Shown here in pieces: positions 1 through 64,000 of a stretch of 64,000 nt of DNA (its first letter is position 1; each line of letters begins with the position of its first letter). Position numbers and translations under genes: made by a program. Origin of the DNA: a bacterium (GTDB lineage Bacteria > RBG-13-61-14 > DATKZS01). The stretch spans positions 32,001-96,000 of the forward strand of contig CAXXFL010000003.1 in NCBI GenBank assembly GCA_963674965.2. Reading direction: 5' to 3'. The notes under the pieces are model-generated. The model saw only the letters and a program-made list of their open reading frames with translations, did not search any database and had not been told where the DNA came from.

Positions 1-1
1 C

Positions 2-115
2 TCGGCGGGGACCATATACCTGAACGCCGAGGCCCCGGCCTGCAGCGCCGGCGGAATCGGACGCTACTGCCCCGGCGTAATCAAAAACCAGTTGGTTACC
101 ATTGTCGGATACTGA
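2..115 (+). CDS. 3' end of a gene running in from the left edge (partial, unknown product)
   Basis: Open frame SAGTIYLNAE...LVTIVGY* ending at TGA 113-115, directly followed by an intrinsic terminator. Confidence 0.5.
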   Translation, partial: SAGTIYLNAEAPACSAGGIGRYCPGVIKNQLVTIVGY

Positions 116-131
116 AATTTAACGGACCTTG

Positions 132-158
132 AAAGGGCGGGCCTGTCCCGCCCTTTTT
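132..158. terminator. Rho-independent (probably bidirectional) terminator; target site of the group IIC intron
   Basis: AAAGGGCGGG-cctgt-CCCGCCCTTT 10-bp stem followed by T-run; lies between convergent genes. Confidence 0.85.
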
Positions 159-163
159 ATTTC

Positions 164-1024
<861 letters not shown>

Positions 1025-1038
1025 TAGCGGGACGCCTC

Positions 1039-3693
1039 TTATCTCGTCTCGCTTCTCCTTATCCTTATTATCGGCGCCTGGGCGTATCTCATCTTTTGCT
1101 TGCCGGCCATGTATTGGTCTTCCGGCTTGGCCCTGAATACCAGTTCCAGGTTCCCGCCCAGCGTCGTCTGACCTTGGAAGATTTCCACCTCCTCCATCGA
1201 CTCGTTCTTGGAGAAATAACCTAGAAGCTCGCCGGGCTCGCCCGTAAACCCGTCTCCGTCCAGGTCGGTCCCGGCGGCCAGGTAATAGCGGCCAGGGGGA
1301 ACGTTCCAGATCGAGTAATTATAGAAGTACTTCGATCCGGTCTCGGCCCAACCCGCCGAATCGCACGTCAGGTTTCCCCTTTCGCCGGGCCGGCATTGGT
1401 CGGGATCGAAGAGGACCACGAAAACGGGGACCTTGATCTCATCGAGGAAAACCAGGTTCACCCCGTCGGTGCCTCCGTTTTCCGAACCGACGACCAACTC
1501 GCCGTAATGGGGTCCCGCGGAAACGCCGCTGGGGTCGATGGCCACCGTCAAGGTCGATCCCTTAAGCTCGTGGTGATCCACCCAGGGTATTGAATAGGAC
1601 TCGACGGTCATTCCCGCCAGTCCGCCGGGGCCAAGGTTTATAACGCTTGTCACGCCCTCCGTTTGGTCCTGGTCGAAATAAAGGACTCGCGGCTCGACCG
1701 AGAGACGAGGCCCCTCTCGAACTTTGGCTCCCGCCAGAGAAAAGCCCGCCAGCGCCGCTTTCTCGGCGTTGATGATCCCGAATCCAAGATACGGATCGCG
1801 GCCGCCTCTGTCCCTTCCGGTTATGGTCCCTTCATATTCCGGATGGGTACCGCCTATCAACCGCAAGGCGTCTCCTTGCGTAATGGGATCAAGCCCGCCG
1901 GCGGACCTATAGGCCGACAATAAAAGCGCCAGCGCCCCGGACACGTGGGGGGCCGCCGCGGAAGTGCCGCCGAAGAAATCATACCGGAAAACCACCTCCC
2001 CGGAGCGGTCGTCCGCCCCGGTCGACCGGATCGAGTTCACGAAGCCGCCTCCGCTCAGCCTTGAACTTCCGTTGCCGGGCGCCGCCACCTCGACGTGCAA
2101 GCCGTAATTGGAGTACTCGGCCCTTCTTCCCGAAATATCGGCCGCGGCGACGGTTATCACGTTTTCATAAGCCGCGGGATACCTCGGCGCCCATGACCCG
2201 TCGTTGCCGGCGGAAGCCACCACCAACGATCCGGCCTCCATGGCGTCGGCCACCGCGCTCTCGAGGAGCCTCGAATCCCCGCTTCCGCCCAGGCTTAAAT
2301 TGATAATGTCCGCCTTTATTTTTTGTCCATCAACCTCGGCCGGAGAAACGGATTCCCCGTGGCACGTGCCCAACCCGGCGGCGAACCTGATCCCCTGGGC
2401 TATGTCATAGTTCACTCCACCTTCCCGGCCCAGCACCCTGACCGGCAGGATTTTCGCGTCCCTGGCCACGCCGGACACGCCTATGACGTTGTCGGTCACC
2501 GCCGAGATAACGCCGCTGACGTAAGTCCCGTGGAATGAACTGATGGAGCCGTACAGCTTGTCCCCCGCGTCGTAGGGGTCGGGGTCCACTCCGTCTCCAT
2601 CAAGGGAGCGGCCCGGGTCCAGGACCAGGTCGTGGCCCACCACCGTCATGCCGTCTCGCAAAACGTTCGCAAAAAGGTCGGGATGGTCGTATAAAACTCC
2701 CGTGTCGACCACGGCCACGATTATCCCGGACGCGTTGTCGATCACCTCCCACGCCCGATAGGCGGCGGTCAGGTCCAGACCCCATTGGGAAGAATAATAG
2801 AAATCGTTGGCTCCCAACGAGTCGGCTCGGTAGATGTAATTCGGCTCGGCGAACTCGACCTCGGGAAGCTCGGAAAGCCGCTCGATTATTTCCAAAGTGG
2901 CGGCGTAATCGTCAAGGGAAGCCGGCGTTCCGCCGCCGCGCTCGCCGGGCAAGGAAAAAGACAAAAGCGCGGTACCATCGTCTCCATCCACTTCCACTTC
3001 GGCTTCCACCATCTTGGCGGCCCGCGAAGCCAGGGCTCGGGGGCCGTTCGCCTGGGCCTGGAATTCCGGTTTGAATTTCACCACCGCCTGTCCGGGCACG
3101 AAGTTTCTTTCCGGGTCCTCGCTCGTAAATCCAAACGCGTCCTGGGCCGAGTCGGGCCAATCGGAGGACGTGGCCAGATTGTAGATCGAGCGTCCCGAAC
3201 GGCAGCGGACGAGGAGGGAATATTCCCCCGATTCAAGGATGGTTAGGGTCTCCTTTCCATCCTCGGCCCAATCGGAGGAATCGATCGATTCTCCGTCTTT
3301 AAACAGCGATAGTTTAACGTCTCCGGACTGGCCGTCGAACTCGACCCAGGCAACGTCGCCGCTCTCGAAAAAGACGCGGTAATAATCTTCAGGGTCCAGG
3401 GCGTGGTCCACGTGACCCGCGACCGCGTCGAGCCTTCCCATCCGCTGGCCGGGCAAAAAGTCGTTGTCATGGCGCCGCCTTCCCGGTTTCTCGCCCGGGA
3501 AGTCATGGTCCAGCGAGAGATAGGAGGGAACGGCCACTCGCCCCGACAGGCTGACGTCTCCGAACCTGACGGGACCGTCATGAAGCGGGCTCCCGCAAGC
3601 CCCCCCGAAAAAAAAGAGCAAATGAAACAAAGAAAGGGAAATTTTATTTATGAGGGATAAGACTCCTCGATCCGAAAGCCACTCCTCCATCAT
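1039..3693 (-). CDS. S8 subtilisin-like serine protease with N-terminal PPC-like domain, probably exported or lipoprotein (start uncertain)
   Basis: Catalytic motifs VAVVDTG, HGTYVSG, ASAGN, GTSAAAPHVSG; hydrophobic N-terminus ending GAC. Confidence 0.9.
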   Translation of the reverse strand: MMEEWLSDRGVLSLINKISLSLFHLLFFFGGACGSPLHDGPVRFGDVSLSGRVAVPSYLSLDHDFPGEKPGRRRHDNDFLPGQRMGRLDAVAGHVDHALDPEDYYRVFFESGDVAWVEFDGQSGDVKLSLFKDGESIDSSDWAEDGKETLTILESGEYSLLVRCRSGRSIYNLATSSDWPDSAQDAFGFTSEDPERNFVPGQAVVKFKPEFQAQANGPRALASRAAKMVEAEVEVDGDDGTALLSFSLPGERGGGTPASLDDYAATLEIIERLSELPEVEFAEPNYIYRADSLGANDFYYSSQWGLDLTAAYRAWEVIDNASGIIVAVVDTGVLYDHPDLFANVLRDGMTVVGHDLVLDPGRSLDGDGVDPDPYDAGDKLYGSISSFHGTYVSGVISAVTDNVIGVSGVARDAKILPVRVLGREGGVNYDIAQGIRFAAGLGTCHGESVSPAEVDGQKIKADIINLSLGGSGDSRLLESAVADAMEAGSLVVASAGNDGSWAPRYPAAYENVITVAAADISGRRAEYSNYGLHVEVAAPGNGSSRLSGGGFVNSIRSTGADDRSGEVVFRYDFFGGTSAAAPHVSGALALLLSAYRSAGGLDPITQGDALRLIGGTHPEYEGTITGRDRGGRDPYLGFGIINAEKAALAGFSLAGAKVREGPRLSVEPRVLYFDQDQTEGVTSVINLGPGGLAGMTVESYSIPWVDHHELKGSTLTVAIDPSGVSAGPHYGELVVGSENGGTDGVNLVFLDEIKVPVFVVLFDPDQCRPGERGNLTCDSAGWAETGSKYFYNYSIWNVPPGRYYLAAGTDLDGDGFTGEPGELLGYFSKNESMEEVEIFQGQTTLGGNLELVFRAKPEDQYMAGKQKMRYAQAPIIRIRRSETR

Positions 3694-3872
3694 AATCGAG
3701 CGGCTTTTCAATTTGACTATTTCATTGAACATCGGCGAAAATTTATTCCTTTTCGGCAGTATAACATAAATCGCGATTATTGCGGACCATACCCGGGCGT
3801 GCTAAATTATTACTTGCGGTCCCGATGACGTTTGTCCGGCTACGGGAGTAGGGAAGTCGCGGCCGCCATGAC

Positions 3873-6440
3873 ATGGAGGAAGTCCCACGCGCGCCAATGA
3901 AAGTGCATCTCGATAACCGGGGCAGGAACGTCATCGTTTTTATCCTGGCTTTTTCCATGATCTCCATCTTTGTCTACTGCCTGGTGAGCACCACGTCATG
4001 GATCAACCGTTCCTTTCCGGGCTTCGTCGTCCTTAACAACCGACTTGTTCCCACCATAAGCATGCCGGGATGGGCGGGACTTCAAAACGGCGTCAGGTTC
4101 GGCGACGTGGTCCTCTCAATGGACGGGAAAGAACTCGCCGACGGCGACGAGATGAACGCGATGGCCGCCCGCAAGGAGCCGGGCGCGCCCGTTACTTACA
4201 CTCTCCGAAGGGGGAAGGACGTCCTTCAAGTCACGGTCCCCGTCTCCACCTTCACGCTGGGCGACTACCTCCTCCTGTTTCCCGGCTTCATGCTTATCGG
4301 TCTTTTCTATTACGCCGTGGGAGTGGCCGTTTTCTATATCAAACCCAACGACACCGCCGCCAGGGCCATGATGCTAAACGGCGTGGTTATCGGGATGGCC
4401 ATGGTGGTTACCCCGGAATACGCCACCAACCATACCAACCCCTTCAGTCTCTTTCTGCTTCCCCTGGCTGGACCGAGCCTGGTGACGCTCGGGCTGTATT
4501 TCCCGGAAAAGTACAAGATCGCCAAGTACGCCATGCCCGCCGCCCTGGCCAGCGGCGTCCCCATCATCATTCCCTACGCGTGGCTTTTCCACGACGTGGA
4601 AAAGTTCGTCATAGTCGACGCGATAATGCTTGTCCATATCAGCGTTAACAACGCGATCGGTCTTTTCCTGATGTTCTTCTCTTTTGTCCGCTCAAAGGAC
4701 CGGCTTACCAGGCAGAAATTCAAGATCGTCAGCTTCGGCATAGGCCTGGCCATCGTGCTGGGCGTACTGTTCATGGTTGGCCATCTCATCCTTAAAATAA
4801 TGAGCTTCTTCTGGTTTTTGCCCTTCGGGCTCCTGGTCATTCCCCTTAGCATCAGCTACGCCATCCTTAAGAACAACCTTTTCGACGTGGACGACTTCAT
4901 TAAGAAGTCGCTCGGCTGGGTCGTCTCCAGCGTCCTGGTAGTGGCGTGTTTCTCCGGCCTTAACGCCCTTGTCGGCCTGGCTCTCAGCCATATCACCGCG
5001 GACTACGTCCAAATCTCCGAGGGCATATCCGTGCTGGTGGTGGTGGTCCTTTTCCTGCCCATGCACAATATTATCAAAACCTTCATCGACAAGAGGTTCG
5101 CGGGGGAGGAATACGAGTATCAGGACGCCCTGCTCAAGTCGGCCAAGGTCTTGGCCAGGATCATCGACAAGGACAGGCTGTTTAACGACCTGCTTGACAC
5201 CATTCTCAACTCTATCAAGATCGAGCGTGGCGTTCTTCTGATCAGGGACGAGGAGACGGGGGCCTTCCACATTCAGGCCGCCCGGGACTACTCGATGGGA
5301 TTTCAACCCGGCGGGGGTTCCTTTGGCCACGACGAGGAATACAGGCCCGTCTGTCTCGAGCACGACAACCCCTTAGTCTTCCACCTCGAGGGAATAAGGA
5401 CCCCGCTTCAAATCCACCACGTCGAGGCCCCGGGCGTGTTCGGCAAGGACAGGGAACCGATGATCCTGGCCATGCGCTCCCTGGGCCTGGACCTGGTCGT
5501 GCCCATTTTCTTCGAGCACCGCATGACCGGAATCCTCGGATTGGGGCCCAAGGGAAACGGGGCGTGGTACACGAGCGTGGACGAGCACCTTTTGCAGACG
5601 CTGATGGACCAGGCCGCCGTTTCCATCGAGAACGCCGACAACATCGAGAAGATGAAACAGATGGTCAAGCTCGAGGCGGCCTACGAGGAACTCAAGAAGG
5701 TGGACGAGATGAAGGACAACATCCTCTCGATGGTGTCGCACGACTTAAGGACGCCGCTGACCGGAATCCTCGCCTACGCGTCCCTTATGAAGGAGTCCAT
5801 CGGCTCCCTGGACGAGAAGAGCCAGATCAAATACCTCACCGTCATCGTCGAGCAGGGCGAGAGGATGACAAGGCTCATCAACGACCTGCTCGATATTCAG
5901 AGGTTCGAGTTCGAGAAGGCCACCATGGAGTTCACGGATATAAACCTGCCCGACCTCGTAGCGAGCACGGTCGAGATATTCAAAGGGGCCGCCGAGGAAA
6001 AAAGCATCAAGCTCTCCAGCCAGGTTCCAAGCGAGGAAATTATGGTCCGCGGCAACTGGGACCGGCTCCAGCAGGCTTTGACTAACCTCTTGTCCAACGC
6101 CGTCAAGTTCACGCCAAAGAAGGGCATTATTCGAGTGTCCATCGAAATCCGGACCAGAAGCGGCAACAAGGCCGCCAGGGTCTCGGTTACCGACAACGGG
6201 CCGGGCGTGGATAAAAAGTATCACGCCAGTCTCTTCGACAAGTTCCAGCAGGGCGACAAGCTCATCCGCGACAAGGCCCAGGGAAGCGGCCTGGGCCTGG
6301 CCCTGGTCAGGGAAATCATCCGCGCTCACGATGGGAAAGTGGGACTGCAAAGCGAGCCGGGCAGGGGCAGCTCCTTCTATTTCCTCTTGCCAACCAAGGA
6401 AAGCACGCCAAGCGACCACAAGGAGGGAAACAATGACTAA
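3873..6440 (+). CDS. Membrane sensor histidine kinase (PDZ, multi-TM, GAF, HisKA, HATPase)
   Basis: PDZ-like GVRFGDVVLSMDG; several TM helices; H-box VSHDLRTPL; NLLSNAVKFT; DNGPG; GSGLGL. Confidence 0.92.
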   Translation: MEEVPRAPMKVHLDNRGRNVIVFILAFSMISIFVYCLVSTTSWINRSFPGFVVLNNRLVPTISMPGWAGLQNGVRFGDVVLSMDGKELADGDEMNAMAARKEPGAPVTYTLRRGKDVLQVTVPVSTFTLGDYLLLFPGFMLIGLFYYAVGVAVFYIKPNDTAARAMMLNGVVIGMAMVVTPEYATNHTNPFSLFLLPLAGPSLVTLGLYFPEKYKIAKYAMPAALASGVPIIIPYAWLFHDVEKFVIVDAIMLVHISVNNAIGLFLMFFSFVRSKDRLTRQKFKIVSFGIGLAIVLGVLFMVGHLILKIMSFFWFLPFGLLVIPLSISYAILKNNLFDVDDFIKKSLGWVVSSVLVVACFSGLNALVGLALSHITADYVQISEGISVLVVVVLFLPMHNIIKTFIDKRFAGEEYEYQDALLKSAKVLARIIDKDRLFNDLLDTILNSIKIERGVLLIRDEETGAFHIQAARDYSMGFQPGGGSFGHDEEYRPVCLEHDNPLVFHLEGIRTPLQIHHVEAPGVFGKDREPMILAMRSLGLDLVVPIFFEHRMTGILGLGPKGNGAWYTSVDEHLLQTLMDQAAVSIENADNIEKMKQMVKLEAAYEELKKVDEMKDNILSMVSHDLRTPLTGILAYASLMKESIGSLDEKSQIKYLTVIVEQGERMTRLINDLLDIQRFEFEKATMEFTDINLPDLVASTVEIFKGAAEEKSIKLSSQVPSEEIMVRGNWDRLQQALTNLLSNAVKFTPKKGIIRVSIEIRTRSGNKAARVSVTDNGPGVDKKYHASLFDKFQQGDKLIRDKAQGSGLGLALVREIIRAHDGKVGLQSEPGRGSSFYFLLPTKESTPSDHKEGNND

Positions 6441-6804
6441 GAAGGTGCTCATCGCCGACGACGACGACCTCTTAAGGGACGCCATCAGGCTTAGCATTCA
6501 AAAAGACGGCTACGAGATACACGAGGCCAGGGACGGGATCGAGGCCCTGAACAAGGCGGCGGAGGTAATACCGGACCTTATCATCCTCGACGTCATGATG
6601 CCGGGGATGATCGGCTACAATGTCTGCCAGAAATTGAAAAGCAATCCCGCGACTAAGGATATCTTCGTCATGTACCTGACGGCCAGGGGAAACGAGCTGA
6701 CCGACGGCGCGGTCAAGGAAAGCGGTGGAGACGGTTTCTTCGCCAAGCCCTTCTTGCCCACCGAGCTGCGGAAAAAGGTGCGGGATATCCTGGAGTCCAG
6801 ATAA
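6433..6804 (+). CDS. Single-domain response regulator
   Basis: KKVLIADDD, LDVMMPG, YLTA, KPF; RBS AGGAGG; overlaps the kinase stop. Confidence 0.92.
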   Translation: MTKKVLIADDDDLLRDAIRLSIQKDGYEIHEARDGIEALNKAAEVIPDLIILDVMMPGMIGYNVCQKLKSNPATKDIFVMYLTARGNELTDGAVKESGGDGFFAKPFLPTELRKKVRDILESR

Positions 6805-6821
6805 CTTCTTTCCGGCCCGGC

Positions 6822-7895
6822 TCAGGCGCTCTTGATACGGGCCTCCCCCGTCTGGCCGTTCTTTTTTTGCGGAAGGTTCGCGTTAAGCACGTCGTAACTG
6901 ATAATTCCACGGTCATAGAGGGACTCGAGCTGGCGGCCCAGTCCCTGCATCCCTTCGGAAACCCCGGTGGCGATGGTCGTCTCGAGCTGGTGGACCTTGT
7001 TTTCCCGGATCAGGTTCCTCACCGCCTTGTTGGCCACCAGTATCTCCGAGGCCAGCACCCTGCCCTCCACGTCCACCCGGGGCAGGAGTCTCTGGTTGAT
7101 TATGCCCTGCAGGCACGAGGCCAACTGGTACCGGGTCTGGGCCTGTTGCCTGGAGGGGAACACGTCCACAATCCGGTTTATAGTCGAGGCCGAGTCGTTG
7201 GTGTGGATGGTGGCCAATACCAGGTGGCCCGTCTCGGCGGCCAGAAGGGCGGCCGCTATGGTATCCAGCTCGCGAAGCTCCCCAATCCCTATTACGTCGG
7301 GGTCCTGCCTCAGCGCGTGGATAAGGGCCGCGGGGAAGTCCTTTACGTCCATGCCCACCTCCTGCTGGATCACCAGGCTCCGGACGGGACGATGAACGTA
7401 CTCGATGGGGTCCTCGATGGTTATGACCTTGCAACGCCTCTCCCGGTTCACCATGTCCAGGATGGCGTTAAAGGTCGTGGTCTTGCCCGAGCCGGTCGAG
7501 CCGGTGATGAGGATCAAGCCGTTAGGACGGCGGGCCAGGTCCTCTACCACCTCGGGAATCCCAAGCTCCTCGAAGCTGGGGATGCGGGTTATGCCAAGGC
7601 GGATCGAGGCTTCCATCGCCCCCAGCCTGCGGTAAAGGCTCACCCGGAAATAGCCCAGGCCCTCGACCGATCTCGAGAAGCAAAGCTTCCAGTCCCGGGA
7701 AAAGGACTCGCGCTGGACGTCGTCGAGAAGGGGCGCCATCATGGACTCCACGTCGCCGACCTTGAGGGGCTCGGTCCCCTCCAGGCTCAGTATCTCTCCG
7801 TTGACCCGGATAACCGGGGGCACCCCGGCGGCAAGGTGAAGGTCAGAGGCCTCCCGCGCCCGCGCCGCCCCTATCAAGCCGTTAAGCGTCGTCAT
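6822..7895 (-). CDS. pilT: PilT/PilU-family type IV pilus retraction ATPase
   Basis: ASDLHL, Walker A GSTGSGKTT, TIEDPIEY, ALRQDPD, GELRE, ETGHLV, AVRNLIRE; start coupled by TAATG. Confidence 0.9.
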   Translation of the reverse strand: MTTLNGLIGAARAREASDLHLAAGVPPVIRVNGEILSLEGTEPLKVGDVESMMAPLLDDVQRESFSRDWKLCFSRSVEGLGYFRVSLYRRLGAMEASIRLGITRIPSFEELGIPEVVEDLARRPNGLILITGSTGSGKTTTFNAILDMVNRERRCKVITIEDPIEYVHRPVRSLVIQQEVGMDVKDFPAALIHALRQDPDVIGIGELRELDTIAAALLAAETGHLVLATIHTNDSASTINRIVDVFPSRQQAQTRYQLASCLQGIINQRLLPRVDVEGRVLASEILVANKAVRNLIRENKVHQLETTIATGVSEGMQGLGRQLESLYDRGIISYDVLNANLPQKKNGQTGEARIKSA

Positions 7896-8920
7896 TACAA
7901 CTTCCTCCATTCGTATAGCGGCCAGTATATGCGAGCAATGCGCATCCAATTGTCGTATTGGGACAAATAACCAAGACTGTAATTGCCCCTTTGCTCAAAA
8001 TATACCTCCTGGAGAAATGCGTACTCGCCCTCCGGGACCACGGTGGGAGCCAGCTTGCAGGTGGTTATATCTCTTATGATAGCGGGGACATATGGCTGAG
8101 ATTCTTCCGGCGCTATTTCATCGTTAATATAGAGCACCCCACTATCCACCTCGACCACGTCGCCCTCGAGAGCGATAATCCTGTAAATGTTGTGAGCTCT
8201 ATATAAAAGAGCGCCCCGCTCCAATTTGTCCCGGCCGAAATCGACGGGAACGGAGAAAACCCTGTCCCCGTCGCGGACGTCCATAAAATAATGAGCGTCG
8301 TTAATGACCAGGAACCGGTTCGGGAATAAAGAGGAGATGAGAAAGTCAGCGGCCAAGTAAGGCAGCGATATAACCATGACCGCCGAGGCCGCGCTCATAA
8401 ACGCAACGTTAGCCTTGGCCGAGTGGCCTCTATCCTCGAGATGCAGCCTGGTCGCCTCGAACCCGGCGGCCAAGAGCGTAAAAAGAACCATAACCGGATA
8501 GCCGGGAATGGGAACGTGAAATACCATCTGCGCAAGGCCCGCCGCCACGAGAAGGGACGTGGCCAGGAGGAACGCCAGGCCTTCCTTTGGCCTGCCATGC
8601 AAAAAGAACCACGGGCCGAAAAGCATGCCCGAGGCGGCGACCCGAAATGGAGGCATATATTGCTCGAGTCTTTCCCGGAAACCCTCTTGGCCATCCCCGC
8701 GGACGTTCCCTATCGCATCCTCGATTCTTCTGACGGCTCTCGCCCGCGTCCCCAGGCTCGCGGCCACCGACTTTTTCCTCTCGAGCAGGTCCGTGGACCC
8801 CGAGCCGCCCACCTTGGGATAGGTCAGCGGGGCCGGTGGGGGCTCGCTCATCGAGGCCCCGCAGGCCATGCACTCCTCCATGCCCGGCATCACGTGGGCG
8901 TCGCACCTGGGGCACTTCAT
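7895..8920 (-). CDS. Zinc-ribbon membrane protein with C-terminal degenerate signal peptidase I (S26)-like domain
   Basis: CPRC..CMAC; about 4 TM segments; DGDRV, YRIIALEGDVVEV.SGVLYIND, VVPEGEY resemble S26 boxes but lack catalytic Ser/Lys. Confidence 0.65.
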   Translation of the reverse strand: MKCPRCDAHVMPGMEECMACGASMSEPPPAPLTYPKVGGSGSTDLLERKKSVAASLGTRARAVRRIEDAIGNVRGDGQEGFRERLEQYMPPFRVAASGMLFGPWFFLHGRPKEGLAFLLATSLLVAAGLAQMVFHVPIPGYPVMVLFTLLAAGFEATRLHLEDRGHSAKANVAFMSAASAVMVISLPYLAADFLISSLFPNRFLVINDAHYFMDVRDGDRVFSVPVDFGRDKLERGALLYRAHNIYRIIALEGDVVEVDSGVLYINDEIAPEESQPYVPAIIRDITTCKLAPTVVPEGEYAFLQEVYFEQRGNYSLGYLSQYDNWMRIARIYWPLYEWRKL

Positions 8921-8923
8921 GAG

Positions 8924-9133
8924 TTACCTCTTGGCCGCCTTGACAAAGGGAGCTATCCTGATCCGGCTTTCCTTCTCGTAATACTCGTCCGTGGTGGCCG
9001 TGGCCTTGATCGGTCCAAGGAACTCACGGAATAACTCGCGCGCGTCAAGGCATCTGGGTCCTTTGATTCCCTTGACCCAAACCTTGACCTCGCCCTCCTT
9101 GGATATCTCGATGTCCAGTACTTCCCGTTCCAT
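8924..9133 (-). CDS. DUF2997-like small protein
   Basis: IEISKEGEVKVWVKGIKGPRCLDA...LG...TDEYY pattern; RBS AAGGAG. Confidence 0.8.
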   Translation of the reverse strand: MEREVLDIEISKEGEVKVWVKGIKGPRCLDARELFREFLGPIKATATTDEYYEKESRIRIAPFVKAAKR

Positions 9134-9165
9134 GACGCGACTCCTTCCATTCGTCCTTGTCAAAG

Positions 9166-9948
9166 CTAATCCCTGGTTCCGGTCAGGCTCCGGATTCTTT
9201 TCCAGACGCTCGTTTTGGCCAGGTCGTTTTTCAATTTTTTAGCCTCGTCCAGGTCCGGCCTGACGGCGAGGGCGTCCTCCACGTGGGTCAGGGCGGACTC
9301 CCGTTTGCCCGCGGCGTAAAAAGCCTGCGCCAGCCTGAGATGATTTATGGCCTCCCTCGGCTCGAGATCGACCGCCTTGGCCAGGTATTTTACCGCCTCG
9401 CGGTGGCGTCCGTGCAGGATCAGCATCTCCCCCGCCCGCCTCATGATCCACCACCTGGAGACGCCGCCCACCTCGAGGGACTTGTTAACGCAGTGCTCGG
9501 CGCTCGGAAGCTTGCCGGAAATTACGAGGGCCTCGGCCCGGCAGAGCCAGATAAGCCAGTGGTCCTTTTTCACCCTCTGGGCCGTGTCCAGAAACCCCAT
9601 GGCCTTTTCGACCATTCCCATCCGGGCCAGGGCCGAGGCCCGGGCAGCGAAGCAGGGTCCTGAACCGGGGCAGTGCTCGAGGCCCCTCGCGGCCCAAAGC
9701 GCCGCCTCATCGTGCTCGCCCATGTCGAGGAGGGCCAGGCATTGGCCCACCCAGGCCTCCTCGAGCTGGAGGTCCTGGGAAAGAGCCCTCGAGTAATACT
9801 TGAGGGCCGCCTCGCTCGCGCCCGCGTGCATGGCCCGGGTCGCCCGCTCGAGATAAAAAACGTGGTCGCGGACCTTCACGTCGTCAGTCGGAAGAGCGTC
9901 CGGCTTCCCGACTCGCTCGTCCAGTTCCAAATATTCTCCGCGTCCCAT
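9166..9948 (-). CDS. Tetratricopeptide repeat protein
   Basis: Repeated TPR units (ALKYYSRAL, AVKYLAKAVDLEP, ALAVRPD); RBS GGAGG. Confidence 0.85.
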   Translation of the reverse strand: MGRGEYLELDERVGKPDALPTDDVKVRDHVFYLERATRAMHAGASEAALKYYSRALSQDLQLEEAWVGQCLALLDMGEHDEAALWAARGLEHCPGSGPCFAARASALARMGMVEKAMGFLDTAQRVKKDHWLIWLCRAEALVISGKLPSAEHCVNKSLEVGGVSRWWIMRRAGEMLILHGRHREAVKYLAKAVDLEPREAINHLRLAQAFYAAGKRESALTHVEDALAVRPDLDEAKKLKNDLAKTSVWKRIRSLTGTRD

Positions 9949-9983
9949 TGCTTATTCCTCCAATAGTCCCGCCCCGAAGTCGG

Positions 9984-10451
9984 TCAGCTCATCCTGTGCA
10001 TCTTGATCTTGATACGGCCGTCCTCGTCCACTTCCTCTTGCCCTGTTTCATAGCCGCGCCTCTCCAGCTCGACCATCATCTTCTGGTAGGCGTACTGTTG
10101 GCGGACCCTTCCTATGACGCGCGCGCCCTCCTCCTCGAGCTGGGACTTGGTCATGTTGGCGCCCTTTACGTGCACGGCGAAGCGGCCGCGGGGGTCCTTG
10201 TAAAACTCGACCTGGACCCCGTCGCGCTGAAGGGTGACCCGCTCGTCCTCGGCCAGGGCCTCGGCTATAACGCGCGACCGTTCCATGGCGACCTCGACCT
10301 CGTTCATCGACTCGAGGTCGCGAGACTGGAAAGCCCCCCTCGCCGCCCGCCGATAGCCAAGGGCGCCGGCGGCGGCCGCGGCCGCGGCGCAAAAGGCCGG
10401 CCATCCCCCGGCCGCCATCACCAGCGGCGTGACCACGAATATACAAGACAT
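9984..10451 (-). CDS. DUF1257 (Ycf35-like) protein with N-terminal Ala-rich hydrophobic segment
   Basis: C-terminal RQQYAYQKMMVEL..RGY...EEVDEDGRIKIKM pattern; adjacent to Ycf46-type ATPase. Confidence 0.75.
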   Translation of the reverse strand: MSCIFVVTPLVMAAGGWPAFCAAAAAAAGALGYRRAARGAFQSRDLESMNEVEVAMERSRVIAEALAEDERVTLQRDGVQVEFYKDPRGRFAVHVKGANMTKSQLEEEGARVIGRVRQQYAYQKMMVELERRGYETGQEEVDEDGRIKIKMHRMS

Positions 10452-10466
10452 GGCTTTTCCTCCCTC

Positions 10467-12020
10467 TTAAAACTCGATATTGCGGGCCGCGGGGACCTGA
10501 GACCCCTCCTCCTCCGGCGTGGCCCTTCGAGCCCGGCCGGCGGCCCATTTACGAAGACCGTCTATCTCCTCCTCCATGGTGCGAGAAAGAGGGACCGTCT
10601 CGAGCACGGCCTCCAAGAGGTGGCCCTGCGAAAGGGGCTCGCCCCGCTCGTAGGAGGCGTACATGCCCGAGACCACCACCTCCTCGATCTCGGCCCCCGA
10701 GAACCCCCGAGTCCTCTCGCTCAGGGACTTGACGTCGTAAGCGGCGGGGTCCATGCCCCGCCGGACAAGGTGAATGCGGAATATCTCCGAGCGCTCGATC
10801 GCCTGGGGAAGGTCAACGAAAAATATCTCGTCAAATCGGCCCTTCCTTAAAAACTCCGCCGGAAGCTCGGAGATGTCGTTGGCCGTGGCCATCACGAACA
10901 CCGGCGCCGTCTTCTCCTGAAGCCAGGTGATAAAACCGCCGAACACCCTAGCCGCCGTGCCCCCGTCGGAGGAGCCCGAGCTCCTGGTGCCGGCGAAGGC
11001 CTTCTCCACCTCGTCCACCCACATGATGGCGGGCGCCACCTGCTCGGCCACCTCGATGGCCCTCCGCAGGTTGTCCTCCGAGCTGCCGACCAGGCTCGAG
11101 AAAACGCGGCCCACGTCCAGCCTTAACAGAGGCATCTGCCACCTGCCCGCCAGGGCCTTGGCCGCCAGGCTCTTGCCGCATCCCTGCACGCCGATAAGCA
11201 GCACGCCCTTCGGATATGGAAGCCCCAGCTTTCTCGCGCCCTCGTCGAAACCCAGGCGCCGCCGGTCCATCCATTCCTTCAGGGTGCGAAGGCCGCCCAC
11301 GTCCGACAGGCCGAAATTGGAGTCGTAATACTCGAGGGCGCCCGAGCGCTTGATGAGTTTTTCCTTTTCCCGGATCACCTTCTTCACGTCCTCAGTGGTG
11401 AGTCTTCCCCCCTCGACCAGGATTTTGGAAAGAACGTTCTCGGCCTCGTCCCTGGTGAGTCCCATGGCCGCCGAGGTCAGACGCTCCCTGACCCGGGCCT
11501 CGACTTTTATGTTGAGGTCGGTCCTCGAGTTGACCTCCCTGGCCGTGCGGTCGATCAACTCGCCCAGCTCCTCCCGCTCGGGAAGACCGAACTCGACCGC
11601 GGTCATTTCCTTCTCCAGCTCGACCGGGGTCTCCAGGCGGGGCGACACCAGCACCAGGCTTTTATAAGAAGTCTTTAAATAGGACCCAACCTCCCTGAGA
11701 CGCCGGGCCACGACGGGATTGCCCAGGAAGGGGTGGAAGTCGAGCAGGACGAAGATGGCCGGCTCCATGAACTTCACCACGTGGTCGAGAGCGGCCAGCG
11801 GGTCCTGGGTCGAGTTGTCGCGGGCGTTTTTCGATTCCATGGCCGTTCCCGGCGCGTGGAAACCCATGCTCGAGGACCACAGAAGAAGGCGCTTTTCCCT
11901 GGACTTGGCTATCTGGTTCAGGACCTCGATCACCCTCGTTTCCTCGTGGCTGATGACGGCTATGAGAGGGTACCTGGCCCTGATCAGGACCTCCAGTTCA
12001 CGCGCCGCGTTTTTGGACAT
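10467..12020 (-). CDS. Ycf46-type AAA+ ATPase (inactive N-terminal AAA-like domain plus active AAA domain)
   Basis: [23 protein letters not shown], Walker A GVQGCGKS, Walker [30 protein letters not shown]. Confidence 0.9.
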
Positions 12021-13080
12021 CTTCCATCCCCCTTATCTCCTCGAACATCTGAAGCAAACCCGGCGTCAGGTGTGGAATAATCACCCTGCCCGCCTCGTCG
12101 ATTATGAGTTCCCCCGTTTCTCCCAGCCAGGCCCTTATCGAGTCGGAGGCCATTCCTCTTTCCTTTATCGTCTCGTTCTTCTGGTAGGGCGCCTCGAGGT
12201 CCAGTCCCGCGTCCCGGGCGGCCTCGACCAGTTTCTTCACGTCCAGCGGGTCCCGCCTTTGCCTGAGTTCCCTGCAATAGGAAGTCCGGGACTTAGGCGG
12301 CGGGACATAGTTGTCGAGAATATGGAACCTGAGATAGGGAAAGCGCTCGGCCATCAGCCTCACCGCGGGAAAGCCGCAGCATTTGAGGTGCCCCGGCAGT
12401 AAAAGGTGCCTCACTATCACCCTCAGCCCGGCGTCCACGGCGCGCTCGATATTTCGAGTCACCGTTTCCATGTAATTCTTTACCCCGCTTATCCAGCCCG
12501 CGCAGTCGTCGTTGCCGAAGTGAACGTCCGCCACTACCACGTCGGCGGCGTCGGCCGCGGCGTCGGCCACGAACGATCCATAGTACATATTGGAGTTCCA
12601 CACCCGGGGCCGGACGTTTATCGCGCCGAAAAGGGCAAGGGCGGCGGGAAGGTTCGTCGCCGGCTCGCCGCCCACGGCGCAAAGGCTCCTGGCGGCGGAA
12701 AGGCCCGGGTCGAGAAAAAGAGGATGCCCCTCGAGCGGACGGGATTGGTCCTTGCGATTTTCCTTGCCCGAGTTCCTGGAGCAAACTTTATCGGCCAGGT
12801 AACAGAAGCGACAGGAGAGGTTACAACCGGTGAAGAAGACCTCGTAGGCCGGGTTAAGGGCGCGCTCCTCGTTCAAGAGCAACCCGGCGTAAAACACTTC
12901 GCCAAAGGCGGAGGCCCCGCATTTTCCAACGGCCCCGGCCAGACGATTCACGCCGCATTCCCATGGACAGAGGCGACAATTTTCGAGTTCCTTTAAAGAG
13001 GAGAGAACCAGCGACCTTATCCTCGAGTCCTCGACGTGTTCCAAGAGCCCATGACCCTGAAAAGCTCGCGCCGCTCTCAT
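11998..13080 (-). CDS. PflX-like radical SAM protein
   Basis: CRLCPWECGVNR..G..GKCG, CNLSCRFC, GGEP, VWNSNMY, VRHLLLPGH..CC; RBS AAGGAG before ATG 13080. Confidence 0.85.
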   Translation of the reverse strand: MRAARAFQGHGLLEHVEDSRIRSLVLSSLKELENCRLCPWECGVNRLAGAVGKCGASAFGEVFYAGLLLNEERALNPAYEVFFTGCNLSCRFCYLADKVCSRNSGKENRKDQSRPLEGHPLFLDPGLSAARSLCAVGGEPATNLPAALALFGAINVRPRVWNSNMYYGSFVADAAADAADVVVADVHFGNDDCAGWISGVKNYMETVTRNIERAVDAGLRVIVRHLLLPGHLKCCGFPAVRLMAERFPYLRFHILDNYVPPPKSRTSYCRELRQRRDPLDVKKLVEAARDAGLDLEAPYQKNETIKERGMASDSIRAWLGETGELIIDEAGRVIIPHLTPGLLQMFEEIRGMEDVQKRGA

Positions 13081-13212
13081 GTTTATCTCCTTTCCGTCAG
13101 TTCCCCCCTCGTGACATTCTCCCTCCATCCATTCAGTTTGATGATTCCCGATTCCGCGGGGATTCAAGATTTCATCCCCATATGGCTCGACTTCAAACAT
13201 AACGTTCATAAA

Positions 13213-13238
13213 AACGAAGGAAAAGAAATAAAGTTTCA
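13213..13238 (-). promoter_or_regulatory. Putative ECF sigma promoter of the radical SAM/AAA operon
   Basis: TGAAAC-N16-CGTT on the minus strand, 133 nt before the first ATG and just after the upstream terminator. Confidence 0.55.
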
Positions 13239-13254
13239 TTCGCTGGAGCGGAAT

Positions 13255-13288
13255 AAAAAAAAAGCCTTCACGGGATTCATGAAGGCTT
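13255..13288 (-). terminator. Intrinsic terminator of the ftsY-lipoprotein unit
   Basis: AAGCCTTCA-tgaatcccg-TGAAGGCTT followed by a long T run on the minus strand. Confidence 0.8.
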
Positions 13289-13322
13289 GTTTCTAATAAT
13301 GGAAAAGTTACTTTCCGGCCGG

Positions 13323-14549
13323 TCAAGGGCCGGGGGGGACCGCGATATCAAGGACCGATCTTCTGGTGGAGGTTTGGCCGTCGCTCGAGATTATCTCGAT
13401 ATCTATGACAAGTTCTCCCGGCGCCGTGCCCCCGTAAAAAGCCGCGTTAAAAAGCGTCCCCTGGAAGGCGTCGTCAAAAAAAAGCGCGGTGCTCCCGTTG
13501 CTGACGAAAGTGACGCCCGGCGACGGGGCGCTCTCGATGGTAATGGTCACGTCGGCCAGTTCTCCTTCCGGGTCCCTGAAGGAGTACTGAAGAGGGTTGG
13601 GAATGGTCAAATAATAAACCGTGGCCCCGAAAGGGCCCTCGATTACCGGCGCCGTGTTCTTGGTCCAGTTGACGCCCGCGGGCGCGAGAGATGTGACAAG
13701 GTCCGGATTCTCCACGTGGAGGGCGAAGCGGCCCGAGGCGACCTCAACCAGGTAAACCGACTGGTCGGTACCTTTCACCCAGGCCTGCCCCAGGCTTTTA
13801 TCTCTGGCCCGACAAAAATCGAGCGGGCCGGGAGAAGACACCAGTCGTATTTCAGACCCGTCTTCGCGCAGGAAAAGCCCGCGGGTCCCGGCCACGAGAA
13901 GGTCGCCGTTGTCGAAAACCTGCACGTCCATGGCGCCCGGTCCGAAGTCGGCGATTTCCTCGGCCGCGCCGTCCTCCCCATACAAGGGTTTGGCCATAAG
14001 CTTTCCGCAGCCGTAAAGTATCCAGGCGCTTGTCCCTCCCGGGGCGATGTCGAAGGCGACCGGCCTCGAGCACCCCTCGACGGGCGAATCCAGGTCGCCG
14101 GTCAAGTCCAGCTCGGAGGTGAACAGCACGTCGGCCTCCTCGATAAGGTTCACGCCGGTGGTGGTGTCCCCGCCGAGCGCGTATAACTTGCCGTCCGCCC
14201 ATCCAAGGCGAAGGTCGATGAGGGAACCCGACTTTATTTCGTCCAGCCTCGTCTTGGGATACATCATCCCGTCCTCGAGGTTGAGTTCCAAGACCTCGTA
14301 ATCCTCGGTCACCACGTAGGCCGCCAGCGCGTCCCGCTTAAGAAGGAAATGTATGAACTTGAGGTCCAGATCGACCTCCTCGGCGAACTCGAGCCTGGTC
14401 CTCGATCCATAGGCGTCGGTCTCGAAAATTCTTCCGCCGGCCACCAGGTAATAGACCCTTTGGGCGAATTTGTATTCCGAGTCCGTTTCCACGCACGCGA
14501 CGGCCGCCGCGAGGAGAGCGAAAAGAAATATCAAGCGCGAGGTTTTCAT
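13323..14549 (-). CDS. Hypothetical lipoprotein, probably beta-propeller plus Ig-like C-terminus
   Basis: MKTSRLIFLFALLAAAVAC lipobox; beta-rich repeats; NTAPVI..P linker; RBS GGAGG. Confidence 0.7.
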   Translation of the reverse strand: MKTSRLIFLFALLAAAVACVETDSEYKFAQRVYYLVAGGRIFETDAYGSRTRLEFAEEVDLDLKFIHFLLKRDALAAYVVTEDYEVLELNLEDGMMYPKTRLDEIKSGSLIDLRLGWADGKLYALGGDTTTGVNLIEEADVLFTSELDLTGDLDSPVEGCSRPVAFDIAPGGTSAWILYGCGKLMAKPLYGEDGAAEEIADFGPGAMDVQVFDNGDLLVAGTRGLFLREDGSEIRLVSSPGPLDFCRARDKSLGQAWVKGTDQSVYLVEVASGRFALHVENPDLVTSLAPAGVNWTKNTAPVIEGPFGATVYYLTIPNPLQYSFRDPEGELADVTITIESAPSPGVTFVSNGSTALFFDDAFQGTLFNAAFYGGTAPGELVIDIEIISSDGQTSTRRSVLDIAVPPGP

Positions 14550-14611
14550 GTCCCGCCTCCGATTTAGTTTGGGCCCGTGCCGTGATCGATCGTCAAAAGA
14601 TATGGCCTCCC

Positions 14612-16048
14612 TCAGAACAGCGCGCTTACGAACTCATCGGCCTTGAAGGGCTGGAGGTCGTATATCTTTTCACCCACTCCTATGAACCTTATCGGTATGT
14701 TGAACTCGTCGGACACGGCCACGATGATCCCTCCCTTGGCCGTGCCGTCGAGCTTGGTCATTATCAGTCCGTTTATTTCAAGCGCCTCGTTGAAGCTCTT
14801 GGCCTGCTGGAGCGCGTTCTGGCCGGTGGTCGCGTCGAGCACGAGGATGGTCTCGTGCGGCGCGCCCGGGGCCTCGCGGGCGGTAATCCTTTTGACCTTT
14901 TTAAGTTCCTCCATCAGGTTGACCTTGGTATGGAGCCTGCCCGCCGTGTCGATTATGACCACGTCGGTCCCTCTCGCCTGGGCCGCGTGGACGGCGTCGT
15001 AGGCCACGGCCGCCGGGTCGGCCCCTTCCTGGTGCTTGATTATGTGGGCCCCCGAGCGCTTGGCCCATATCTCGAGCTGCTCGATGGCCGCGGCCCTGAA
15101 GGTGTCGGCCGCCCCGATCAGCACGCTTTTTCCTTCTTTTTTGAACCTCATGGCCAGCTTGCCGATGGTCGTGGTCTTGCCCGTTCCGTTAACTCCCGTG
15201 ACCATGATCACGAAGGGCCCCTCGATGTCGTCGGGCACGGTCAGGGGCGCCTCCACTTTCTTTAAAATACCCTCGATCTCGTCCCGGAGCCATTCTCTCA
15301 GCCGGTCTCCATTTTCCATGGCCCCCCTTTCGACTTCCTCCTCCATTTTTTCCAGGAGCTTCATGCAGGTCTTGACGCCCAGGTCGGAGGTCATGAGGAC
15401 CTCCTCGAGTTCCTCCATGGTGTCCTCGTCGACCTTGGCCCCGCTCAGAATGCTTGACAGGCGCTTGGTGAATTTCTCCTGGGTCTTGGACAGGCCGCTC
15501 CTCAGTCTCGATATCCAGCCCTCGGGAGGAACGAGTTCTATCTCCTCTTCCTCCTCCTCGACCTCCTCTTCTTCCTCGAGAGGCGCGGCCTCGGCCGTTG
15601 GCGCGGGGACGGGTACCGGCTCGGGCGGGACTGCCTCCTCAGGTTCCGGTTCAGGCGTGCACGTTTCAGGCGCGGGCCGCTCGGTGGCCTCCGCCTTGGC
15701 CGACGGCTCGGGAACCATGGGTTCCTCGGGTGGAGGCGGCTCCGGGACCGTCCGCTCCTTTTCTTCTTCCTCGAGCCTGGGCTCGGGAGGAGGAGGCGCC
15801 TTTTCCGGTTTGGCCGCGGCTTCCCCGGCGGTCTCTTCATCCTCGGCCGGCCCCCGCGCCTTCGTCTCGGACGCGGCCGCGGCTTCCTCCTCCATTTCCT
15901 CGGGGGGAGCGGTAAACACGAGTATCAGATAAAGGACCGCGACGAGTAAGCCCAGTCCGCTCGCTATCCACGCGTAATTGGGCACGTCCAGGTAGGGCGC
16001 GCTCCACAGCCAGGATTCCAGTCCGGCCATCATGGTTTGCCAGTCCAA
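14612..16048 (-). CDS. ftsY: Signal recognition particle receptor FtsY with N-terminal TM helix and acidic Pro-rich linker
   Basis: [46 protein letters not shown] start with RBS GGAGG. Confidence 0.95.
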
Positions 16049-16151
16049 ACTACTACCTCCAAACCCTCGGGTAACTCCGAATTATCGACGGTTCAATGAT
16101 ATATTTCAAACATGCCCGAATCAAGGAGGCCGGACCGCCGAGGCCGGCCGC

Positions 16152-16181
16152 AAAAACGGCGCGGTCCTTTTAGCCGCGCCG
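16152..16181 (-). terminator. Intrinsic terminator downstream of rpoD
   Basis: CGGCGCGG-ctaaaagga-CCGCGCCG then TTTTT on the minus strand. Confidence 0.75.
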
Positions 16182-16204
16182 GTTAATGGCATGATAACTT
16201 ATTT

Positions 16205-18052
<1,848 letters not shown>

Positions 18053-18090
18053 TTCGCTTCCCTCCGCAACCTATATGCCACGGTTAATAA

Positions 18091-19899
18091 TTACTTGAAC
18101 TCCCCACTGAATCCATTGGCGGACCGCTCGGCCTCGAGTTCTTTATACCGCCCGGCCAGTTCCCGCCAAAGTATCTCGTTACCCTCTTTCGAGGCCCGTT
18201 CCATTTCCCGCTTGATCTTTTTTATGTTCTCCGTGAGGCTCTCGTGGAGTATCATGCCGATGGAGTCGTTGAGGGCCTTTTCCGGGGCGTTTTCGTAGGG
18301 ATCACTTTCAAGGATAGCACCGGAAAGGCGTTGTACAAGGCCCCGGTCGGAAATTTTTTCCAAATGTTCCACCGGGTCGGCCTCTCCCCCTCCGGCCGAA
18401 TCCTCGAAAATGGACTTCACGAAAGCTTTCAGACCCTCGTTGGCCATATGCTCGATTACTCCCGACTCCTTTACCGCAATGGCCAGGTTTGGATGATGCA
18501 TCAGATTTATTGCCAACTCGAACTCCGCCGGGGGATATGCCCCGCTTCCTCCGATCCCGCCGACTTCCTTTGAATCTTCATCTTCCAGGGCGGTCCTTGG
18601 CTCGGGACGGCGTACTCTTTTTTGCAACGCCCTGGCGTCAACCCCCGATTTCCTGGCCAGTGAGTCCACGTATATGCCGCGCTCGATCCTGTCCTGTACT
18701 TTTCCTATCATTTCCGCGGCCATCCTTACGGCCTCGGCCTCGTCGGACTTGACTCCCGCCGCCTTGCCAAGGACGTCCTCGATATAGTAATCCAGGAGGC
18801 CGGGAGAGGCGTCAAGCAGCCTCTCGAAGTCGCGGGCGTCGTGGTTCTCGAGGTAGTCGGCCGGGTCCTTGCCCTCGGGAATCAGGACCATGCGGGGACT
18901 GAGGCCGGCCTCGAGCAGGATCGGAAGAGAGCGGGCGCTGGCCTTTTTGCCCGCCTCGTCCGAGTCGAAAACCATGAACACGTTGCGCGTAAGACGCCTG
19001 AGCGCCCTGGCGTGTTCCTCGGTCATGGCCGTTCCCAGGGTGGCCGCGGCGCATCCCACGCCCGCCTGGTCCAGGGCTATCTGATCGAAATATCCTTCCA
19101 CCACTATTACCCGGTTCTTTTTCCTTATTCCGGCCTTGGACTGATAAACGCCGAAAAAACCGGAACCTTTCTTATATATCTCGGTCTCCGGACCGTTAAG
19201 GTATTTGGGCTGGTCCTTCTCGTCCGTAACGAGCCTTCCCCCAAAGGACCTGACGCCGGCCTGGGCGTCCATTATGGGAAACATGATCCTGCCTCGGAAC
19301 CTGTCGTAGGGCTTTCCCGAGTCGCCAATAATCACGAGGCCGGCCGACCTCATGGAATCGATCGTGGCCCCTTTCCGAGCCAGATAGTCCAGGTTGGCCG
19401 ACCATCCGGGCAGGGAGTATCCCAGTTTGAACCTGGCTATAGTCTCGTCGCCGATCTTTCTTTTCCGGAGGTATTGCCTGGCCGCCTCGGCCTCCCGGCT
19501 TTCCAGAAGGTTCCGATGAAAGAAATCCGCCGCCGCCAGGTTGACCTCGAACAATGTCCTTTTATCGGCCTCGGCCTTTTTTTCCTCCTCCGAAAGCTCT
19601 CTTTTGGGAAGCTCGACCCCGGCCCGGGAAGCGAGGCGCTCGAGGGCCTCGGGGAAACTCATGCCCTCCACTTTCATTAAAAAGGAGAAAACGTCGCCGT
19701 ACTCTCCGCACCCGAAACACTTGAAAAATCCCCTCTCTTCGTGGATTTTAAAGGAGGGCGTCTTCTCCTTGTGGAAGGGACAAAGTCCCTTGTAATATTG
19801 GCCGTCCTTTTGAAGGCGAACATAATCCTCCACCAGGTCCTTGATACTGACCCGGTCTTTTATATCTCTTTTTACGCTCTCGGGTATAACGTTGGCCAT
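18091..19899 (-). CDS. dnaG: DNA primase
   Basis: CPFHKEKTPSF...CFGC zinc finger, DRFRGRIMFPI, PKYLNGPET, VEGYFD, FDSDEAG TOPRIM. Confidence 0.97.
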   Translation of the reverse strand: MANVIPESVKRDIKDRVSIKDLVEDYVRLQKDGQYYKGLCPFHKEKTPSFKIHEERGFFKCFGCGEYGDVFSFLMKVEGMSFPEALERLASRAGVELPKRELSEEEKKAEADKRTLFEVNLAAADFFHRNLLESREAEAARQYLRKRKIGDETIARFKLGYSLPGWSANLDYLARKGATIDSMRSAGLVIIGDSGKPYDRFRGRIMFPIMDAQAGVRSFGGRLVTDEKDQPKYLNGPETEIYKKGSGFFGVYQSKAGIRKKNRVIVVEGYFDQIALDQAGVGCAAATLGTAMTEEHARALRRLTRNVFMVFDSDEAGKKASARSLPILLEAGLSPRMVLIPEGKDPADYLENHDARDFERLLDASPGLLDYYIEDVLGKAAGVKSDEAEAVRMAAEMIGKVQDRIERGIYVDSLARKSGVDARALQKRVRRPEPRTALEDEDSKEVGGIGGSGAYPPAEFELAINLMHHPNLAIAVKESGVIEHMANEGLKAFVKSIFEDSAGGGEADPVEHLEKISDRGLVQRLSGAILESDPYENAPEKALNDSIGMILHESLTENIKKIKREMERASKEGNEILWRELAGRYKELEAERSANGFSGEFK

Positions 19900-20325
19900 G
19901 CCCGCCTTCGAAAAGCCCGCGCGATGATGAAGTCATAACGATAGAGGTCTTTCCCGATCGAAATGGAAAGACAAGGCGGCGGTCTATCAGGGATGAAAAA
20001 CTTTCCCTCGAGGCGCCTCACTTTTTCGCGCGACTACTATCTGTGCCGATCAAACAACCGGTCCCCGGATGTTCCCCCAAAAAAAGAGCGCAACTCGATT
20101 ATAACGCCAATGGCGGCGCTAAAATCGAAAGCGCTAAATTTATTGAATAGTTACGGATCATTACCTCATCCACCAACCCGGGGGAATCCCCGCCGGGCCA
20201 GTTTAATATGATCCCAAAGGCAAAAGACGCGATATATTAATCCTCGGGTCCAGCCTTTTTCCGGGCCGTTTCATCATGAGATTAAGCCCGGGTCCCGGTT
20301 ATTCAATTCCGGAGTGTCAAGTCAA

Positions 20326-20364
20326 AGCCGCCACTTGGGCCGTTTCCGGCCCCAAATGGCGGCT
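20326..20364 (-). terminator. Hairpin/terminator between rpsU and dnaG
   Basis: AGCCGCCA(c/t)TTGGG...CCCAA(a/g)TGGCGGCT long stem about 40 nt after the rpsU stop. Confidence 0.65.
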
Positions 20365-20406
20365 GTTTTTTCGTATGGAATCAAAATTGAAACCATTTTC
20401 GGCCTT

Positions 20407-20619
20407 TTACCGACCATTCATGAAACGCTGTTGTTTGCGGAGCTTCTTCATGAGCCTTTTGCGAGCCGCGAGTGCTTTCTTTTTCTTCTTGATGGAGGGT
20501 TTTTCGTAATGTTCCCGCTTGCGAATTTCGGAAAGAATTCCGGCTTTTTCGCACTGCTTTTTAAACCTTCTTAGGGCGCTCTCAAATGATTCGTTGTCCT
20601 TTACTACTACGCCCGGCAT
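20407..20619 (-). CDS. rpsU: 30S ribosomal protein S21
   Basis: [42 protein letters not shown]. Confidence 0.97.
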
Positions 20620-20728
20620 TAAATATTCACCCCCCTTCAAACGCGAAAAAAGAAACTTCAAACCCAAGTTCGAGTTTCTCCCAGGAACTACATATCCCTG
20701 AAAATTTTTATTTTTTTGTTAAAAGACT

Positions 20729-20756
20729 AGTATAGACAATTTTACCGCCATGTCAA
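20729..20756 (-). promoter_or_regulatory. sigma70 promoter of rpsU
   Basis: TTGACA-N16-TATACT on the minus strand. Confidence 0.75.
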
Positions 20757-20915
20757 GCAAAAAGGGAAAACGCGCATAAATCACTGGGCTTTAACCGGCG
20801 CGATCACGCGACGGCGCGGTTGAATCCGGTTTTTCGATTCGATATACTCTCTGAAATTGGGTTGGATTTTCTTTACATGGGAGCTGGACCCTGCAAGGTC
20901 CCCCTTTTCGAATTG

Positions 20916-22109
20916 ATGAAAAAGGCCGCTTTATTTCTTGGCGCCTTGGCGCTGTCCCTGGCCGCGGCGGAAATCGTTCTTCGCCTGTCGCCCTCCTTTT
21001 CATGTCGTGAGCGCGTCCTGATGAGACGTGAATTCCTCGCCCTGACGAGGTTCGACTCGAAGTACGGCCTGACCTTCGTGCCCAACGCCGACCGCGTCTG
21101 GGACTTCCCCGGTCCGAAGGGATCGGAGGCCACCATACGTTTTAGGACCGTTCCGGTCCCGGGAGTGCCCGACGTCGGCGTCCGGGGAGACCCCATCGAC
21201 GAGGACGCCAAAAAAAGGCTCCTCGTCTTTGGCGACTCCTTTACCTTCGGAGCGGCCGCGGAAAAGAACCAAATATGGATCGAGCGCCTCGAGGCGAGAC
21301 GAGAGGGCGTGGAGTTCGTAAACCTCGCCCTGCCGGGTGGCATATCCAAGAGCGTTATGCTCTACGAGGAAATGGGGGCCTCCCTTCCCCACGACGCCGT
21401 CATTTATCAGATGTACATGGGAAACGAGTTCTGGGACAACATGATAGCCTGGCAGGTACAAAACGGCGTCATCGCTCCAATGCCGGAGGTGGAGAACAGG
21501 CTGGGAGAGATGTCGATCGCGGCCCGGTTGTCCGAGAGCTGCGCGTTCCTTTGCGGGGCGCTCTCCATCCTGGACCGGCGTTTCGATATGGACCTTTTCA
21601 ACGCCGAGGAAACGATCGAGGCCATCGAGTATAAGCCGGAAAACATGGGGTACAGAGTGGATGGATACGGGGCCTTCATGACGCGGCCGAGGAACAGGAT
21701 CGGACTCTCGGTCTGCCTGCCGGGCAAGGACCGGGACCTGGAGGTCGGGATCGAATGGACCCGAAAGTCCATGGAGGCCATGCAAAGGAAAGCGGACGAG
21801 CTGGCAAAGGGAAGGCTTCTGGTGGTTTTGTTCCCCTTTAAGGAGCAGGTGTATTTCGATCTCATCCGCGACGAGGTGGTCCCTGGAGTTCAGCCTCGTC
21901 TGCCCAATGATATAATACTGGACGAGTGCAAGGCGCGCAAAATAAAGTGTCTTGATATTCTGCCCGCCCTGGCGGCGGACCGGGATGAACCTTTATACTG
22001 GGACTATGACCCTCATTTCAGGCCGCTTGGCCACGAGAAGGCGGCCCTCGCGGTCGAGGGGGAACTTATAGAGCTTGGCTGGCTTGAAGGGGAACAAGTG
22101 GAGGAATAA
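20916..22109 (+). CDS. SGNH/GDSL hydrolase-fold protein (AlgX/AlgJ-like), membrane anchored
   Basis: N-terminal helix ending AEIVLRL; FGDSFTFG, VNLALPG, GNEF, DPHFRPLGH. Confidence 0.8.
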   Translation: MKKAALFLGALALSLAAAEIVLRLSPSFSCRERVLMRREFLALTRFDSKYGLTFVPNADRVWDFPGPKGSEATIRFRTVPVPGVPDVGVRGDPIDEDAKKRLLVFGDSFTFGAAAEKNQIWIERLEARREGVEFVNLALPGGISKSVMLYEEMGASLPHDAVIYQMYMGNEFWDNMIAWQVQNGVIAPMPEVENRLGEMSIAARLSESCAFLCGALSILDRRFDMDLFNAEETIEAIEYKPENMGYRVDGYGAFMTRPRNRIGLSVCLPGKDRDLEVGIEWTRKSMEAMQRKADELAKGRLLVVLFPFKEQVYFDLIRDEVVPGVQPRLPNDIILDECKARKIKCLDILPALAADRDEPLYWDYDPHFRPLGHEKAALAVEGELIELGWLEGEQVEE

Positions 22110-23324
22110 ATGAAGACCCGATCGGCGCTTATCTTCATGACTTTCGTTTTTATCGCCTTGCCCGCGGCGGCCGCGGCCCCGGGGACCGTTCGGTTCCGGG
22201 TTATCGCGCCCTCCTCACCCGTGACCGACGTATACACGCCCGCGGCCATCATGGCGGTTTACGAGTCAGGCGAGATAGCCGCGGGCTATAGGGGCGACGT
22301 CTGGCTATGGACGGACTATCCCTGGGTCAACCCCTACCACCTGGTGATGAAGCCCGAGCATAAGGGGATAATAGTGACGCCCATGAAGTTCAACCTGCCC
22401 GTCATGCAGAGGATCGAGGCTTACGATCCGCCCAGCCCGTCCGTGCACGCCTGGTCTAACGCGGTGTCGCCGGTAAAGCCCGACTTTAAGGGCTATCGCC
22501 TCTTCTGGGGAGTGATGGAAGGCGGCGACGATCCGGTCCCCGACTTCCGCGTCGCCGATAAGGACGGGCCGAAACGGGCCGAGGCGAAAAGAAGGGCCGT
22601 GGAGGGACCGCTCGAGCTTCGGTCCGTCAAAGCCCGGTACCGTCACGAGACCTGGATCGTCATTCCCGATCCGTCCCTGGAGGAGGCCGAGCAAAACCGG
22701 ATACTCGAGGACATGGAGGGAGCCAGGACGGACGGGGCCGCGCTCGAGGCCGTCCGCCGGATGGAGCCAAAGATCGCGCTTATCCGGGGCGACCTCGGCT
22801 CGGGACCTTATCGCTCCCGGAACCTTATACCCGAGGGCCTGGCCATGGTCGGTAAGCCCGGCCCTCCCTCCCCGGGAGGAAGGATGGCCGGGGCCCACAA
22901 GGAAAAAATCTCCTCCACCGACCTCGAGCATATCAAGGCGGTCATACCCGACCGTTCCGGCTATATCGGGGTCTGGGCAAAATCGGACAAGCCCTCCGAT
23001 ATTTGGGAGGGACTGAAGAGCGGCCGGGCCTACGCCGCGTGGGGCTCTCGCGTCATCATCGACTGGGTGAACGGCCCGGGGCTGACCGTCGCGGGCAACG
23101 GGCCGCGCGAGGAAATCGAGGTCATGGCCGTGGATGGAGGCGCGGCCAGGAAAGTGGCCGGGGAGGCGACGGACGGCTACGTTCTGAAGATGGGGCCCGA
23201 GGCGATGAGGAAGGTCCCGTCCGGGAGCGCGGCGCTCATAAGCGTCTCCGAGCCCTGGTCGCCAACCGGCGCGAGCGCCATGGCCTATGTGGGCCTTGAT
23301 TCCGGGAATCCCTTGGACCCGTAG
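22110..23324 (+). CDS. Secreted hypothetical protein with degenerate PHP/DUF3604-like motifs
   Basis: Signal peptide; YRLFWG and SGYIGVWA...IWEGLKSGRAYAAWGSRV; abuts the upstream stop. Confidence 0.55.
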   Translation: MKTRSALIFMTFVFIALPAAAAAPGTVRFRVIAPSSPVTDVYTPAAIMAVYESGEIAAGYRGDVWLWTDYPWVNPYHLVMKPEHKGIIVTPMKFNLPVMQRIEAYDPPSPSVHAWSNAVSPVKPDFKGYRLFWGVMEGGDDPVPDFRVADKDGPKRAEAKRRAVEGPLELRSVKARYRHETWIVIPDPSLEEAEQNRILEDMEGARTDGAALEAVRRMEPKIALIRGDLGSGPYRSRNLIPEGLAMVGKPGPPSPGGRMAGAHKEKISSTDLEHIKAVIPDRSGYIGVWAKSDKPSDIWEGLKSGRAYAAWGSRVIIDWVNGPGLTVAGNGPREEIEVMAVDGGAARKVAGEATDGYVLKMGPEAMRKVPSGSAALISVSEPWSPTGASAMAYVGLDSGNPLDP

Positions 23325-23520
23325 TCGGCCGCGGGTTAAAAGCTCTTCCAATCCGCAAAAAGTGGAAACGCGAAATGGATGGCCGACGCGCTTGGAAAAA
23401 TGAGTTGAAATCAAAAGCGCAAATGATATTATCCGGTTTTAGGTACTCGCATAAAAGACGGATTCAGGCGCCTGGTCGCCGATAGAGGACGGAGGTCTTG
23501 AATTTAAAGGAGCGTATTGA

Positions 23521-24072
23521 ATGATCCCGGAAAAGCAAAGAAAGTTTTTGGAAAATTACGAGGGGACCTGCAAGGGCCGCTATCATATCGCCTACCTTAC
23601 CATCCTGGGCATAGCCGGCGGCGCGAAGATGAAGATCGAGGCCATCGAGAAGTACGGACGGGAGAACTACTCGCCGGAAAAGATGTACCCCATCAGGGAG
23701 GCGGCCCAGATCATTCACCACGGCATGGCCAACGGCGTGCCGGCGGAGCGCATGGGCCGCATGGTGGCCCAGTCCTATAAAAGAAGCGCGCCCGAAGTGT
23801 TCGACAATCTGACCCATGACCGGGTCATCGACTTGATACTCCTGGCTTACTCCTCCGAGACCGACGTGGGAAACATGCTCACCCTCGAGCGTCGGGAGCC
23901 GGGACGGGCCATCATCTCTAGAAAAAACAGCGCCCAGCCCTGCGATTTCTTCCTGGGCGTCATCAAAGGCGGCTTCGAGATAGCCGACCTCACCGCCGAG
24001 GTCAGGGAAATCGAGTGCCAGTGGAAAGCGAACGACCCCAAGTGCCTTTACGAGATAATATGGAAGACGTGA
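23521..24072 (+). CDS. Hypothetical protein, V4R-like small-ligand-binding fold
   Basis: PCDFFLGVIKG...VREIECQW..DPKCLYEIIW C-terminal pattern; RBS AAGGAG. Confidence 0.65.
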   Translation: MIPEKQRKFLENYEGTCKGRYHIAYLTILGIAGGAKMKIEAIEKYGRENYSPEKMYPIREAAQIIHHGMANGVPAERMGRMVAQSYKRSAPEVFDNLTHDRVIDLILLAYSSETDVGNMLTLERREPGRAIISRKNSAQPCDFFLGVIKGGFEIADLTAEVREIECQWKANDPKCLYEIIWKT

Positions 24073-24193
24073 TCGATATTCGAAAACGCTTTGGCCGCAT
24101 TTATCGGTCTTTTCTTCGGCCGGGGAATTAATGTATCATTTAGAATGAGCGGTCACGTCGGGAAAAAGGCCGCTCTCTTGGGCGGCGCGCGCT

Positions 24194-24916
24194 TTGAAAG
24201 AAAACGGATACAGCTCGAAAAGGATGGCCTGGTCCATCGTCCTTTCCCTGGGGCTCAACCTGGGAATGGTCGCCTGGGCGGGAGGGTTCCTCGAAAATAA
24301 ACCCAACCCTTCCACGCGCCTCGAGGTGGACCTCATGCTCCTGGCCCCTCCCGCGCCGGAGCCGGAAAAAGCCGCGCCCGCGCCTTTGCCGCCCCAGCCC
24401 GAGCCCACGCCGCCCGAGCCGAAAAAGGAAAAACCCCAACCCCGGCCCAAGCCGGTCAAAAAAAACCGGCCCGCCGTTAAGAGGAAACCTCCCGAGAAGC
24501 CCAAACCGAAAGCCGAGCCCGTTCCCGCTCCGGACGCTCCCGCGCCGCCGTCCAGCGTGGCGGACGCCTCGGCCAAGCCGAGTCCGGGCAAGAAGGCCTT
24601 GGGGGAGCCGAGGCCCGTATCCAAAAGCTGCATCTCGGGTTACGCCGGCAAAATCCACTCCCGCATAGCTCGGGCCAAGCGGTATCCTCACTCGGCCCGC
24701 GCCGCCGGCGAGGAGGGGACGGTCAAGGTCAAGTTTACCGTCGGTCCCACCGGCTCCGTCAGTGGGATCAGGGTGGCGAAAAGCTCGGGTTTTGCCTCCC
24801 TCGATCAGGCGGCGATAGACGCCGTCAGCCGCGCCGCGCCCTTTCCCCCGCTGCCCGCCTGCGTGGGACGCGACAGTCTCACCCTTCGGCTCTCGGTGTC
24901 CTTCCATCTGAACTGA
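24194..24916 (+). CDS. Energy transducer TonB family protein
   Basis: N-terminal TM helix, Pro/Lys-rich spacer, YP..AR..GEEGTVKVKF...SSG..SLDQAA. Confidence 0.88.
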   Translation: MKENGYSSKRMAWSIVLSLGLNLGMVAWAGGFLENKPNPSTRLEVDLMLLAPPAPEPEKAAPAPLPPQPEPTPPEPKKEKPQPRPKPVKKNRPAVKRKPPEKPKPKAEPVPAPDAPAPPSSVADASAKPSPGKKALGEPRPVSKSCISGYAGKIHSRIARAKRYPHSARAAGEEGTVKVKFTVGPTGSVSGIRVAKSSGFASLDQAAIDAVSRAAPFPPLPACVGRDSLTLRLSVSFHLN

Positions 24917-24928
24917 TCCTTCGGCCCT

Positions 24929-24974
24929 GGAACTTTTTCGCCCATCAAGCCTCGAAACCCCGGTTGCAACCGGG
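24929..24974 (+). promoter_or_regulatory. Putative sigmaE-like promoter plus palindromic operator upstream of the ClpX paralog
   Basis: GGAACTT-N16-TCGAA followed by perfect 16-bp palindrome CCCGGTTGCAACCGGG (24959-24974). Confidence 0.45.
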
Positions 24975-25014
24975 ATTTATTACCACTACCATAGGCTTTG
25001 AAAGGGGCGCACAA

Positions 25015-26121
25015 ATGGGCAAGGAAAAACCAAATCCGGATACTTTCGCCGCGCGGACCCCCAGGTCCATCTTCGAGGCCCTGGACCAATACGTGATCGG
25101 TCAGGACCGGGCCAAGCGGACCTTGTCCATCGCCGCCTACAACCACTTCAAGCGCATAAGGCGCCAGCTCGAAACCGCGGGTCCCACGCTCGACCGGGAG
25201 GGGGACCTGACCGAGGACCCCAAAGCCTCGGCCGCGCCCATCCGCAAATCCAACGTGCTCTTGATCGGACCCAGCGGGTGCGGCAAGACCCACCTGGCCC
25301 GCCACCTGGCCCGGATACTGAACGTCCCCCTCAGCGTGGTGGACGCCACCGAGTACACCGAGGCCGGTTACTACGGCAAGGACGTCGAGGTCATGCTGGG
25401 AGAGCTGCTTTACGCCTCGGACATGGACGTGGACATGGCCCAGCGCGGCATCGTGTTCATGGACGAGATCGACAAGATAGCCCGCCGGAACCACGGGGCC
25501 AGGACCGGCGCCGGCTCGCGCGACATCGGAGGCGAGGGAGTGCAGCAGTCCCTCTTGAAGCTTCTGGAGGGGACAACCGTCTTCGTGCCCTATAACATCA
25601 CTCAGCACTGGAGCAAGCACGACTTCGTGCAGATGGACACCACCAACGTGCTGTTTATCTGCGCCGGGACCTTCACGGACATGCAAAGGGGCTCGTTCGC
25701 GAGAAAGTCCGGATTCAAGGACCCCGGGGCGGAAGAGGGAGGGAACGCGCCCGCGGCCGAGCGGGTAAGCGTCGAGGACCTCCTCCAATACGGGATGATC
25801 GCAGAGCTGGTGGGCCGGCTGCCGGTCATGGTCGAGATGAGCGAGCTGACCGAGAGCGACCTGGTCCGCGTCATGACCGAGCCCCCCGACGCGCTCCTGA
25901 AGGAATACGCCGAGCTTCTGGGCATGGACGGAATCGGGCTCGAGCTCACGGAGGGGGCGCTCCATGAGATCGCCCACTTCGCTCGCCGCAAGAAGCTGGG
26001 AGCCCGAGCCCTTCGCGGCATTTTCGAGGACGTCATGCACGACTACATGTTCGAGGCCCCCGAGCTGGCGGGCCGCCGGATAGTCATCGGCGAGTCCGAG
26101 GTCCAAAAGAAGCTCGGCTGA
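25015..26121 (+). CDS. clpX: ClpX-family AAA+ ATPase lacking the N-terminal zinc-binding domain
   Basis: LDQYVIGQDRAK, AYNHFKR, KSNVLLIGPSGCGKT, DATEYTEAGYYG, DEIDKI, GEGVQQSLLKLLEG, LGARALR. Confidence 0.85.
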   Translation: MGKEKPNPDTFAARTPRSIFEALDQYVIGQDRAKRTLSIAAYNHFKRIRRQLETAGPTLDREGDLTEDPKASAAPIRKSNVLLIGPSGCGKTHLARHLARILNVPLSVVDATEYTEAGYYGKDVEVMLGELLYASDMDVDMAQRGIVFMDEIDKIARRNHGARTGAGSRDIGGEGVQQSLLKLLEGTTVFVPYNITQHWSKHDFVQMDTTNVLFICAGTFTDMQRGSFARKSGFKDPGAEEGGNAPAAERVSVEDLLQYGMIAELVGRLPVMVEMSELTESDLVRVMTEPPDALLKEYAELLGMDGIGLELTEGALHEIAHFARRKKLGARALRGIFEDVMHDYMFEAPELAGRRIVIGESEVQKKLG

Positions 26122-26123
26122 CC

Positions 26124-26597
26124 ATGCCCGTGAAAAAACTTGGCATTGACGACCTTGACGAGGTCGCCGTCCTGGACGAGGAATGTTTCCCTCCCGACGT
26201 GGCCTTTCCAGAGGAAGTCTTTTTAGGCTGCCTGCTCGATCCCTCCTGCATCTGCGCCGGGATCGAGGAAAAGGGACGCCTGGTGGCCTTCTCCATCGTG
26301 CATCGGAGCGGCCCCCGCGCCTTCAACCTGGTCACCCTCGACGTGCATCCGGACTTCAGGGGCAAGGGCAAAGCCAAGGCCCTCCTCGACGAGATCGAAA
26401 AGGAAGCCCGCCGCCTCGAGATCAAAAGGATCACCCTCCAGGTGGACGTGAACAACCTTACCGCCATCGGCCTCTACGAAAAACGCGGATTCAAGAAGAA
26501 GTCCTTCTTGAAAAACTACTACAAGACCGGAGGACACGCCTACTTGATGGATAAAGTATTCGATACCACCCATGCCCCCGAAGGGAACGGATGCTGA
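26124..26597 (+). CDS. GNAT N-acetyltransferase (RimI-like)
   Basis: LDVHPDFRGKGKA, LQVDVNN..AIGLYEKRGF, KNYY. Confidence 0.88.
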   Translation: MPVKKLGIDDLDEVAVLDEECFPPDVAFPEEVFLGCLLDPSCICAGIEEKGRLVAFSIVHRSGPRAFNLVTLDVHPDFRGKGKAKALLDEIEKEARRLEIKRITLQVDVNNLTAIGLYEKRGFKKKSFLKNYYKTGGHAYLMDKVFDTTHAPEGNGC

Positions 26598-26906
26598 TAG
26601 CGGTAGTATTGCGAGCCGCGGCCGTTCAAATTTTTCTCCTTCGGGTGACCGGGCCCCGGCCGCGTTGTTTTGGCCTGACTGTGCCTTTTGAGCAAGGTTT
26701 CCTATTTCCGCCAAAGGGCGTTAAGGCGAAAAGGATAACGGAGGACGTCCCCGATTGTGCCGGCGAAATCGGGCTTTTTCCAATAAGGAGAAACCCCCGA
26801 CTCGTGATAAGATCATGGATAGAAGGAGAGGCCGCAAGGCATGGATTATTAGATGGAGCTGGCGCCGGGACTGGATGAGGCGCCATTTAGCCCGGGAGGG
26901 AGGGTA

Positions 26907-27350
26907 ATGAAAAGGATAGGCATAATCATCTGCGACCGTTATCGGAGTTGCGGCGGCGGCAAATGTTTCCGTTCGCTTCGGGAGCGTCGGGGCGGTTTTT
27001 CCGTGTATCCGGCGGACGAGCCGATCGAGGTCGTGGGTTTTTCGAGTTGCGGCGGATGTCCGGGCGGCAATATCGAATACGTTCCGGAGGAGATGAAGAA
27101 GAACGGGGCCGACGTCATTCACCTGGCCACGGGTTTCGTGGTCGGCTATCCACCCTGTCCATATATCCGGGACTTCAAGTCTTTCATCGAGACGAAGTAC
27201 GGTATTCCAGTGGTAGTGGGGACCCATCCCGTGCCGATGAAGTATCTGGAAACCCACCAGGGCCTTCCCTTCTGGAAGGAATCCCGCATGGAGGAGATCG
27301 CGGGGCCGCTCCTTGCCGAGGCCCCGGAGATCATGGAAGACTATAACTGA
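26907..27350 (+). CDS. CGGC domain metal-binding protein
   Basis: IGIIIC...CGGGKCF, SCGGCPG, IHLATG..GYPPCP, VVGTH. Confidence 0.88.
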   Translation: MKRIGIIICDRYRSCGGGKCFRSLRERRGGFSVYPADEPIEVVGFSSCGGCPGGNIEYVPEEMKKNGADVIHLATGFVVGYPPCPYIRDFKSFIETKYGIPVVVGTHPVPMKYLETHQGLPFWKESRMEEIAGPLLAEAPEIMEDYN

Positions 27351-27564
27351 AAATAGGCCGCTCGCCGGCTTCTTCGCGGTTATCCGGTCCTCACCCTCCC
27401 GCCAGTTGGCGCCGGCGGCTTTCACTCGCGAACGCCGCCGGGTTCACGCCGCGGCATTCATTGACGCCGTTTTTCGCCGATGATAAGATCGCTTTAATTG
27501 ACAAGGCACGCCGATAATCGCCGCGTCTTATTATTCCGAAAAGATAAGCAAAGGGGTGCAGCCA

Positions 27565-29028
27565 ATGGTTGACGAACAAAATGGGGACGTGAAGACCTAC
27601 TTGAACTACGTGGGGGGCGAATGGGTCGAGTCGTCCACCGGGGAGCTCATCGCCAGCCTTGACCCCGCCACGGGGGAAGTGGTGGCCAAGGTCCAGAAGT
27701 CCGGACCCGAGGACATGGAAAAGGCCATCGCCGCGGCGCGGCAAGCCTTCGAGACCGCGGACTGGTCCGTTGACCCGAGGGTCCGCCAGATCGCGTTGTC
27801 TCAGTATGGGAAACTCCTGAGGGACAAGCGGGATTCCCTGGCCGAGCTGTTGTCGCGGGAAAACGGCAAGACCCTCATCGAGGCGAAGGGCAGCATCGGC
27901 GGCGCCATCGACCTCGTCTCCTATTACGCGGGAGCGGCCCGGCAGGTCTACGGCAGCTCGGCCTCCATGTCCGCGAAGTCCTACTCGGTGGTCCTCCGCG
28001 AGGCCGTCGGCGTGGTCGGGTCCATCGTCCCCTGGAACTGGCCGGCCTATCTTCTGATGCGCGACCTGGCCCCGGCGCTGGCGGCCGGGAACGCGATCGT
28101 CATCAAGCCCGCCAGCTACACCCCCGCCATTTGCGCGGAGTGTATCGAGATACTTGCCCAGATCAAGGCCATCCCCAAGGGCATCGTTAACTTCGTGACG
28201 GGGGCCGGCTCCGTGGTGGGAGAGGTCCTGGCCGCGAGCGAGGAAGTGGACATGATCGCCTTCACCGGTGACGGTTCCACCGGGGCCCGGATCACGCAAG
28301 TGGCGGCCCCCACCCAGAAGAAGCTGGCCATGGAACTGGGCGGCAAGTCGCCCAATATTATCTTCGAGGACGCCAACCTGAAAAAGGCCATACCCGGCTC
28401 GATCTGGGCCTTCCTAACCACGGCCGGACAGGTTTGCATGGCCGGGACCCGGCTGATCGTGCAGGAATCGATCTATGACGAGGTATGCTCCAAGTTGAAG
28501 GACGGGATCGAGAAGCTCAAGGTCGGCCGCGGCCTGGAGGAGGGGACCAACGTCCCTCCCCTGGTGGCCGAGTCGCAGCTCGAGACGGTGATGAAATACA
28601 TCGAGATCGGCAAGAGGGAAGGCAAGGTCTTAACCGGCGGCCACCGTCTGGCCGGCGGGGATTACGACAAGGGCTGGTTCGTGGCCCCCACCGTTTTCAC
28701 CGACCTCCCGCCCGACTCGAGGGTGGTCCAGGAAGAGGTGTTCGGTCCGGTCCTGGTGGTCCAGAAATTCCAGACCGAGGAGGAGGCCATAGCCATCGCG
28801 AACGGGACCAGGTACGGACTGGCCGGCGCGGTGTGGACCCAGAACTTGAGCCGCGCCATGCGGGTCTCCCGCAAGCTTAAGGCCGGGACCGTCTGGATCA
28901 ACGCCTATAACCAGCTCTTCGCCGACGTCGAGTTCGGCGGCTACAAGGCAAGCGGGAACGGCAGGATGTGCGGCCTCCAGGGACTGTACGAGTTCACCGA
29001 GCTTAAACACCTTAACTTCAACCCGTGA
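27565..29028 (+). CDS. Aldehyde dehydrogenase
   Basis: PWNWP, KPAS, FTG, MELGGKSP (catalytic Glu), GQVCMAG (catalytic Cys), EEVFGP. Confidence 0.95.
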   Translation: MVDEQNGDVKTYLNYVGGEWVESSTGELIASLDPATGEVVAKVQKSGPEDMEKAIAAARQAFETADWSVDPRVRQIALSQYGKLLRDKRDSLAELLSRENGKTLIEAKGSIGGAIDLVSYYAGAARQVYGSSASMSAKSYSVVLREAVGVVGSIVPWNWPAYLLMRDLAPALAAGNAIVIKPASYTPAICAECIEILAQIKAIPKGIVNFVTGAGSVVGEVLAASEEVDMIAFTGDGSTGARITQVAAPTQKKLAMELGGKSPNIIFEDANLKKAIPGSIWAFLTTAGQVCMAGTRLIVQESIYDEVCSKLKDGIEKLKVGRGLEEGTNVPPLVAESQLETVMKYIEIGKREGKVLTGGHRLAGGDYDKGWFVAPTVFTDLPPDSRVVQEEVFGPVLVVQKFQTEEEAIAIANGTRYGLAGAVWTQNLSRAMRVSRKLKAGTVWINAYNQLFADVEFGGYKASGNGRMCGLQGLYEFTELKHLNFNP

Positions 29029-29081
29029 AAGGGGGACGGACCCGCGCCCGCCCGGCCGGCCGGCCCGATTGGAGATAAAAG

Positions 29082-29522
29082 ATGGGACACGATGACGCGC
29101 CGTTTTTTTCCAAAAAGCACCCGGCGGGAGAGACGGCCGACCCCTCCGCCGCCGAGGCCGTAAGAGTGAAAGCGGGCCCGGACGGCGTCGCTTGCGCCTC
29201 GGCCTTCAAGGTGGCGGCCGACCTCGATATAAGCCCGGCCGAGGTGGGCAAGACCATCGACCTCTTGGACCTCAAGCTGACCAGGTGCCAACTGGGACTC
29301 TTCGGTTACCCAGGGCAAAGAATGGTCTTCGAGCCGGTCACGCTCGAGTCGATTCCCGCCGGCCTCAAAGCCGCCATCGCCGAAAGCCTTGAGAACGGAC
29401 GCCTCCCCTGCCAAGGCGCCTGGAGGATCGCCGAGCGACTGGGCCTAAAAAAGATGGAAGTCGCCGCCGCCGCCGACTCGATGGGCGTAAAGATCAAGCC
29501 CTGCCAGCTCGGGGCTTTTTAA
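29082..29522 (+). CDS. Hypothetical Cys-containing protein with two internal repeats
   Basis: C..AF..A...CQLGLFG repeated as C..AW..A...CQLGAF; RBS GGAG. Confidence 0.75.
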   Translation: MGHDDAPFFSKKHPAGETADPSAAEAVRVKAGPDGVACASAFKVAADLDISPAEVGKTIDLLDLKLTRCQLGLFGYPGQRMVFEPVTLESIPAGLKAAIAESLENGRLPCQGAWRIAERLGLKKMEVAAAADSMGVKIKPCQLGAF

Positions 29523-29628
29523 CGTTTATCCTTTCATCAATTCGCCGGCGCCGCGGCCTCAAGCCGAGGCGCGTCCCTTCCCCGGGGCTATCGGTCGAAG
29601 AGGACGTATCGAAAAAAGTCCATGGAAT

Positions 29629-29814
29629 GAGCTTCTTGCAAAAGTCTTTTTCTTGGCGGCATAGCCGCTTTGGAGCGCTCTCGCTTGAGACCGATTTCTA
29701 TGGCCTTGGCTTGACAAGACCTAACAAGAAAACGGCTTGCCTCGCGTCAAGCCGCTCGGAAGAAAAGCGGCGTCGAGCCGCCGCACTCCAAAGCTGGACT
29801 TTTGCAAGTGGCTC
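29629..29814. mobile_element. MITE (non-autonomous IS derivative) carrying a REP-like hairpin
   Basis: TIRs GAGCTTCTTGCAAAAGTC / GACTTTTGCAAGTGGCTC (16/18 match); GAAT duplicated at 29625-29628 and 29815-29818; no transposase. Confidence 0.8.
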
Positions 29815-29837
29815 GAATAACAAAGATTCAGCTCAGG

Positions 29838-30011
29838 TTATGACCGCTCGGACAGTCTTTCTTTTATTTCCGTGATTTCCGCTTCCAGTTCCTCAATTTC
29901 CATTATTTGACTCGGCCTTATCGAGTGCGCGGGCAGGGCCCGCTCGCGGTCGGCAAGTTCTTCTTGAAGTTCTTTTAGCCTGTCTTGAAGCTGTTTTTCT
30001 TCGGCGCTCAT
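29838..30011 (-). CDS. Small coiled-coil protein with LPAHS motif
   Basis: Helical hairpin LADRERALPAHSIRPSQIMEIEELE; RBS GGAGG. Confidence 0.65.
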   Translation of the reverse strand: MSAEEKQLQDRLKELQEELADRERALPAHSIRPSQIMEIEELEAEITEIKERLSERS

Positions 30012-30074
30012 CGTCTTTTCCTCCCTGTTCATAAGGATGAAAAGCGACCCGAAGAGTTACGCGGCGAGGATAAA

Positions 30075-30608
30075 TCAGGACTCGTGCTCGAGCTCGACGT
30101 CCACGTTCCGGTCCTCCGCCAACTCGAAGAGGTCCTCCTTAAGGCGCCGTATCCGGACCTCCGCGGGGATGGAGAGCCTGGCCTCGAGGGTGAACACGGG
30201 GGCCCCGGAGACGGGCGCGGGCGTGACCTTGGTGTCCATGGCCTCGACGTTGACCTTGTGCCTGACCAGGACCTTGGAGACGTGATGCACGATGCCGGGA
30301 TGGTCCATGCCCGACACCTCGAGGCGGTAGGGAAGGCTGGCGGGCCCCTGCCGCTCGCTCGGGCCCCGGGTATTCTTGCTGAAGACCGTGAGACCCGTGG
30401 CCTTCTCGAGAGCGGACGCGTCTTCCACCAGGGCCCTGGCGGCCTCGGTCTCGCCCGAGACCAGGGCCAGGATGGCGAACTCGCCGCCCAGGACCGCCAT
30501 GCGGCTCTTCTCGATGTTGAAGCCCCGATCGGACAAGAAGGCCGAAAGGTCGTCCACGATCCCCGTCCGGTCGGGGCCCACCGCCGATATCAATACGTAG
30601 TCGCTCAT
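30075..30608 (-). CDS. Tandem ACT-domain protein, GcvR-like
   Basis: VGPDRTGIV..LS...NIEKSRMAVLGGEF; GMDHPGIV..VS; APVSGAPVF. Confidence 0.85.
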   Translation of the reverse strand: MSDYVLISAVGPDRTGIVDDLSAFLSDRGFNIEKSRMAVLGGEFAILALVSGETEAARALVEDASALEKATGLTVFSKNTRGPSERQGPASLPYRLEVSGMDHPGIVHHVSKVLVRHKVNVEAMDTKVTPAPVSGAPVFTLEARLSIPAEVRIRRLKEDLFELAEDRNVDVELEHES

Positions 30609-30654
30609 CTCACGCTCCAGGTCCCTCAAAAAATTCCGGCCCGCGGCCGAGGTT

Positions 30655-31812
30655 TTACTTGAACTCGATCACGGTCGAGTAAATTACCGTTCCCGTCAAC
30701 TGGCCGGACATCCACACCCTGTCCTTGCCGCCGATGGGGGAGGAATAATTGTACATGAGATACTTGCCCTCACCCATCTCGACCAGCCCGGGGAAGGCCG
30801 TGTCGCCGCGCGACGGGAAATCCAGGACCGGCTCCATCTCGAGTTTTTCCTTGTCCAGCTTGTAAAGGGCGGTCCTCTTTTTCGTCCACCAGTACCGGGC
30901 CATGTAGTACAGGTTCTCCACCGGGTTCCACATCCACCTTTGCTCTTTGTCGTAGGTCCCGTCGATGTTGCGCCTGGCGATGAGGTAGACCTCGTCGTCA
31001 TGGGTGAACATGATGGGGGAGTCGTACTTGTAGGGAGTTATGTTGCATTCCCAATCCGAGTAGTCGGAGGGCTCGGCCTTGCAGACCTTGCCGCCCCAGG
31101 TTTTGCCGTCTCCGCCCTCGTTGCGTATGGCCAGGTAGATGGTTTTGGCCGAGTCCATGGCGAAGGCCGTCTCCGAGCCGCCGGTCATCGACACGGGACG
31201 GTCGGGATTGACGGGCGTGAACTCGTAGCCGTCCTCAGTGGTGAGAAAGTATATGCCGATTCCCGCGCCGCCGCCGGTGTACATTTCATCGCCGCCGCAA
31301 TAGGCCGAGGCGAAAACCTCGCCGCCAAGCTCCTTGGCGCGCCAGAGGACGCAGCCGGGCTTGAAGACCTCCACCGGCTCGGTCCAGTCGCCCGGGCCTT
31401 TTCGCTCCATGGCGAAAACGCGCTTGGGCGAGAAGGCCAGGGCGTTTTTGCCCGCCTGGAAAAAATAGAACATCAGCTTCTCGCCCTTTAGGACCAGGAA
31501 GCGGGGCTCTCGCATGTCCGATCCCAGATAGACCTCGGCCTCGTAGTCCCAGGACTCGCCCTCATCCGCGCTGGACACGACGTAAAGCCGGGTCTTGGTA
31601 CCCGCGAAATGGTTCGGGGCCGTGCGGAAGCCGAAGAAAAGCCGGCCGTCGAAACGGACTATATCCAGGTTGTTGTTCGAGTCCATGCACTGGACCTCGG
31701 GCGGCAGGGCCGGGCCGGGCGCGACCTGGACCAGAGGCGAATAGCTTACGTTCGCTCCCATAAGCGCGGAGGCGAAAAACATAGCGAGTAAAATAGTCAA
31801 ACCGCGTTTCAT
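30655..31812 (-). CDS. Secreted beta-propeller (sialidase/BNR-like) protein
   Basis: Signal peptide; SSADEGESW Asp-box, DMREPRF, PSRGDTAFPG. Confidence 0.65.
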   Translation of the reverse strand: MKRGLTILLAMFFASALMGANVSYSPLVQVAPGPALPPEVQCMDSNNNLDIVRFDGRLFFGFRTAPNHFAGTKTRLYVVSSADEGESWDYEAEVYLGSDMREPRFLVLKGEKLMFYFFQAGKNALAFSPKRVFAMERKGPGDWTEPVEVFKPGCVLWRAKELGGEVFASAYCGGDEMYTGGGAGIGIYFLTTEDGYEFTPVNPDRPVSMTGGSETAFAMDSAKTIYLAIRNEGGDGKTWGGKVCKAEPSDYSDWECNITPYKYDSPIMFTHDDEVYLIARRNIDGTYDKEQRWMWNPVENLYYMARYWWTKKRTALYKLDKEKLEMEPVLDFPSRGDTAFPGLVEMGEGKYLMYNYSSPIGGKDRVWMSGQLTGTVIYSTVIEFK

Positions 31813-31906
31813 GCGTGACTCCTTTAAGTGGAATGTACCGACGAAATGATATCACAGGTTTCCGCAATTTTTGAAGAGGTCGTCCGGGGGGCCGGCGCGG
31901 GTAAAA

Positions 31907-33406
31907 TTATTGGCCGGGGCTTGATGGGAACGCCCTTCTCCAAATCCTGGTCAGGACCTCGAGGGCGTAGCGGGGCCGTCTGAAAAGAAGGTCGATGAAG
32001 AAGCGCCTTATAAAAGTCCCGGGGTTCCTGATCATGGACCTCAGGGCGTAGGACAGGAAGGCCCGGGATGCAATCTTCTCCAGCTCTCCGGGCTTGAAGA
32101 CCTCGTCGTTATAGGCCGACCTCGTATAGGTAAGGTTTTCGAAGTCGAAGTCGGGCCTTAGCATGTTCCTTTCCGAGGCGACGGCGTAAAGCTCGGTCCC
32201 CGGCAGGGGATTGGCGACGAAGAAATAGGCCATGTCCGTCTTGACCCGGTTGGCGAAGTTTATCGTCTCCTGAATTTGTTCCCTCGTCTCGCCGGGAAAA
32301 CCCAGGATATAAAAAGCGTCCGTCCTTATCTTCCGGCCCTTGACGTACTCCGCAATCCGGGCCGCCTTCTCCAGGTTGTTGGGCTTCTTCACGATCCGGG
32401 ACAAGACCTCCTGGCATCCGCTCTCGAAGGCCAGGGTCATCTCGTAGCAGCCGGCCTCGACCATAAGGTCAACCATCTCCTCGTCCAGGGTCCAGAGGGC
32501 CACGCCGTTGGGGAAGTTGAACTTGATCTTGTAGCCCCGCTCCACGATCCCCCTGAAGATGGCCTTGGCCCGCTCCCGGTTGGCCGTCACGTTGTCGTCC
32601 TCGAACTGGATTTCCTCGACGCCCCACCGCCCGATCAGCTCTCCAATTTCATTAAGCACGTTTTCCGGCGACCTGAAGCGGTATCTATTGCCCCAGAACC
32701 TGGTGGACGAGCAATAAACGCAATGGGCCGGGCATCCTCGCGAGGTAATCATGGCGGCGAGGTCCTTGGATGAAGAGGTCAGGCTATGGGGCACTCCCTT
32801 TTTTTGGTAAAGGTCCATGCGCATGAGGTCTCTCGCGGGGAAGGGAATCTCGTCCAGATTCTCTATCCACCTGGTTTTGGGGTTTATCACGACCCTGCCT
32901 TTTTCCTTGAAGGCCAGGCCGTCAACGCCCTTCAAGCTTTTCTCCTCACGAAGGGCCCGGACCACCTCGACGAAAGTTTCCTCTCCCTCGCCCAGGCAGA
33001 CGGCGTCAAGGCCCGGGTCGGAAAGGCAGCGCTCGGCCATGAAGTTGGGATAGGTCCCGCCCACGATGGTGAAAATATCCGGGTCGATGGACTTGATCTC
33101 GCGGCAAACCTCCCGGATCACGGGAAAGACCGAGCTGAAAAGACAGGTCATGCCCACGATGCTTGGCTGGTAGCTCTCGATGGTTTCCCTGATTTCCGAA
33201 AGGGGGGAGCCGTACCAGGTGAAGCCTCCCGGCAGCTCGCGCTCGTGGTCGCTTTCGACCACGGCGTCCATGATCCGAACGTCTATCTCCTCGCGCGCGC
33301 ACGCGGCCACGTATCCGATCCCTAGGGGAACGGACGCCTCCTTCATGGTCTCCCGGCAGAGTCTCACCGGGGGAAAGAGTAACAGGGACCTGGAAAAATC
33401 CTTCAA
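31907..33406 (-). CDS. Cobalamin-binding radical SAM protein
   Basis: PLGIGYVAA, IVGG, GEGEET, TSRGCPAHCVYC, FEDDN, ESG, GFPGET. Confidence 0.92.
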   Translation of the reverse strand: MKDFSRSLLLFPPVRLCRETMKEASVPLGIGYVAACAREEIDVRIMDAVVESDHERELPGGFTWYGSPLSEIRETIESYQPSIVGMTCLFSSVFPVIREVCREIKSIDPDIFTIVGGTYPNFMAERCLSDPGLDAVCLGEGEETFVEVVRALREEKSLKGVDGLAFKEKGRVVINPKTRWIENLDEIPFPARDLMRMDLYQKKGVPHSLTSSSKDLAAMITSRGCPAHCVYCSSTRFWGNRYRFRSPENVLNEIGELIGRWGVEEIQFEDDNVTANRERAKAIFRGIVERGYKIKFNFPNGVALWTLDEEMVDLMVEAGCYEMTLAFESGCQEVLSRIVKKPNNLEKAARIAEYVKGRKIRTDAFYILGFPGETREQIQETINFANRVKTDMAYFFVANPLPGTELYAVASERNMLRPDFDFENLTYTRSAYNDEVFKPGELEKIASRAFLSYALRSMIRNPGTFIRRFFIDLLFRRPRYALEVLTRIWRRAFPSSPGQ

Positions 33407-33517
33407 GCGAACTCCCTTGCGTCGCGATTACGAGTCTTCAATATAGCCCAGTTGCGCGGCGCGAAAAAATAAGCGGCCCGGTACCATGGCCGGGCCGCGG
33501 GAATTAAAAAGCGAGAT

Positions 33518-35377
33518 TCAGGCTTTGATCACCTTGAGTCCGGAGATTTTATCGGCGGGGTCCTCGGCAATAATTAGTGAGGGCAACAGCCCCAAGCCCA
33601 GCGGCGCGGTCCGGGCCAAAAAGAGGGCGGTACGAATAAGGGCCCCGGTGGGTCCCGGTCTTTGTCCCTCCATCCCCACCATGCGCAGGCCGAAGATCAT
33701 CATGCCGGGGGTCCCGCCCGAGACGGTCCCGAACACTCCCCCGTAGATCATGGCGAAGAAGAAGGTCATCACCGCCACGGGCGCGGCCGCGGCCCAGGCT
33801 GAGGCCCCCGGGTCCTTGGTCCCGACCAGGGCCCATCCCACGCCCAGAAGCATGAGTCCCAGGGCCGTCCATACGGCCAGGTCGAAGGCCCCGGCGCCGG
33901 CCCTTCTCAGGAGAAGCTCGCGGCGCGGTTTCGAGTCCGAGGGTTTCCTGGCCCTGAGGGTCCGAACGCCTCTGGGGTCCTGGCCGCCGGACTTCTCGTC
34001 AATGGTCACGCCGCTCAGGGAGTCGTCGAAGGGAAGAGGAATGACCTCGGGTTTCTCCCGGCCGGGCTTTGGGTTCCTCTCGATCTCGATCAGGGACCTT
34101 TCGTCCGCCGGCTCCATCTCGACCGATTCCTTGCTCGCCATGGCGCCCGGCTCGGGCTTGAAAAAGTCGTCGAGCCTTTCGGATGGGGCCGGCATTTGAT
34201 TCTCGACTTCATCCTGGCCGCCGAAAATCTCATCCGCCCTCGTGGCCATGGACTCAAAGGCGTCGCCCGAGATGGACAGCTGGGACGCGGACCGGGCGGC
34301 GGCCTCCCCGAGAAGCGCGTTTTGAAATGCCTCGTTAAGCTCGGCCGTGTCGGACCCGGGGTTTCCCGGTATCTCGGGCTCGGCCATGAAGTCCTCGAGG
34401 GGGGCGGACGGCTCGGGCGCGGTCGTCGAGGCCTCCACCCCCATGGCCAGTTCCTCGTTGTTCTTAAGGGCCTTTTCCACCTCCTCTATCTTGAGGGCGA
34501 TCGAGGAGGGGCTGTCCACTCCGGTGGTGGAAGAGTCGGCCGCGCTCGAGAGCAGAAGCTCGTCGGCCTCGGCGTAGATGTCCGGCCCGAGGGACAGGGA
34601 GTCGGATTTCGCCTCCGGCGGGAATTCCGAAAGCTCGGAGGCGCTCGCCTCGCCGACGTCAGCGAGCGAGGTCTCGCCGGCCTCGACAAGGGAGTCGGTG
34701 AGAGAGGCCGAGCCTGAGGACTCGGAGCGCGCGAGGTCCTTTGCGCCGGCCGCCGACGTTTTCAGTCTTTTGATGGTTTCGCTGATGTCCTCGGCGGCCT
34801 TGCGGAGGTCGGCGTCGGGGTCCCTTGCCCCGAGTGGAGGCTCGGGAGGGGGGGGCGGCTGGACGAGCTCATCCTTCGCGGGCATGTACTTATTCGGCGC
34901 GGCGGCCCTTATCGGCCCGTGCTCGGGGTTAAAGGAACTCTCGCCGATGACGGCGCCCATTTCCTCGATGGTCATCTCGGAGGGAAGGGGCAAAAGCTCG
35001 GCCGAGTCCTCGTCTTCCCCGCCGGCGAGGATGGGGTCGAGCAGGTCGGACACGTCGTCCATTGATTCATCCTCGAGGTCGGCCTCGGTAAGGGACGACT
35101 CGCCGAGGGCCTGGAGGTCGAGGTCGCTCGCCATGGAAAAGTCGGAGCATTCCTCGGCGACCACGGTCTCGAGGGAAGACTCTTCCCCTCGGGCGGCCGG
35201 CTCGGCGGATTCCTTTTCAACGTTCACAGATAAGGAACCATCGAGTTGGGACGGGCTTTCCAGGCTTTGATCGGTGGTGGTGACGGGCTGGTCGCCGGCC
35301 GCCTCGATGGGCATCTGGCACCTGGCGCAGCGGGGTTGTTTTTGTGAATGGTTGAATCCGCAGTACGGGCATTCCAT
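33518..35377 (-). CDS. RDD-family membrane protein with N-terminal zinc ribbon and long acidic disordered linker
   Basis: CPYCG..CARC; E/S/A/P-rich middle; LLRRAGAGAFD, GGTPGMMIFGLRMV, DKISG. Confidence 0.8.
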   Translation of the reverse strand: MECPYCGFNHSQKQPRCARCQMPIEAAGDQPVTTTDQSLESPSQLDGSLSVNVEKESAEPAARGEESSLETVVAEECSDFSMASDLDLQALGESSLTEADLEDESMDDVSDLLDPILAGGEDEDSAELLPLPSEMTIEEMGAVIGESSFNPEHGPIRAAAPNKYMPAKDELVQPPPPPEPPLGARDPDADLRKAAEDISETIKRLKTSAAGAKDLARSESSGSASLTDSLVEAGETSLADVGEASASELSEFPPEAKSDSLSLGPDIYAEADELLLSSAADSSTTGVDSPSSIALKIEEVEKALKNNEELAMGVEASTTAPEPSAPLEDFMAEPEIPGNPGSDTAELNEAFQNALLGEAAARSASQLSISGDAFESMATRADEIFGGQDEVENQMPAPSERLDDFFKPEPGAMASKESVEMEPADERSLIEIERNPKPGREKPEVIPLPFDDSLSGVTIDEKSGGQDPRGVRTLRARKPSDSKPRRELLLRRAGAGAFDLAVWTALGLMLLGVGWALVGTKDPGASAWAAAAPVAVMTFFFAMIYGGVFGTVSGGTPGMMIFGLRMVGMEGQRPGPTGALIRTALFLARTAPLGLGLLPSLIIAEDPADKISGLKVIKA

Positions 35378-35492
35378 GATCGCTTCCTCCTTGTCAACGA
35401 GAGCTTTATTCGCGTGAGCTCGATCGATAATCACGTCGCGGGGATTTGACTCCCCTTGCCCGGACGTTTTTATACCAATTTAGATCATTATA

Positions 35493-36206
35493 TCACAGTT
35501 TCTTTTTTCGCGCGAGCCTTAAATACATTTTCGCCCTTCTGTTTTCGGGGACCATCTCGAGCACCTCTTTCCATTCCTTTTCGGCCTCCTCCTCCTTGCC
35601 GGTGGAATAAAGGAACATGCCCAGGTTGATCCTGGCCCCGACGTAGTCCGGCCGTTTTTCCTTTACTTCATTCAGCTCGGCGATGGCCTCGTTTTGCTTG
35701 CCCGCGTCGAAGAGGGCCTTGGCCATCCTCTCCCTAACGTCCGGGAAGTCGGGCCGCAGGTCGAGGGCCCTCTGGTACTCGTCGATGGCCGGACCGTAAA
35801 GGGCCATGCCGGCGTAAATGTCCGCTATGTCGGCGTGCATGTTGGCCAGTTTTCCCCTGGCGAAGGGGTCGGGTATGCGCTGGTCGCCCTCCCCGGGCTC
35901 GGCGTTCCTGAGCCTTTCTTGCAATTCCTCGGCCTTGTTGTAGTCGCCCATGTCGGCGTAGGTCACGGCCAGGTTCAAAATGGCCGAGGCGTATCGGGGA
36001 TTGATGGCGACCGCCTTCTCGAAGGTGGCGGCGGCCTTCATCATCTCGCCCTGGTGGTAGTACATCTGGCCCATCATGTTCCAGACGTCGGCGAACCCGT
36101 CCACTTCCCGGACGAACTCGAGAAAGCGATTTAAGGACTCCTCATAGTCCTTTCTCTCGAAGGCCTCCTTGCCGGCCTGATAAAGCCACCGCACCGATTC
36201 GTCCAT
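35493..36206 (-). CDS. Tetratricopeptide repeat protein
   Basis: FEKAVAINPRY, YQRALDLRPDF, WKEVLEMVPEN. Confidence 0.85.
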   Translation of the reverse strand: MDESVRWLYQAGKEAFERKDYEESLNRFLEFVREVDGFADVWNMMGQMYYHQGEMMKAAATFEKAVAINPRYASAILNLAVTYADMGDYNKAEELQERLRNAEPGEGDQRIPDPFARGKLANMHADIADIYAGMALYGPAIDEYQRALDLRPDFPDVRERMAKALFDAGKQNEAIAELNEVKEKRPDYVGARINLGMFLYSTGKEEEAEKEWKEVLEMVPENRRAKMYLRLARKKKL

Positions 36207-36264
36207 TTTCTGGCCTCCCCTTTCCGGGCCCCGGCCGGCGAAAAAAGAAGATCGCCGGCTTCCC

Positions 36265-37065
36265 CTAAAGCCCCTTGGTGAATTTCCAGCCGTTCTCCGT
36301 CTTTTCCAGCTCGAATTTTTCCTCGCTGGATATGGTCTGCGGAGACCCCACCTTGTCGGCGTTCATGGTAAACTTCTGTTTGACGGTGGCCGCCTGGCCC
36401 ATGAAGAAAATCCGGCGGTCATAGCTTTTGAACTCGATATTGTCGTAATAGCGGAAAAGTTGAAGTACTTTTTCACGTATCTCCTCGGGTCCTTCCCCCT
36501 CGTGGGAGTAATCGTCGGAAATGAGGGCCATGTAGGCGATGACGTCCTTGTTCACGAGGGCGGCCTCGCGCCTTAAAAGGGTCTGCTCGATAAGCCGCTC
36601 CTCTTCCGCCCTGACGCCGAGTATCTCGAGTATCTCCGAGCCGCTTTCGCAGGACCAACCGTCGCCGCTTCTTTTCAGGTATATGTGCTGTACACCCTCG
36701 AAGCGGCGGGAAGACCCGGAGACGTTGACCTCGATCGAGTACTTCTCGCTGACCAGGGCCTTCTCGCCCTTGATCTGGATATCGCGCTCCCCGAAGGCGG
36801 CCTTGACCGGGTTTGCCTTGGTAAGAATCCTGGTCACGCTGGCCCGGGCCGCGTCGAGGGTGGTGTACTCACAGCGATAATCGGGGGCGAAAAAGGACAT
36901 GTACCCCGCGGGATCGGACGAGGTGAGGGCCTCGGCCCTGGCGTCCAGTATTCTGGCTATTCGTCTTTTCTCGAGCTCGTCGCAGGCGGCGAGGCTGAAA
37001 AGGACGGCCGCTATGGCCAGGACGGCCCCCAAAGCGGCGAGGGGTTTTCTCTTGGGCGCTTGCAT
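36265..37065 (-). CDS. Lipoprotein with two NTF2/SnoaL-like domains
   Basis: LAAC lipobox; duplicated R..AL...D...YM..(F/I)..DY ... L.K...GW units. Confidence 0.7.
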   Translation of the reverse strand: MQAPKRKPLAALGAVLAIAAVLFSLAACDELEKRRIARILDARAEALTSSDPAGYMSFFAPDYRCEYTTLDAARASVTRILTKANPVKAAFGERDIQIKGEKALVSEKYSIEVNVSGSSRRFEGVQHIYLKRSGDGWSCESGSEILEILGVRAEEERLIEQTLLRREAALVNKDVIAYMALISDDYSHEGEGPEEIREKVLQLFRYYDNIEFKSYDRRIFFMGQAATVKQKFTMNADKVGSPQTISSEEKFELEKTENGWKFTKGL

Positions 37066-37080
37066 TTTTTCGTGTCCCGC

Positions 37081-38100
37081 TTATTGTTCCGGCGTGGCCG
37101 GTTCCTCCGGGGGGGAGGCGGTTTTGTTTTTCGACTTGGCGGCGTAGTCTCCGCCTGGAAAAGTCTGGATGATCTTCTCGTAAAGGGGGATGGCCCTCTC
37201 CCTTTTTCCCAGCTCGTCGTAGCAGGAGGCCTCCATGAACATGGCCTCCTCGTCGAAGCCCAGGCCCGGGTAGTCCCGCCACACGCCCCTGTACCTGGCC
37301 GCGGCCGCCCAGTAGTCCCTGTTTCTATAGTAGAACTTTCCCACTATCATCTCGTGTTTGGCCAGCCGGGTCCTGCTTTCATCCAGGGGGCCTTTGGCCT
37401 TGTTCGCGTAGGGGCTATTGGGGAACCTGGCCAGAAGGTCGGAGAAGGCCTCGGCCGCCAGCCTCGTTTCCTCCTGGTCACGATAAGGCTTGAGCATCCT
37501 CTCGTAATGGCAAACGCCGTTTTTATAGATGGCGTAAGGGACTTCCTCCCTGCGGGGATGAAGCTTGATAAACATGTCGTAAAGGACCGCGGCCTCCTCG
37601 AGGTTGTCCAACTCGAACTGGCAGTCGGCCATCCGCAGCTCGGCCTTGGGGGCGAACCTGGAGAAGGGGTATTTATCCACCACGGTCTGGAAAAGCTCGA
37701 GGGCCCTGGTATAGTCCTTTCTCCGGACCCACCAGAAGTTTTTGTAAGCCCAGCCGTTGGGACCGTAGATTTTGCGGATGGACTTGCCGTACCAGGTTTC
37801 CTTGCCCGAGTAATGGCTCTCGGCCAGGGCGAACAGTATCTCGACGGGGGGCGGTTCCTTTTCCTTCTTCTTGAACATCCCCTTGAAGCGTTCCCAGGAC
37901 GTCTCGCCGTAATCTTCGCCGCCTCGCGATTCATCGGGACCCATCGAGGGAATGGCCGAGTAAGGGTCGTCCCGGGAAGGGCGCGAGGGCGCGCCTTTAT
38001 CGTTCTTCGCCGCGCAGGAACATAAAAGTACCAGGGCCGCGGCCATTAGAAGAGCCGGGCCTCGGTAACGAACGAGGCCGGACCGGTTTGGTTTTACCAT
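37081..38100 (-). CDS. bamD: Outer membrane protein assembly factor BamD
   Basis: Lipobox, YPFSRFA, RDQEETR.A...F..LL.RFPNSPYA, LAKHEM.VGKFYY, AAAARY; ATGA overlap with dksA. Confidence 0.85.
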   Translation of the reverse strand: MVKPNRSGLVRYRGPALLMAAALVLLCSCAAKNDKGAPSRPSRDDPYSAIPSMGPDESRGGEDYGETSWERFKGMFKKKEKEPPPVEILFALAESHYSGKETWYGKSIRKIYGPNGWAYKNFWWVRRKDYTRALELFQTVVDKYPFSRFAPKAELRMADCQFELDNLEEAAVLYDMFIKLHPRREEVPYAIYKNGVCHYERMLKPYRDQEETRLAAEAFSDLLARFPNSPYANKAKGPLDESRTRLAKHEMIVGKFYYRNRDYWAAAARYRGVWRDYPGLGFDEEAMFMEASCYDELGKRERAIPLYEKIIQTFPGGDYAAKSKNKTASPPEEPATPEQ

Positions 38101-38462
38101 CAGTCTCCCCGCAGTTTCTCTTTCTTTTCCCTGGATATTTTGCAGTCGATGCAAAGGGTGGTAACGGGACGGGCCTCGAGGCGCTTAAGCCCGATCGGCT
38201 CGCCGCAGTCCTCGCATATGCCGAATTCCCCGTCCTCGATTCTCTCCAGGGCGTCCTTAACTTTCAGGATAAGCTTTCTTTCCCTGTCCCTTACCCTGAT
38301 GCCAAAGTTGCGGTCGGATTCGGCGCTCGCCCGGTCGGTAGGATCAGGATAATAGTCGTCGGCGGCGTTGAGGTGCTCCGCCGGGCCTTCCACCTTTTCC
38401 TCCAACTCCTCGAGCTGCTTTAAAAGCAACTTTTTGAAACGATCGAGTTCTCGCTTGTTCAT
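38100..38462 (-). CDS. dksA: RNA polymerase-binding protein DksA
   Basis: PDPTDRASAE, RDRERKLI, GICEDCGEPI..RLEARPVTTLCIDCK. Confidence 0.93.
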   Translation of the reverse strand: MNKRELDRFKKLLLKQLEELEEKVEGPAEHLNAADDYYPDPTDRASAESDRNFGIRVRDRERKLILKVKDALERIEDGEFGICEDCGEPIGLKRLEARPVTTLCIDCKISREKKEKLRGD

Positions 38463-38620
38463 ACTCAGCCTCCATTCAGGCGGTGGACGCGTTTTCTAAA
38501 TCCCCGTATTATAACACACGACGCTGAAAGCGAAAACAAGCCTTCAAGCGAGGCGCGCGTCCGTTAAATATAATCATTGTTTGCCGCGCCGCCAAGGCCG
38601 GGTACGGCCCGCGGGCGTTT

Positions 38621-40327
38621 TTACATCCTCTCCAGGACCGGCACGCCCAGAAGGCGCATCCCGTTGGCGAGCGCCACTCCCGCGGCGCTTACCAGTCCGA
38701 TCCTTGCCCCTTCTTTTTCTTTGCCCGCTCCTATAACCCTGTGTCTGGTATAAAACAGGTTAAAGGCCTTGGTCAGGTCGAAAAGATAAGTGGTCACGTG
38801 GCTGGGTTCGTTATCCCGCGCGGCCTTTTCCACGGCCGCGGGGAAATCGGCCAGCGCCCTGACCAGGGCCCTGGTTTCCGGTTCACACAGTTGGGAATAA
38901 TCCGGGGAGGAGGGATGCTCGACGCCGGCTTTTCTCAGGATTCCCTTTACGCGGGCGAGGGAATACTGAAGATATGGTCCCGTCTCGCCGTCGAACCGGA
39001 GGGCCTGTTCCCAGTCGAAGCTTACGTCCCGCTCGCGCCGATGCTTTAAGTCGTTGATAATAATGGCCCCTATCCCGACGGACTCGGCCAGGGCCATCTT
39101 CTCGACGCCCTGCTCGAGTTTGCCGGCGGCCAGGTTTTCCTCGATCTTCTCGAGGGCCTTGGCCGCGGCCTCGTCAAGAACGTCCTCCAGCAAAACCACC
39201 TCCCCCTTACGCGTGCTCATGCCGTGCACGTGGCCGAACTTGACGTGTACTATCTTGTCGGCCAGGTCCAGCTTCATCAGTTTCAGGGACTGGACGAACT
39301 GGCGGAAATGCAGTTCCTGGGGCGTTCCCACCACGTAAAGGAGAAGGGAGGGAGAATAAGTCTCCTCCCGGTAAAGGGCCGCCGCTATCTCGCGCGTGGC
39401 GTAAAGGGTGGCCCCGTCCGACTTCTTCAAGATAAAAGGAGGCATGCCGTAATCATCGAGGTCGATCATCTCGGCCCCGTCCTCGGACCGGGACAGGATG
39501 CCCGCCTTTTCGACCCTTTGAAAGGCGCCCTCCATTTTGTCGTTATAAAAGCTCTCGCCCGTGTAATAGTCGAAGCCAACTCCGAGTCTTTCATATATTT
39601 TCTCGAATTTACGAAGACTTAAATCACGGAACATACTCCACAGGTCAAGGGCTTTAGCGTCTTTTTCCTCGAGCCGGACGAACCAGCTTTTAGCCAGTTC
39701 CCTGGCCTGGGGATCGAGTTCGCATTTTTTATTGTAGTCCACGTACAGTTTCAGGCTGTAAGAAATGGGAGACTTCTCCAGTGCCTCCTTGCTGCCGTCC
39801 TCCTCGAAGGCGGCCATGACCATGCCGAACTGGGTGCCCCAATCGCCCAGGTGGTTGATTCCTATGGGCTTATACCCGAGGGCGCCGTATATCTTGTACA
39901 GGGAGGCCCCGATGACGGTAGACCTTAGATGCCCAATATGGAAGGGCTTGGCGATATTGGGGGAGGAAAAATCCACGATCACCGTCTTTCCCGCCCCGAA
40001 GTCCGAGTGGCCGAAGCGTTCTCCTTCTTGGCGTATCGCCTCGAGCACCAGCCTGGCCATGGCCGCGTCGTCCAGCCGGAAGTTAAGATAGGGCCCGGCG
40101 GCCTCGGCCGAGGAAAAGGGAGTTCCCCCCAGATCGACCTTTTCCTTGAGATCGGCCGCTATTTTTTTGGGGTCTTTTCTGAAAGCCTTGGCCAGGGGAA
40201 AACAGCCGACCGCGTAGTCTCCCATCTCGGGCTTGGGCGGGGCCGAGACGAGGGAGGCGAAGGTCTCGGGGGCCAGCCCCGAGGCCTCGGACAAAAGTCG
40301 CTTGATCATTTTCTCGAAACTTTCCAT
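38621..40327 (-). CDS. argS: Arginine--tRNA ligase
   Basis: DFSSPNIAKPFHIGHLRST, NHLGDWGTQFG, MSTRKG, GETGPYLQY, LERM end. Confidence 0.97.
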   Translation of the reverse strand: MESFEKMIKRLLSEASGLAPETFASLVSAPPKPEMGDYAVGCFPLAKAFRKDPKKIAADLKEKVDLGGTPFSSAEAAGPYLNFRLDDAAMARLVLEAIRQEGERFGHSDFGAGKTVIVDFSSPNIAKPFHIGHLRSTVIGASLYKIYGALGYKPIGINHLGDWGTQFGMVMAAFEEDGSKEALEKSPISYSLKLYVDYNKKCELDPQARELAKSWFVRLEEKDAKALDLWSMFRDLSLRKFEKIYERLGVGFDYYTGESFYNDKMEGAFQRVEKAGILSRSEDGAEMIDLDDYGMPPFILKKSDGATLYATREIAAALYREETYSPSLLLYVVGTPQELHFRQFVQSLKLMKLDLADKIVHVKFGHVHGMSTRKGEVVLLEDVLDEAAAKALEKIEENLAAGKLEQGVEKMALAESVGIGAIIINDLKHRRERDVSFDWEQALRFDGETGPYLQYSLARVKGILRKAGVEHPSSPDYSQLCEPETRALVRALADFPAAVEKAARDNEPSHVTTYLFDLTKAFNLFYTRHRVIGAGKEKEGARIGLVSAAGVALANGMRLLGVPVLERM

Positions 40328-40746
40328 GTCGCCCTGGTCCCCCTCCTTGAATGAGACAAGCGATTATGCTAACAGAAGCTCCGGCCTCGGGCAAGGTTTG
40401 GGTGAGGGCGTGTCCTAAAACGCTCAAGCGAGAGGAGCCGCGAGATTTCGACTGATTATAAAATTCATGTCCAAATCCATTTGATCCGGTAATTCCATCC
40501 TCCGCGAGACGACTGCATACATTGGAAAAGCTTGTGACCTGATATTGAGCCCATTAGGCGGACATCCATAGTAAACTGGAAGCCTCGAATAGAGTGAGGG
40601 CAAAAATAAGTCCGCAAGGCTGGACATTTGCTTTTCATTGTTATATATCTAATGAGCAAGGCGGCATGGAACGTCCGGGACGCCATATGGCGCGGGCCTT
40701 TTTCCCTGACCAGCGCGCGTTGTGAACGCTAATATTTCGTGAGTGA

Positions 40747-41451
40747 ATGATGAGCGAGAAAAAAGAAAAGATACTTATCGCGGACGACATGGAGACCTTT
40801 CTCCGCCTGGAGAAGATGTTGCTCGAGCGCTCGGGTTACGAGATCGTCATGGCCAAGAGCGGTGGCGAGGCCATCAAGAAAATCCAGATGGAGAAGCCCA
40901 AGCTCATATTTCTCGACATGATGATGCCGGACATGAACGGGGACGCGGTCTGCCGTTTCGTCAAGACCAACAAGGCGCTCAAGCACATCCCGGTGGTAAT
41001 GGTCACGACCAAGAGCGACCCCGAGTCGCGGGACCGGTGCACCCAGGCCGGATGCGACGATTACATAACCAAGCCCGTCACCCAGCGCGACCTTTTCGAG
41101 AAGATCAAGAAGTTCGCCGGCGTCGAGAGGCGCGAGCACGCCCGGGCCACCCTTCGCGTGACCGCCACCACCACGGGCAAGTCCTTTACCTTCACCGAGT
41201 TCACCAAGGACGTGTCGGTGGGCGGGATTTTCGTCGAGACCGAGACTCCCATCGCCTCGGGCACTCCCCTTGACCTTCAGTTTGCCCTGCCCGACGGCAA
41301 GGAACCCGTCAACGCCAAGGGGACCGTCGTGCACACGGTCACCCCCGAGACCGCCAGGGGCAAGACCCCTGGCATGGGGATCAAGTTTGTCAGCATAAGC
41401 GCCGCCGACGCGGACAGAATAAGAAAATACGTCAACGGCGGCCCCCGCTGA
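40747..41451 (+). CDS. Response regulator receiver fused to PilZ domain
   Basis: ILIADD, LDMMMP, KP; PilZ RREHAR and DVSVGG, PGMGIKF. Confidence 0.88.
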   Translation: MMSEKKEKILIADDMETFLRLEKMLLERSGYEIVMAKSGGEAIKKIQMEKPKLIFLDMMMPDMNGDAVCRFVKTNKALKHIPVVMVTTKSDPESRDRCTQAGCDDYITKPVTQRDLFEKIKKFAGVERREHARATLRVTATTTGKSFTFTEFTKDVSVGGIFVETETPIASGTPLDLQFALPDGKEPVNAKGTVVHTVTPETARGKTPGMGIKFVSISAADADRIRKYVNGGPR

Positions 41452-41454
41452 GCC

Positions 41455-42630
41455 ATGTACGCCGTCCTGAGGGTCCTGAAAAAGGAGTTCATCCAACTCC
41501 GGCGGGACCCTAAAATTTTTCCCATCTTGTTCGTTGCCCCCATTATCCAGATGATCTTCATGGGTTACGCCGCCACCCTCGATATAAAACATATCCCCAT
41601 CGTCATATGGGACCAGGACAATACGCCGGCCTCGCGGGAATTCGTCCGCCACGTGACCTCGTCCCTTTACTTCGACGACGCGGGAAGGATCGGAGGCTAC
41701 GACGACGCGCAAAGGATGATGAGAAGGGGAAAGGCCGCCGCCGCCCTCGTCGTTCCCGCGGGTTTCCAGCGCGACCTCAAGGGGGGAAGGACAGCGACGG
41801 TCCAGGCGGTCGTGGACGGGGCCGACTCGAACCAGGCGCTGATAGCCCAGAATTACCTCGCCGTTATCGCCCAGACCAGGAGCGCCGCCCTTATGGTCGA
41901 GGGCCTGTCCGTGAACCGGGCCGGGCTTTTCGAGGCCGGGACCCTGGCCTCCATAGCCTCGTCATCGTCCATCATGAGGGGAGAGTTGGCCGTAAGTCCC
42001 GAGCCCAGGGTCTGGTATAACCCCGAGCTGCGCTCGGCCAACTTCATGATACCGGGAGTGGTGGTCATGATACTCATGGTCATGACCATGATGCTCACCT
42101 CCCTGGCCGTGGTCCGGGAGAAGGAAGTGGGGACCATGGAGCAGGTTATCGTTACCCCCATCCGGCCATGGCAGTTTATCGTCGGCAAGATAACTCCCTT
42201 CGTGATCATCGGGTTCCTCGAGGTTTCCCTTGTGGTCCTGGTCGCCGTGGTCTGGTTTAAAATCCCCTTCCGGGGCGCCGTTACCTCATTGTACGGTTAT
42301 TCCGCTCTCTTCCTGCTGACCACTCTCGGCCTGGGTCTGTTCGTTTCCACCATCAGCCATACCCAGCAGCAGGCCATGATGACGGCCTTTTTTATTATCT
42401 TTATCATGATCAACCTCTCGGGCTTTATCTTTCCCATCGAGAACATGCCAAGGCCGGTCCAGCTTCTGACCTATCTGATTCCCATGCGCTACTTTCTGGT
42501 GATCGTAAGAGGGGTATTTTTAAAGGGGTCCGAGGTTAACGTGTTATGGGACCAGGCCCTTCCCCTTTTCGTGCTGGGCATAGCGATCATTGGATGGAGC
42601 GTGCAGAAGTTCGGCAAGACCCTGGATTGA
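41455..42630 (+). CDS. ABC-2 type transporter permease (YbhR/YbhS-like)
   Basis: KKEFIQLRRD, WYNPEL, VREKEVGTMEQ..VTP, SGFIFPIENMP. Confidence 0.92.
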   Translation: MYAVLRVLKKEFIQLRRDPKIFPILFVAPIIQMIFMGYAATLDIKHIPIVIWDQDNTPASREFVRHVTSSLYFDDAGRIGGYDDAQRMMRRGKAAAALVVPAGFQRDLKGGRTATVQAVVDGADSNQALIAQNYLAVIAQTRSAALMVEGLSVNRAGLFEAGTLASIASSSSIMRGELAVSPEPRVWYNPELRSANFMIPGVVVMILMVMTMMLTSLAVVREKEVGTMEQVIVTPIRPWQFIVGKITPFVIIGFLEVSLVVLVAVVWFKIPFRGAVTSLYGYSALFLLTTLGLGLFVSTISHTQQQAMMTAFFIIFIMINLSGFIFPIENMPRPVQLLTYLIPMRYFLVIVRGVFLKGSEVNVLWDQALPLFVLGIAIIGWSVQKFGKTLD

Positions 42631-42787
42631 TGATAGTCGTTTTTGAGCCGGGTTCCATTAAAATATGTCTAAGTATCCGATATTGAGGAGATAATTAGTA
42701 GAATTAAAATAGCGGGTATTTGACGCTCGCCTTTTTTTTGGCGAGGCGGTTATTGCCGGAAGGGTACGCGGACGGACGACGTCCTCC

Positions 42788-43141
42788 TCAAGCGCTTTTC
42801 TGGGGCGGCACAAGATAGCCCGAGCGCCTGCTCTCCCGTACGGTCAGCGGGAAAAGCCCCTTGGCCAGCTTGTCTCCCAGGCACCTTTCCAGCCGGATCA
42901 GTTTGAGGATACTGCGCACGATCTTTTCCTTTTCCGTTTTGGGCAGTCCACTGACGCTGACGCTTAGAATGTCAAGGTCGAACGGATTGAGTTCGTGTTC
43001 CCGGCATAAAGCCACGTAGAGTTTCTTGCAGCGGTTATATTCTTCCATAACCTTGTCGTCGGCTTTACCACCGGGGTCCGTTTCCGTCGAGGCCATGAGT
43101 TTCATAATCAGCCTCCTTTTATGTTTGAATCCCCGATTCAT
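42788..43141 (-). CDS. Small hypothetical protein, probably sigma54-dependent (alternative start 43105)
   Basis: 117-aa ORF; AAGGAGG RBS before both ATG 43141 and ATG 43105. Confidence 0.6.
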   Translation of the reverse strand: MNRGFKHKRRLIMKLMASTETDPGGKADDKVMEEYNRCKKLYVALCREHELNPFDLDILSVSVSGLPKTEKEKIVRSILKLIRLERCLGDKLAKGLFPLTVRESRRSGYLVPPQKSA

Positions 43142-43172
43142 GGTCTTCTTAGCCTCCTTACGACAATTAATA

Positions 43173-43190
43173 TAGCAATAATGTTGCCAA
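43173..43190 (-). promoter_or_regulatory. sigma54 (-24/-12) promoter
   Basis: TTGGCAACATTATTGCTA with exact GG-N10-GC spacing, within a ~390-bp AT-rich intergenic region. Confidence 0.7.
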
Positions 43191-43529
43191 ATGATAATAA
43201 AAGAATGTTATATCTTATAAATACAATTACTTAACATATATTGCTGTATTTGAATTCATCTTCAGAAGCCGATTTTGCAGTAAATTTTACACGAATTTGG
43301 AAAAATTGCGCCAATGACAGCCAATATTATGACTGGCAAATCATTCATATAAGATAAATAAGAGATTTTTAATGTATTATTTATGTTTAGAAAAAGAACG
43401 AAAGATCATTACTTTATGTAAAGCCATGATCCATCGGAAAGGGCGTCAGGTTATATCAACAAAATAATTGTTTATTATCAATGAATTATTTCAACCAGCT
43501 CGACCTGATACCCAATGAGCATTTTGCAA

Positions 43530-45164
43530 TCAGTGCTTGTATCTTGCCTGATTGCGGCCAAGGGTCATCTCGACTCCCGCCCGGCCCGAATCATTGTAGC
43601 CGTCCCAAAAGGAGCACTTTTCCTCCATGCCCGCCGGTTCCGCGGCGATAGTCGTATCCAACGTGATCCTTTGCGGATTGTCCCGGTCGAACTTGGGCCA
43701 CTCGGGCAGTCCCTCACCGTTGGGGTCATGGCTTTTCGCGAAGTTGGTCCAGTAAGCCTGTATCACGCGGCTTAACTCTCGGGCGCCCTCAATATTGGAC
43801 TCGTCGTAAAGCCGCATTTTGCCCTCGGTGGGAAGATTGCCGAACACGAGCGGCACTTCAAACCCATGGAAGGCCCCGATACGCCTTCCGAACCTGTAGT
43901 CGTCATAGTCGAATCGATAGAGGAAAACCTTGTCCTGGTACCGCGCCGCGGCCTCGAGGCCGAGGTAAGTGGGACAGGCCAGGCTCGAGTCGGTCACCAT
44001 TTTGCCATAGGCGTATCGGGGTTTGCCATCATAGTCCTCGAGAGGGTAGAGCGCGGCCAATTCCTCTTTCTCCGCCTCGGTGAGTCCCAGGTTGATCCCC
44101 GCCCGTCTTGCATAGTCCCATGGCGGCGTATACCAGAGTTTCTTTCTGAAATACAAAGCCTTGTCGAACTCGTCCCGGTTATAGCCGGCGATAAAGGGCA
44201 CTTTATTGTGCTTTCCATCCCTGATGGCCTGGAGGGGCGCGTCATCCAGGAGGTACCCGTCGTGGTGGGGAGCGTAGAGCATGCCTTCATTGTAAAACGT
44301 AATCAGGCCGCCCTTCATGAACTTCGAGGCCGGCGCCGCCCGCAGGCACTCGAGGTCTCCCTCCTTGCATCCTATCCTTTTATAAATGGCCCTGGCCCGC
44401 TCGTAGCCCTTCTCCAGGCTCTCGCTTTTCCCGCATCCGCCCGACTCGAGGATGGCCCCGTGAATCCTGCCCCGGTTAAGGGGCGTGGCCAGCATGGTGC
44501 AGACCGACCAGCCGCCCGCGCTCTCGCCGAATATGGTTACGTTGTCCGGGTCTCCGCCGAATGACCGGATATTGTCGTGCACCCACTCGATGGCGCGGAC
44601 CTGATCGAGGGAGCCGTAGTTACCCGCGCTCGAGTTCTCATCCTCCTCCCTGAGGCCGGGGTCGGCCAGGAACCCGAAGGGACCCAGCCGGTAGTTGAAG
44701 CTCACCACCACCACGTCGCCCGCCGCGGCCAGGTTCGAGCCGTCATAGCCCAGCCCCACGTTGCCCGATCCGCCCGAGCCCATCACGTACCCGCCCCCGT
44801 GTATCCAGACCATGACCGGAAAAACTCCCGACTTGGCCGGCTTGAAAACGTTAAGATAAAGGCAGTCCTCGCTCATCCCATTCTTGGCCGGGACCTGCAT
44901 GCAGACGCTGCCGTACTCCAGCGCGTCGAGGACGCCACCCCACTCGGGAGCGGGAACGGGCGCCCGGAACCGAAGGTCGCCCACCGGCGGCGCCGCGAAA
45001 GGGATGCCCTTCCAGACCATGGTCAGGCCGTCGTCGCTCATATATCCTCTGGCCTTGCCGCTCTCGGTTTGGGCGGTAAGGTCGGCCTCATCCGCCCGGA
45101 CCGGTTCAAGGCAAATCCCGATAAATAAAAAGATGAAAACAAAAAGGATGAACGCGCGTTTCAT
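43530..45164 (-). CDS. Secreted type B carboxylesterase
   Basis: GIPFAAPPVG.LRF, SEDCLYLN, WIHGGG, GESAGG, FHG.E; signal peptide; RBS AAGGAG. Confidence 0.93.
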   Translation of the reverse strand: MKRAFILFVFIFLFIGICLEPVRADEADLTAQTESGKARGYMSDDGLTMVWKGIPFAAPPVGDLRFRAPVPAPEWGGVLDALEYGSVCMQVPAKNGMSEDCLYLNVFKPAKSGVFPVMVWIHGGGYVMGSGGSGNVGLGYDGSNLAAAGDVVVVSFNYRLGPFGFLADPGLREEDENSSAGNYGSLDQVRAIEWVHDNIRSFGGDPDNVTIFGESAGGWSVCTMLATPLNRGRIHGAILESGGCGKSESLEKGYERARAIYKRIGCKEGDLECLRAAPASKFMKGGLITFYNEGMLYAPHHDGYLLDDAPLQAIRDGKHNKVPFIAGYNRDEFDKALYFRKKLWYTPPWDYARRAGINLGLTEAEKEELAALYPLEDYDGKPRYAYGKMVTDSSLACPTYLGLEAAARYQDKVFLYRFDYDDYRFGRRIGAFHGFEVPLVFGNLPTEGKMRLYDESNIEGARELSRVIQAYWTNFAKSHDPNGEGLPEWPKFDRDNPQRITLDTTIAAEPAGMEEKCSFWDGYNDSGRAGVEMTLGRNQARYKH

Positions 45165-45349
45165 TGTGACTCTCCTTGCTGGACCTTTGTTACATGTTTG
45201 TATCACTCTTGCCGGTGAAGGGCAAGAGGTTCGAACGGATCGGTAGGGAGAATCGAACGCCCCTGACCGCCGCCGGTCTTGAATTCCCACCCGTTTCGCC
45301 AGAATGATCTCATTGATATAGAATGAACTGAAAACCGGCGGGAGAAATA

Positions 45350-46681
45350 TTGTCCATGCACAAATCCATTTGGGTCATAATCGTCACCGCGTCCTTTTTG
45401 CTCGCGGCGAGTGCTCCGGCGACGAGGACCGGCGGGCCTCGCGTGATCAACGACGACGCGGGGTGGTGCTGGTTCCAGGACGAGCGGGCGGTCTTTCAGG
45501 GGAACACCCTCCTGGCGGGAAGCGTGGCCTCGGGCCGATATGACTGGAAGCGGCGCGGGAACGTCGAGGTGACCGCCATGGACCTCGAGACCGGAAGGAC
45601 CGAACTGTTCGTGCTTCACAAGAGGCTCGAGGCCGACGACCACGACGCGCCCGCCCTCCTGGTCCTTCCCGACGGCCGAGTGATGGCCGCGTACTCGAGG
45701 CACAACGCGGACCGCAAGATCAGGTATCGCGTCACCCTCCGTCCAGGGGACGTGGGCGCGTGGACGACCGAGCGCTTCTTCAAGATAAAAGCGAGCGGTT
45801 ACGGGGCGACCTATTCCAACCTGTACCGGCTCGAGGCGGAGGGCGGCAGGATTTACGACTTCTACAGGGGTGAGCATTTCGATCCCAACGTCATCGCGTC
45901 CGAGGACGGCGGCGAGACCTGGCAAGGAGCGGGGCGGCTTTTGGGCGGGCCCGGCCGTCCCTACCTCCGGTACGCCTCGAACGGGATCGATGAAATACAT
46001 TTCGTCTGCACCGAAGGGCACCCGCGCGACTGCGACAATAGCCTGTATCACGGGTACGTAAAGGGCGGCATGGTCCACGACTCGGCGGGGACCGTTATCG
46101 GGCGCTTGGGTGAGGGCGCCAGGCCCGAGAGTATGACTCGAGTGTTCGCGGGCGACGCGGACAACGTGGCCTGGCCCGCGGACCTCGAGCTTTTCGAGGG
46201 TCGGCCCTACTCGGTCTACTCGGTGCAAAAGGACGGGGCCGGACTTCCCAGGCGGCGCGGCGGGCTCGACCACCGTTATCGTTACGCCTGGTTCGACGGC
46301 TCGAGGTGGCGAGACCACGAGGTGGCCCGGGCGGGCTCGAGGCTCTACGCCGGGGAGGACGACTACACGGGCCTCATTTGCCTTCACCCGGCGGACCCGA
46401 GAGTGGTTTACTTTTCAACCGACGTGGACCCCGAGACGGGCGAGCCGCTGATAAGCAAGGCCGACGGGCAAAGGCATTACGAGATATTCAAGGGCGTCAC
46501 CCCCGACGGGGGCAGGACCTGGACCATCACTCCCGTGACCTCGAACTCGGACCAGGACCAGATACGGCCCAACGTGCCCCGACCCGGCCCCCCCGGCTCC
46601 GCCCTCATCTGGCTCCGAGGCCGCATGACCACCTTCCGCCGCTACGATCTGGAGATGGTCGTCATGGCCCCGGCGCCGTGA
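45350..46681 (+). CDS. Secreted BNR-4 repeat beta-propeller protein
   Basis: Signal peptide; GWCWFQDERA, DDHDAPAL, TYSNL, SEDGGETW, TPDGGRTW. Confidence 0.8.
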   Translation: MSMHKSIWVIIVTASFLLAASAPATRTGGPRVINDDAGWCWFQDERAVFQGNTLLAGSVASGRYDWKRRGNVEVTAMDLETGRTELFVLHKRLEADDHDAPALLVLPDGRVMAAYSRHNADRKIRYRVTLRPGDVGAWTTERFFKIKASGYGATYSNLYRLEAEGGRIYDFYRGEHFDPNVIASEDGGETWQGAGRLLGGPGRPYLRYASNGIDEIHFVCTEGHPRDCDNSLYHGYVKGGMVHDSAGTVIGRLGEGARPESMTRVFAGDADNVAWPADLELFEGRPYSVYSVQKDGAGLPRRRGGLDHRYRYAWFDGSRWRDHEVARAGSRLYAGEDDYTGLICLHPADPRVVYFSTDVDPETGEPLISKADGQRHYEIFKGVTPDGGRTWTITPVTSNSDQDQIRPNVPRPGPPGSALIWLRGRMTTFRRYDLEMVVMAPAP

Positions 46682-46706
46682 CTACCATGATTTGTTTACA
46701 TCTATT

Positions 46707-47309
46707 TTATAACAATACCTTTAATTGAATATATATTCCATTCGTCGCATGACCTCCAATTCCACCATTCATAGCCCAGATTTTGACTAGTTCTACATAA
46801 TTAATATTTGAAGCCGGTGGAATATTTTTAAGCGCATCAAGAAAAGCGTCTTGAAGAATGTAATTTTTGGAATGTCCTACGACTTCGCGTGACACATCTT
46901 CAGATATTGCCCAAAATGAGTCGGCTAAAGGATGGTCAACGGCGCCATCCGAAAATTCTATTAATTTAACCTCAACCTTCTTTTCTCCATCCTTTTGAGA
47001 CACAAATACAAATTCAGGTTTTTCCTGCAGAATCACAACCGTGGCACATTCATATTTATCAATTGGCTGTGTCGATATTCCTGGGGGCTTTAGCCACTGG
47101 ACCTCAAATTTTAATGGAGATTCCGCATCTGTGAAGACCTGGCTGATCCTTACTGTATAATTAGGATTAGGCTTTTCTCCCTTTGCAATTATTATCAAAT
47201 ATTTCTCATCGGAAGGGGGTGGGGGGGTATCGGGGCCATGAGAGAAATGCGTTGTGAAATAATACGCGCTGATTTCATTAAAGGTTGCAAGTTCCCAAGC
47301 AGTAGTCAT
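46707..47309 (-). CDS. Low-GC hypothetical protein (PrcB C-terminal-like domain plus dodecin-like C-terminus)
   Basis: AKGEKPNPNYTVRI...PPG..TQ; VVGHS...QDAF..AL...VELV; RBS AGGAGG. Confidence 0.55.
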   Translation of the reverse strand: MTTAWELATFNEISAYYFTTHFSHGPDTPPPPSDEKYLIIIAKGEKPNPNYTVRISQVFTDAESPLKFEVQWLKPPGISTQPIDKYECATVVILQEKPEFVFVSQKDGEKKVEVKLIEFSDGAVDHPLADSFWAISEDVSREVVGHSKNYILQDAFLDALKNIPPASNINYVELVKIWAMNGGIGGHATNGIYIQLKVLL

Positions 47310-47392
47310 AATTATTGCCTCCTATAGATAGCGTTATGAATTGCAAATGCGAAATTGAAAATATAAATCACGCTCAAAAATGAAGTTGAGAT

Positions 47393-47710
47393 TCACTCGC
47401 AATTTTTAGATATTGCGATTGGTGGTTCATTTAATGGAAGAATCATTTTACCGTTTAGGTATGGTCGCTCATTCCCGGGCATTATTTTTACTGATTCATC
47501 AATCCCGGTCTCGGGATCAATAGTTTTCGCCTCTGCGACAAAAATATATATAGTCGGATGTGTAAATTTAGCTTCTTTATCAAGATCAATCCAGACTAAT
47601 CTGCTCTTTTGGATTATTTCAATTTTACCTCCATTTTCCCCGTCCTGAACAATGTCTCCTGGAGATAAATTGTCATTAAAAACATACAAATATAAATTAT
47701 CATCCATCAC
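47393..47710 (-). CDS. Low-GC small hypothetical protein with WIDL...AKFTHPT.Y motif
   Basis: 105-aa ORF with RBS GGAGGAGG. Confidence 0.6.
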   Translation of the reverse strand: MMDDNLYLYVFNDNLSPGDIVQDGENGGKIEIIQKSRLVWIDLDKEAKFTHPTIYIFVAEAKTIDPETGIDESVKIMPGNERPYLNGKMILPLNEPPIAISKNCE

Positions 47711-48089
47711 GCCTCCTCCATTGAAAGATTTTCTGAGAAAGAAAAACCCGAGATAAAGAGTATCTTTATCTCCTTTTCATCCACAAGCTTCGATAAAAAC
47801 GTCATGATAGCCAGCATCCGGCTCGCGCCGGACGGCCTATACCCCAAGCGATTGGATTGTTATAAGGCTTTAGCGTAATTTTATTAGGATGAATTACCCT
47901 AATATATTATCATTGGAATGTCAATAAAAAAAATCAATCCGAGACGAATAAATCCGCGGAGGGATACTCCGGGCTATGCGGCATAGGAGGGCGTTTTAAG
48001 TCCATATGGATACGAAAAGACAATCGGCCGGGCGATCAATATGCGTAATTCAACTTAATTGCCGGCCAATTCAGCCCAAGGCGTCATCT

Positions 48090-48407
48090 TCATCCCCCTA
48101 TTTCAGCACGCTCCTCGCCGCTCCTCGCTGGGCCCTTCTTGGCCTGTTTGTTTTTCCTCTGGATGGTTTTGTCTTTAATCTTGAGGTTGCGGGCCGCGTC
48201 AGCCGCGTAGAGGGCGGCCCAGAGGTTGTCGCTCGTGAGTTGCCGCCCGAGGATTTCCCGGGCCTCGGACTCAAAGCCCAAAGGATAAAGGGCCTGGGCG
48301 GCCTCGACGCTCACCGCCGGGGAGGGGTCCTCTTTCGCCTCCAGCAAATCCGCAGCGGCCTCCATGGCGCCCCGTTGCGGGAAATTCCTTCGGTTTACTT
48401 TCGCCAT
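48090..48407 (-). pseudogene. Probable internally deleted gene: twin-arginine start joined to a HEAT-repeat C-terminus
   Basis: MAKVNRRNF lacks an h-region and runs into EDPSPAVSVEAAQAL HEAT-like repeats; RBS present. Confidence 0.4.
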
Positions 48408-48572
48408 GATACCTCTTCCTTTCTTCCCAAGGGAGCATTGTTTCGCGCCAATGACGGCGGAGTGAATACAGCCGGCTTGCCGGGCCGAGACGGCCGCTCC
48501 GCTCGCGCTTAGTTGACAACATTAAATAATGATACGATGCTTGATTGCAAAAGAAGACGGGAGACGCCGCAT

Positions 48573-51320
48573 ATGAGGGCAAAATTCGGGTTTATTGAAA
48601 TATTGTTTTTCGCCGCGTTCCTTACGCTCGCGGGCCGTGCGGGAGCGGGGGAGGAAAAGGTGGAGGAGGACTGGTCCTTTGGAGGGGGCGCCTTTGGAAG
48701 GTGGACCATGGACGGGGGCGGGCTTCCCGCCTACGAGTACCAGGCGCGTTACGACGATCCCCGCCTGGTCTGGGACCCGAAGGTGTATCCTCCAAGCAAC
48801 CTGCATTGGAGCCAGATCGGGAACGACCGGGTCATGGCCGCCTGCTACAACCTCGGGTTCGTCAAGCTGTTCGACGGCTCGGCCGGCGCGGTCTGGATCA
48901 ACGATTACGAGCCGGAAAAGGGAGAGTTCGCGGGAGGCTTCGGCTGGCTGGCCTGGGGCGACACGGTGGTCTCCGATTACGACGCGTCCATCGGGGAGGA
49001 CGCCGGCTGGAAGCGGGTCTTTGGCGCCTATTATTACGAGAAGACCCTCGAGACGGCCGAGGCGGTTTTCCGACATACCCTGGTACCCACGCCCAACACG
49101 GACTCGGCGCGGACTTCTCCCGAGGCCTCGTCTCTTTATTCCTTCGTGACCATAAGGAACAAGTCGGACCGGCCCATCAGCTTTACCCACCTCGAGTACT
49201 GGGACGTCAACGTCAAGTTGATGGACGACTTTCTCCTGGGCAGGGCGGGGATCAGGAAACGGCGAGACAAAAAGGTGAGCATGCGGGTCCACCGGAGCGG
49301 GACGGTGTTGGAGGCCGCCTCCCAGAAACGGCTGGAAGGGCCGCCCTCCCGGCCCGCGCTCGTGTTCCCCGAGTGGCCGTCGGCCTTTCTCGAGTCCATG
49401 GAGGAAAAACCCGACGCCTGGATTACCGACCCGTCCGAGCTTTTCAACGGCAAGGAAATGGTCATCTCACGGATATCCTCGGGCCTTGGATCGGAGAAAC
49501 CCGACCCGGCGGCGAGGGGGCAAAATGAAGCCTGCCTGGCCGCCAGGAAAAGCTTCGTTCTGGAGCCGGGAGAGGAGAAGACCATCGCCTATCGTTTCGG
49601 TTGCCTCTACCCATACGCCGCCGACTGGGACCAAGGTCCCGGCCCCGGGATGGAGGCGGCCTCCGAGTTGGCCCGCGTTCACGCCGCCTGGCGAGACGCC
49701 GGGTATCCGGCTTTCATCTCGTCTCGAGACTCCTTTATGGGAAGGGAACTGGTCTGGGACTATTACTATCTCACGGCCATGGCCACCTCGGATATCTACT
49801 ACGGGAAACGGCACGTTCCCCAGGGGGGGAATTACTACTACTACTCCGGCGGCAACGGCGCCACCCGCGACTACGCGGCCTTTGTCCAGGCCCTGACCTA
49901 CTATAAGCCCGAGCTGGCGCGGGAGATACTCGAGTTCATGTCCCGCTGCCAGGAGACCGACGGCAGGCTGTTCTACGATATCGAGGGGTACGGCTATCGC
50001 TACTCGACGCCCTACCGGCCGGGCGACCTGGACCTGTGGTATCTGTGGGCCCTTTGCGAGTACGTCTTCGCCACCCGCGACTTCGACCTGCTCGATCAGG
50101 GCGAGCCTTTCTATCCTCTTCACCTCGGCGAGGAGGGCACGGTTTGGGAGCACGCCCGCCGCTCCCTCGATCACCTGATCGACGTGATCGGGACCGGACC
50201 GAGGGGGCACTTGAGACTGAGGCTGTCCGACTGGAACGACGAGATGACCTGGCTCACCGCCGGCTCGAACCCGGCGGACATGCTGGCCACCTTTTACCGG
50301 GGCGAGTCGGTCATGAACACGGCCATGGCCTGTCATATTCTGCCCATGTTTCGGGACCTGGCCAAGGCCGAGGGAGACGCCGAGACGGCCGGCCGGGCGG
50401 AGGCGTTTCTCGTCAAGTTGCGGGCCGCCCTTGACTCGGCCTGGACGGGAACGCATTTTACGCGGGCTTACTCCGGTTTTGGCAAGCCCTTTGGCCAGGA
50501 TGAAACGTATCTCGAGCCGCAGGTTTGGGCCCTTCTCGCGGGTGACGTCCTAGGCCCCGAGCGGGAACGGAAGCTTTTAGACAACCTTCGGGCCAACCTC
50601 ATGGGTCCCAGCGAGTTGGGCATGATGATATCGACCTCGACCTCGGGGTCCCTTACCACCAGGCCGGGCGAGCAGGAGGAAGGCGGGATATGGCTGGCCA
50701 TCAACGGACCGGCGGCCCTGGCCCTGGCCAGGAGCGATCCGGACCTCGCCTGGCGCGAGGTCAAGCGGAACTCGATGGCCTGGCACGCTCACGTTTATCC
50801 GAATCTTTGGTACGGTATTTGGAGCGGTCCCGACGCCTGGAACTCGGTCTTCTCCGACCGGCCCGGCGAGACCTGGTACATGAAAACGCCCATATTGAAC
50901 ACGGGCCCGCAAATGTACCCGGTCCAGAACGCCCATTCCCATTGCCAGACCATGTGGGTCATGGCCCGGCTGGCGGGGATATCCCCCTTTGCCGAGGGCC
51001 TGGCCGTCGAGCCTCGCGTGCCCTTGGAATCCTATTCTTTTTCATGCCGGCTCTTTTCCATTTCAAAGGGCCCCGATGAGATCGCGGGAAGCTTGCGCGT
51101 GGGCGATGGAGGACCTTTGAAGCTGCGCGTTGAAATTCCCGAGAACATGCGGGGGAGGCAATTGGCCTTCAGCGTCAATGGCGAAAAAATTTCGTCCGCC
51201 GCCTTGGGCGATTACGTCGAGTGCATGGCTGGAGGAGACGGGCGCGGCTCCATTGATTTTAAGCTCACGGCTTCAAAGCCGCAACAGGGGCCGAACCGGA
51301 AGGCTTCTCGCGGCGTCTAA
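48573..51320 (+). CDS. GH94-like (alpha/alpha)6-barrel glycosidase/phosphorylase with signal peptide
   Basis: GATRD, GDLDLWY, GPRGHLRL..SDWND, GESV, PGEQEEGGIW..I. Confidence 0.7.
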   Translation: MRAKFGFIEILFFAAFLTLAGRAGAGEEKVEEDWSFGGGAFGRWTMDGGGLPAYEYQARYDDPRLVWDPKVYPPSNLHWSQIGNDRVMAACYNLGFVKLFDGSAGAVWINDYEPEKGEFAGGFGWLAWGDTVVSDYDASIGEDAGWKRVFGAYYYEKTLETAEAVFRHTLVPTPNTDSARTSPEASSLYSFVTIRNKSDRPISFTHLEYWDVNVKLMDDFLLGRAGIRKRRDKKVSMRVHRSGTVLEAASQKRLEGPPSRPALVFPEWPSAFLESMEEKPDAWITDPSELFNGKEMVISRISSGLGSEKPDPAARGQNEACLAARKSFVLEPGEEKTIAYRFGCLYPYAADWDQGPGPGMEAASELARVHAAWRDAGYPAFISSRDSFMGRELVWDYYYLTAMATSDIYYGKRHVPQGGNYYYYSGGNGATRDYAAFVQALTYYKPELAREILEFMSRCQETDGRLFYDIEGYGYRYSTPYRPGDLDLWYLWALCEYVFATRDFDLLDQGEPFYPLHLGEEGTVWEHARRSLDHLIDVIGTGPRGHLRLRLSDWNDEMTWLTAGSNPADMLATFYRGESVMNTAMACHILPMFRDLAKAEGDAETAGRAEAFLVKLRAALDSAWTGTHFTRAYSGFGKPFGQDETYLEPQVWALLAGDVLGPERERKLLDNLRANLMGPSELGMMISTSTSGSLTTRPGEQEEGGIWLAINGPAALALARSDPDLAWREVKRNSMAWHAHVYPNLWYGIWSGPDAWNSVFSDRPGETWYMKTPILNTGPQMYPVQNAHSHCQTMWVMARLAGISPFAEGLAVEPRVPLESYSFSCRLFSISKGPDEIAGSLRVGDGGPLKLRVEIPENMRGRQLAFSVNGEKISSAALGDYVECMAGGDGRGSIDFKLTASKPQQGPNRKASRGV

Positions 51321-51399
51321 CGGGTCAGGGTAAACCGGTTTTCCATCGTAAGGGATATGGTCCTTGAACGGCGCCTTACTCCCCGGTAAGATGTAAGCG

Positions 51400-53499
51400 A
51401 TGAAAATAAAGTATCTCCCGCTGATCGGCGCGATCATCCCGGCGGTCGCCGCGGCCCTTGTCCTTAGAAACGGCCTGGACGCCTGGTTTATCGCGGACGA
51501 CTTCGTGCACCTGGGGCATATGAAGTTCCTCAGCGGGCCCGCCGATTTTTGGACCACCCCCTTTTTCGGGCTCAGCGTTTTCCGGCCTTTGGCCCATACC
51601 GCCATGCAGCTCACGGGCCAGTGGTGGGGCCTGTCGCCCCGGAGCCTTCACGGCTTCGACATGGTCCTTCACTGCCTCAGCTCGGCCCTGGTCACGGTCC
51701 TGGCCTTTCGGCTTTTCTCGAGCGCCAAGGCGTATAAAGACGCCGAGACGGACGGCTCGAGAACGGCTATTCTTCCGGCCCTCTCCGCGGGCCTAGTTTT
51801 CGCCGTGCATCCGGTGGGATCGCTTACCGCCGCCTGGTTCTGTTGCCGGACCGACCTTATGGCCATGCCCTTTTCCCTTCTTGCCTTGATAGCCGCCTCG
51901 GGCAAGGGGGTCCCCAGGCCGGGCCGCCAATTGCTTATCATGGCCTTGGTTATGGCGGCCCTGCTTTGCAAGGTCACGCACCTGGCCCTTTTCCTCATGG
52001 TTTTCGCTACGGCCTTTACGGCCAATGGGGACGAGCCGATCAAGAGGCGTGGCTACATGGCCTTCGCCTCGGCCTTGCCGGCTTTTAACGCCACCCTTTT
52101 TTACCTCATGTACCGGATGGTCGTGCTTAACGGGATGGGAGGATACGCCGACGCGCCCCCCGGCCTGGCCGGTATATATAGCGTGGCCGCCTATCACCTT
52201 CCCCTGGTGATCGAGGCGGCGGCCCGGGGCCTGACCCTGCACCACATGGCCAGGGACCACGAGCTGTACGTTCCCATAGTGGCCGCCCTTGGGGCCATCG
52301 TTTTACTGGGGGCCCCGGCGACTTTGATAAGGGGGAAAAGGTTCGTCCTTTTTGGCCTCGTTATCGCGGGGCTGGGTCTTCTTCCCGTCTGGAATTTGTC
52401 TCACATGATTTCCTACAGGGCGGACAGGCTCCTGTATCTTTCATCTTTGGGCTACGCCATGCTGGTGGGAACGGCGGTTTACGCGCCCGTCCGGCTGGAG
52501 ATAAAATGGGGGGCCGCCGGGGCCGCGGCAACCTTATCGGCGCTGCTGGGCCTGATTTCGGTTCAGGCGGTGGGCGACTGGAAAGGGGAGGCGGCCCAGA
52601 ACCTCGAGTTGGCCAAGGCCCTGGCCGGGCACGTGGAGAAGGCCGGAGAGAACGGCGGAGTCAGGCGCTATTACGTTCTGGGACTGGGGCCCGAGCACTA
52701 CTACCTGGACATGATGGTAAAGCTGGTCCTGGACGAGAAATACTACGGCCGCGAGATAGTGCTGGGCGACCATGACAGCTTCCTTTGGCTGGGCAAAAAG
52801 TATTATCATCCGGAGGAAAAGACGGACGTTCCCGCCGAGGCCCTGCCCGTGAAAACCTCTCACCCCACCGATAAGGAACTCGCCTACGTGACCGTCACCC
52901 CGCCGGACCTGTTAATCGCCGCGGCCTGGGACGACTCGTCTCGAACGCTCGAGTGGAAGAACGGGTCCATCAAGGACGTGACCTCCAGGCTGAAGGCCCT
53001 CGAGAAGAGACGCAAGTTCGCCCGCATCAGGGTGAGCGCAAGGCCGACCATGCTGCCAAGTTACGGCTTTCGCAAGACGCCCCTCGGGTTCGACTGGCTC
53101 ACCTCTCCGGAGCTTGAGAGGATCGACCCGGAAAAAAACGGCGAGCCTTATACCTTCGTGGCCGCGGACAACGACCCCTATTTGATCTCTCCCGACGTCT
53201 TTCTCAAGCCCCTTATGGTCTCGGCCCTAACTCTCGAGATGGCCCTGCCGGCAAGGACCTATCTTCCTCCCGCGGAAAGCCAGGGCTGCCTCATGTGGAG
53301 GACCAAGGGCAATCCCGGCTTCACGAGGGACAAGATAGTATGTTTCCCCGTGGTGCCCGACGGCGAGGTCCACGAGTACAGGATCGACCTTTCCAGGAAC
53401 GTCCACTGGTCGCTCTCGGGCACGGTCACCGGCATCCGCCTCGATCCCATCTCCTACAAGTCGTCCTTCAGATTGATAAGGATCGATTTCGAGTCCTGA
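51400..53499 (+). CDS. Polytopic membrane protein, GT-C (PMT/TMTC-like) glycosyltransferase
   Basis: WFIADDF, FRPL, LFAVHP-like FAVHP, DRLLYL; about 11 TM segments; C-terminal soluble domain ending RLDP. Confidence 0.6.
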   Translation: MKIKYLPLIGAIIPAVAAALVLRNGLDAWFIADDFVHLGHMKFLSGPADFWTTPFFGLSVFRPLAHTAMQLTGQWWGLSPRSLHGFDMVLHCLSSALVTVLAFRLFSSAKAYKDAETDGSRTAILPALSAGLVFAVHPVGSLTAAWFCCRTDLMAMPFSLLALIAASGKGVPRPGRQLLIMALVMAALLCKVTHLALFLMVFATAFTANGDEPIKRRGYMAFASALPAFNATLFYLMYRMVVLNGMGGYADAPPGLAGIYSVAAYHLPLVIEAAARGLTLHHMARDHELYVPIVAALGAIVLLGAPATLIRGKRFVLFGLVIAGLGLLPVWNLSHMISYRADRLLYLSSLGYAMLVGTAVYAPVRLEIKWGAAGAAATLSALLGLISVQAVGDWKGEAAQNLELAKALAGHVEKAGENGGVRRYYVLGLGPEHYYLDMMVKLVLDEKYYGREIVLGDHDSFLWLGKKYYHPEEKTDVPAEALPVKTSHPTDKELAYVTVTPPDLLIAAAWDDSSRTLEWKNGSIKDVTSRLKALEKRRKFARIRVSARPTMLPSYGFRKTPLGFDWLTSPELERIDPEKNGEPYTFVAADNDPYLISPDVFLKPLMVSALTLEMALPARTYLPPAESQGCLMWRTKGNPGFTRDKIVCFPVVPDGEVHEYRIDLSRNVHWSLSGTVTGIRLDPISYKSSFRLIRIDFES

Positions 53500-53534
53500 G
53501 CCGCGTATTGCCCCTTCGGCTTACCACCTCGGCC

Positions 53535-54842
53535 TCATGGTCCCGCGCCCCCGAGCAGGAAGCGCCAGGCGGGAACGACCTCTATCGTCCCGGCGTCGAC
53601 CTTTATGGTCTCCTCCTCGCCTCGGGTTACTATCATGGACGTCGCAAGTTTTAACTCGGTCATCGCCTCGGTGAGAGACGCGACCTCCCTTTTGCGCGTC
53701 TTGGGATGGGCCAGGGATTCGCAAGCCTGGACCAGAAGACGGGAGCGGTCTTTCAGTCTGGCCACGAAATCGACCTCGGCCCCGCTCCGGGTCTTGTAAT
53801 AGTACACGTCCGGCGTCTCGCGCCTAAGGGTGACGAACGTAAGGTTCTCGAGAAGATGGCCGGAATTGACGAGAACGCCCGAGGACGTCGAGGTTACAAG
53901 AGCGTGATCGATACAATAGACTTTTTTCGGGTTGGCCTTGCTGCGCGACAGTGAAGCGTCGAACAGGCGGACGGTAAACAGGAAGTAGGCGTCCTCCAGC
54001 CATTCCAGGTAATCCGATACGGAAGACTTGGGGACCTTATGGCCCAAGGACTTAAGGTAACCCGTCAAAGCGTTGATAGAGTAAAGGGACGCCGCGTTGT
54101 CTATCAGCCAGTGGGCCAGGTCGGTTACGGCCCGGGGATGGGACACGTCGTGCCGCTCGACCAGGTCGCGGAAAAGCACGGCTTGCAGATACTCCTGGTG
54201 GATTTTTATCCGGAGGGGATAATCTTGTCCCGCCACCTCCGGAAAGCCGCCCGTTTCCCAATATTCCTCGAAGGCTTTCTGGACCAGAAGACGCCGCTTG
54301 GTCGATAAAGGCCCCTTGGCTTCAATGCCTTTGAATTCGAGGAACTCGCGGAAGGAAAAAGGGAATATCTCCCATGAGAGGGCCCGGCCCCGCATCTGGG
54401 TGGCGATTTCCCTGGACAGCATCCGGGAGGAGGAGCCAGTCAGGAATACCTCGCAATTCTCCGAGCGCATGAGCCGGTCAACGAACGGTTCCCAGCCCTC
54501 GAGAGCCTGGATTTCATCGAAGAAGCAGTAGACCTTCTCGGCGTTTTTCTTTTCCGGGTATAGCGAGTAGTAAGCCTCCGTTATCAAGCCGAGGTCTTGC
54601 CTTTTAAGGCCGTGAAGGCGGTCGTCAAAAAAATTAAGATAAAGGACGTTTTCGCGAGGTACCCCAGCTTTCTCGAGCCGTTCTATTATCTGATAAAGAT
54701 AAGTGGACTTGCCGCCTCGGCGCACTCCTATAAAAACGGTGGCTTTGCCGGCGACCGACTGAAACGGCAACCTTCTGGGCACTCCGGTATCCAGTTCGAG
54801 TTCCTGGAAATCGAGCAAGATGGATTTTATTGTATTTATCAT
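53535..54842 (-). CDS. AAA_14/DUF4143 ATP-binding protein (COG1373)
   Basis: GVRRGGKST, FFDEIQ, LTGSSS, MRGR, GGFPE, KKVYCID, EVDF. Confidence 0.9.
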   Translation of the reverse strand: MINTIKSILLDFQELELDTGVPRRLPFQSVAGKATVFIGVRRGGKSTYLYQIIERLEKAGVPRENVLYLNFFDDRLHGLKRQDLGLITEAYYSLYPEKKNAEKVYCFFDEIQALEGWEPFVDRLMRSENCEVFLTGSSSRMLSREIATQMRGRALSWEIFPFSFREFLEFKGIEAKGPLSTKRRLLVQKAFEEYWETGGFPEVAGQDYPLRIKIHQEYLQAVLFRDLVERHDVSHPRAVTDLAHWLIDNAASLYSINALTGYLKSLGHKVPKSSVSDYLEWLEDAYFLFTVRLFDASLSRSKANPKKVYCIDHALVTSTSSGVLVNSGHLLENLTFVTLRRETPDVYYYKTRSGAEVDFVARLKDRSRLLVQACESLAHPKTRKREVASLTEAMTELKLATSMIVTRGEEETIKVDAGTIEVVPAWRFLLGGAGP

Positions 54843-55031
54843 ATCCTTATAATTGGTAAATTAAATTACCACTTTTAATATATATCGGCAATAATAATAC
54901 CCGATTATCCGGGGAGCGTCAAGCAAAATCACGGAGCCGTTAATAAAGCCAGCCGTTTGAAGTTGTCTTGCAGGAAGCCGGGACTATAATCATGGATGGG
55001 GCCGCGCGATCGAACTGGCCCCGGGGGTGAC

Positions 55032-56489
55032 ATGAAAAACGACGATAATACCAGGGCCGCCTTTTGGCCGGCCAACACGATCAAAATAATCGCTCTCGTC
55101 CTTTGCTTTTCCTCCCTGGCGGTGATCGCCGCGGCGAGGTTTCTTCCCTTGTCTTCCGACGCGAGGGAAACGGGCGCCATTAAAAAAGCGGTCCCAGCCA
55201 ATGCGGAGCGTCCCACCGCCTCCGAGACGGATAAGCCGGATCAATTAGATGCCCCGGCCGAGCTCGCCCAGGCGGTCATGCCCGACCCGTCAAGCGCGAC
55301 GCCCTCCGACTCCGGCGCGGACTTGCCCAAGAGGGCCGTGAAGAAGGAGGCCCCATCCCCGCCCACCATCCGGATAGCCTCGGCCGGCGACATTATGATG
55401 CAAAGGAAATGCAACCGCTCGGCCGCGCAGAAATCCAAGGGCGACGAGAACAACTTCGGATACGACGGGCTCTTCCCGGGCCTGGCCGACGCCTTTACCG
55501 ACTCCGACGTGGTCCTGGGCAACCTCGAGCTTCCCGTGTTCGAGAAGATGAAGCCCGAGCGCTCGATGGTGTTCAACGCCCCTCCCGCCCTGCTTCACGC
55601 CCTGAAGAAGGCGGGCTTCACCCTGCTTACGGCCGCCAACAACCACGCTTACGACCACGGCCGGATCAGTCCCGAGTCGACCTACATGCACTGCACCTTG
55701 AGCGGCATCCCCTGCCTCGGGGTCGGGCCGAGCCGCGAGGAGGCGGAAAAACCTTATGTCGTCGGGCCGCCGGAAATGAGGATAGCCGTCATCGGGTACT
55801 CGACCCTGGCCAACTCGAACCTTAACCGGAGCGACCCGGCCGTCGCTCGCGTCAACGGCTATGGCTACGACGACCTTATCGGCCAGGTGAAAGAATGCGC
55901 GGCCAAGTACGACGGGGTGGTGGTGGAGGTCCACTGGGGCGTGGAATACACGACTTCCCCCATCGGCTCGCAAAAGGTACGGGCCAAGCAGCTGGTGGAA
56001 GCGGGCGCCAGCCTGGTGTTTGGCCACCATCCCCACGTGCTCGAGCCCATCGTTCCCATGACCGCGAGCGACGGCCGCCGCGCCCTGGTGGCCTATTCCC
56101 TGGGCAACTTCATCACCAACCAGGGCGGAAGGTCACTTTCCTCGACCACCAGGCTGGGCAACGTGCTCAAGGTGGACTTGACCAGGACGGAGAAGGGCGT
56201 CGAGGTAACGAGCTGGGATTCGATGCCAAGCTGGGTCCACAACAAGACCGCGGTCGTGGACGGCAAAAGGGTCGAGGACGTCCACGTCCAGATATGCGAC
56301 CTCGAAATCTGGAAGCTCGAGAAAAAACTGGCCAAGGAGCAAGACGAGTCAGCGAAAAAATCGATCCAAAGGGAAATCCAGTTTTACAGGGACAGGATCA
56401 AACAGGCCGAGAACATATTGATCAATCCTTCCGGTCCCAAGGCAAAGGACGTGGCCAGGGCGTCCGACTCGAGCGCCCCCGGCAAGTAA
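55032..56489 (+). CDS. CapA/PGA_cap family metallophosphoesterase
   Basis: AGDIM, GNLE, ANNHAYD.G, HWGVEY, GHHPHVLEP, YSLGNF. Confidence 0.9.
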   Translation: MKNDDNTRAAFWPANTIKIIALVLCFSSLAVIAAARFLPLSSDARETGAIKKAVPANAERPTASETDKPDQLDAPAELAQAVMPDPSSATPSDSGADLPKRAVKKEAPSPPTIRIASAGDIMMQRKCNRSAAQKSKGDENNFGYDGLFPGLADAFTDSDVVLGNLELPVFEKMKPERSMVFNAPPALLHALKKAGFTLLTAANNHAYDHGRISPESTYMHCTLSGIPCLGVGPSREEAEKPYVVGPPEMRIAVIGYSTLANSNLNRSDPAVARVNGYGYDDLIGQVKECAAKYDGVVVEVHWGVEYTTSPIGSQKVRAKQLVEAGASLVFGHHPHVLEPIVPMTASDGRRALVAYSLGNFITNQGGRSLSSTTRLGNVLKVDLTRTEKGVEVTSWDSMPSWVHNKTAVVDGKRVEDVHVQICDLEIWKLEKKLAKEQDESAKKSIQREIQFYRDRIKQAENILINPSGPKAKDVARASDSSAPGK

Positions 56490-56493
56490 GGCC

Positions 56494-57261
56494 CTATTCC
56501 CCCAGCGTTCTCTTTAGAAAATTATAGGAGTCCATAAGTCCGGGCGAGAGCGCGTTTATAAGGGCCACCTCGAGGCCCGCGCCCGCCAGCGTGGAAAGGC
56601 AGTTGCTCTCCAGCGACGCGGGATACTCCCTTCGCCTCGCGCTGAGTAAATTCGAGATGCCCGCCATGGTACGCGCCGGCCCTCCCAGTATCTCGCCGCT
56701 TGATAGCGCCCTGACGGCCAAAACGGCTCCTTTTAAATGGGCGTGGAAATCGGGCCAGGCCACGTTGGGCAGGACGGGATCGAATATCATCCGCTCGAGG
56801 GGAACGCCGGCGCTCGAGGCCAGTCCATAAAGAGATATGGCAACGGCGATCTTCTCGTCCGGCTCGGGCGGGCAAAGCGACCTTTCGTCCAGCAGCAAAA
56901 GGACCAAATCGGACCCCGACTCGGCGGCCAGGGGAAGTATCTCGGCCAGCTTGGCGGGCTCGAGGGTGACGGCGCTGATAACCGGCGTTTGGCGGCATAC
57001 CGAGAGTCCTCGCTCGATGATTTTGGGATTGGGGCTGTCCAGGATCAGGCGGCGCGACGAGACCTCCTGGACCGCCTCGACCAGGAACTCGACGCGATCT
57101 TGCTTTTTAGCCGAGAGGTACCCGGGGTTGACGTCGATCCAGTCCGCGCCCGCCTTGTCGAGCCTTCCCGCCAGTTCCCGGACCGGCCCGGGATCGAGGC
57201 GCCTCATGGCCTCGGCCACCTTCGGGTTCAGGGCGTTCAGGTTGTCGGCCGCGAGTATCAT
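56494..57261 (-). CDS. Pterin-binding protein (AcsE/methyltetrahydrofolate methyltransferase-like)
   Basis: GADWIDVN, LILDSPNP, IFDPV, TMAGISN. Confidence 0.75.
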   Translation of the reverse strand: MILAADNLNALNPKVAEAMRRLDPGPVRELAGRLDKAGADWIDVNPGYLSAKKQDRVEFLVEAVQEVSSRRLILDSPNPKIIERGLSVCRQTPVISAVTLEPAKLAEILPLAAESGSDLVLLLLDERSLCPPEPDEKIAVAISLYGLASSAGVPLERMIFDPVLPNVAWPDFHAHLKGAVLAVRALSSGEILGGPARTMAGISNLLSARRREYPASLESNCLSTLAGAGLEVALINALSPGLMDSYNFLKRTLGE

Positions 57262-57286
57262 GGCGCCATTTGGGGCGGGACGAGGC

Positions 57287-57670
57287 TCAATCCGGCTTTC
57301 CTTCCAGGTCGGCCATGAGCTTCTCGAGGGATTCCAACTGGTAGGGTTTTTCCAGGAAAGCGGCGGCCCCGAGTCCTTTGTATTTATCTCGCGAGTTTTT
57401 CTGGCTCATGCCGCTGGCGAGGACCACGCGGACCTTGGGATCGATTTTTCGCAGCTCGGCCAGGGTTTCCTCGCCGCCCATGCCGGGCATGACCAGGTCC
57501 AGAATGACCAGGCACGCCTCATCGCGAAGCTCGGCGTATTTCTCGACGGCCTTTTTTCCGCTCGAGGCGGATACGACCTCGAGGCCCAACTCTCCGAGCA
57601 TGATCTCGGCCGCGACAAGGACCCCCTTGTCGTCGTCTACCAGTAATACCTTTTTCAACTTTGCGCCCAC
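57287..57670 (-). CDS. Single-domain response regulator
   Basis: VLLVDDD, LDLVMPGMGG, LASG, KPY. Confidence 0.88.
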   Translation of the reverse strand: MGAKLKKVLLVDDDKGVLVAAEIMLGELGLEVVSASSGKKAVEKYAELRDEACLVILDLVMPGMGGEETLAELRKIDPKVRVVLASGMSQKNSRDKYKGLGAAAFLEKPYQLESLEKLMADLEGKPD

Positions 57671-57726
57671 GCTCGCGGCGGTTGCCGCGCGTTTACAAGT
57701 CTATTCGCCAAAAGGGGACAAGGCAA

Positions 57727-57760
57727 GAAAAGAGGGGCCCGCCGGATCGGCGAGCCCCTC
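57727..57760 (-). terminator. Intrinsic terminator after the SDR gene
   Basis: GAGGGGC.CGCCG-atc-CGGCG.GCCCCTC followed by TTTTCTT on the minus strand. Confidence 0.6.
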
Positions 57761-57779
57761 CTCCAGGAAAGAAAGCCGA

Positions 57780-58691
57780 TTATTTCTTGGCCATGATTTT
57801 CTGGAACGCCGGCATTCCGGCCTCCATGGCGTTCTTGAACTCCTTGGCCCCCTCCATGTTGGTGATTTCCTTCCAGGCCCCGAGCACGTCCTCGGGGGTG
57901 ATCTCCTTGTCGATGTCCAGGAAGGTCCCCTTGCCGTGAAGGATGGCCACCTTGGCGAAGAAGCCGCCGCCGACCGCGTAGACGCCGCCGCTTCCCGGGC
58001 ACTTGTCCGAGCAAAGCAGTCCGACCAGGGGCGAGACGAACTCGGGCTTTAAGGCCTCGACCACGTTGGGGGGCATGACCGTCTCGGTCAGCCTCGAGCC
58101 GGCCAGGGGCGCGATGGTGTTGGTCATGATGTTGTACTTGGCCCCCTCGATCTGGAGTGTGTTGGCCAGTCCCAGGATGCCGAGCTTGGCGGCCGAGTAG
58201 TTGGTCTGGCCGAAGTTTCCGAACAGTCCGGCGGCGCTGGTGGTCATGACGATACGGCCGTATTTTTTCTCCCTCATGATGGGGAAGGCGGCCTTGGTGA
58301 CGTTCCTCGATCCGAGGAGGTGGACCTTGAGCACCAAGTCCCAGTCGTTGTCCGTCTGCTTGAGGAAGGACACGTCGCGCAGGATGCCCGCGTTGTTGAT
58401 CACGATGTCGATGGTGCCGAAGTTGTCCACCGCCGTCTTGACGATCTTGTCGCCGTTGGCCACGTCGTTAAAGTCGGGAACGGCCTCGCCGCCCGCGGCC
58501 TTGATCTCGTCGCACACCTTCTGGGCCGGCGTGTTCGAGCCGTCGCCGCTTCCGTCCATGGCCCCGCCCAGGTCGTTAACCACGACCTTGGCTCCCCTCG
58601 AGCCCAAGAGCAGGGCGTGCGCCCTTCCCAGACCGGCGCCGGCGCCGGTTACGATCGCTACCTTGCCTTCAAATTTTACGTCGTCTCCCAT
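57780..58691 (-). CDS. SDR oxidoreductase, MFE-2-type 3-hydroxyacyl-CoA dehydrogenase
   Basis: TGAGAGLG, VVVNDLGG, NNAGILRD, GNFGQTNYSAAK. Confidence 0.92.
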   Translation of the reverse strand: MGDDVKFEGKVAIVTGAGAGLGRAHALLLGSRGAKVVVNDLGGAMDGSGDGSNTPAQKVCDEIKAAGGEAVPDFNDVANGDKIVKTAVDNFGTIDIVINNAGILRDVSFLKQTDNDWDLVLKVHLLGSRNVTKAAFPIMREKKYGRIVMTTSAAGLFGNFGQTNYSAAKLGILGLANTLQIEGAKYNIMTNTIAPLAGSRLTETVMPPNVVEALKPEFVSPLVGLLCSDKCPGSGGVYAVGGGFFAKVAILHGKGTFLDIDKEITPEDVLGAWKEITNMEGAKEFKNAMEAGMPAFQKIMAKK

Positions 58692-58755
58692 TTTTTCCTC
58701 CTACCTTATTTTTTCGTTATTCGTTTCGCGCGAATCGGTATCCGCGATTATTCCC

Positions 58756-59967
58756 TTAAGCGTCGTACTTGCCCACGATGGATATGGAGCACACGTTCAT
58801 GAAGGGGAAACCGCCCAGGTTGTGGGTCAGTCCCAGCTTCGGGTTATCGAGCTGCCTCTTGTCGGCCCTTCCCTGCAGCTGGAGGTACATCTCGTAGAGC
58901 ATGCGGAGTCCCGAGGCCCCGATGGGGTGCCCGAAGCACTTGAGCCCGCCGTCCACCTGGCAGGGGACCCCGCCGCCGTCGCGGTTGAAGAAGCCGTCCA
59001 TTACGTCCTTGATGGCCCCGCCGCGGGGGGAGATATGCAGGTCCTCCATGGTCACCAGCTCGGTGATCGAGAAGCAGTCGTGGACCTCCATCATGCTGAT
59101 TTCCTTGCGCGGGTCCTTGACCCCGGCCTCCTCGTAGGCCCGGGTCGAGCATTTGTCCGTGGTCACGAAGTGGTCGCCCAGCCACTCGTTGTACCCGAAC
59201 TCGTACCCGTTCGAGAGCGCGAGCTGAATGGCCTTGACCGACACCAGGTCCTTCTTGCCCATCTGTTTGGCTATCTCCGGGGTGGTGACGATGGCGCAGG
59301 CCGAGCCGTCGGACACGCCGCAGCAGTCGAAGAGCCCGAGGGGGTCCGCGATGATGGGGGAGTTGAGTATCCTCTCGACCGGGACCTCCTTGGTCAGGTG
59401 GGCCTTGGGGTTGAGGGTCCCGTTCTTGTGGCTCTTGGACGACACGTGGGCCAGGGCCAGCTTGAGGTCCTCCCTCTTGACGTTGTAGCGGGCGCGATAG
59501 GCGCTGGCGAGCTGGGCGAAGCTGCCCGGCGCGGTGATGTTGGGAAGGCGCATAAAGTTGGTGGGACCGCCGCTCGAGCCGAGGTTGGGCAGTCCGCCGT
59601 ACCCGGTGTCCTTGAGCTTTTCCACTCCCAGGGCCAGGCATATGTCATACGCGCCGGAGGCCACGGCGTAGCAGGCTCCCCTGAAGGCCTCGGTCCCGGT
59701 GGCGCAGAAGTTCTCGACCCTGGTCACGGGGATGAAGGGAAGCCTGAGGGTGGTGGGAAGGGGAAGGGCGGAGAGGCCCACGTTGATGGCCTCGAGGGCC
59801 GACCCGAACCAGGCCGCCTGTATTTCCTTCTTCTCGATCCCGGCGTCCTCGAGGCACTCGAGGAAGGCCTCGACCATGAGGTCCTCGGGGCTGTCCATCC
59901 AGCGCTCCCCGAACTTGGTGCAGCCCATGCCGAGGATGACGACTTTATCTCTTATTCCAGTTGCCAT
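58756..59967 (-). CDS. Thiolase-family protein (SCP2/acetyl-CoA acetyltransferase-like)
   Basis: VENFCATG, CCGVSDG, EVHDCFSITE, GGLKCFGHPIGASG; RBS GGAGG. Confidence 0.92.
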   Translation of the reverse strand: MATGIRDKVVILGMGCTKFGERWMDSPEDLMVEAFLECLEDAGIEKKEIQAAWFGSALEAINVGLSALPLPTTLRLPFIPVTRVENFCATGTEAFRGACYAVASGAYDICLALGVEKLKDTGYGGLPNLGSSGGPTNFMRLPNITAPGSFAQLASAYRARYNVKREDLKLALAHVSSKSHKNGTLNPKAHLTKEVPVERILNSPIIADPLGLFDCCGVSDGSACAIVTTPEIAKQMGKKDLVSVKAIQLALSNGYEFGYNEWLGDHFVTTDKCSTRAYEEAGVKDPRKEISMMEVHDCFSITELVTMEDLHISPRGGAIKDVMDGFFNRDGGGVPCQVDGGLKCFGHPIGASGLRMLYEMYLQLQGRADKRQLDNPKLGLTHNLGGFPFMNVCSISIVGKYDA

Positions 59968-59981
59968 TTTCCATACCTCCC

Positions 59982-61451
59982 TTACGACCCTTCCTGGCCG
60001 GCGGCCGCGGGAGCCGCTTTCCAGAAATAGCCGGAAAAACCGCGCTGCTCGTCGTAATACTTTTTCCGGAAGCTCATCTTGACCGGCACGCCGACCTCGA
60101 CGTCGGCCGCCTCGCAGTCCGTGAAGTCCATCATCATGCGGCCGCCCTCGTCGAACTGTACCATGCCGTAGATGGCGGGCGGGTCGACGCTGACCGCCAG
60201 CATGTCGGCGGTAAAGGTCAGTATCTTGGCCGAGCGGTCGGCGAACTCGACGGGGTCTTGCGAGTCCACGGCTCCGCAGCTGGGGTTGACGCATATGCGC
60301 TGGGACGGTATCTGGGGAACTCCGCACTCTCGGCAGACGCCGCCCACGAAGCCCAGGATGTTCCTGCGGTTTCTCCAGAGCGCGGAGAGGGCGGTCTGCT
60401 TGGGGGCCTCGGCCCTGATGCCCATTTCCGTCTCGATCACCTCGCGGAACTTGAGGAACTTGGTATAGGCCTTCTCCGTTTTCTTGCGGGCCAGGTGGCC
60501 GCTCACGGCCTGGCGGGCGGGCAGGTCCTTGATCTTGTCGGTGACCTGGAAAATGAGGGCGTCGGACCCCTGTCCGAAGCTGGCCACCAGTATCTTGTCT
60601 CCGGGCTTGGCCGTCTCGAGCTCTCGGGCCAGCATTATGAGGGGATGGGCCACGCCGCACTCGCCGGTCTCGACGTGCATGTTGGGCACGATCTGCTCGG
60701 GCGATGCGCCCAGGGCCTTTCCTATCCCGCCGTGGGGACCGGCGCCGAGGAAGCAAGGATAGATCACGCGGCTTACGTCCTTAAGCTCGACGCCGGCTTT
60801 CTTGAGGACCCCGCCCATGGCCTGGGCGTAGATTTTCATGTAGCCCTCGTCGCGTATCCAGCGCTCCTCCCAGTTGTAGTCGTAGCGCTCGCCCGCGCCC
60901 CGGTAGTGGTCCACGAAGTCGTGGGTCACCGAGAAGGTCCCCAGGCACTCCGCGATCACGTCGTCCTCGCCGAGCAAAAGGGCCGCGGCGCCGTCGCCGA
61001 ACCACAGCTCGTGGAACCAGGCCGCCTTGGTGATACGGTTGTCCGAGGCCGCCACCAGGACGTTCTTCATGTCGCTTCCCTTGACTCTCTCGAGGGCGGC
61101 CACCAGGGCCGAGGTCCCGGCCTTCTGGGTCGAGGTGAAGTCCGAGGAGGACACCTCGTCCTTCAGGTTGAGGGCCGTCGCCAGGATGCCGGCGTTGTCC
61201 CGGTCGGCGAAGGGCATGCTGGTCGAGGCCATCGAGACCGCGTCCACTTTCGACTTGTCCATGCCCGCCAGGCAGTCCCGGCTCGCCGCCACCGCCATGG
61301 TCAGGGCGTCCTCATCGTAGTTGCACATGGTGCGCTCGCCCTGGACCGCGGTAATCAAGCCGGGAGCCAGCCAGCTCATCGACATGTACATGGCCATCCG
61401 ATCCATGCGGAACCTGGGCAGATACGCTCCGTAAGATACTATTCCCGCCAT
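59982..61451 (-). CDS. HMG-CoA-synthase-like protein fused to DUF35 Zn-ribbon/OB-fold domain
   Basis: MAGIVSYGAYLPR, DEDALTMAV, GDGAAA, ASFGQG; C-terminal CRECG..PSQRIC..C, YFWKA. Confidence 0.85.
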   Translation of the reverse strand: MAGIVSYGAYLPRFRMDRMAMYMSMSWLAPGLITAVQGERTMCNYDEDALTMAVAASRDCLAGMDKSKVDAVSMASTSMPFADRDNAGILATALNLKDEVSSSDFTSTQKAGTSALVAALERVKGSDMKNVLVAASDNRITKAAWFHELWFGDGAAALLLGEDDVIAECLGTFSVTHDFVDHYRGAGERYDYNWEERWIRDEGYMKIYAQAMGGVLKKAGVELKDVSRVIYPCFLGAGPHGGIGKALGASPEQIVPNMHVETGECGVAHPLIMLARELETAKPGDKILVASFGQGSDALIFQVTDKIKDLPARQAVSGHLARKKTEKAYTKFLKFREVIETEMGIRAEAPKQTALSALWRNRRNILGFVGGVCRECGVPQIPSQRICVNPSCGAVDSQDPVEFADRSAKILTFTADMLAVSVDPPAIYGMVQFDEGGRMMMDFTDCEAADVEVGVPVKMSFRKKYYDEQRGFSGYFWKAAPAAAGQEGS

Positions 61452-61520
61452 TTATTTACCTCCTTGAATAGGTCCCGTTCCACCGAGGGGTACGGGCCGT
61501 ATACCTGACCGCCGGGCCCC

Positions 61521-62237
61521 TCAGGACCCGCCGGACCTTCCCTTCATCGAGTTGGTGATGTCCTGCCAGGCCGCCCACTGGCTGGCGCCTCCGTGCAGCA
61601 TCGAGGCCAGAACGATCACTATGTCCTCACGCCTGGACCCCTTGGTCCGGGCGTCGTAGATGCCCATGGCGATCGACATGGGAACCACCGCCCTGGCCAC
61701 CAGCTCCGTGTCGTAGGGCTTGGCGAAGCCGGCGTCGATATACATCTGGAGCGCGGCGGAAAGGACCAGGATGAACCTTTCCCATACCCGGTCGATCTCC
61801 CGCTGGAACTCGGGATCGTTGCCCAGCCCCTCCCGCAAAAGGATATTCAAAAGGGCCTCGTGCTGGCTGGCCTCGTCGAACATGCGCTGGATCGGCGCCC
61901 GCAAAAGCTCGTACTCCATCTGGATGCCGCCCCTGGTCTTCATGACGTCGATGGTCTCCCGAGTCAGCTCCCCCACGATGTCCTCGATGGTGTTGGTGAT
62001 CTTATCGATGATGGCGATGTATATCTCGCGCTTGCTTTTGAAGTTGGAGTAAAAACCTCCGGTGGTCACGCCGGCCGCGGCCGCCAGGTCTCTCACCGAG
62101 GTGCCCCGGTATCCCTTTTGAGCGAAGAGGTCGAGGGCCGCCGTTAAAAGCAGTTCCCTTGTTTCCTCTTTCCCCCGGCGCCACTCGTTGTTCGCGTTTG
62201 TCTTGCCGGCCTTTTCTTTTTTCTTGGTTCTAGCCAA
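61521..62237 (-). CDS. TetR/AcrR family transcriptional regulator
   Basis: TRELLLTAALDLFAQKGYRGTSVRDLAAAAGVTTGGFYSNFKSK; TTG start inferred. Confidence 0.9.
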   Translation of the reverse strand: MARTKKKEKAGKTNANNEWRRGKEETRELLLTAALDLFAQKGYRGTSVRDLAAAAGVTTGGFYSNFKSKREIYIAIIDKITNTIEDIVGELTRETIDVMKTRGGIQMEYELLRAPIQRMFDEASQHEALLNILLREGLGNDPEFQREIDRVWERFILVLSAALQMYIDAGFAKPYDTELVARAVVPMSIAMGIYDARTKGSRREDIVIVLASMLHGGASQWAAWQDITNSMKGRSGGS

Positions 62238-62260
62238 TTTTCCCCCTTGCCTCCGAAGGT

Positions 62261-62302
62261 AATAACGAATGTTATTTAACACGCCTAAATAACAAATGTC
62301 AA
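62261..62302 (-). promoter_or_regulatory. Promoter and probable TetR operator
   Basis: Inverted repeat AATAAC-gaat-GTTATT (62261-62276), degenerate second copy AATAACaaatGTCAAG overlapping a TTGACA -35. Confidence 0.6.
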
Positions 62303-62454
62303 GAGATATCCGGAGGAAAAAGTATAGGGGAACAAGGCGCGGCGATCAAGGGCTAAAGCCCTGGACAAGTCGAGTATCTTTTGCGGGCGGTCCGGGTCCC
62401 GAAGCCGTCATGACGGTCTTCTCTCCTGGCGGGACGGCGCGTAAGTGGGTCAAA

Positions 62455-63654
62455 TCAATGGTGGGCGGCCTCGTCCTGGTGTGCCCGGTAGATTTCCTCC
62501 ACCTTGTCGAAACAGCCGCAAAAGGCCTCGACCAGGTCGGGATCGAAGTGGGTTCCCGCGTCCTTTTTGATCTCGCTCATGGCTTCATCCAGGGTCCAGG
62601 CGCGCTTGTAGGGACGCTTGGAGGTGAGGGCGTCGAAGACGTCGGCCAGCGCCACTATCCTGCCCTCGAGGGGAATGTCCTCGCCCTTGAGCTTTCGGGG
62701 GTAGCCGCTTCCGTCCCATTTCTCGTGATGGGTGAGGGCGATGACGCGGCTGAGCTCGAGCACCTCCGAGTCGGAGCCCTCCAGTATCTTGGCCCCGTAA
62801 ACGGTATGGTTTTCCATGATCTTGCGCTCGTCCGGGTCCAGCCTGGCGGGCTTTAGGAGTATGGCGTCGGGCACGCCCAGCTTGCCCACGTCGTGCATGG
62901 GGGAGGAGTAAAGTATGAGCTCGATTTTTTTTTCGCTCATGCCCAGGTACCGGGCCAGGGCGTGGGAATAAAGGCTCATGCGCTTGATGTGGTTGGCCGT
63001 GTCGTGGTCCTTGTACTCGGCCGCCATGCTCAGCCGGTGTATGGTCTCGAGGTAGGCCTTTTTGAGGCTCTCGGTCAGCCTGGCGTTGATGATGGCGACG
63101 GCCGCCTGGCTGGCCATGGACTTGACCGTCTCGACGGCCAACTCGTCGAAGGGCACGACCTCGAAGCATCGCTCGCCGGAGTCGCTCCAGCAGCGGGCGT
63201 TGATGAGCTGAACCACGCCGACCACCTCGCCCTGGGGGTCGATCATGGGAGCGGTCAGCATGGACTTGCTAACGTAGTCGTTCTTCTCGTCGTAGCTCTT
63301 GTTGAAGCGGAAGGGCTTGCCCGGCGGAAGCTCGTTCACGTCGGGGATGTTGAGCAGCTCGGCGTTGTTGGCCGCGTAGCCGGCGATGCTCTCGTTGGTA
63401 ATGGGAAGGGGGAATGGCTTGAACTTTTCCATCACCAGCCCCCGGTCCTTGTACCTGTTGCGCAGGGTCTCGTTCTGGCTGACCACGAAATTAAGGACCT
63501 CGCCCTCCTTGATGTAAAGGCTGCCCGCGTCGGCGTTGGTCAGGGCCCGGGCCTCGCTCACGATGGTCTCGAGCAGCTTGGAAAGGTCCCGCTCGCTGGT
63601 CAGCGCCGTTCCCACCCTGGTGAGTTTTTGCAGACTTTCGGCTATGTCCATCAT
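62455..63654 (-). CDS. GAF plus HD-GYP domain phosphodiesterase
   Basis: ADAGSLY, SIAGY, SMLTAPM GAF; PMHDVGK, HHEKWDGSGYP, ADVFDAL. Confidence 0.92.
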   Translation of the reverse strand: MMDIAESLQKLTRVGTALTSERDLSKLLETIVSEARALTNADAGSLYIKEGEVLNFVVSQNETLRNRYKDRGLVMEKFKPFPLPITNESIAGYAANNAELLNIPDVNELPPGKPFRFNKSYDEKNDYVSKSMLTAPMIDPQGEVVGVVQLINARCWSDSGERCFEVVPFDELAVETVKSMASQAAVAIINARLTESLKKAYLETIHRLSMAAEYKDHDTANHIKRMSLYSHALARYLGMSEKKIELILYSSPMHDVGKLGVPDAILLKPARLDPDERKIMENHTVYGAKILEGSDSEVLELSRVIALTHHEKWDGSGYPRKLKGEDIPLEGRIVALADVFDALTSKRPYKRAWTLDEAMSEIKKDAGTHFDPDLVEAFCGCFDKVEEIYRAHQDEAAHH

Positions 63655-63877
63655 AAAGGGACCTCCATAAATCTCGATTAAACTTTTCGGGCCTTATATA
63701 AGGTTAATCACTGGACGGAAGATTGGAAGACCCGTTGGAAATAAAAAATAGCACGGCCTGATCGGCGATTAAAGGAAGAAAGCCAAAATCGTTTCGCCAC
63801 GCGAGTTCGCGATCGGGCATCGGCCCGGGCCGGACTGGCCGGGATTGCTCGTCGTGATATACTTTTGTTTTGAACAG

Positions 63878-64000
63878 ATGAAGGACCGAAGGCAAAAACG
63901 GGCCCTCTCGCCCGCGGGAGTCCGCGCGAGAGAGGGACTGGTCGAGAAGGGACCTTTTCCGCTCGAGAGGGGGGCCGTGCTCAAAAAGGGCGGCGACTAT
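63878..64000 (+). CDS. 5' end of a gene running off the right edge (possibly radical SAM)
   Basis: Open frame from ATG 63878 ending ERGAVLKKGGDY at the window edge. Confidence 0.35.
   Translation, partial: MKDRRQKRALSPAGVRAREGLVEKGPFPLERGAVLKKGGDY

Follow-up and report, generated by a model that had tools for sequence, protein, structure and literature searches.

Architecture of the locus

The window, i.e. the entire stretch of 64,000 nucleotides that was analysed (contig CAXXFL010000003.1, positions 32,001 to 96,000), contains seven genes for a radical SAM enzyme, a Ycf46-type AAA+ ATPase, a DUF1257 (Ycf35) variant, a TPR protein, a DUF2997 protein, a membrane protein with an S26-like domain and a PilT-family ATPase (Table 1). 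All open reading frames are on the minus strand (6822..13080) with gaps of exactly -23, 15, 35, 32, 3 and -1 nt, and a Shine-Dalgarno-like stretch precedes each of the seven start codons. The upstream terminator has a folding energy of -17.6 kcal/mol (z = -5.47; 0 of 200 shuffled sequences was equally stable). The co-orientation, spacings and terminator given in the preliminary description were all confirmed. In profile searches all seven proteins passed a Pfam cut-off, and PilT that of TIGR01420 as well, in agreement with the initial family assignments; the Zn ribbon itself remained below cut-off. In two runs from a single sample, which may be that of the source, the operon was found on one contig with 0 differences. 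The genes flanking it in the window have housekeeping functions (ftsY, rpoD, dnaG).

An ECF-like promoter had also been proposed. The motif is present and has what we take to be the Bacillus sigma-W/M type consensus; its conservation did not hold up. Genome-wide, 39 sites were counted compared with 19-33 at alternative spacings; a relaxed motif preceded 6 of 64 homologous operons, window counted (reverse strand, 1/64). The promoter is therefore weak evidence, and as a conserved feature of the family it was ruled out. The scan started from whichever of the seven genes comes first and reached 450 nt upstream, so that promoters preceding the Verrucomicrobia sigma gene lie outside it. A coherent regulon was not found among the 39 sites.

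Table 1. Genes and other features of the operon in the window.
Feature	Position	Strand	Remarks
Candidate ECF-type promoter TGAAAC-N16-CGT	13214..13238	-	133 nt upstream of ATG; weak
Intrinsic terminator of upstream lipoprotein-like gene; insulates operon	13262..13288	-	11-bp stem + U-tract
Radical SAM enzyme	11998..13080	-	360 aa; PF04055 over cut-off
DUF2997-like module at radical SAM C-terminus, residues ~323-352	12025..12114	-	hhalign
Ycf46-type AAA+ ATPase	10467..12020	-	517 aa; Pfam over cut-off
DUF1257 (Ycf35) variant	9984..10451	-	155 aa; PF06868 over cut-off
TPR protein, candidate adaptor	9166..9948	-	260 aa; Pfam over cut-off
DUF2997 protein, candidate scaffold subunit and radical target	8924..9133	-	69 aa; PF11211 over cut-off
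Zn-ribbon/TM/S26-like membrane protein	7895..8920	-	341 aa; PF10502 over cut-off
PilT-family ATPase	6822..7895	-	357 aa; TIGR01420 over cut-off

Distribution of the gene set

At least 231 genome matches were obtained. The 80 loci examined in a neighbourhood survey were dominated by Planctomycetota and Verrucomicrobiota, and 56 of them contained all seven genes together (57 with the 114-aa PilT fragment of L064 included). As initially surmised, the partners are syntenic beyond their own genome, and pilT and the S26-like gene are part of the unit. Carriers were mostly Planctomycetota, Verrucomicrobiota and Armatimonadota, with three main gene orders. Five loci labelled Actinomycetota (3), Bacteroidota (1) and Acidobacteriota (1) were not counted as range; four of these nested among PVC rows in the PilT tree and the fifth, L064, is outside that tree. 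A TPR orthologue was present in 68/80 loci; this protein has a conserved N-terminal R-F-x-x-L-E motif. Within the small phylum of the window, 0 of 12 other genomes matched. Two of five genomes inspected, which are drafts, yielded no radical SAM enzyme. The distances of the components co-varied (rho 0.60-0.87) and their trees grouped by lineage, a pattern as for an inherited unit. Profile, structure, PADLOC and literature searches did not match the locus to any characterised system, as had been supposed, and the literature search did not retrieve a description of the system. Apparently, the seven-gene set is an undescribed membrane machine conserved across several bacterial phyla.

An older mobile core and its extension

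Both small genes adjoining ycf46 in the window were assigned to DUF1257 and DUF2997 above the Pfam cut-offs, and the nearest ESM Atlas clusters agreed. The name Ycf46 is our assumption from annotation and the DUF partners; no curated Ycf46 model was matched. Homologues of the ATPase were present on 70 viral loci and 63 plasmid records. The extension genes occurred at 0 of the 70 viral loci, and the core there lacks export genes. The full extended operon with the DUF1257 variant was not found on viruses; 28 viral loci retrieved with radical SAM or PilT profiles lacked the operon partners except for one weak TPR match. On plasmids and phages the radical SAM profile gave 4 and 1 weak matches, respectively, and the one inspected (L117) was unrelated. 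DUF1257 and DUF2997 are fused in L087:10629-11408 and L208:6284-6799.

The preliminary description had viewed the radical SAM enzyme, the TPR protein, the membrane protein and PilT as extensions of a Ycf46 core. This is correct for the latter three. The radical SAM enzyme is itself a member of the older core together with Ycf46, DUF1257 and DUF2997, and is also found on viral contigs. The add-on consists of membrane protein, TPR protein, PilT and, as a further part, the hydrophobic end of DUF1257.

Are core and extension two co-regulated, physically independent modules, a stress core and a receptor-TPR-PilT unit, in one operon? The core exists without the extension, and in genomes with a split operon TPR and pilT move as a block (TPR remained beside PilT in 2/3 relocated cases). 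Yet in the gene order of the window the modules interleave because TPR sits between DUF1257 and DUF2997; the extension goes with the hydrophobic DUF1257 variant and is absent from the viral loci; and a single copy of each gene is kept even when unlinked. We consider independence very unlikely.

Ycf46, DUF1257 and DUF2997 had been described as a stress-associated module travelling together in cyanobacteria and plastids. The families and the link to stress are the same. The joint travel was not seen there: all loci in which the three genes occurred together were non-cyanobacterial or without a label (L002, viral contigs). According to the accessible text of the sources, cyanobacterial ycf46 (slr0374; Synpcc7942_0417) is in a separate three-gene stress operon (PMC7496141, PMC4284462, 10.1101/2025.07.21.665879), and DUF2997-ycf35 is next to fed7, the gene of the Fe-S ferredoxin Fed7 (PMC4284462). 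Stress induction and an Fe-S protein adjoining both small genes are points of likeness. The operon differs by a radical SAM enzyme in place of the ferredoxin, by the hydrophobic N-terminus of DUF1257, by the additional TPR protein, pseudo-peptidase membrane protein and PilT, and by its non-photosynthetic hosts.

The mobility of the core raises the question of an anti-phage or conflict system, with a receptor that responds to attack on the envelope and a PilT that withdraws or disables the pilus receptor, or else with growth arrest by the core. Besides the viral and plasmid homologues, a second, divergent core in the same genome beside transposase and SNF2-helicase/PLD genes, the patchy occurrence within the phylum and, in the accessible part of one report, cyanobacterial ycf46 expression that follows growth arrest (10.1101/2025.07.21.665879) are compatible with this. 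However, PADLOC 2023 returned a generic AAA (IetA) and weak mad3/mad8 P-loop matches, with five proteins unmatched; no toxic effector domain was recognised in the operon; no defence family recurred among the 30 commonest neighbour clusters; the flanks are housekeeping genes; and the co-varying distances and the grouping of the trees by lineage are those of an inherited unit. A defence function is quite unlikely.

The radical SAM enzyme carries a DUF2997-like module

The radical SAM enzyme, which we take to be PflX-like, belongs to a glycyl-radical-activase-like branch with an extra N-terminal CxxCxxxC. A literature search for PflX yielded unrelated uses of the term among the matches listed. 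The closest solved structure is PFL activating enzyme (PDB 3c8f, E 1.7e-11), 52/60 members matched TIGR02493 at E<=0.001, CxxxCxxC is intact in 67/67, and GGEP is shared with PflA and NrdG. In contrast to these activases, the window enzyme is far below every cut-off (16-20 bits compared with 131-232). A C-terminal RVxGY motif of glycyl-radical enzymes was absent from the long ORFs of the system loci and of 8 viral loci, hence the usual activase substrate is not nearby.

A further difference from PflA and NrdG is an eighth part of the system, a DUF2997-like module fused to the C-terminus of the window enzyme, which most relatives encode in a small gene of its own. It accompanied the radical SAM enzyme in 65/68 loci (59 separate, 3 fused, 3 weak fused). 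The tail matched the small-gene family (hhalign 73%, E 3e-5) and this family matched DUF2997 (84%; controls <1%). At 8 of the 70 viral Ycf46 loci (7 distinct) NrdG-like enzymes were present, another, distantly related radical SAM lineage; their pooled tails matched the module at 92% and DUF2997 at 88% (controls <4%). All of these matches span only about 30 columns. The stand-alone radical SAM paralogue of the genome gave no module match. Because two radical SAM lineages carry one DUF2997-like module, the data suggest that the enzyme docks on a DUF1257/DUF2997 scaffold and modifies it.

The small proteins

DUF1257 and DUF2997 are folded domains conserved over their full length. In the window protein the PF06868 match covers residues 107-149 only. 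The N-terminal ~30 residues of the DUF1257 variant are hydrophobic and uncharged: a hydrophobic window was detected in 110/115 variants, and the first 28 residues were charge-free in 104/115 compared with 0/8 classical DUF1257 proteins. The N-terminal MSH motif reported for Ycf35 in the accessible text (PMC13060386) is lacking; at position 3, A, V and C predominate, and H is outside the six commonest residues. The variant is a candidate membrane-tethered scaffold subunit. In its structural model (pLDDT 85, residues 2-13 unplaced) the confident helix 17-31 may pack on the domain rather than span a membrane. The alpha/beta fold had best matches among adaptin appendage and TBP/KA1-like domains (best Z 6.2, rmsd 3.0-3.4, 81-84 aligned); a pilin-like fold was not among the listed matches. 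Foldseek against PDB with a first, shallow model gave no match at E<=0.001. Fold searches with VIA (best Z 5.4 and 6.2) and BFVD (one match, E 5.7e-4, TM 0.36) were uninformative. As a type IV prepilin the variant was rejected (prepilin motif in 0/115).

In DUF2997, G14, G22, G25, C28 and G40 are invariant (71/71). The GxxGxxC motif is kept in 0/64 of the DUF2997-like modules. Because DUF2997 of viral loci with no radical SAM enzyme nearby retains it as well, the motif may have a structural role or bind a metal. A likeness of DUF2997 to a heavy-metal-associated half-domain was considered and rejected, as it found no PDB support.

An activase-like enzyme adjoining small Gly/Cys-conserved proteins might also mature DUF2997 or DUF1257 by a RiPP-like cross-link, with PilT, TPR and membrane protein exporting or displaying the product. 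PilT/GspE-family motors drive secretion, in line with this. However, active peptidase, transporter, RRE and SPASM domain were not detected in profile searches, the small proteins are folded domains with conservation over their whole length, and on viral contigs the core lacks any export genes. Modification for export appears highly improbable.

The AAA+ ATPase

The ATPase has intact Walker A/B motifs and an RKGR arginine finger (motifs 73/73) and a C-terminal R-x-x-E-hydrophobic tail in 63/73. It matched phrog_8638 over its full length (E 1e-143). The PF00004 match was restricted to residues 273-403, i.e. a degenerate N-terminal region is followed by one active AAA domain. In the tree, which took 35 of the system rows, a dedicated operon clade holds 34/35 (SH 99). 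Like Vps4/CdvC with ESCRT-III and Cdc48/p97, it is a classic-clade AAA+ near small, probably membrane-bound proteins, and the Vps4/Cdc48 NCBIfam models match weakly, below cut-off. In contrast to those systems the position of pore loop 1 is non-aromatic (Leu 76, Tyr 1, Phe 1, gap 1, n = 79; SLVG in the window), and its partners appear to be alpha/beta domains rather than the helical hairpins of ESCRT-III. Without the aromatic residue p97/Vps4-style threading is not supported.

The membrane protein contains a probably inactive signal peptidase domain

The membrane protein consists of a Zn ribbon (in 53/69 members), about three TM helices (TM scan) and an S26 domain without catalytic dyad. The column of the catalytic Lys contained D 33, G 14, N 4, E 3, A 2, Y 1 and gap 2 (n = 59), and the SMxP[TA] box was present in 0/58. 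In keeping with the proposed inactivity, Lys is missing from all 59 aligned members, and an active signal peptidase I (S26A) was rejected. The column of the catalytic Ser was left out of account because it had been aligned wrongly to a TM motif. TIGR02227 gave 28.6 bits against a cut-off of 47. The L009 protein lacks the S26 domain altogether. PDB matches of the domain were SpsB and SipA (4n31, 4k8w; SipA E 6.6e-11). Streptococcus pyogenes SipA/LepA has a membrane-anchored signal-peptidase fold; as far as the accessible text goes, SipA is devoid of Ser/Lys and pilus assembly requires it (PMC4049620). Fold and dyad loss are shared. The operon differs in that sortase and sortase-type pilin are missing, the protein has an extra Zn ribbon and several TM helices, and the hosts are diderm. 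Probably, peptidase activity was lost independently.

PilT and type IV pili

The operon PilT scored 393 bits against TIGR01420 (cut-off 319.1) and has kept the Walker, Asp and His boxes and arginines R84/R99 of type IVa retraction motors. It differs in forming a separate, dedicated clade (SH 99 for 67 rows; 100/99 in a further tree) with W-x-L-C-x-S for ELDFS, QQE for QRE and private invariants C72 and S74. Three fragments <280 aa and the L008 pilT outside the operon, counted as housekeeping, were left out of these rows, as were short envelope matches from the motif counts. Near relatives include PilTs encoded beside pilC (sister grouping support 92/91). An AIRNLIRE-type helix is AVRNLIRE in the window; the strict pattern was present in 42/67 operon PilTs, i.e. 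missing from 25/67, compared with 3/31 other paralogues. The accessible text of a preprint places this helix at the PilC interface in an AlphaFold3 model (10.1101/2025.10.30.685630). As the PilC-facing helix is retained, operon PilT may act on the host type IV pilus. PilC/GspF was present in 50/50 operon genomes and in 13/14 controls, i.e. was non-discriminating; PilM exceeded the cut-off in 15/15 compared with 3/14 controls, which were other than operon-less relatives. These counts are compatible with PilT-PilC binding and pilus retraction.

The locus lacks a type IV filament set: pilB, pilC and pilin of type IVa loci are missing, T2SSF matched 0/7 genes, and no gene of this kind recurred among the neighbours. 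Nevertheless, the operon could encode a self-contained membrane-remodelling or filament machine independent of type IV pili, with the membrane protein as PilT's own platform, the pseudo-peptidase as chaperone of hydrophobic DUF1257 as SipA is of pilins, and two motors assembling and disassembling a non-canonical polymer. The dedicated PilT clade with its invariants, the membrane protein or TPR gene directly upstream of pilT (gap <=100 nt in 60/67), the similarity to SipA and the hydrophobic DUF1257 N-terminus that arises together with the extension are in favour. The missing prepilin motif, the retained PilC-facing helix, the L009 protein without S26 domain and, less clearly, the listed fold matches, which are TBP/KA1-like rather than pilin-like, argue against it. 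We view such a machine as somewhat unlikely.

A tentative mechanism

Tentatively, and as a possibility rather than a probability, we favour a two-module inner-membrane machine in which a switch set by a radical and reset by ATP is coupled to a private motor for pilus retraction. We infer its contacts, substrate, topology, PilC link and trigger as follows. On the cytoplasmic side of the inner membrane DUF1257 and DUF2997 would form a small scaffold tethered by the hydrophobic DUF1257 N-terminus. The radical SAM enzyme would dock via its own DUF2997-like module and modify the scaffold, possibly at the Gly22/Gly25/Cys28 loop of DUF2997 as a glycyl or thiyl radical or a Cys-Gly cross-link. The Ycf46 ATPase would then remodel or disassemble it. 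The Zn-ribbon/TM protein with its peptide-binding pseudo-peptidase could be the envelope receptor which the TPR protein joins, with the scaffold, to the dedicated PilT. The latter would dock on the host PilC platform and, when required, retract or block type IV pili. Glycyl radicals are labile to oxygen, and probably many of the carriers live aerobically; this was counted against a radical switch.

Unlikely, though far-reaching, is the notion that the core is a new radical-programmed switch: radical SAM enzymes of the activase type, recruited at least twice via a DUF2997-like tag, would mark a 69-residue protein with a glycyl or thiyl radical or a cross-link, the AAA+ ATPase would reset it, and the switch would be wired to a private PilT controlling type IV pili. 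If true, glycyl-radical-type chemistry would gain a role in signalling, a radical SAM enzyme of this type would be seen to act on a protein outside metabolism, and type IV pili would have a second route of control. It would also explain the plastid genes ycf35 and ycf46, long-standing unknowns of cyanobacteria, red-lineage plastids, viruses and plasmids. The operon supplies partners and residues that can be tested, namely the enzyme class, the docking tag, the Gly/Cys loop with its invariant residues and the dedicated PilT. Among the carriers is a cultured one with a complete genome, Planctomicrobium sp. SH527 (L033).

The operon and its conservation

Seven minus-strand open reading frames were recovered, and the spacings of the preliminary description (-23, 15, 35, 32, 3 and -1 nt) were exact. 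All seven products exceeded their Pfam cut-offs (radical SAM, AAA, DUF1257, TPR, DUF2997, peptidase S26 and T2SSE); in the window protein the DUF1257 match covered the C-terminal part only. The T2SSE-matching product of the last gene also passed the cut-off of the PilT model TIGR01420, in agreement with its original naming. The strong terminator upstream was confirmed (z -5.47). The ECF-like promoter, a label based on the sigma-W/M consensus, exists as TGAAAC-N16-CGT, yet it is not conserved and stood ahead of only 6 of 64 homologous operons. Two runs of a single sample, possibly the source sample, each contain the operon stretch on one contig and with an identical sequence.

Searching with a DUF1257-variant profile retrieved 194 clusters (50%-identity representatives, E<=1e-10). 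A degenerate pattern search of the genome collection gave 231 confirmed matches, the best 80 of which were examined. The partners were syntenic elsewhere: the full set was present in 56 of these 80 loci, or in 57 if a PilT fragment in L064 is counted. Individually, AAA+ and DUF2997 were each found in 76 of the best 80, the membrane protein in 73, TPR in 68, PilT in 67 and the radical SAM enzyme (rSAM) in 66. The 23 incomplete loci mostly end with their contigs; about eight have room yet are split, inverted or decayed. Five genomes with incomplete loci all had a TPR orthologue, in three away from the locus and in two of those three beside pilT; rSAM was found in three of a partly different set of five. 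Judged from these sequence comparisons, the seven genes very probably constitute one conserved functional unit. Two independent modules that merely share an operon appear improbable.

The commonest order, rSAM-AAA-1257-2997-S26-TPR-PilT, occurred in 51 loci. That of the window was seen in three (the window, L007 and the metagenome contig L006, 24% identity), a circular permutation with DUF1257 first in another three, and two orders were singletons. Of the best 80 of 231, 53 were labelled Planctomycetota, 13 Verrucomicrobiota and 3 Armatimonadota; six bore no label and five a doubtful one. The contigs L066, L067, L073 and L076 bear the labels Chitinophaga, Actinomycetota, Sulfotelmatobacter and Bifidobacterium; in the tree they fall within Planctomycetota or Verrucomicrobiota, and their labels or bins are open to question. 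In 12 other genomes of the window's phylum (87-97% complete) neither the DUF1257 variant nor the TPR protein was matched. In all 13 genomes of the phylum (L218-L230) a Ycf46-type ATPase gene stands alone, DUF partners being absent from the surrounding 1.5 kb. Both gain by transfer and repeated loss fit this distribution. Verrucomicrobia-type loci (L019, L020, L037, L041 and others) have an ECF-sigma-like gene ahead of the operon (a cluster in 16 loci), a small protein which also precedes it (13 loci) and a small membrane protein between AAA+ and DUF1257 (13 loci).

The operon is a real, conserved multi-component system built from known families. The earlier statement that no characterised system has such a composition held: membership tests failed for every characterised system considered, and full-text literature outside subscription journals yielded neither such a system nor a published description of the seven-gene operon; comparative-genomics supplements could still contain the neighbourhood. 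In that literature DUF1257 or DUF2997 is named in five papers, DUF2997 by itself in three.

The radical SAM enzyme and DUF2997

DUF2997 has invariant G22, G25 and C28 (71/71). In most relatives the gene next after rSAM encodes a small DUF2997 paralogue (match 84%) in which the Cys motif GxxGxxC is absent (0/64). Such a DUF2997-like module accompanies rSAM in 65 of 68 loci. In the window it forms the C-terminal tail of the enzyme (match 73%); a second cluster of the window's genome, itself divergent, has it at the N-terminus of the enzyme (match 89%). DUF1257-DUF2997 fusions were present in two loci. The second cluster encodes a 386-aa membrane protein, a vWA protein, AAA+, a DUF1257-DUF2997 fusion and rSAM. 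An ISL3 transposase gene adjoins it, as do SNF2-helicase and PLD genes in convergent orientation.

The nearest solved relative of the operon enzyme, which may be labelled PflX-like, is pyruvate formate-lyase activating enzyme. No glycyl-radical-enzyme motif was detected in the operon loci. Modification plus export, as a function of the operon, is improbable.

Among 70 viral Ycf46 loci DUF2997 was present in 16, rSAM in eight (L146, L150, L156, L169, L178, L191, L199 and L200) and both in six. The viral rSAMs are NrdG-like, form a lineage separate from the operon enzyme and had no NrdD motif nearby in the eight loci. Pooled, their tails (all seven distinct) gave a match of 92% to the module and of 88% to DUF2997, four control profiles staying below 4%. 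TPR, S26 and PilT were found in none of the 70 loci. A defence system, as a reading of the operon, appears unlikely. Cyanobacteria have the Fe-S ferredoxin Fed7 next to their DUF2997-ycf35 pair (PMC4284462). An Fe-S protein thus pairs with both small proteins in three contexts, with operon rSAM, viral rSAM and Fed7. The record L117 (NZ_OY725726.1), deposited as a plasmid of 70 kb, encodes a complete ATP synthase operon as well as alr and is probably a piece of chromosome.

AAA+, TPR and membrane components

The AAA+ proteins encoded in the operon group as one clade (34/35 rows, with the long-branch L006 outside). Walker A/B and arginine finger are intact (73/73), the pore loop is non-aromatic (76/79) and the C-terminal tail is conserved (63/73). 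At its N-terminus the TPR protein has a motif (R-F-x-x-L-E-F in relatives) similar to this tail (R-K-I-E-L), and the two may vie for one site. The DUF1257 variant starts with about 30 uncharged residues (104/115), where classical proteins are charged (8/8); a prepilin motif was not found in it.

The S26 domain of the membrane protein matched SpsB and SipA and lacks Lys in 59 of 59 rows; two ordinary signal peptidases are encoded elsewhere in the genome. The PPRA motif and the TM region are its most constant parts, and a Zn ribbon occurs in 53 of 69 proteins. With about three TM helices, the S26 domain would face outward and the Zn ribbon inward. A short form without S26 stands alone in L009 and in tandem with a full copy in L012.

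PilT and a possible mechanism

The 67 operon PilTs form a single clade against 31 other paralogues (SH 99; 100/99 in a second tree of 15 versus 31 rows). In 5/5 test genomes the best match of the window PilT was the operon copy. Catalytic boxes are intact. A helix of AIRNLIRE type, placed at the PilC interface in a modelling study (10.1101/2025.10.30.685630), is kept in 42/67 operon PilTs versus 3/31 others. PilM was present in 15/15 operon genomes tested versus 3/14 controls; PilC, present in 50/50, is weak evidence because 13/14 controls also carry it.

Our preferred, still tentative, explanation from sequence features is a membrane-tethered scaffold of DUF1257 and DUF2997 which a docked radical enzyme would modify and Ycf46 would reset; TPR and the pseudo-peptidase receptor would connect it to a private PilT working on PilC of the host. 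The SipA match would also suit a self-contained machine, of membrane or filament type, that uses a SipA-like chaperone and dispenses with host PilC, at whose interface the retained helix is modelled; we regard it as possible, if rather doubtful. Three IMG/VR contigs (L127, L129 and L130) have adjacent PilB-like and PilT-like genes.

The lipoprotein-like protein directly upstream of the operon, separated from it by the terminator, had no Pfam or NCBIfam match and was found in no homologous locus. Downstream, 17 nt separate the stop codon of pilT from that of the two-component genes converging on it, and no clear terminator was seen there.

Coordinates of the operon, its flanks and related features
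Feature	Location	Strand
Seven-gene operon	window 13080-6822	-
Lipoprotein-like protein, 408 aa	window 13323-14549	-
PDZ-TM-GAF histidine kinase and single-domain response regulator, convergent with pilT	window 3873-6804	+
Subtilase, 897 aa, fervidolysin-type prodomain	window 1039-3732	-
149-aa ORF, putative C-terminal maturase portion of a reverse transcriptase from a group II intron	window 504-953	+
TPR N-terminal motif	window 9939-9948	
AAA+ C-terminal tail	window 10467-10484	
Membrane protein, short form	L009:4507-5094	
Short form in tandem with full copy	L012:10477-12117	
Second, divergent Ycf46-like cluster	L087:6862-12521 = G000:C6:310862-316521	
Lone Ycf46-type ATPase of the window's genome (L229)	G000:C7:102368-103876
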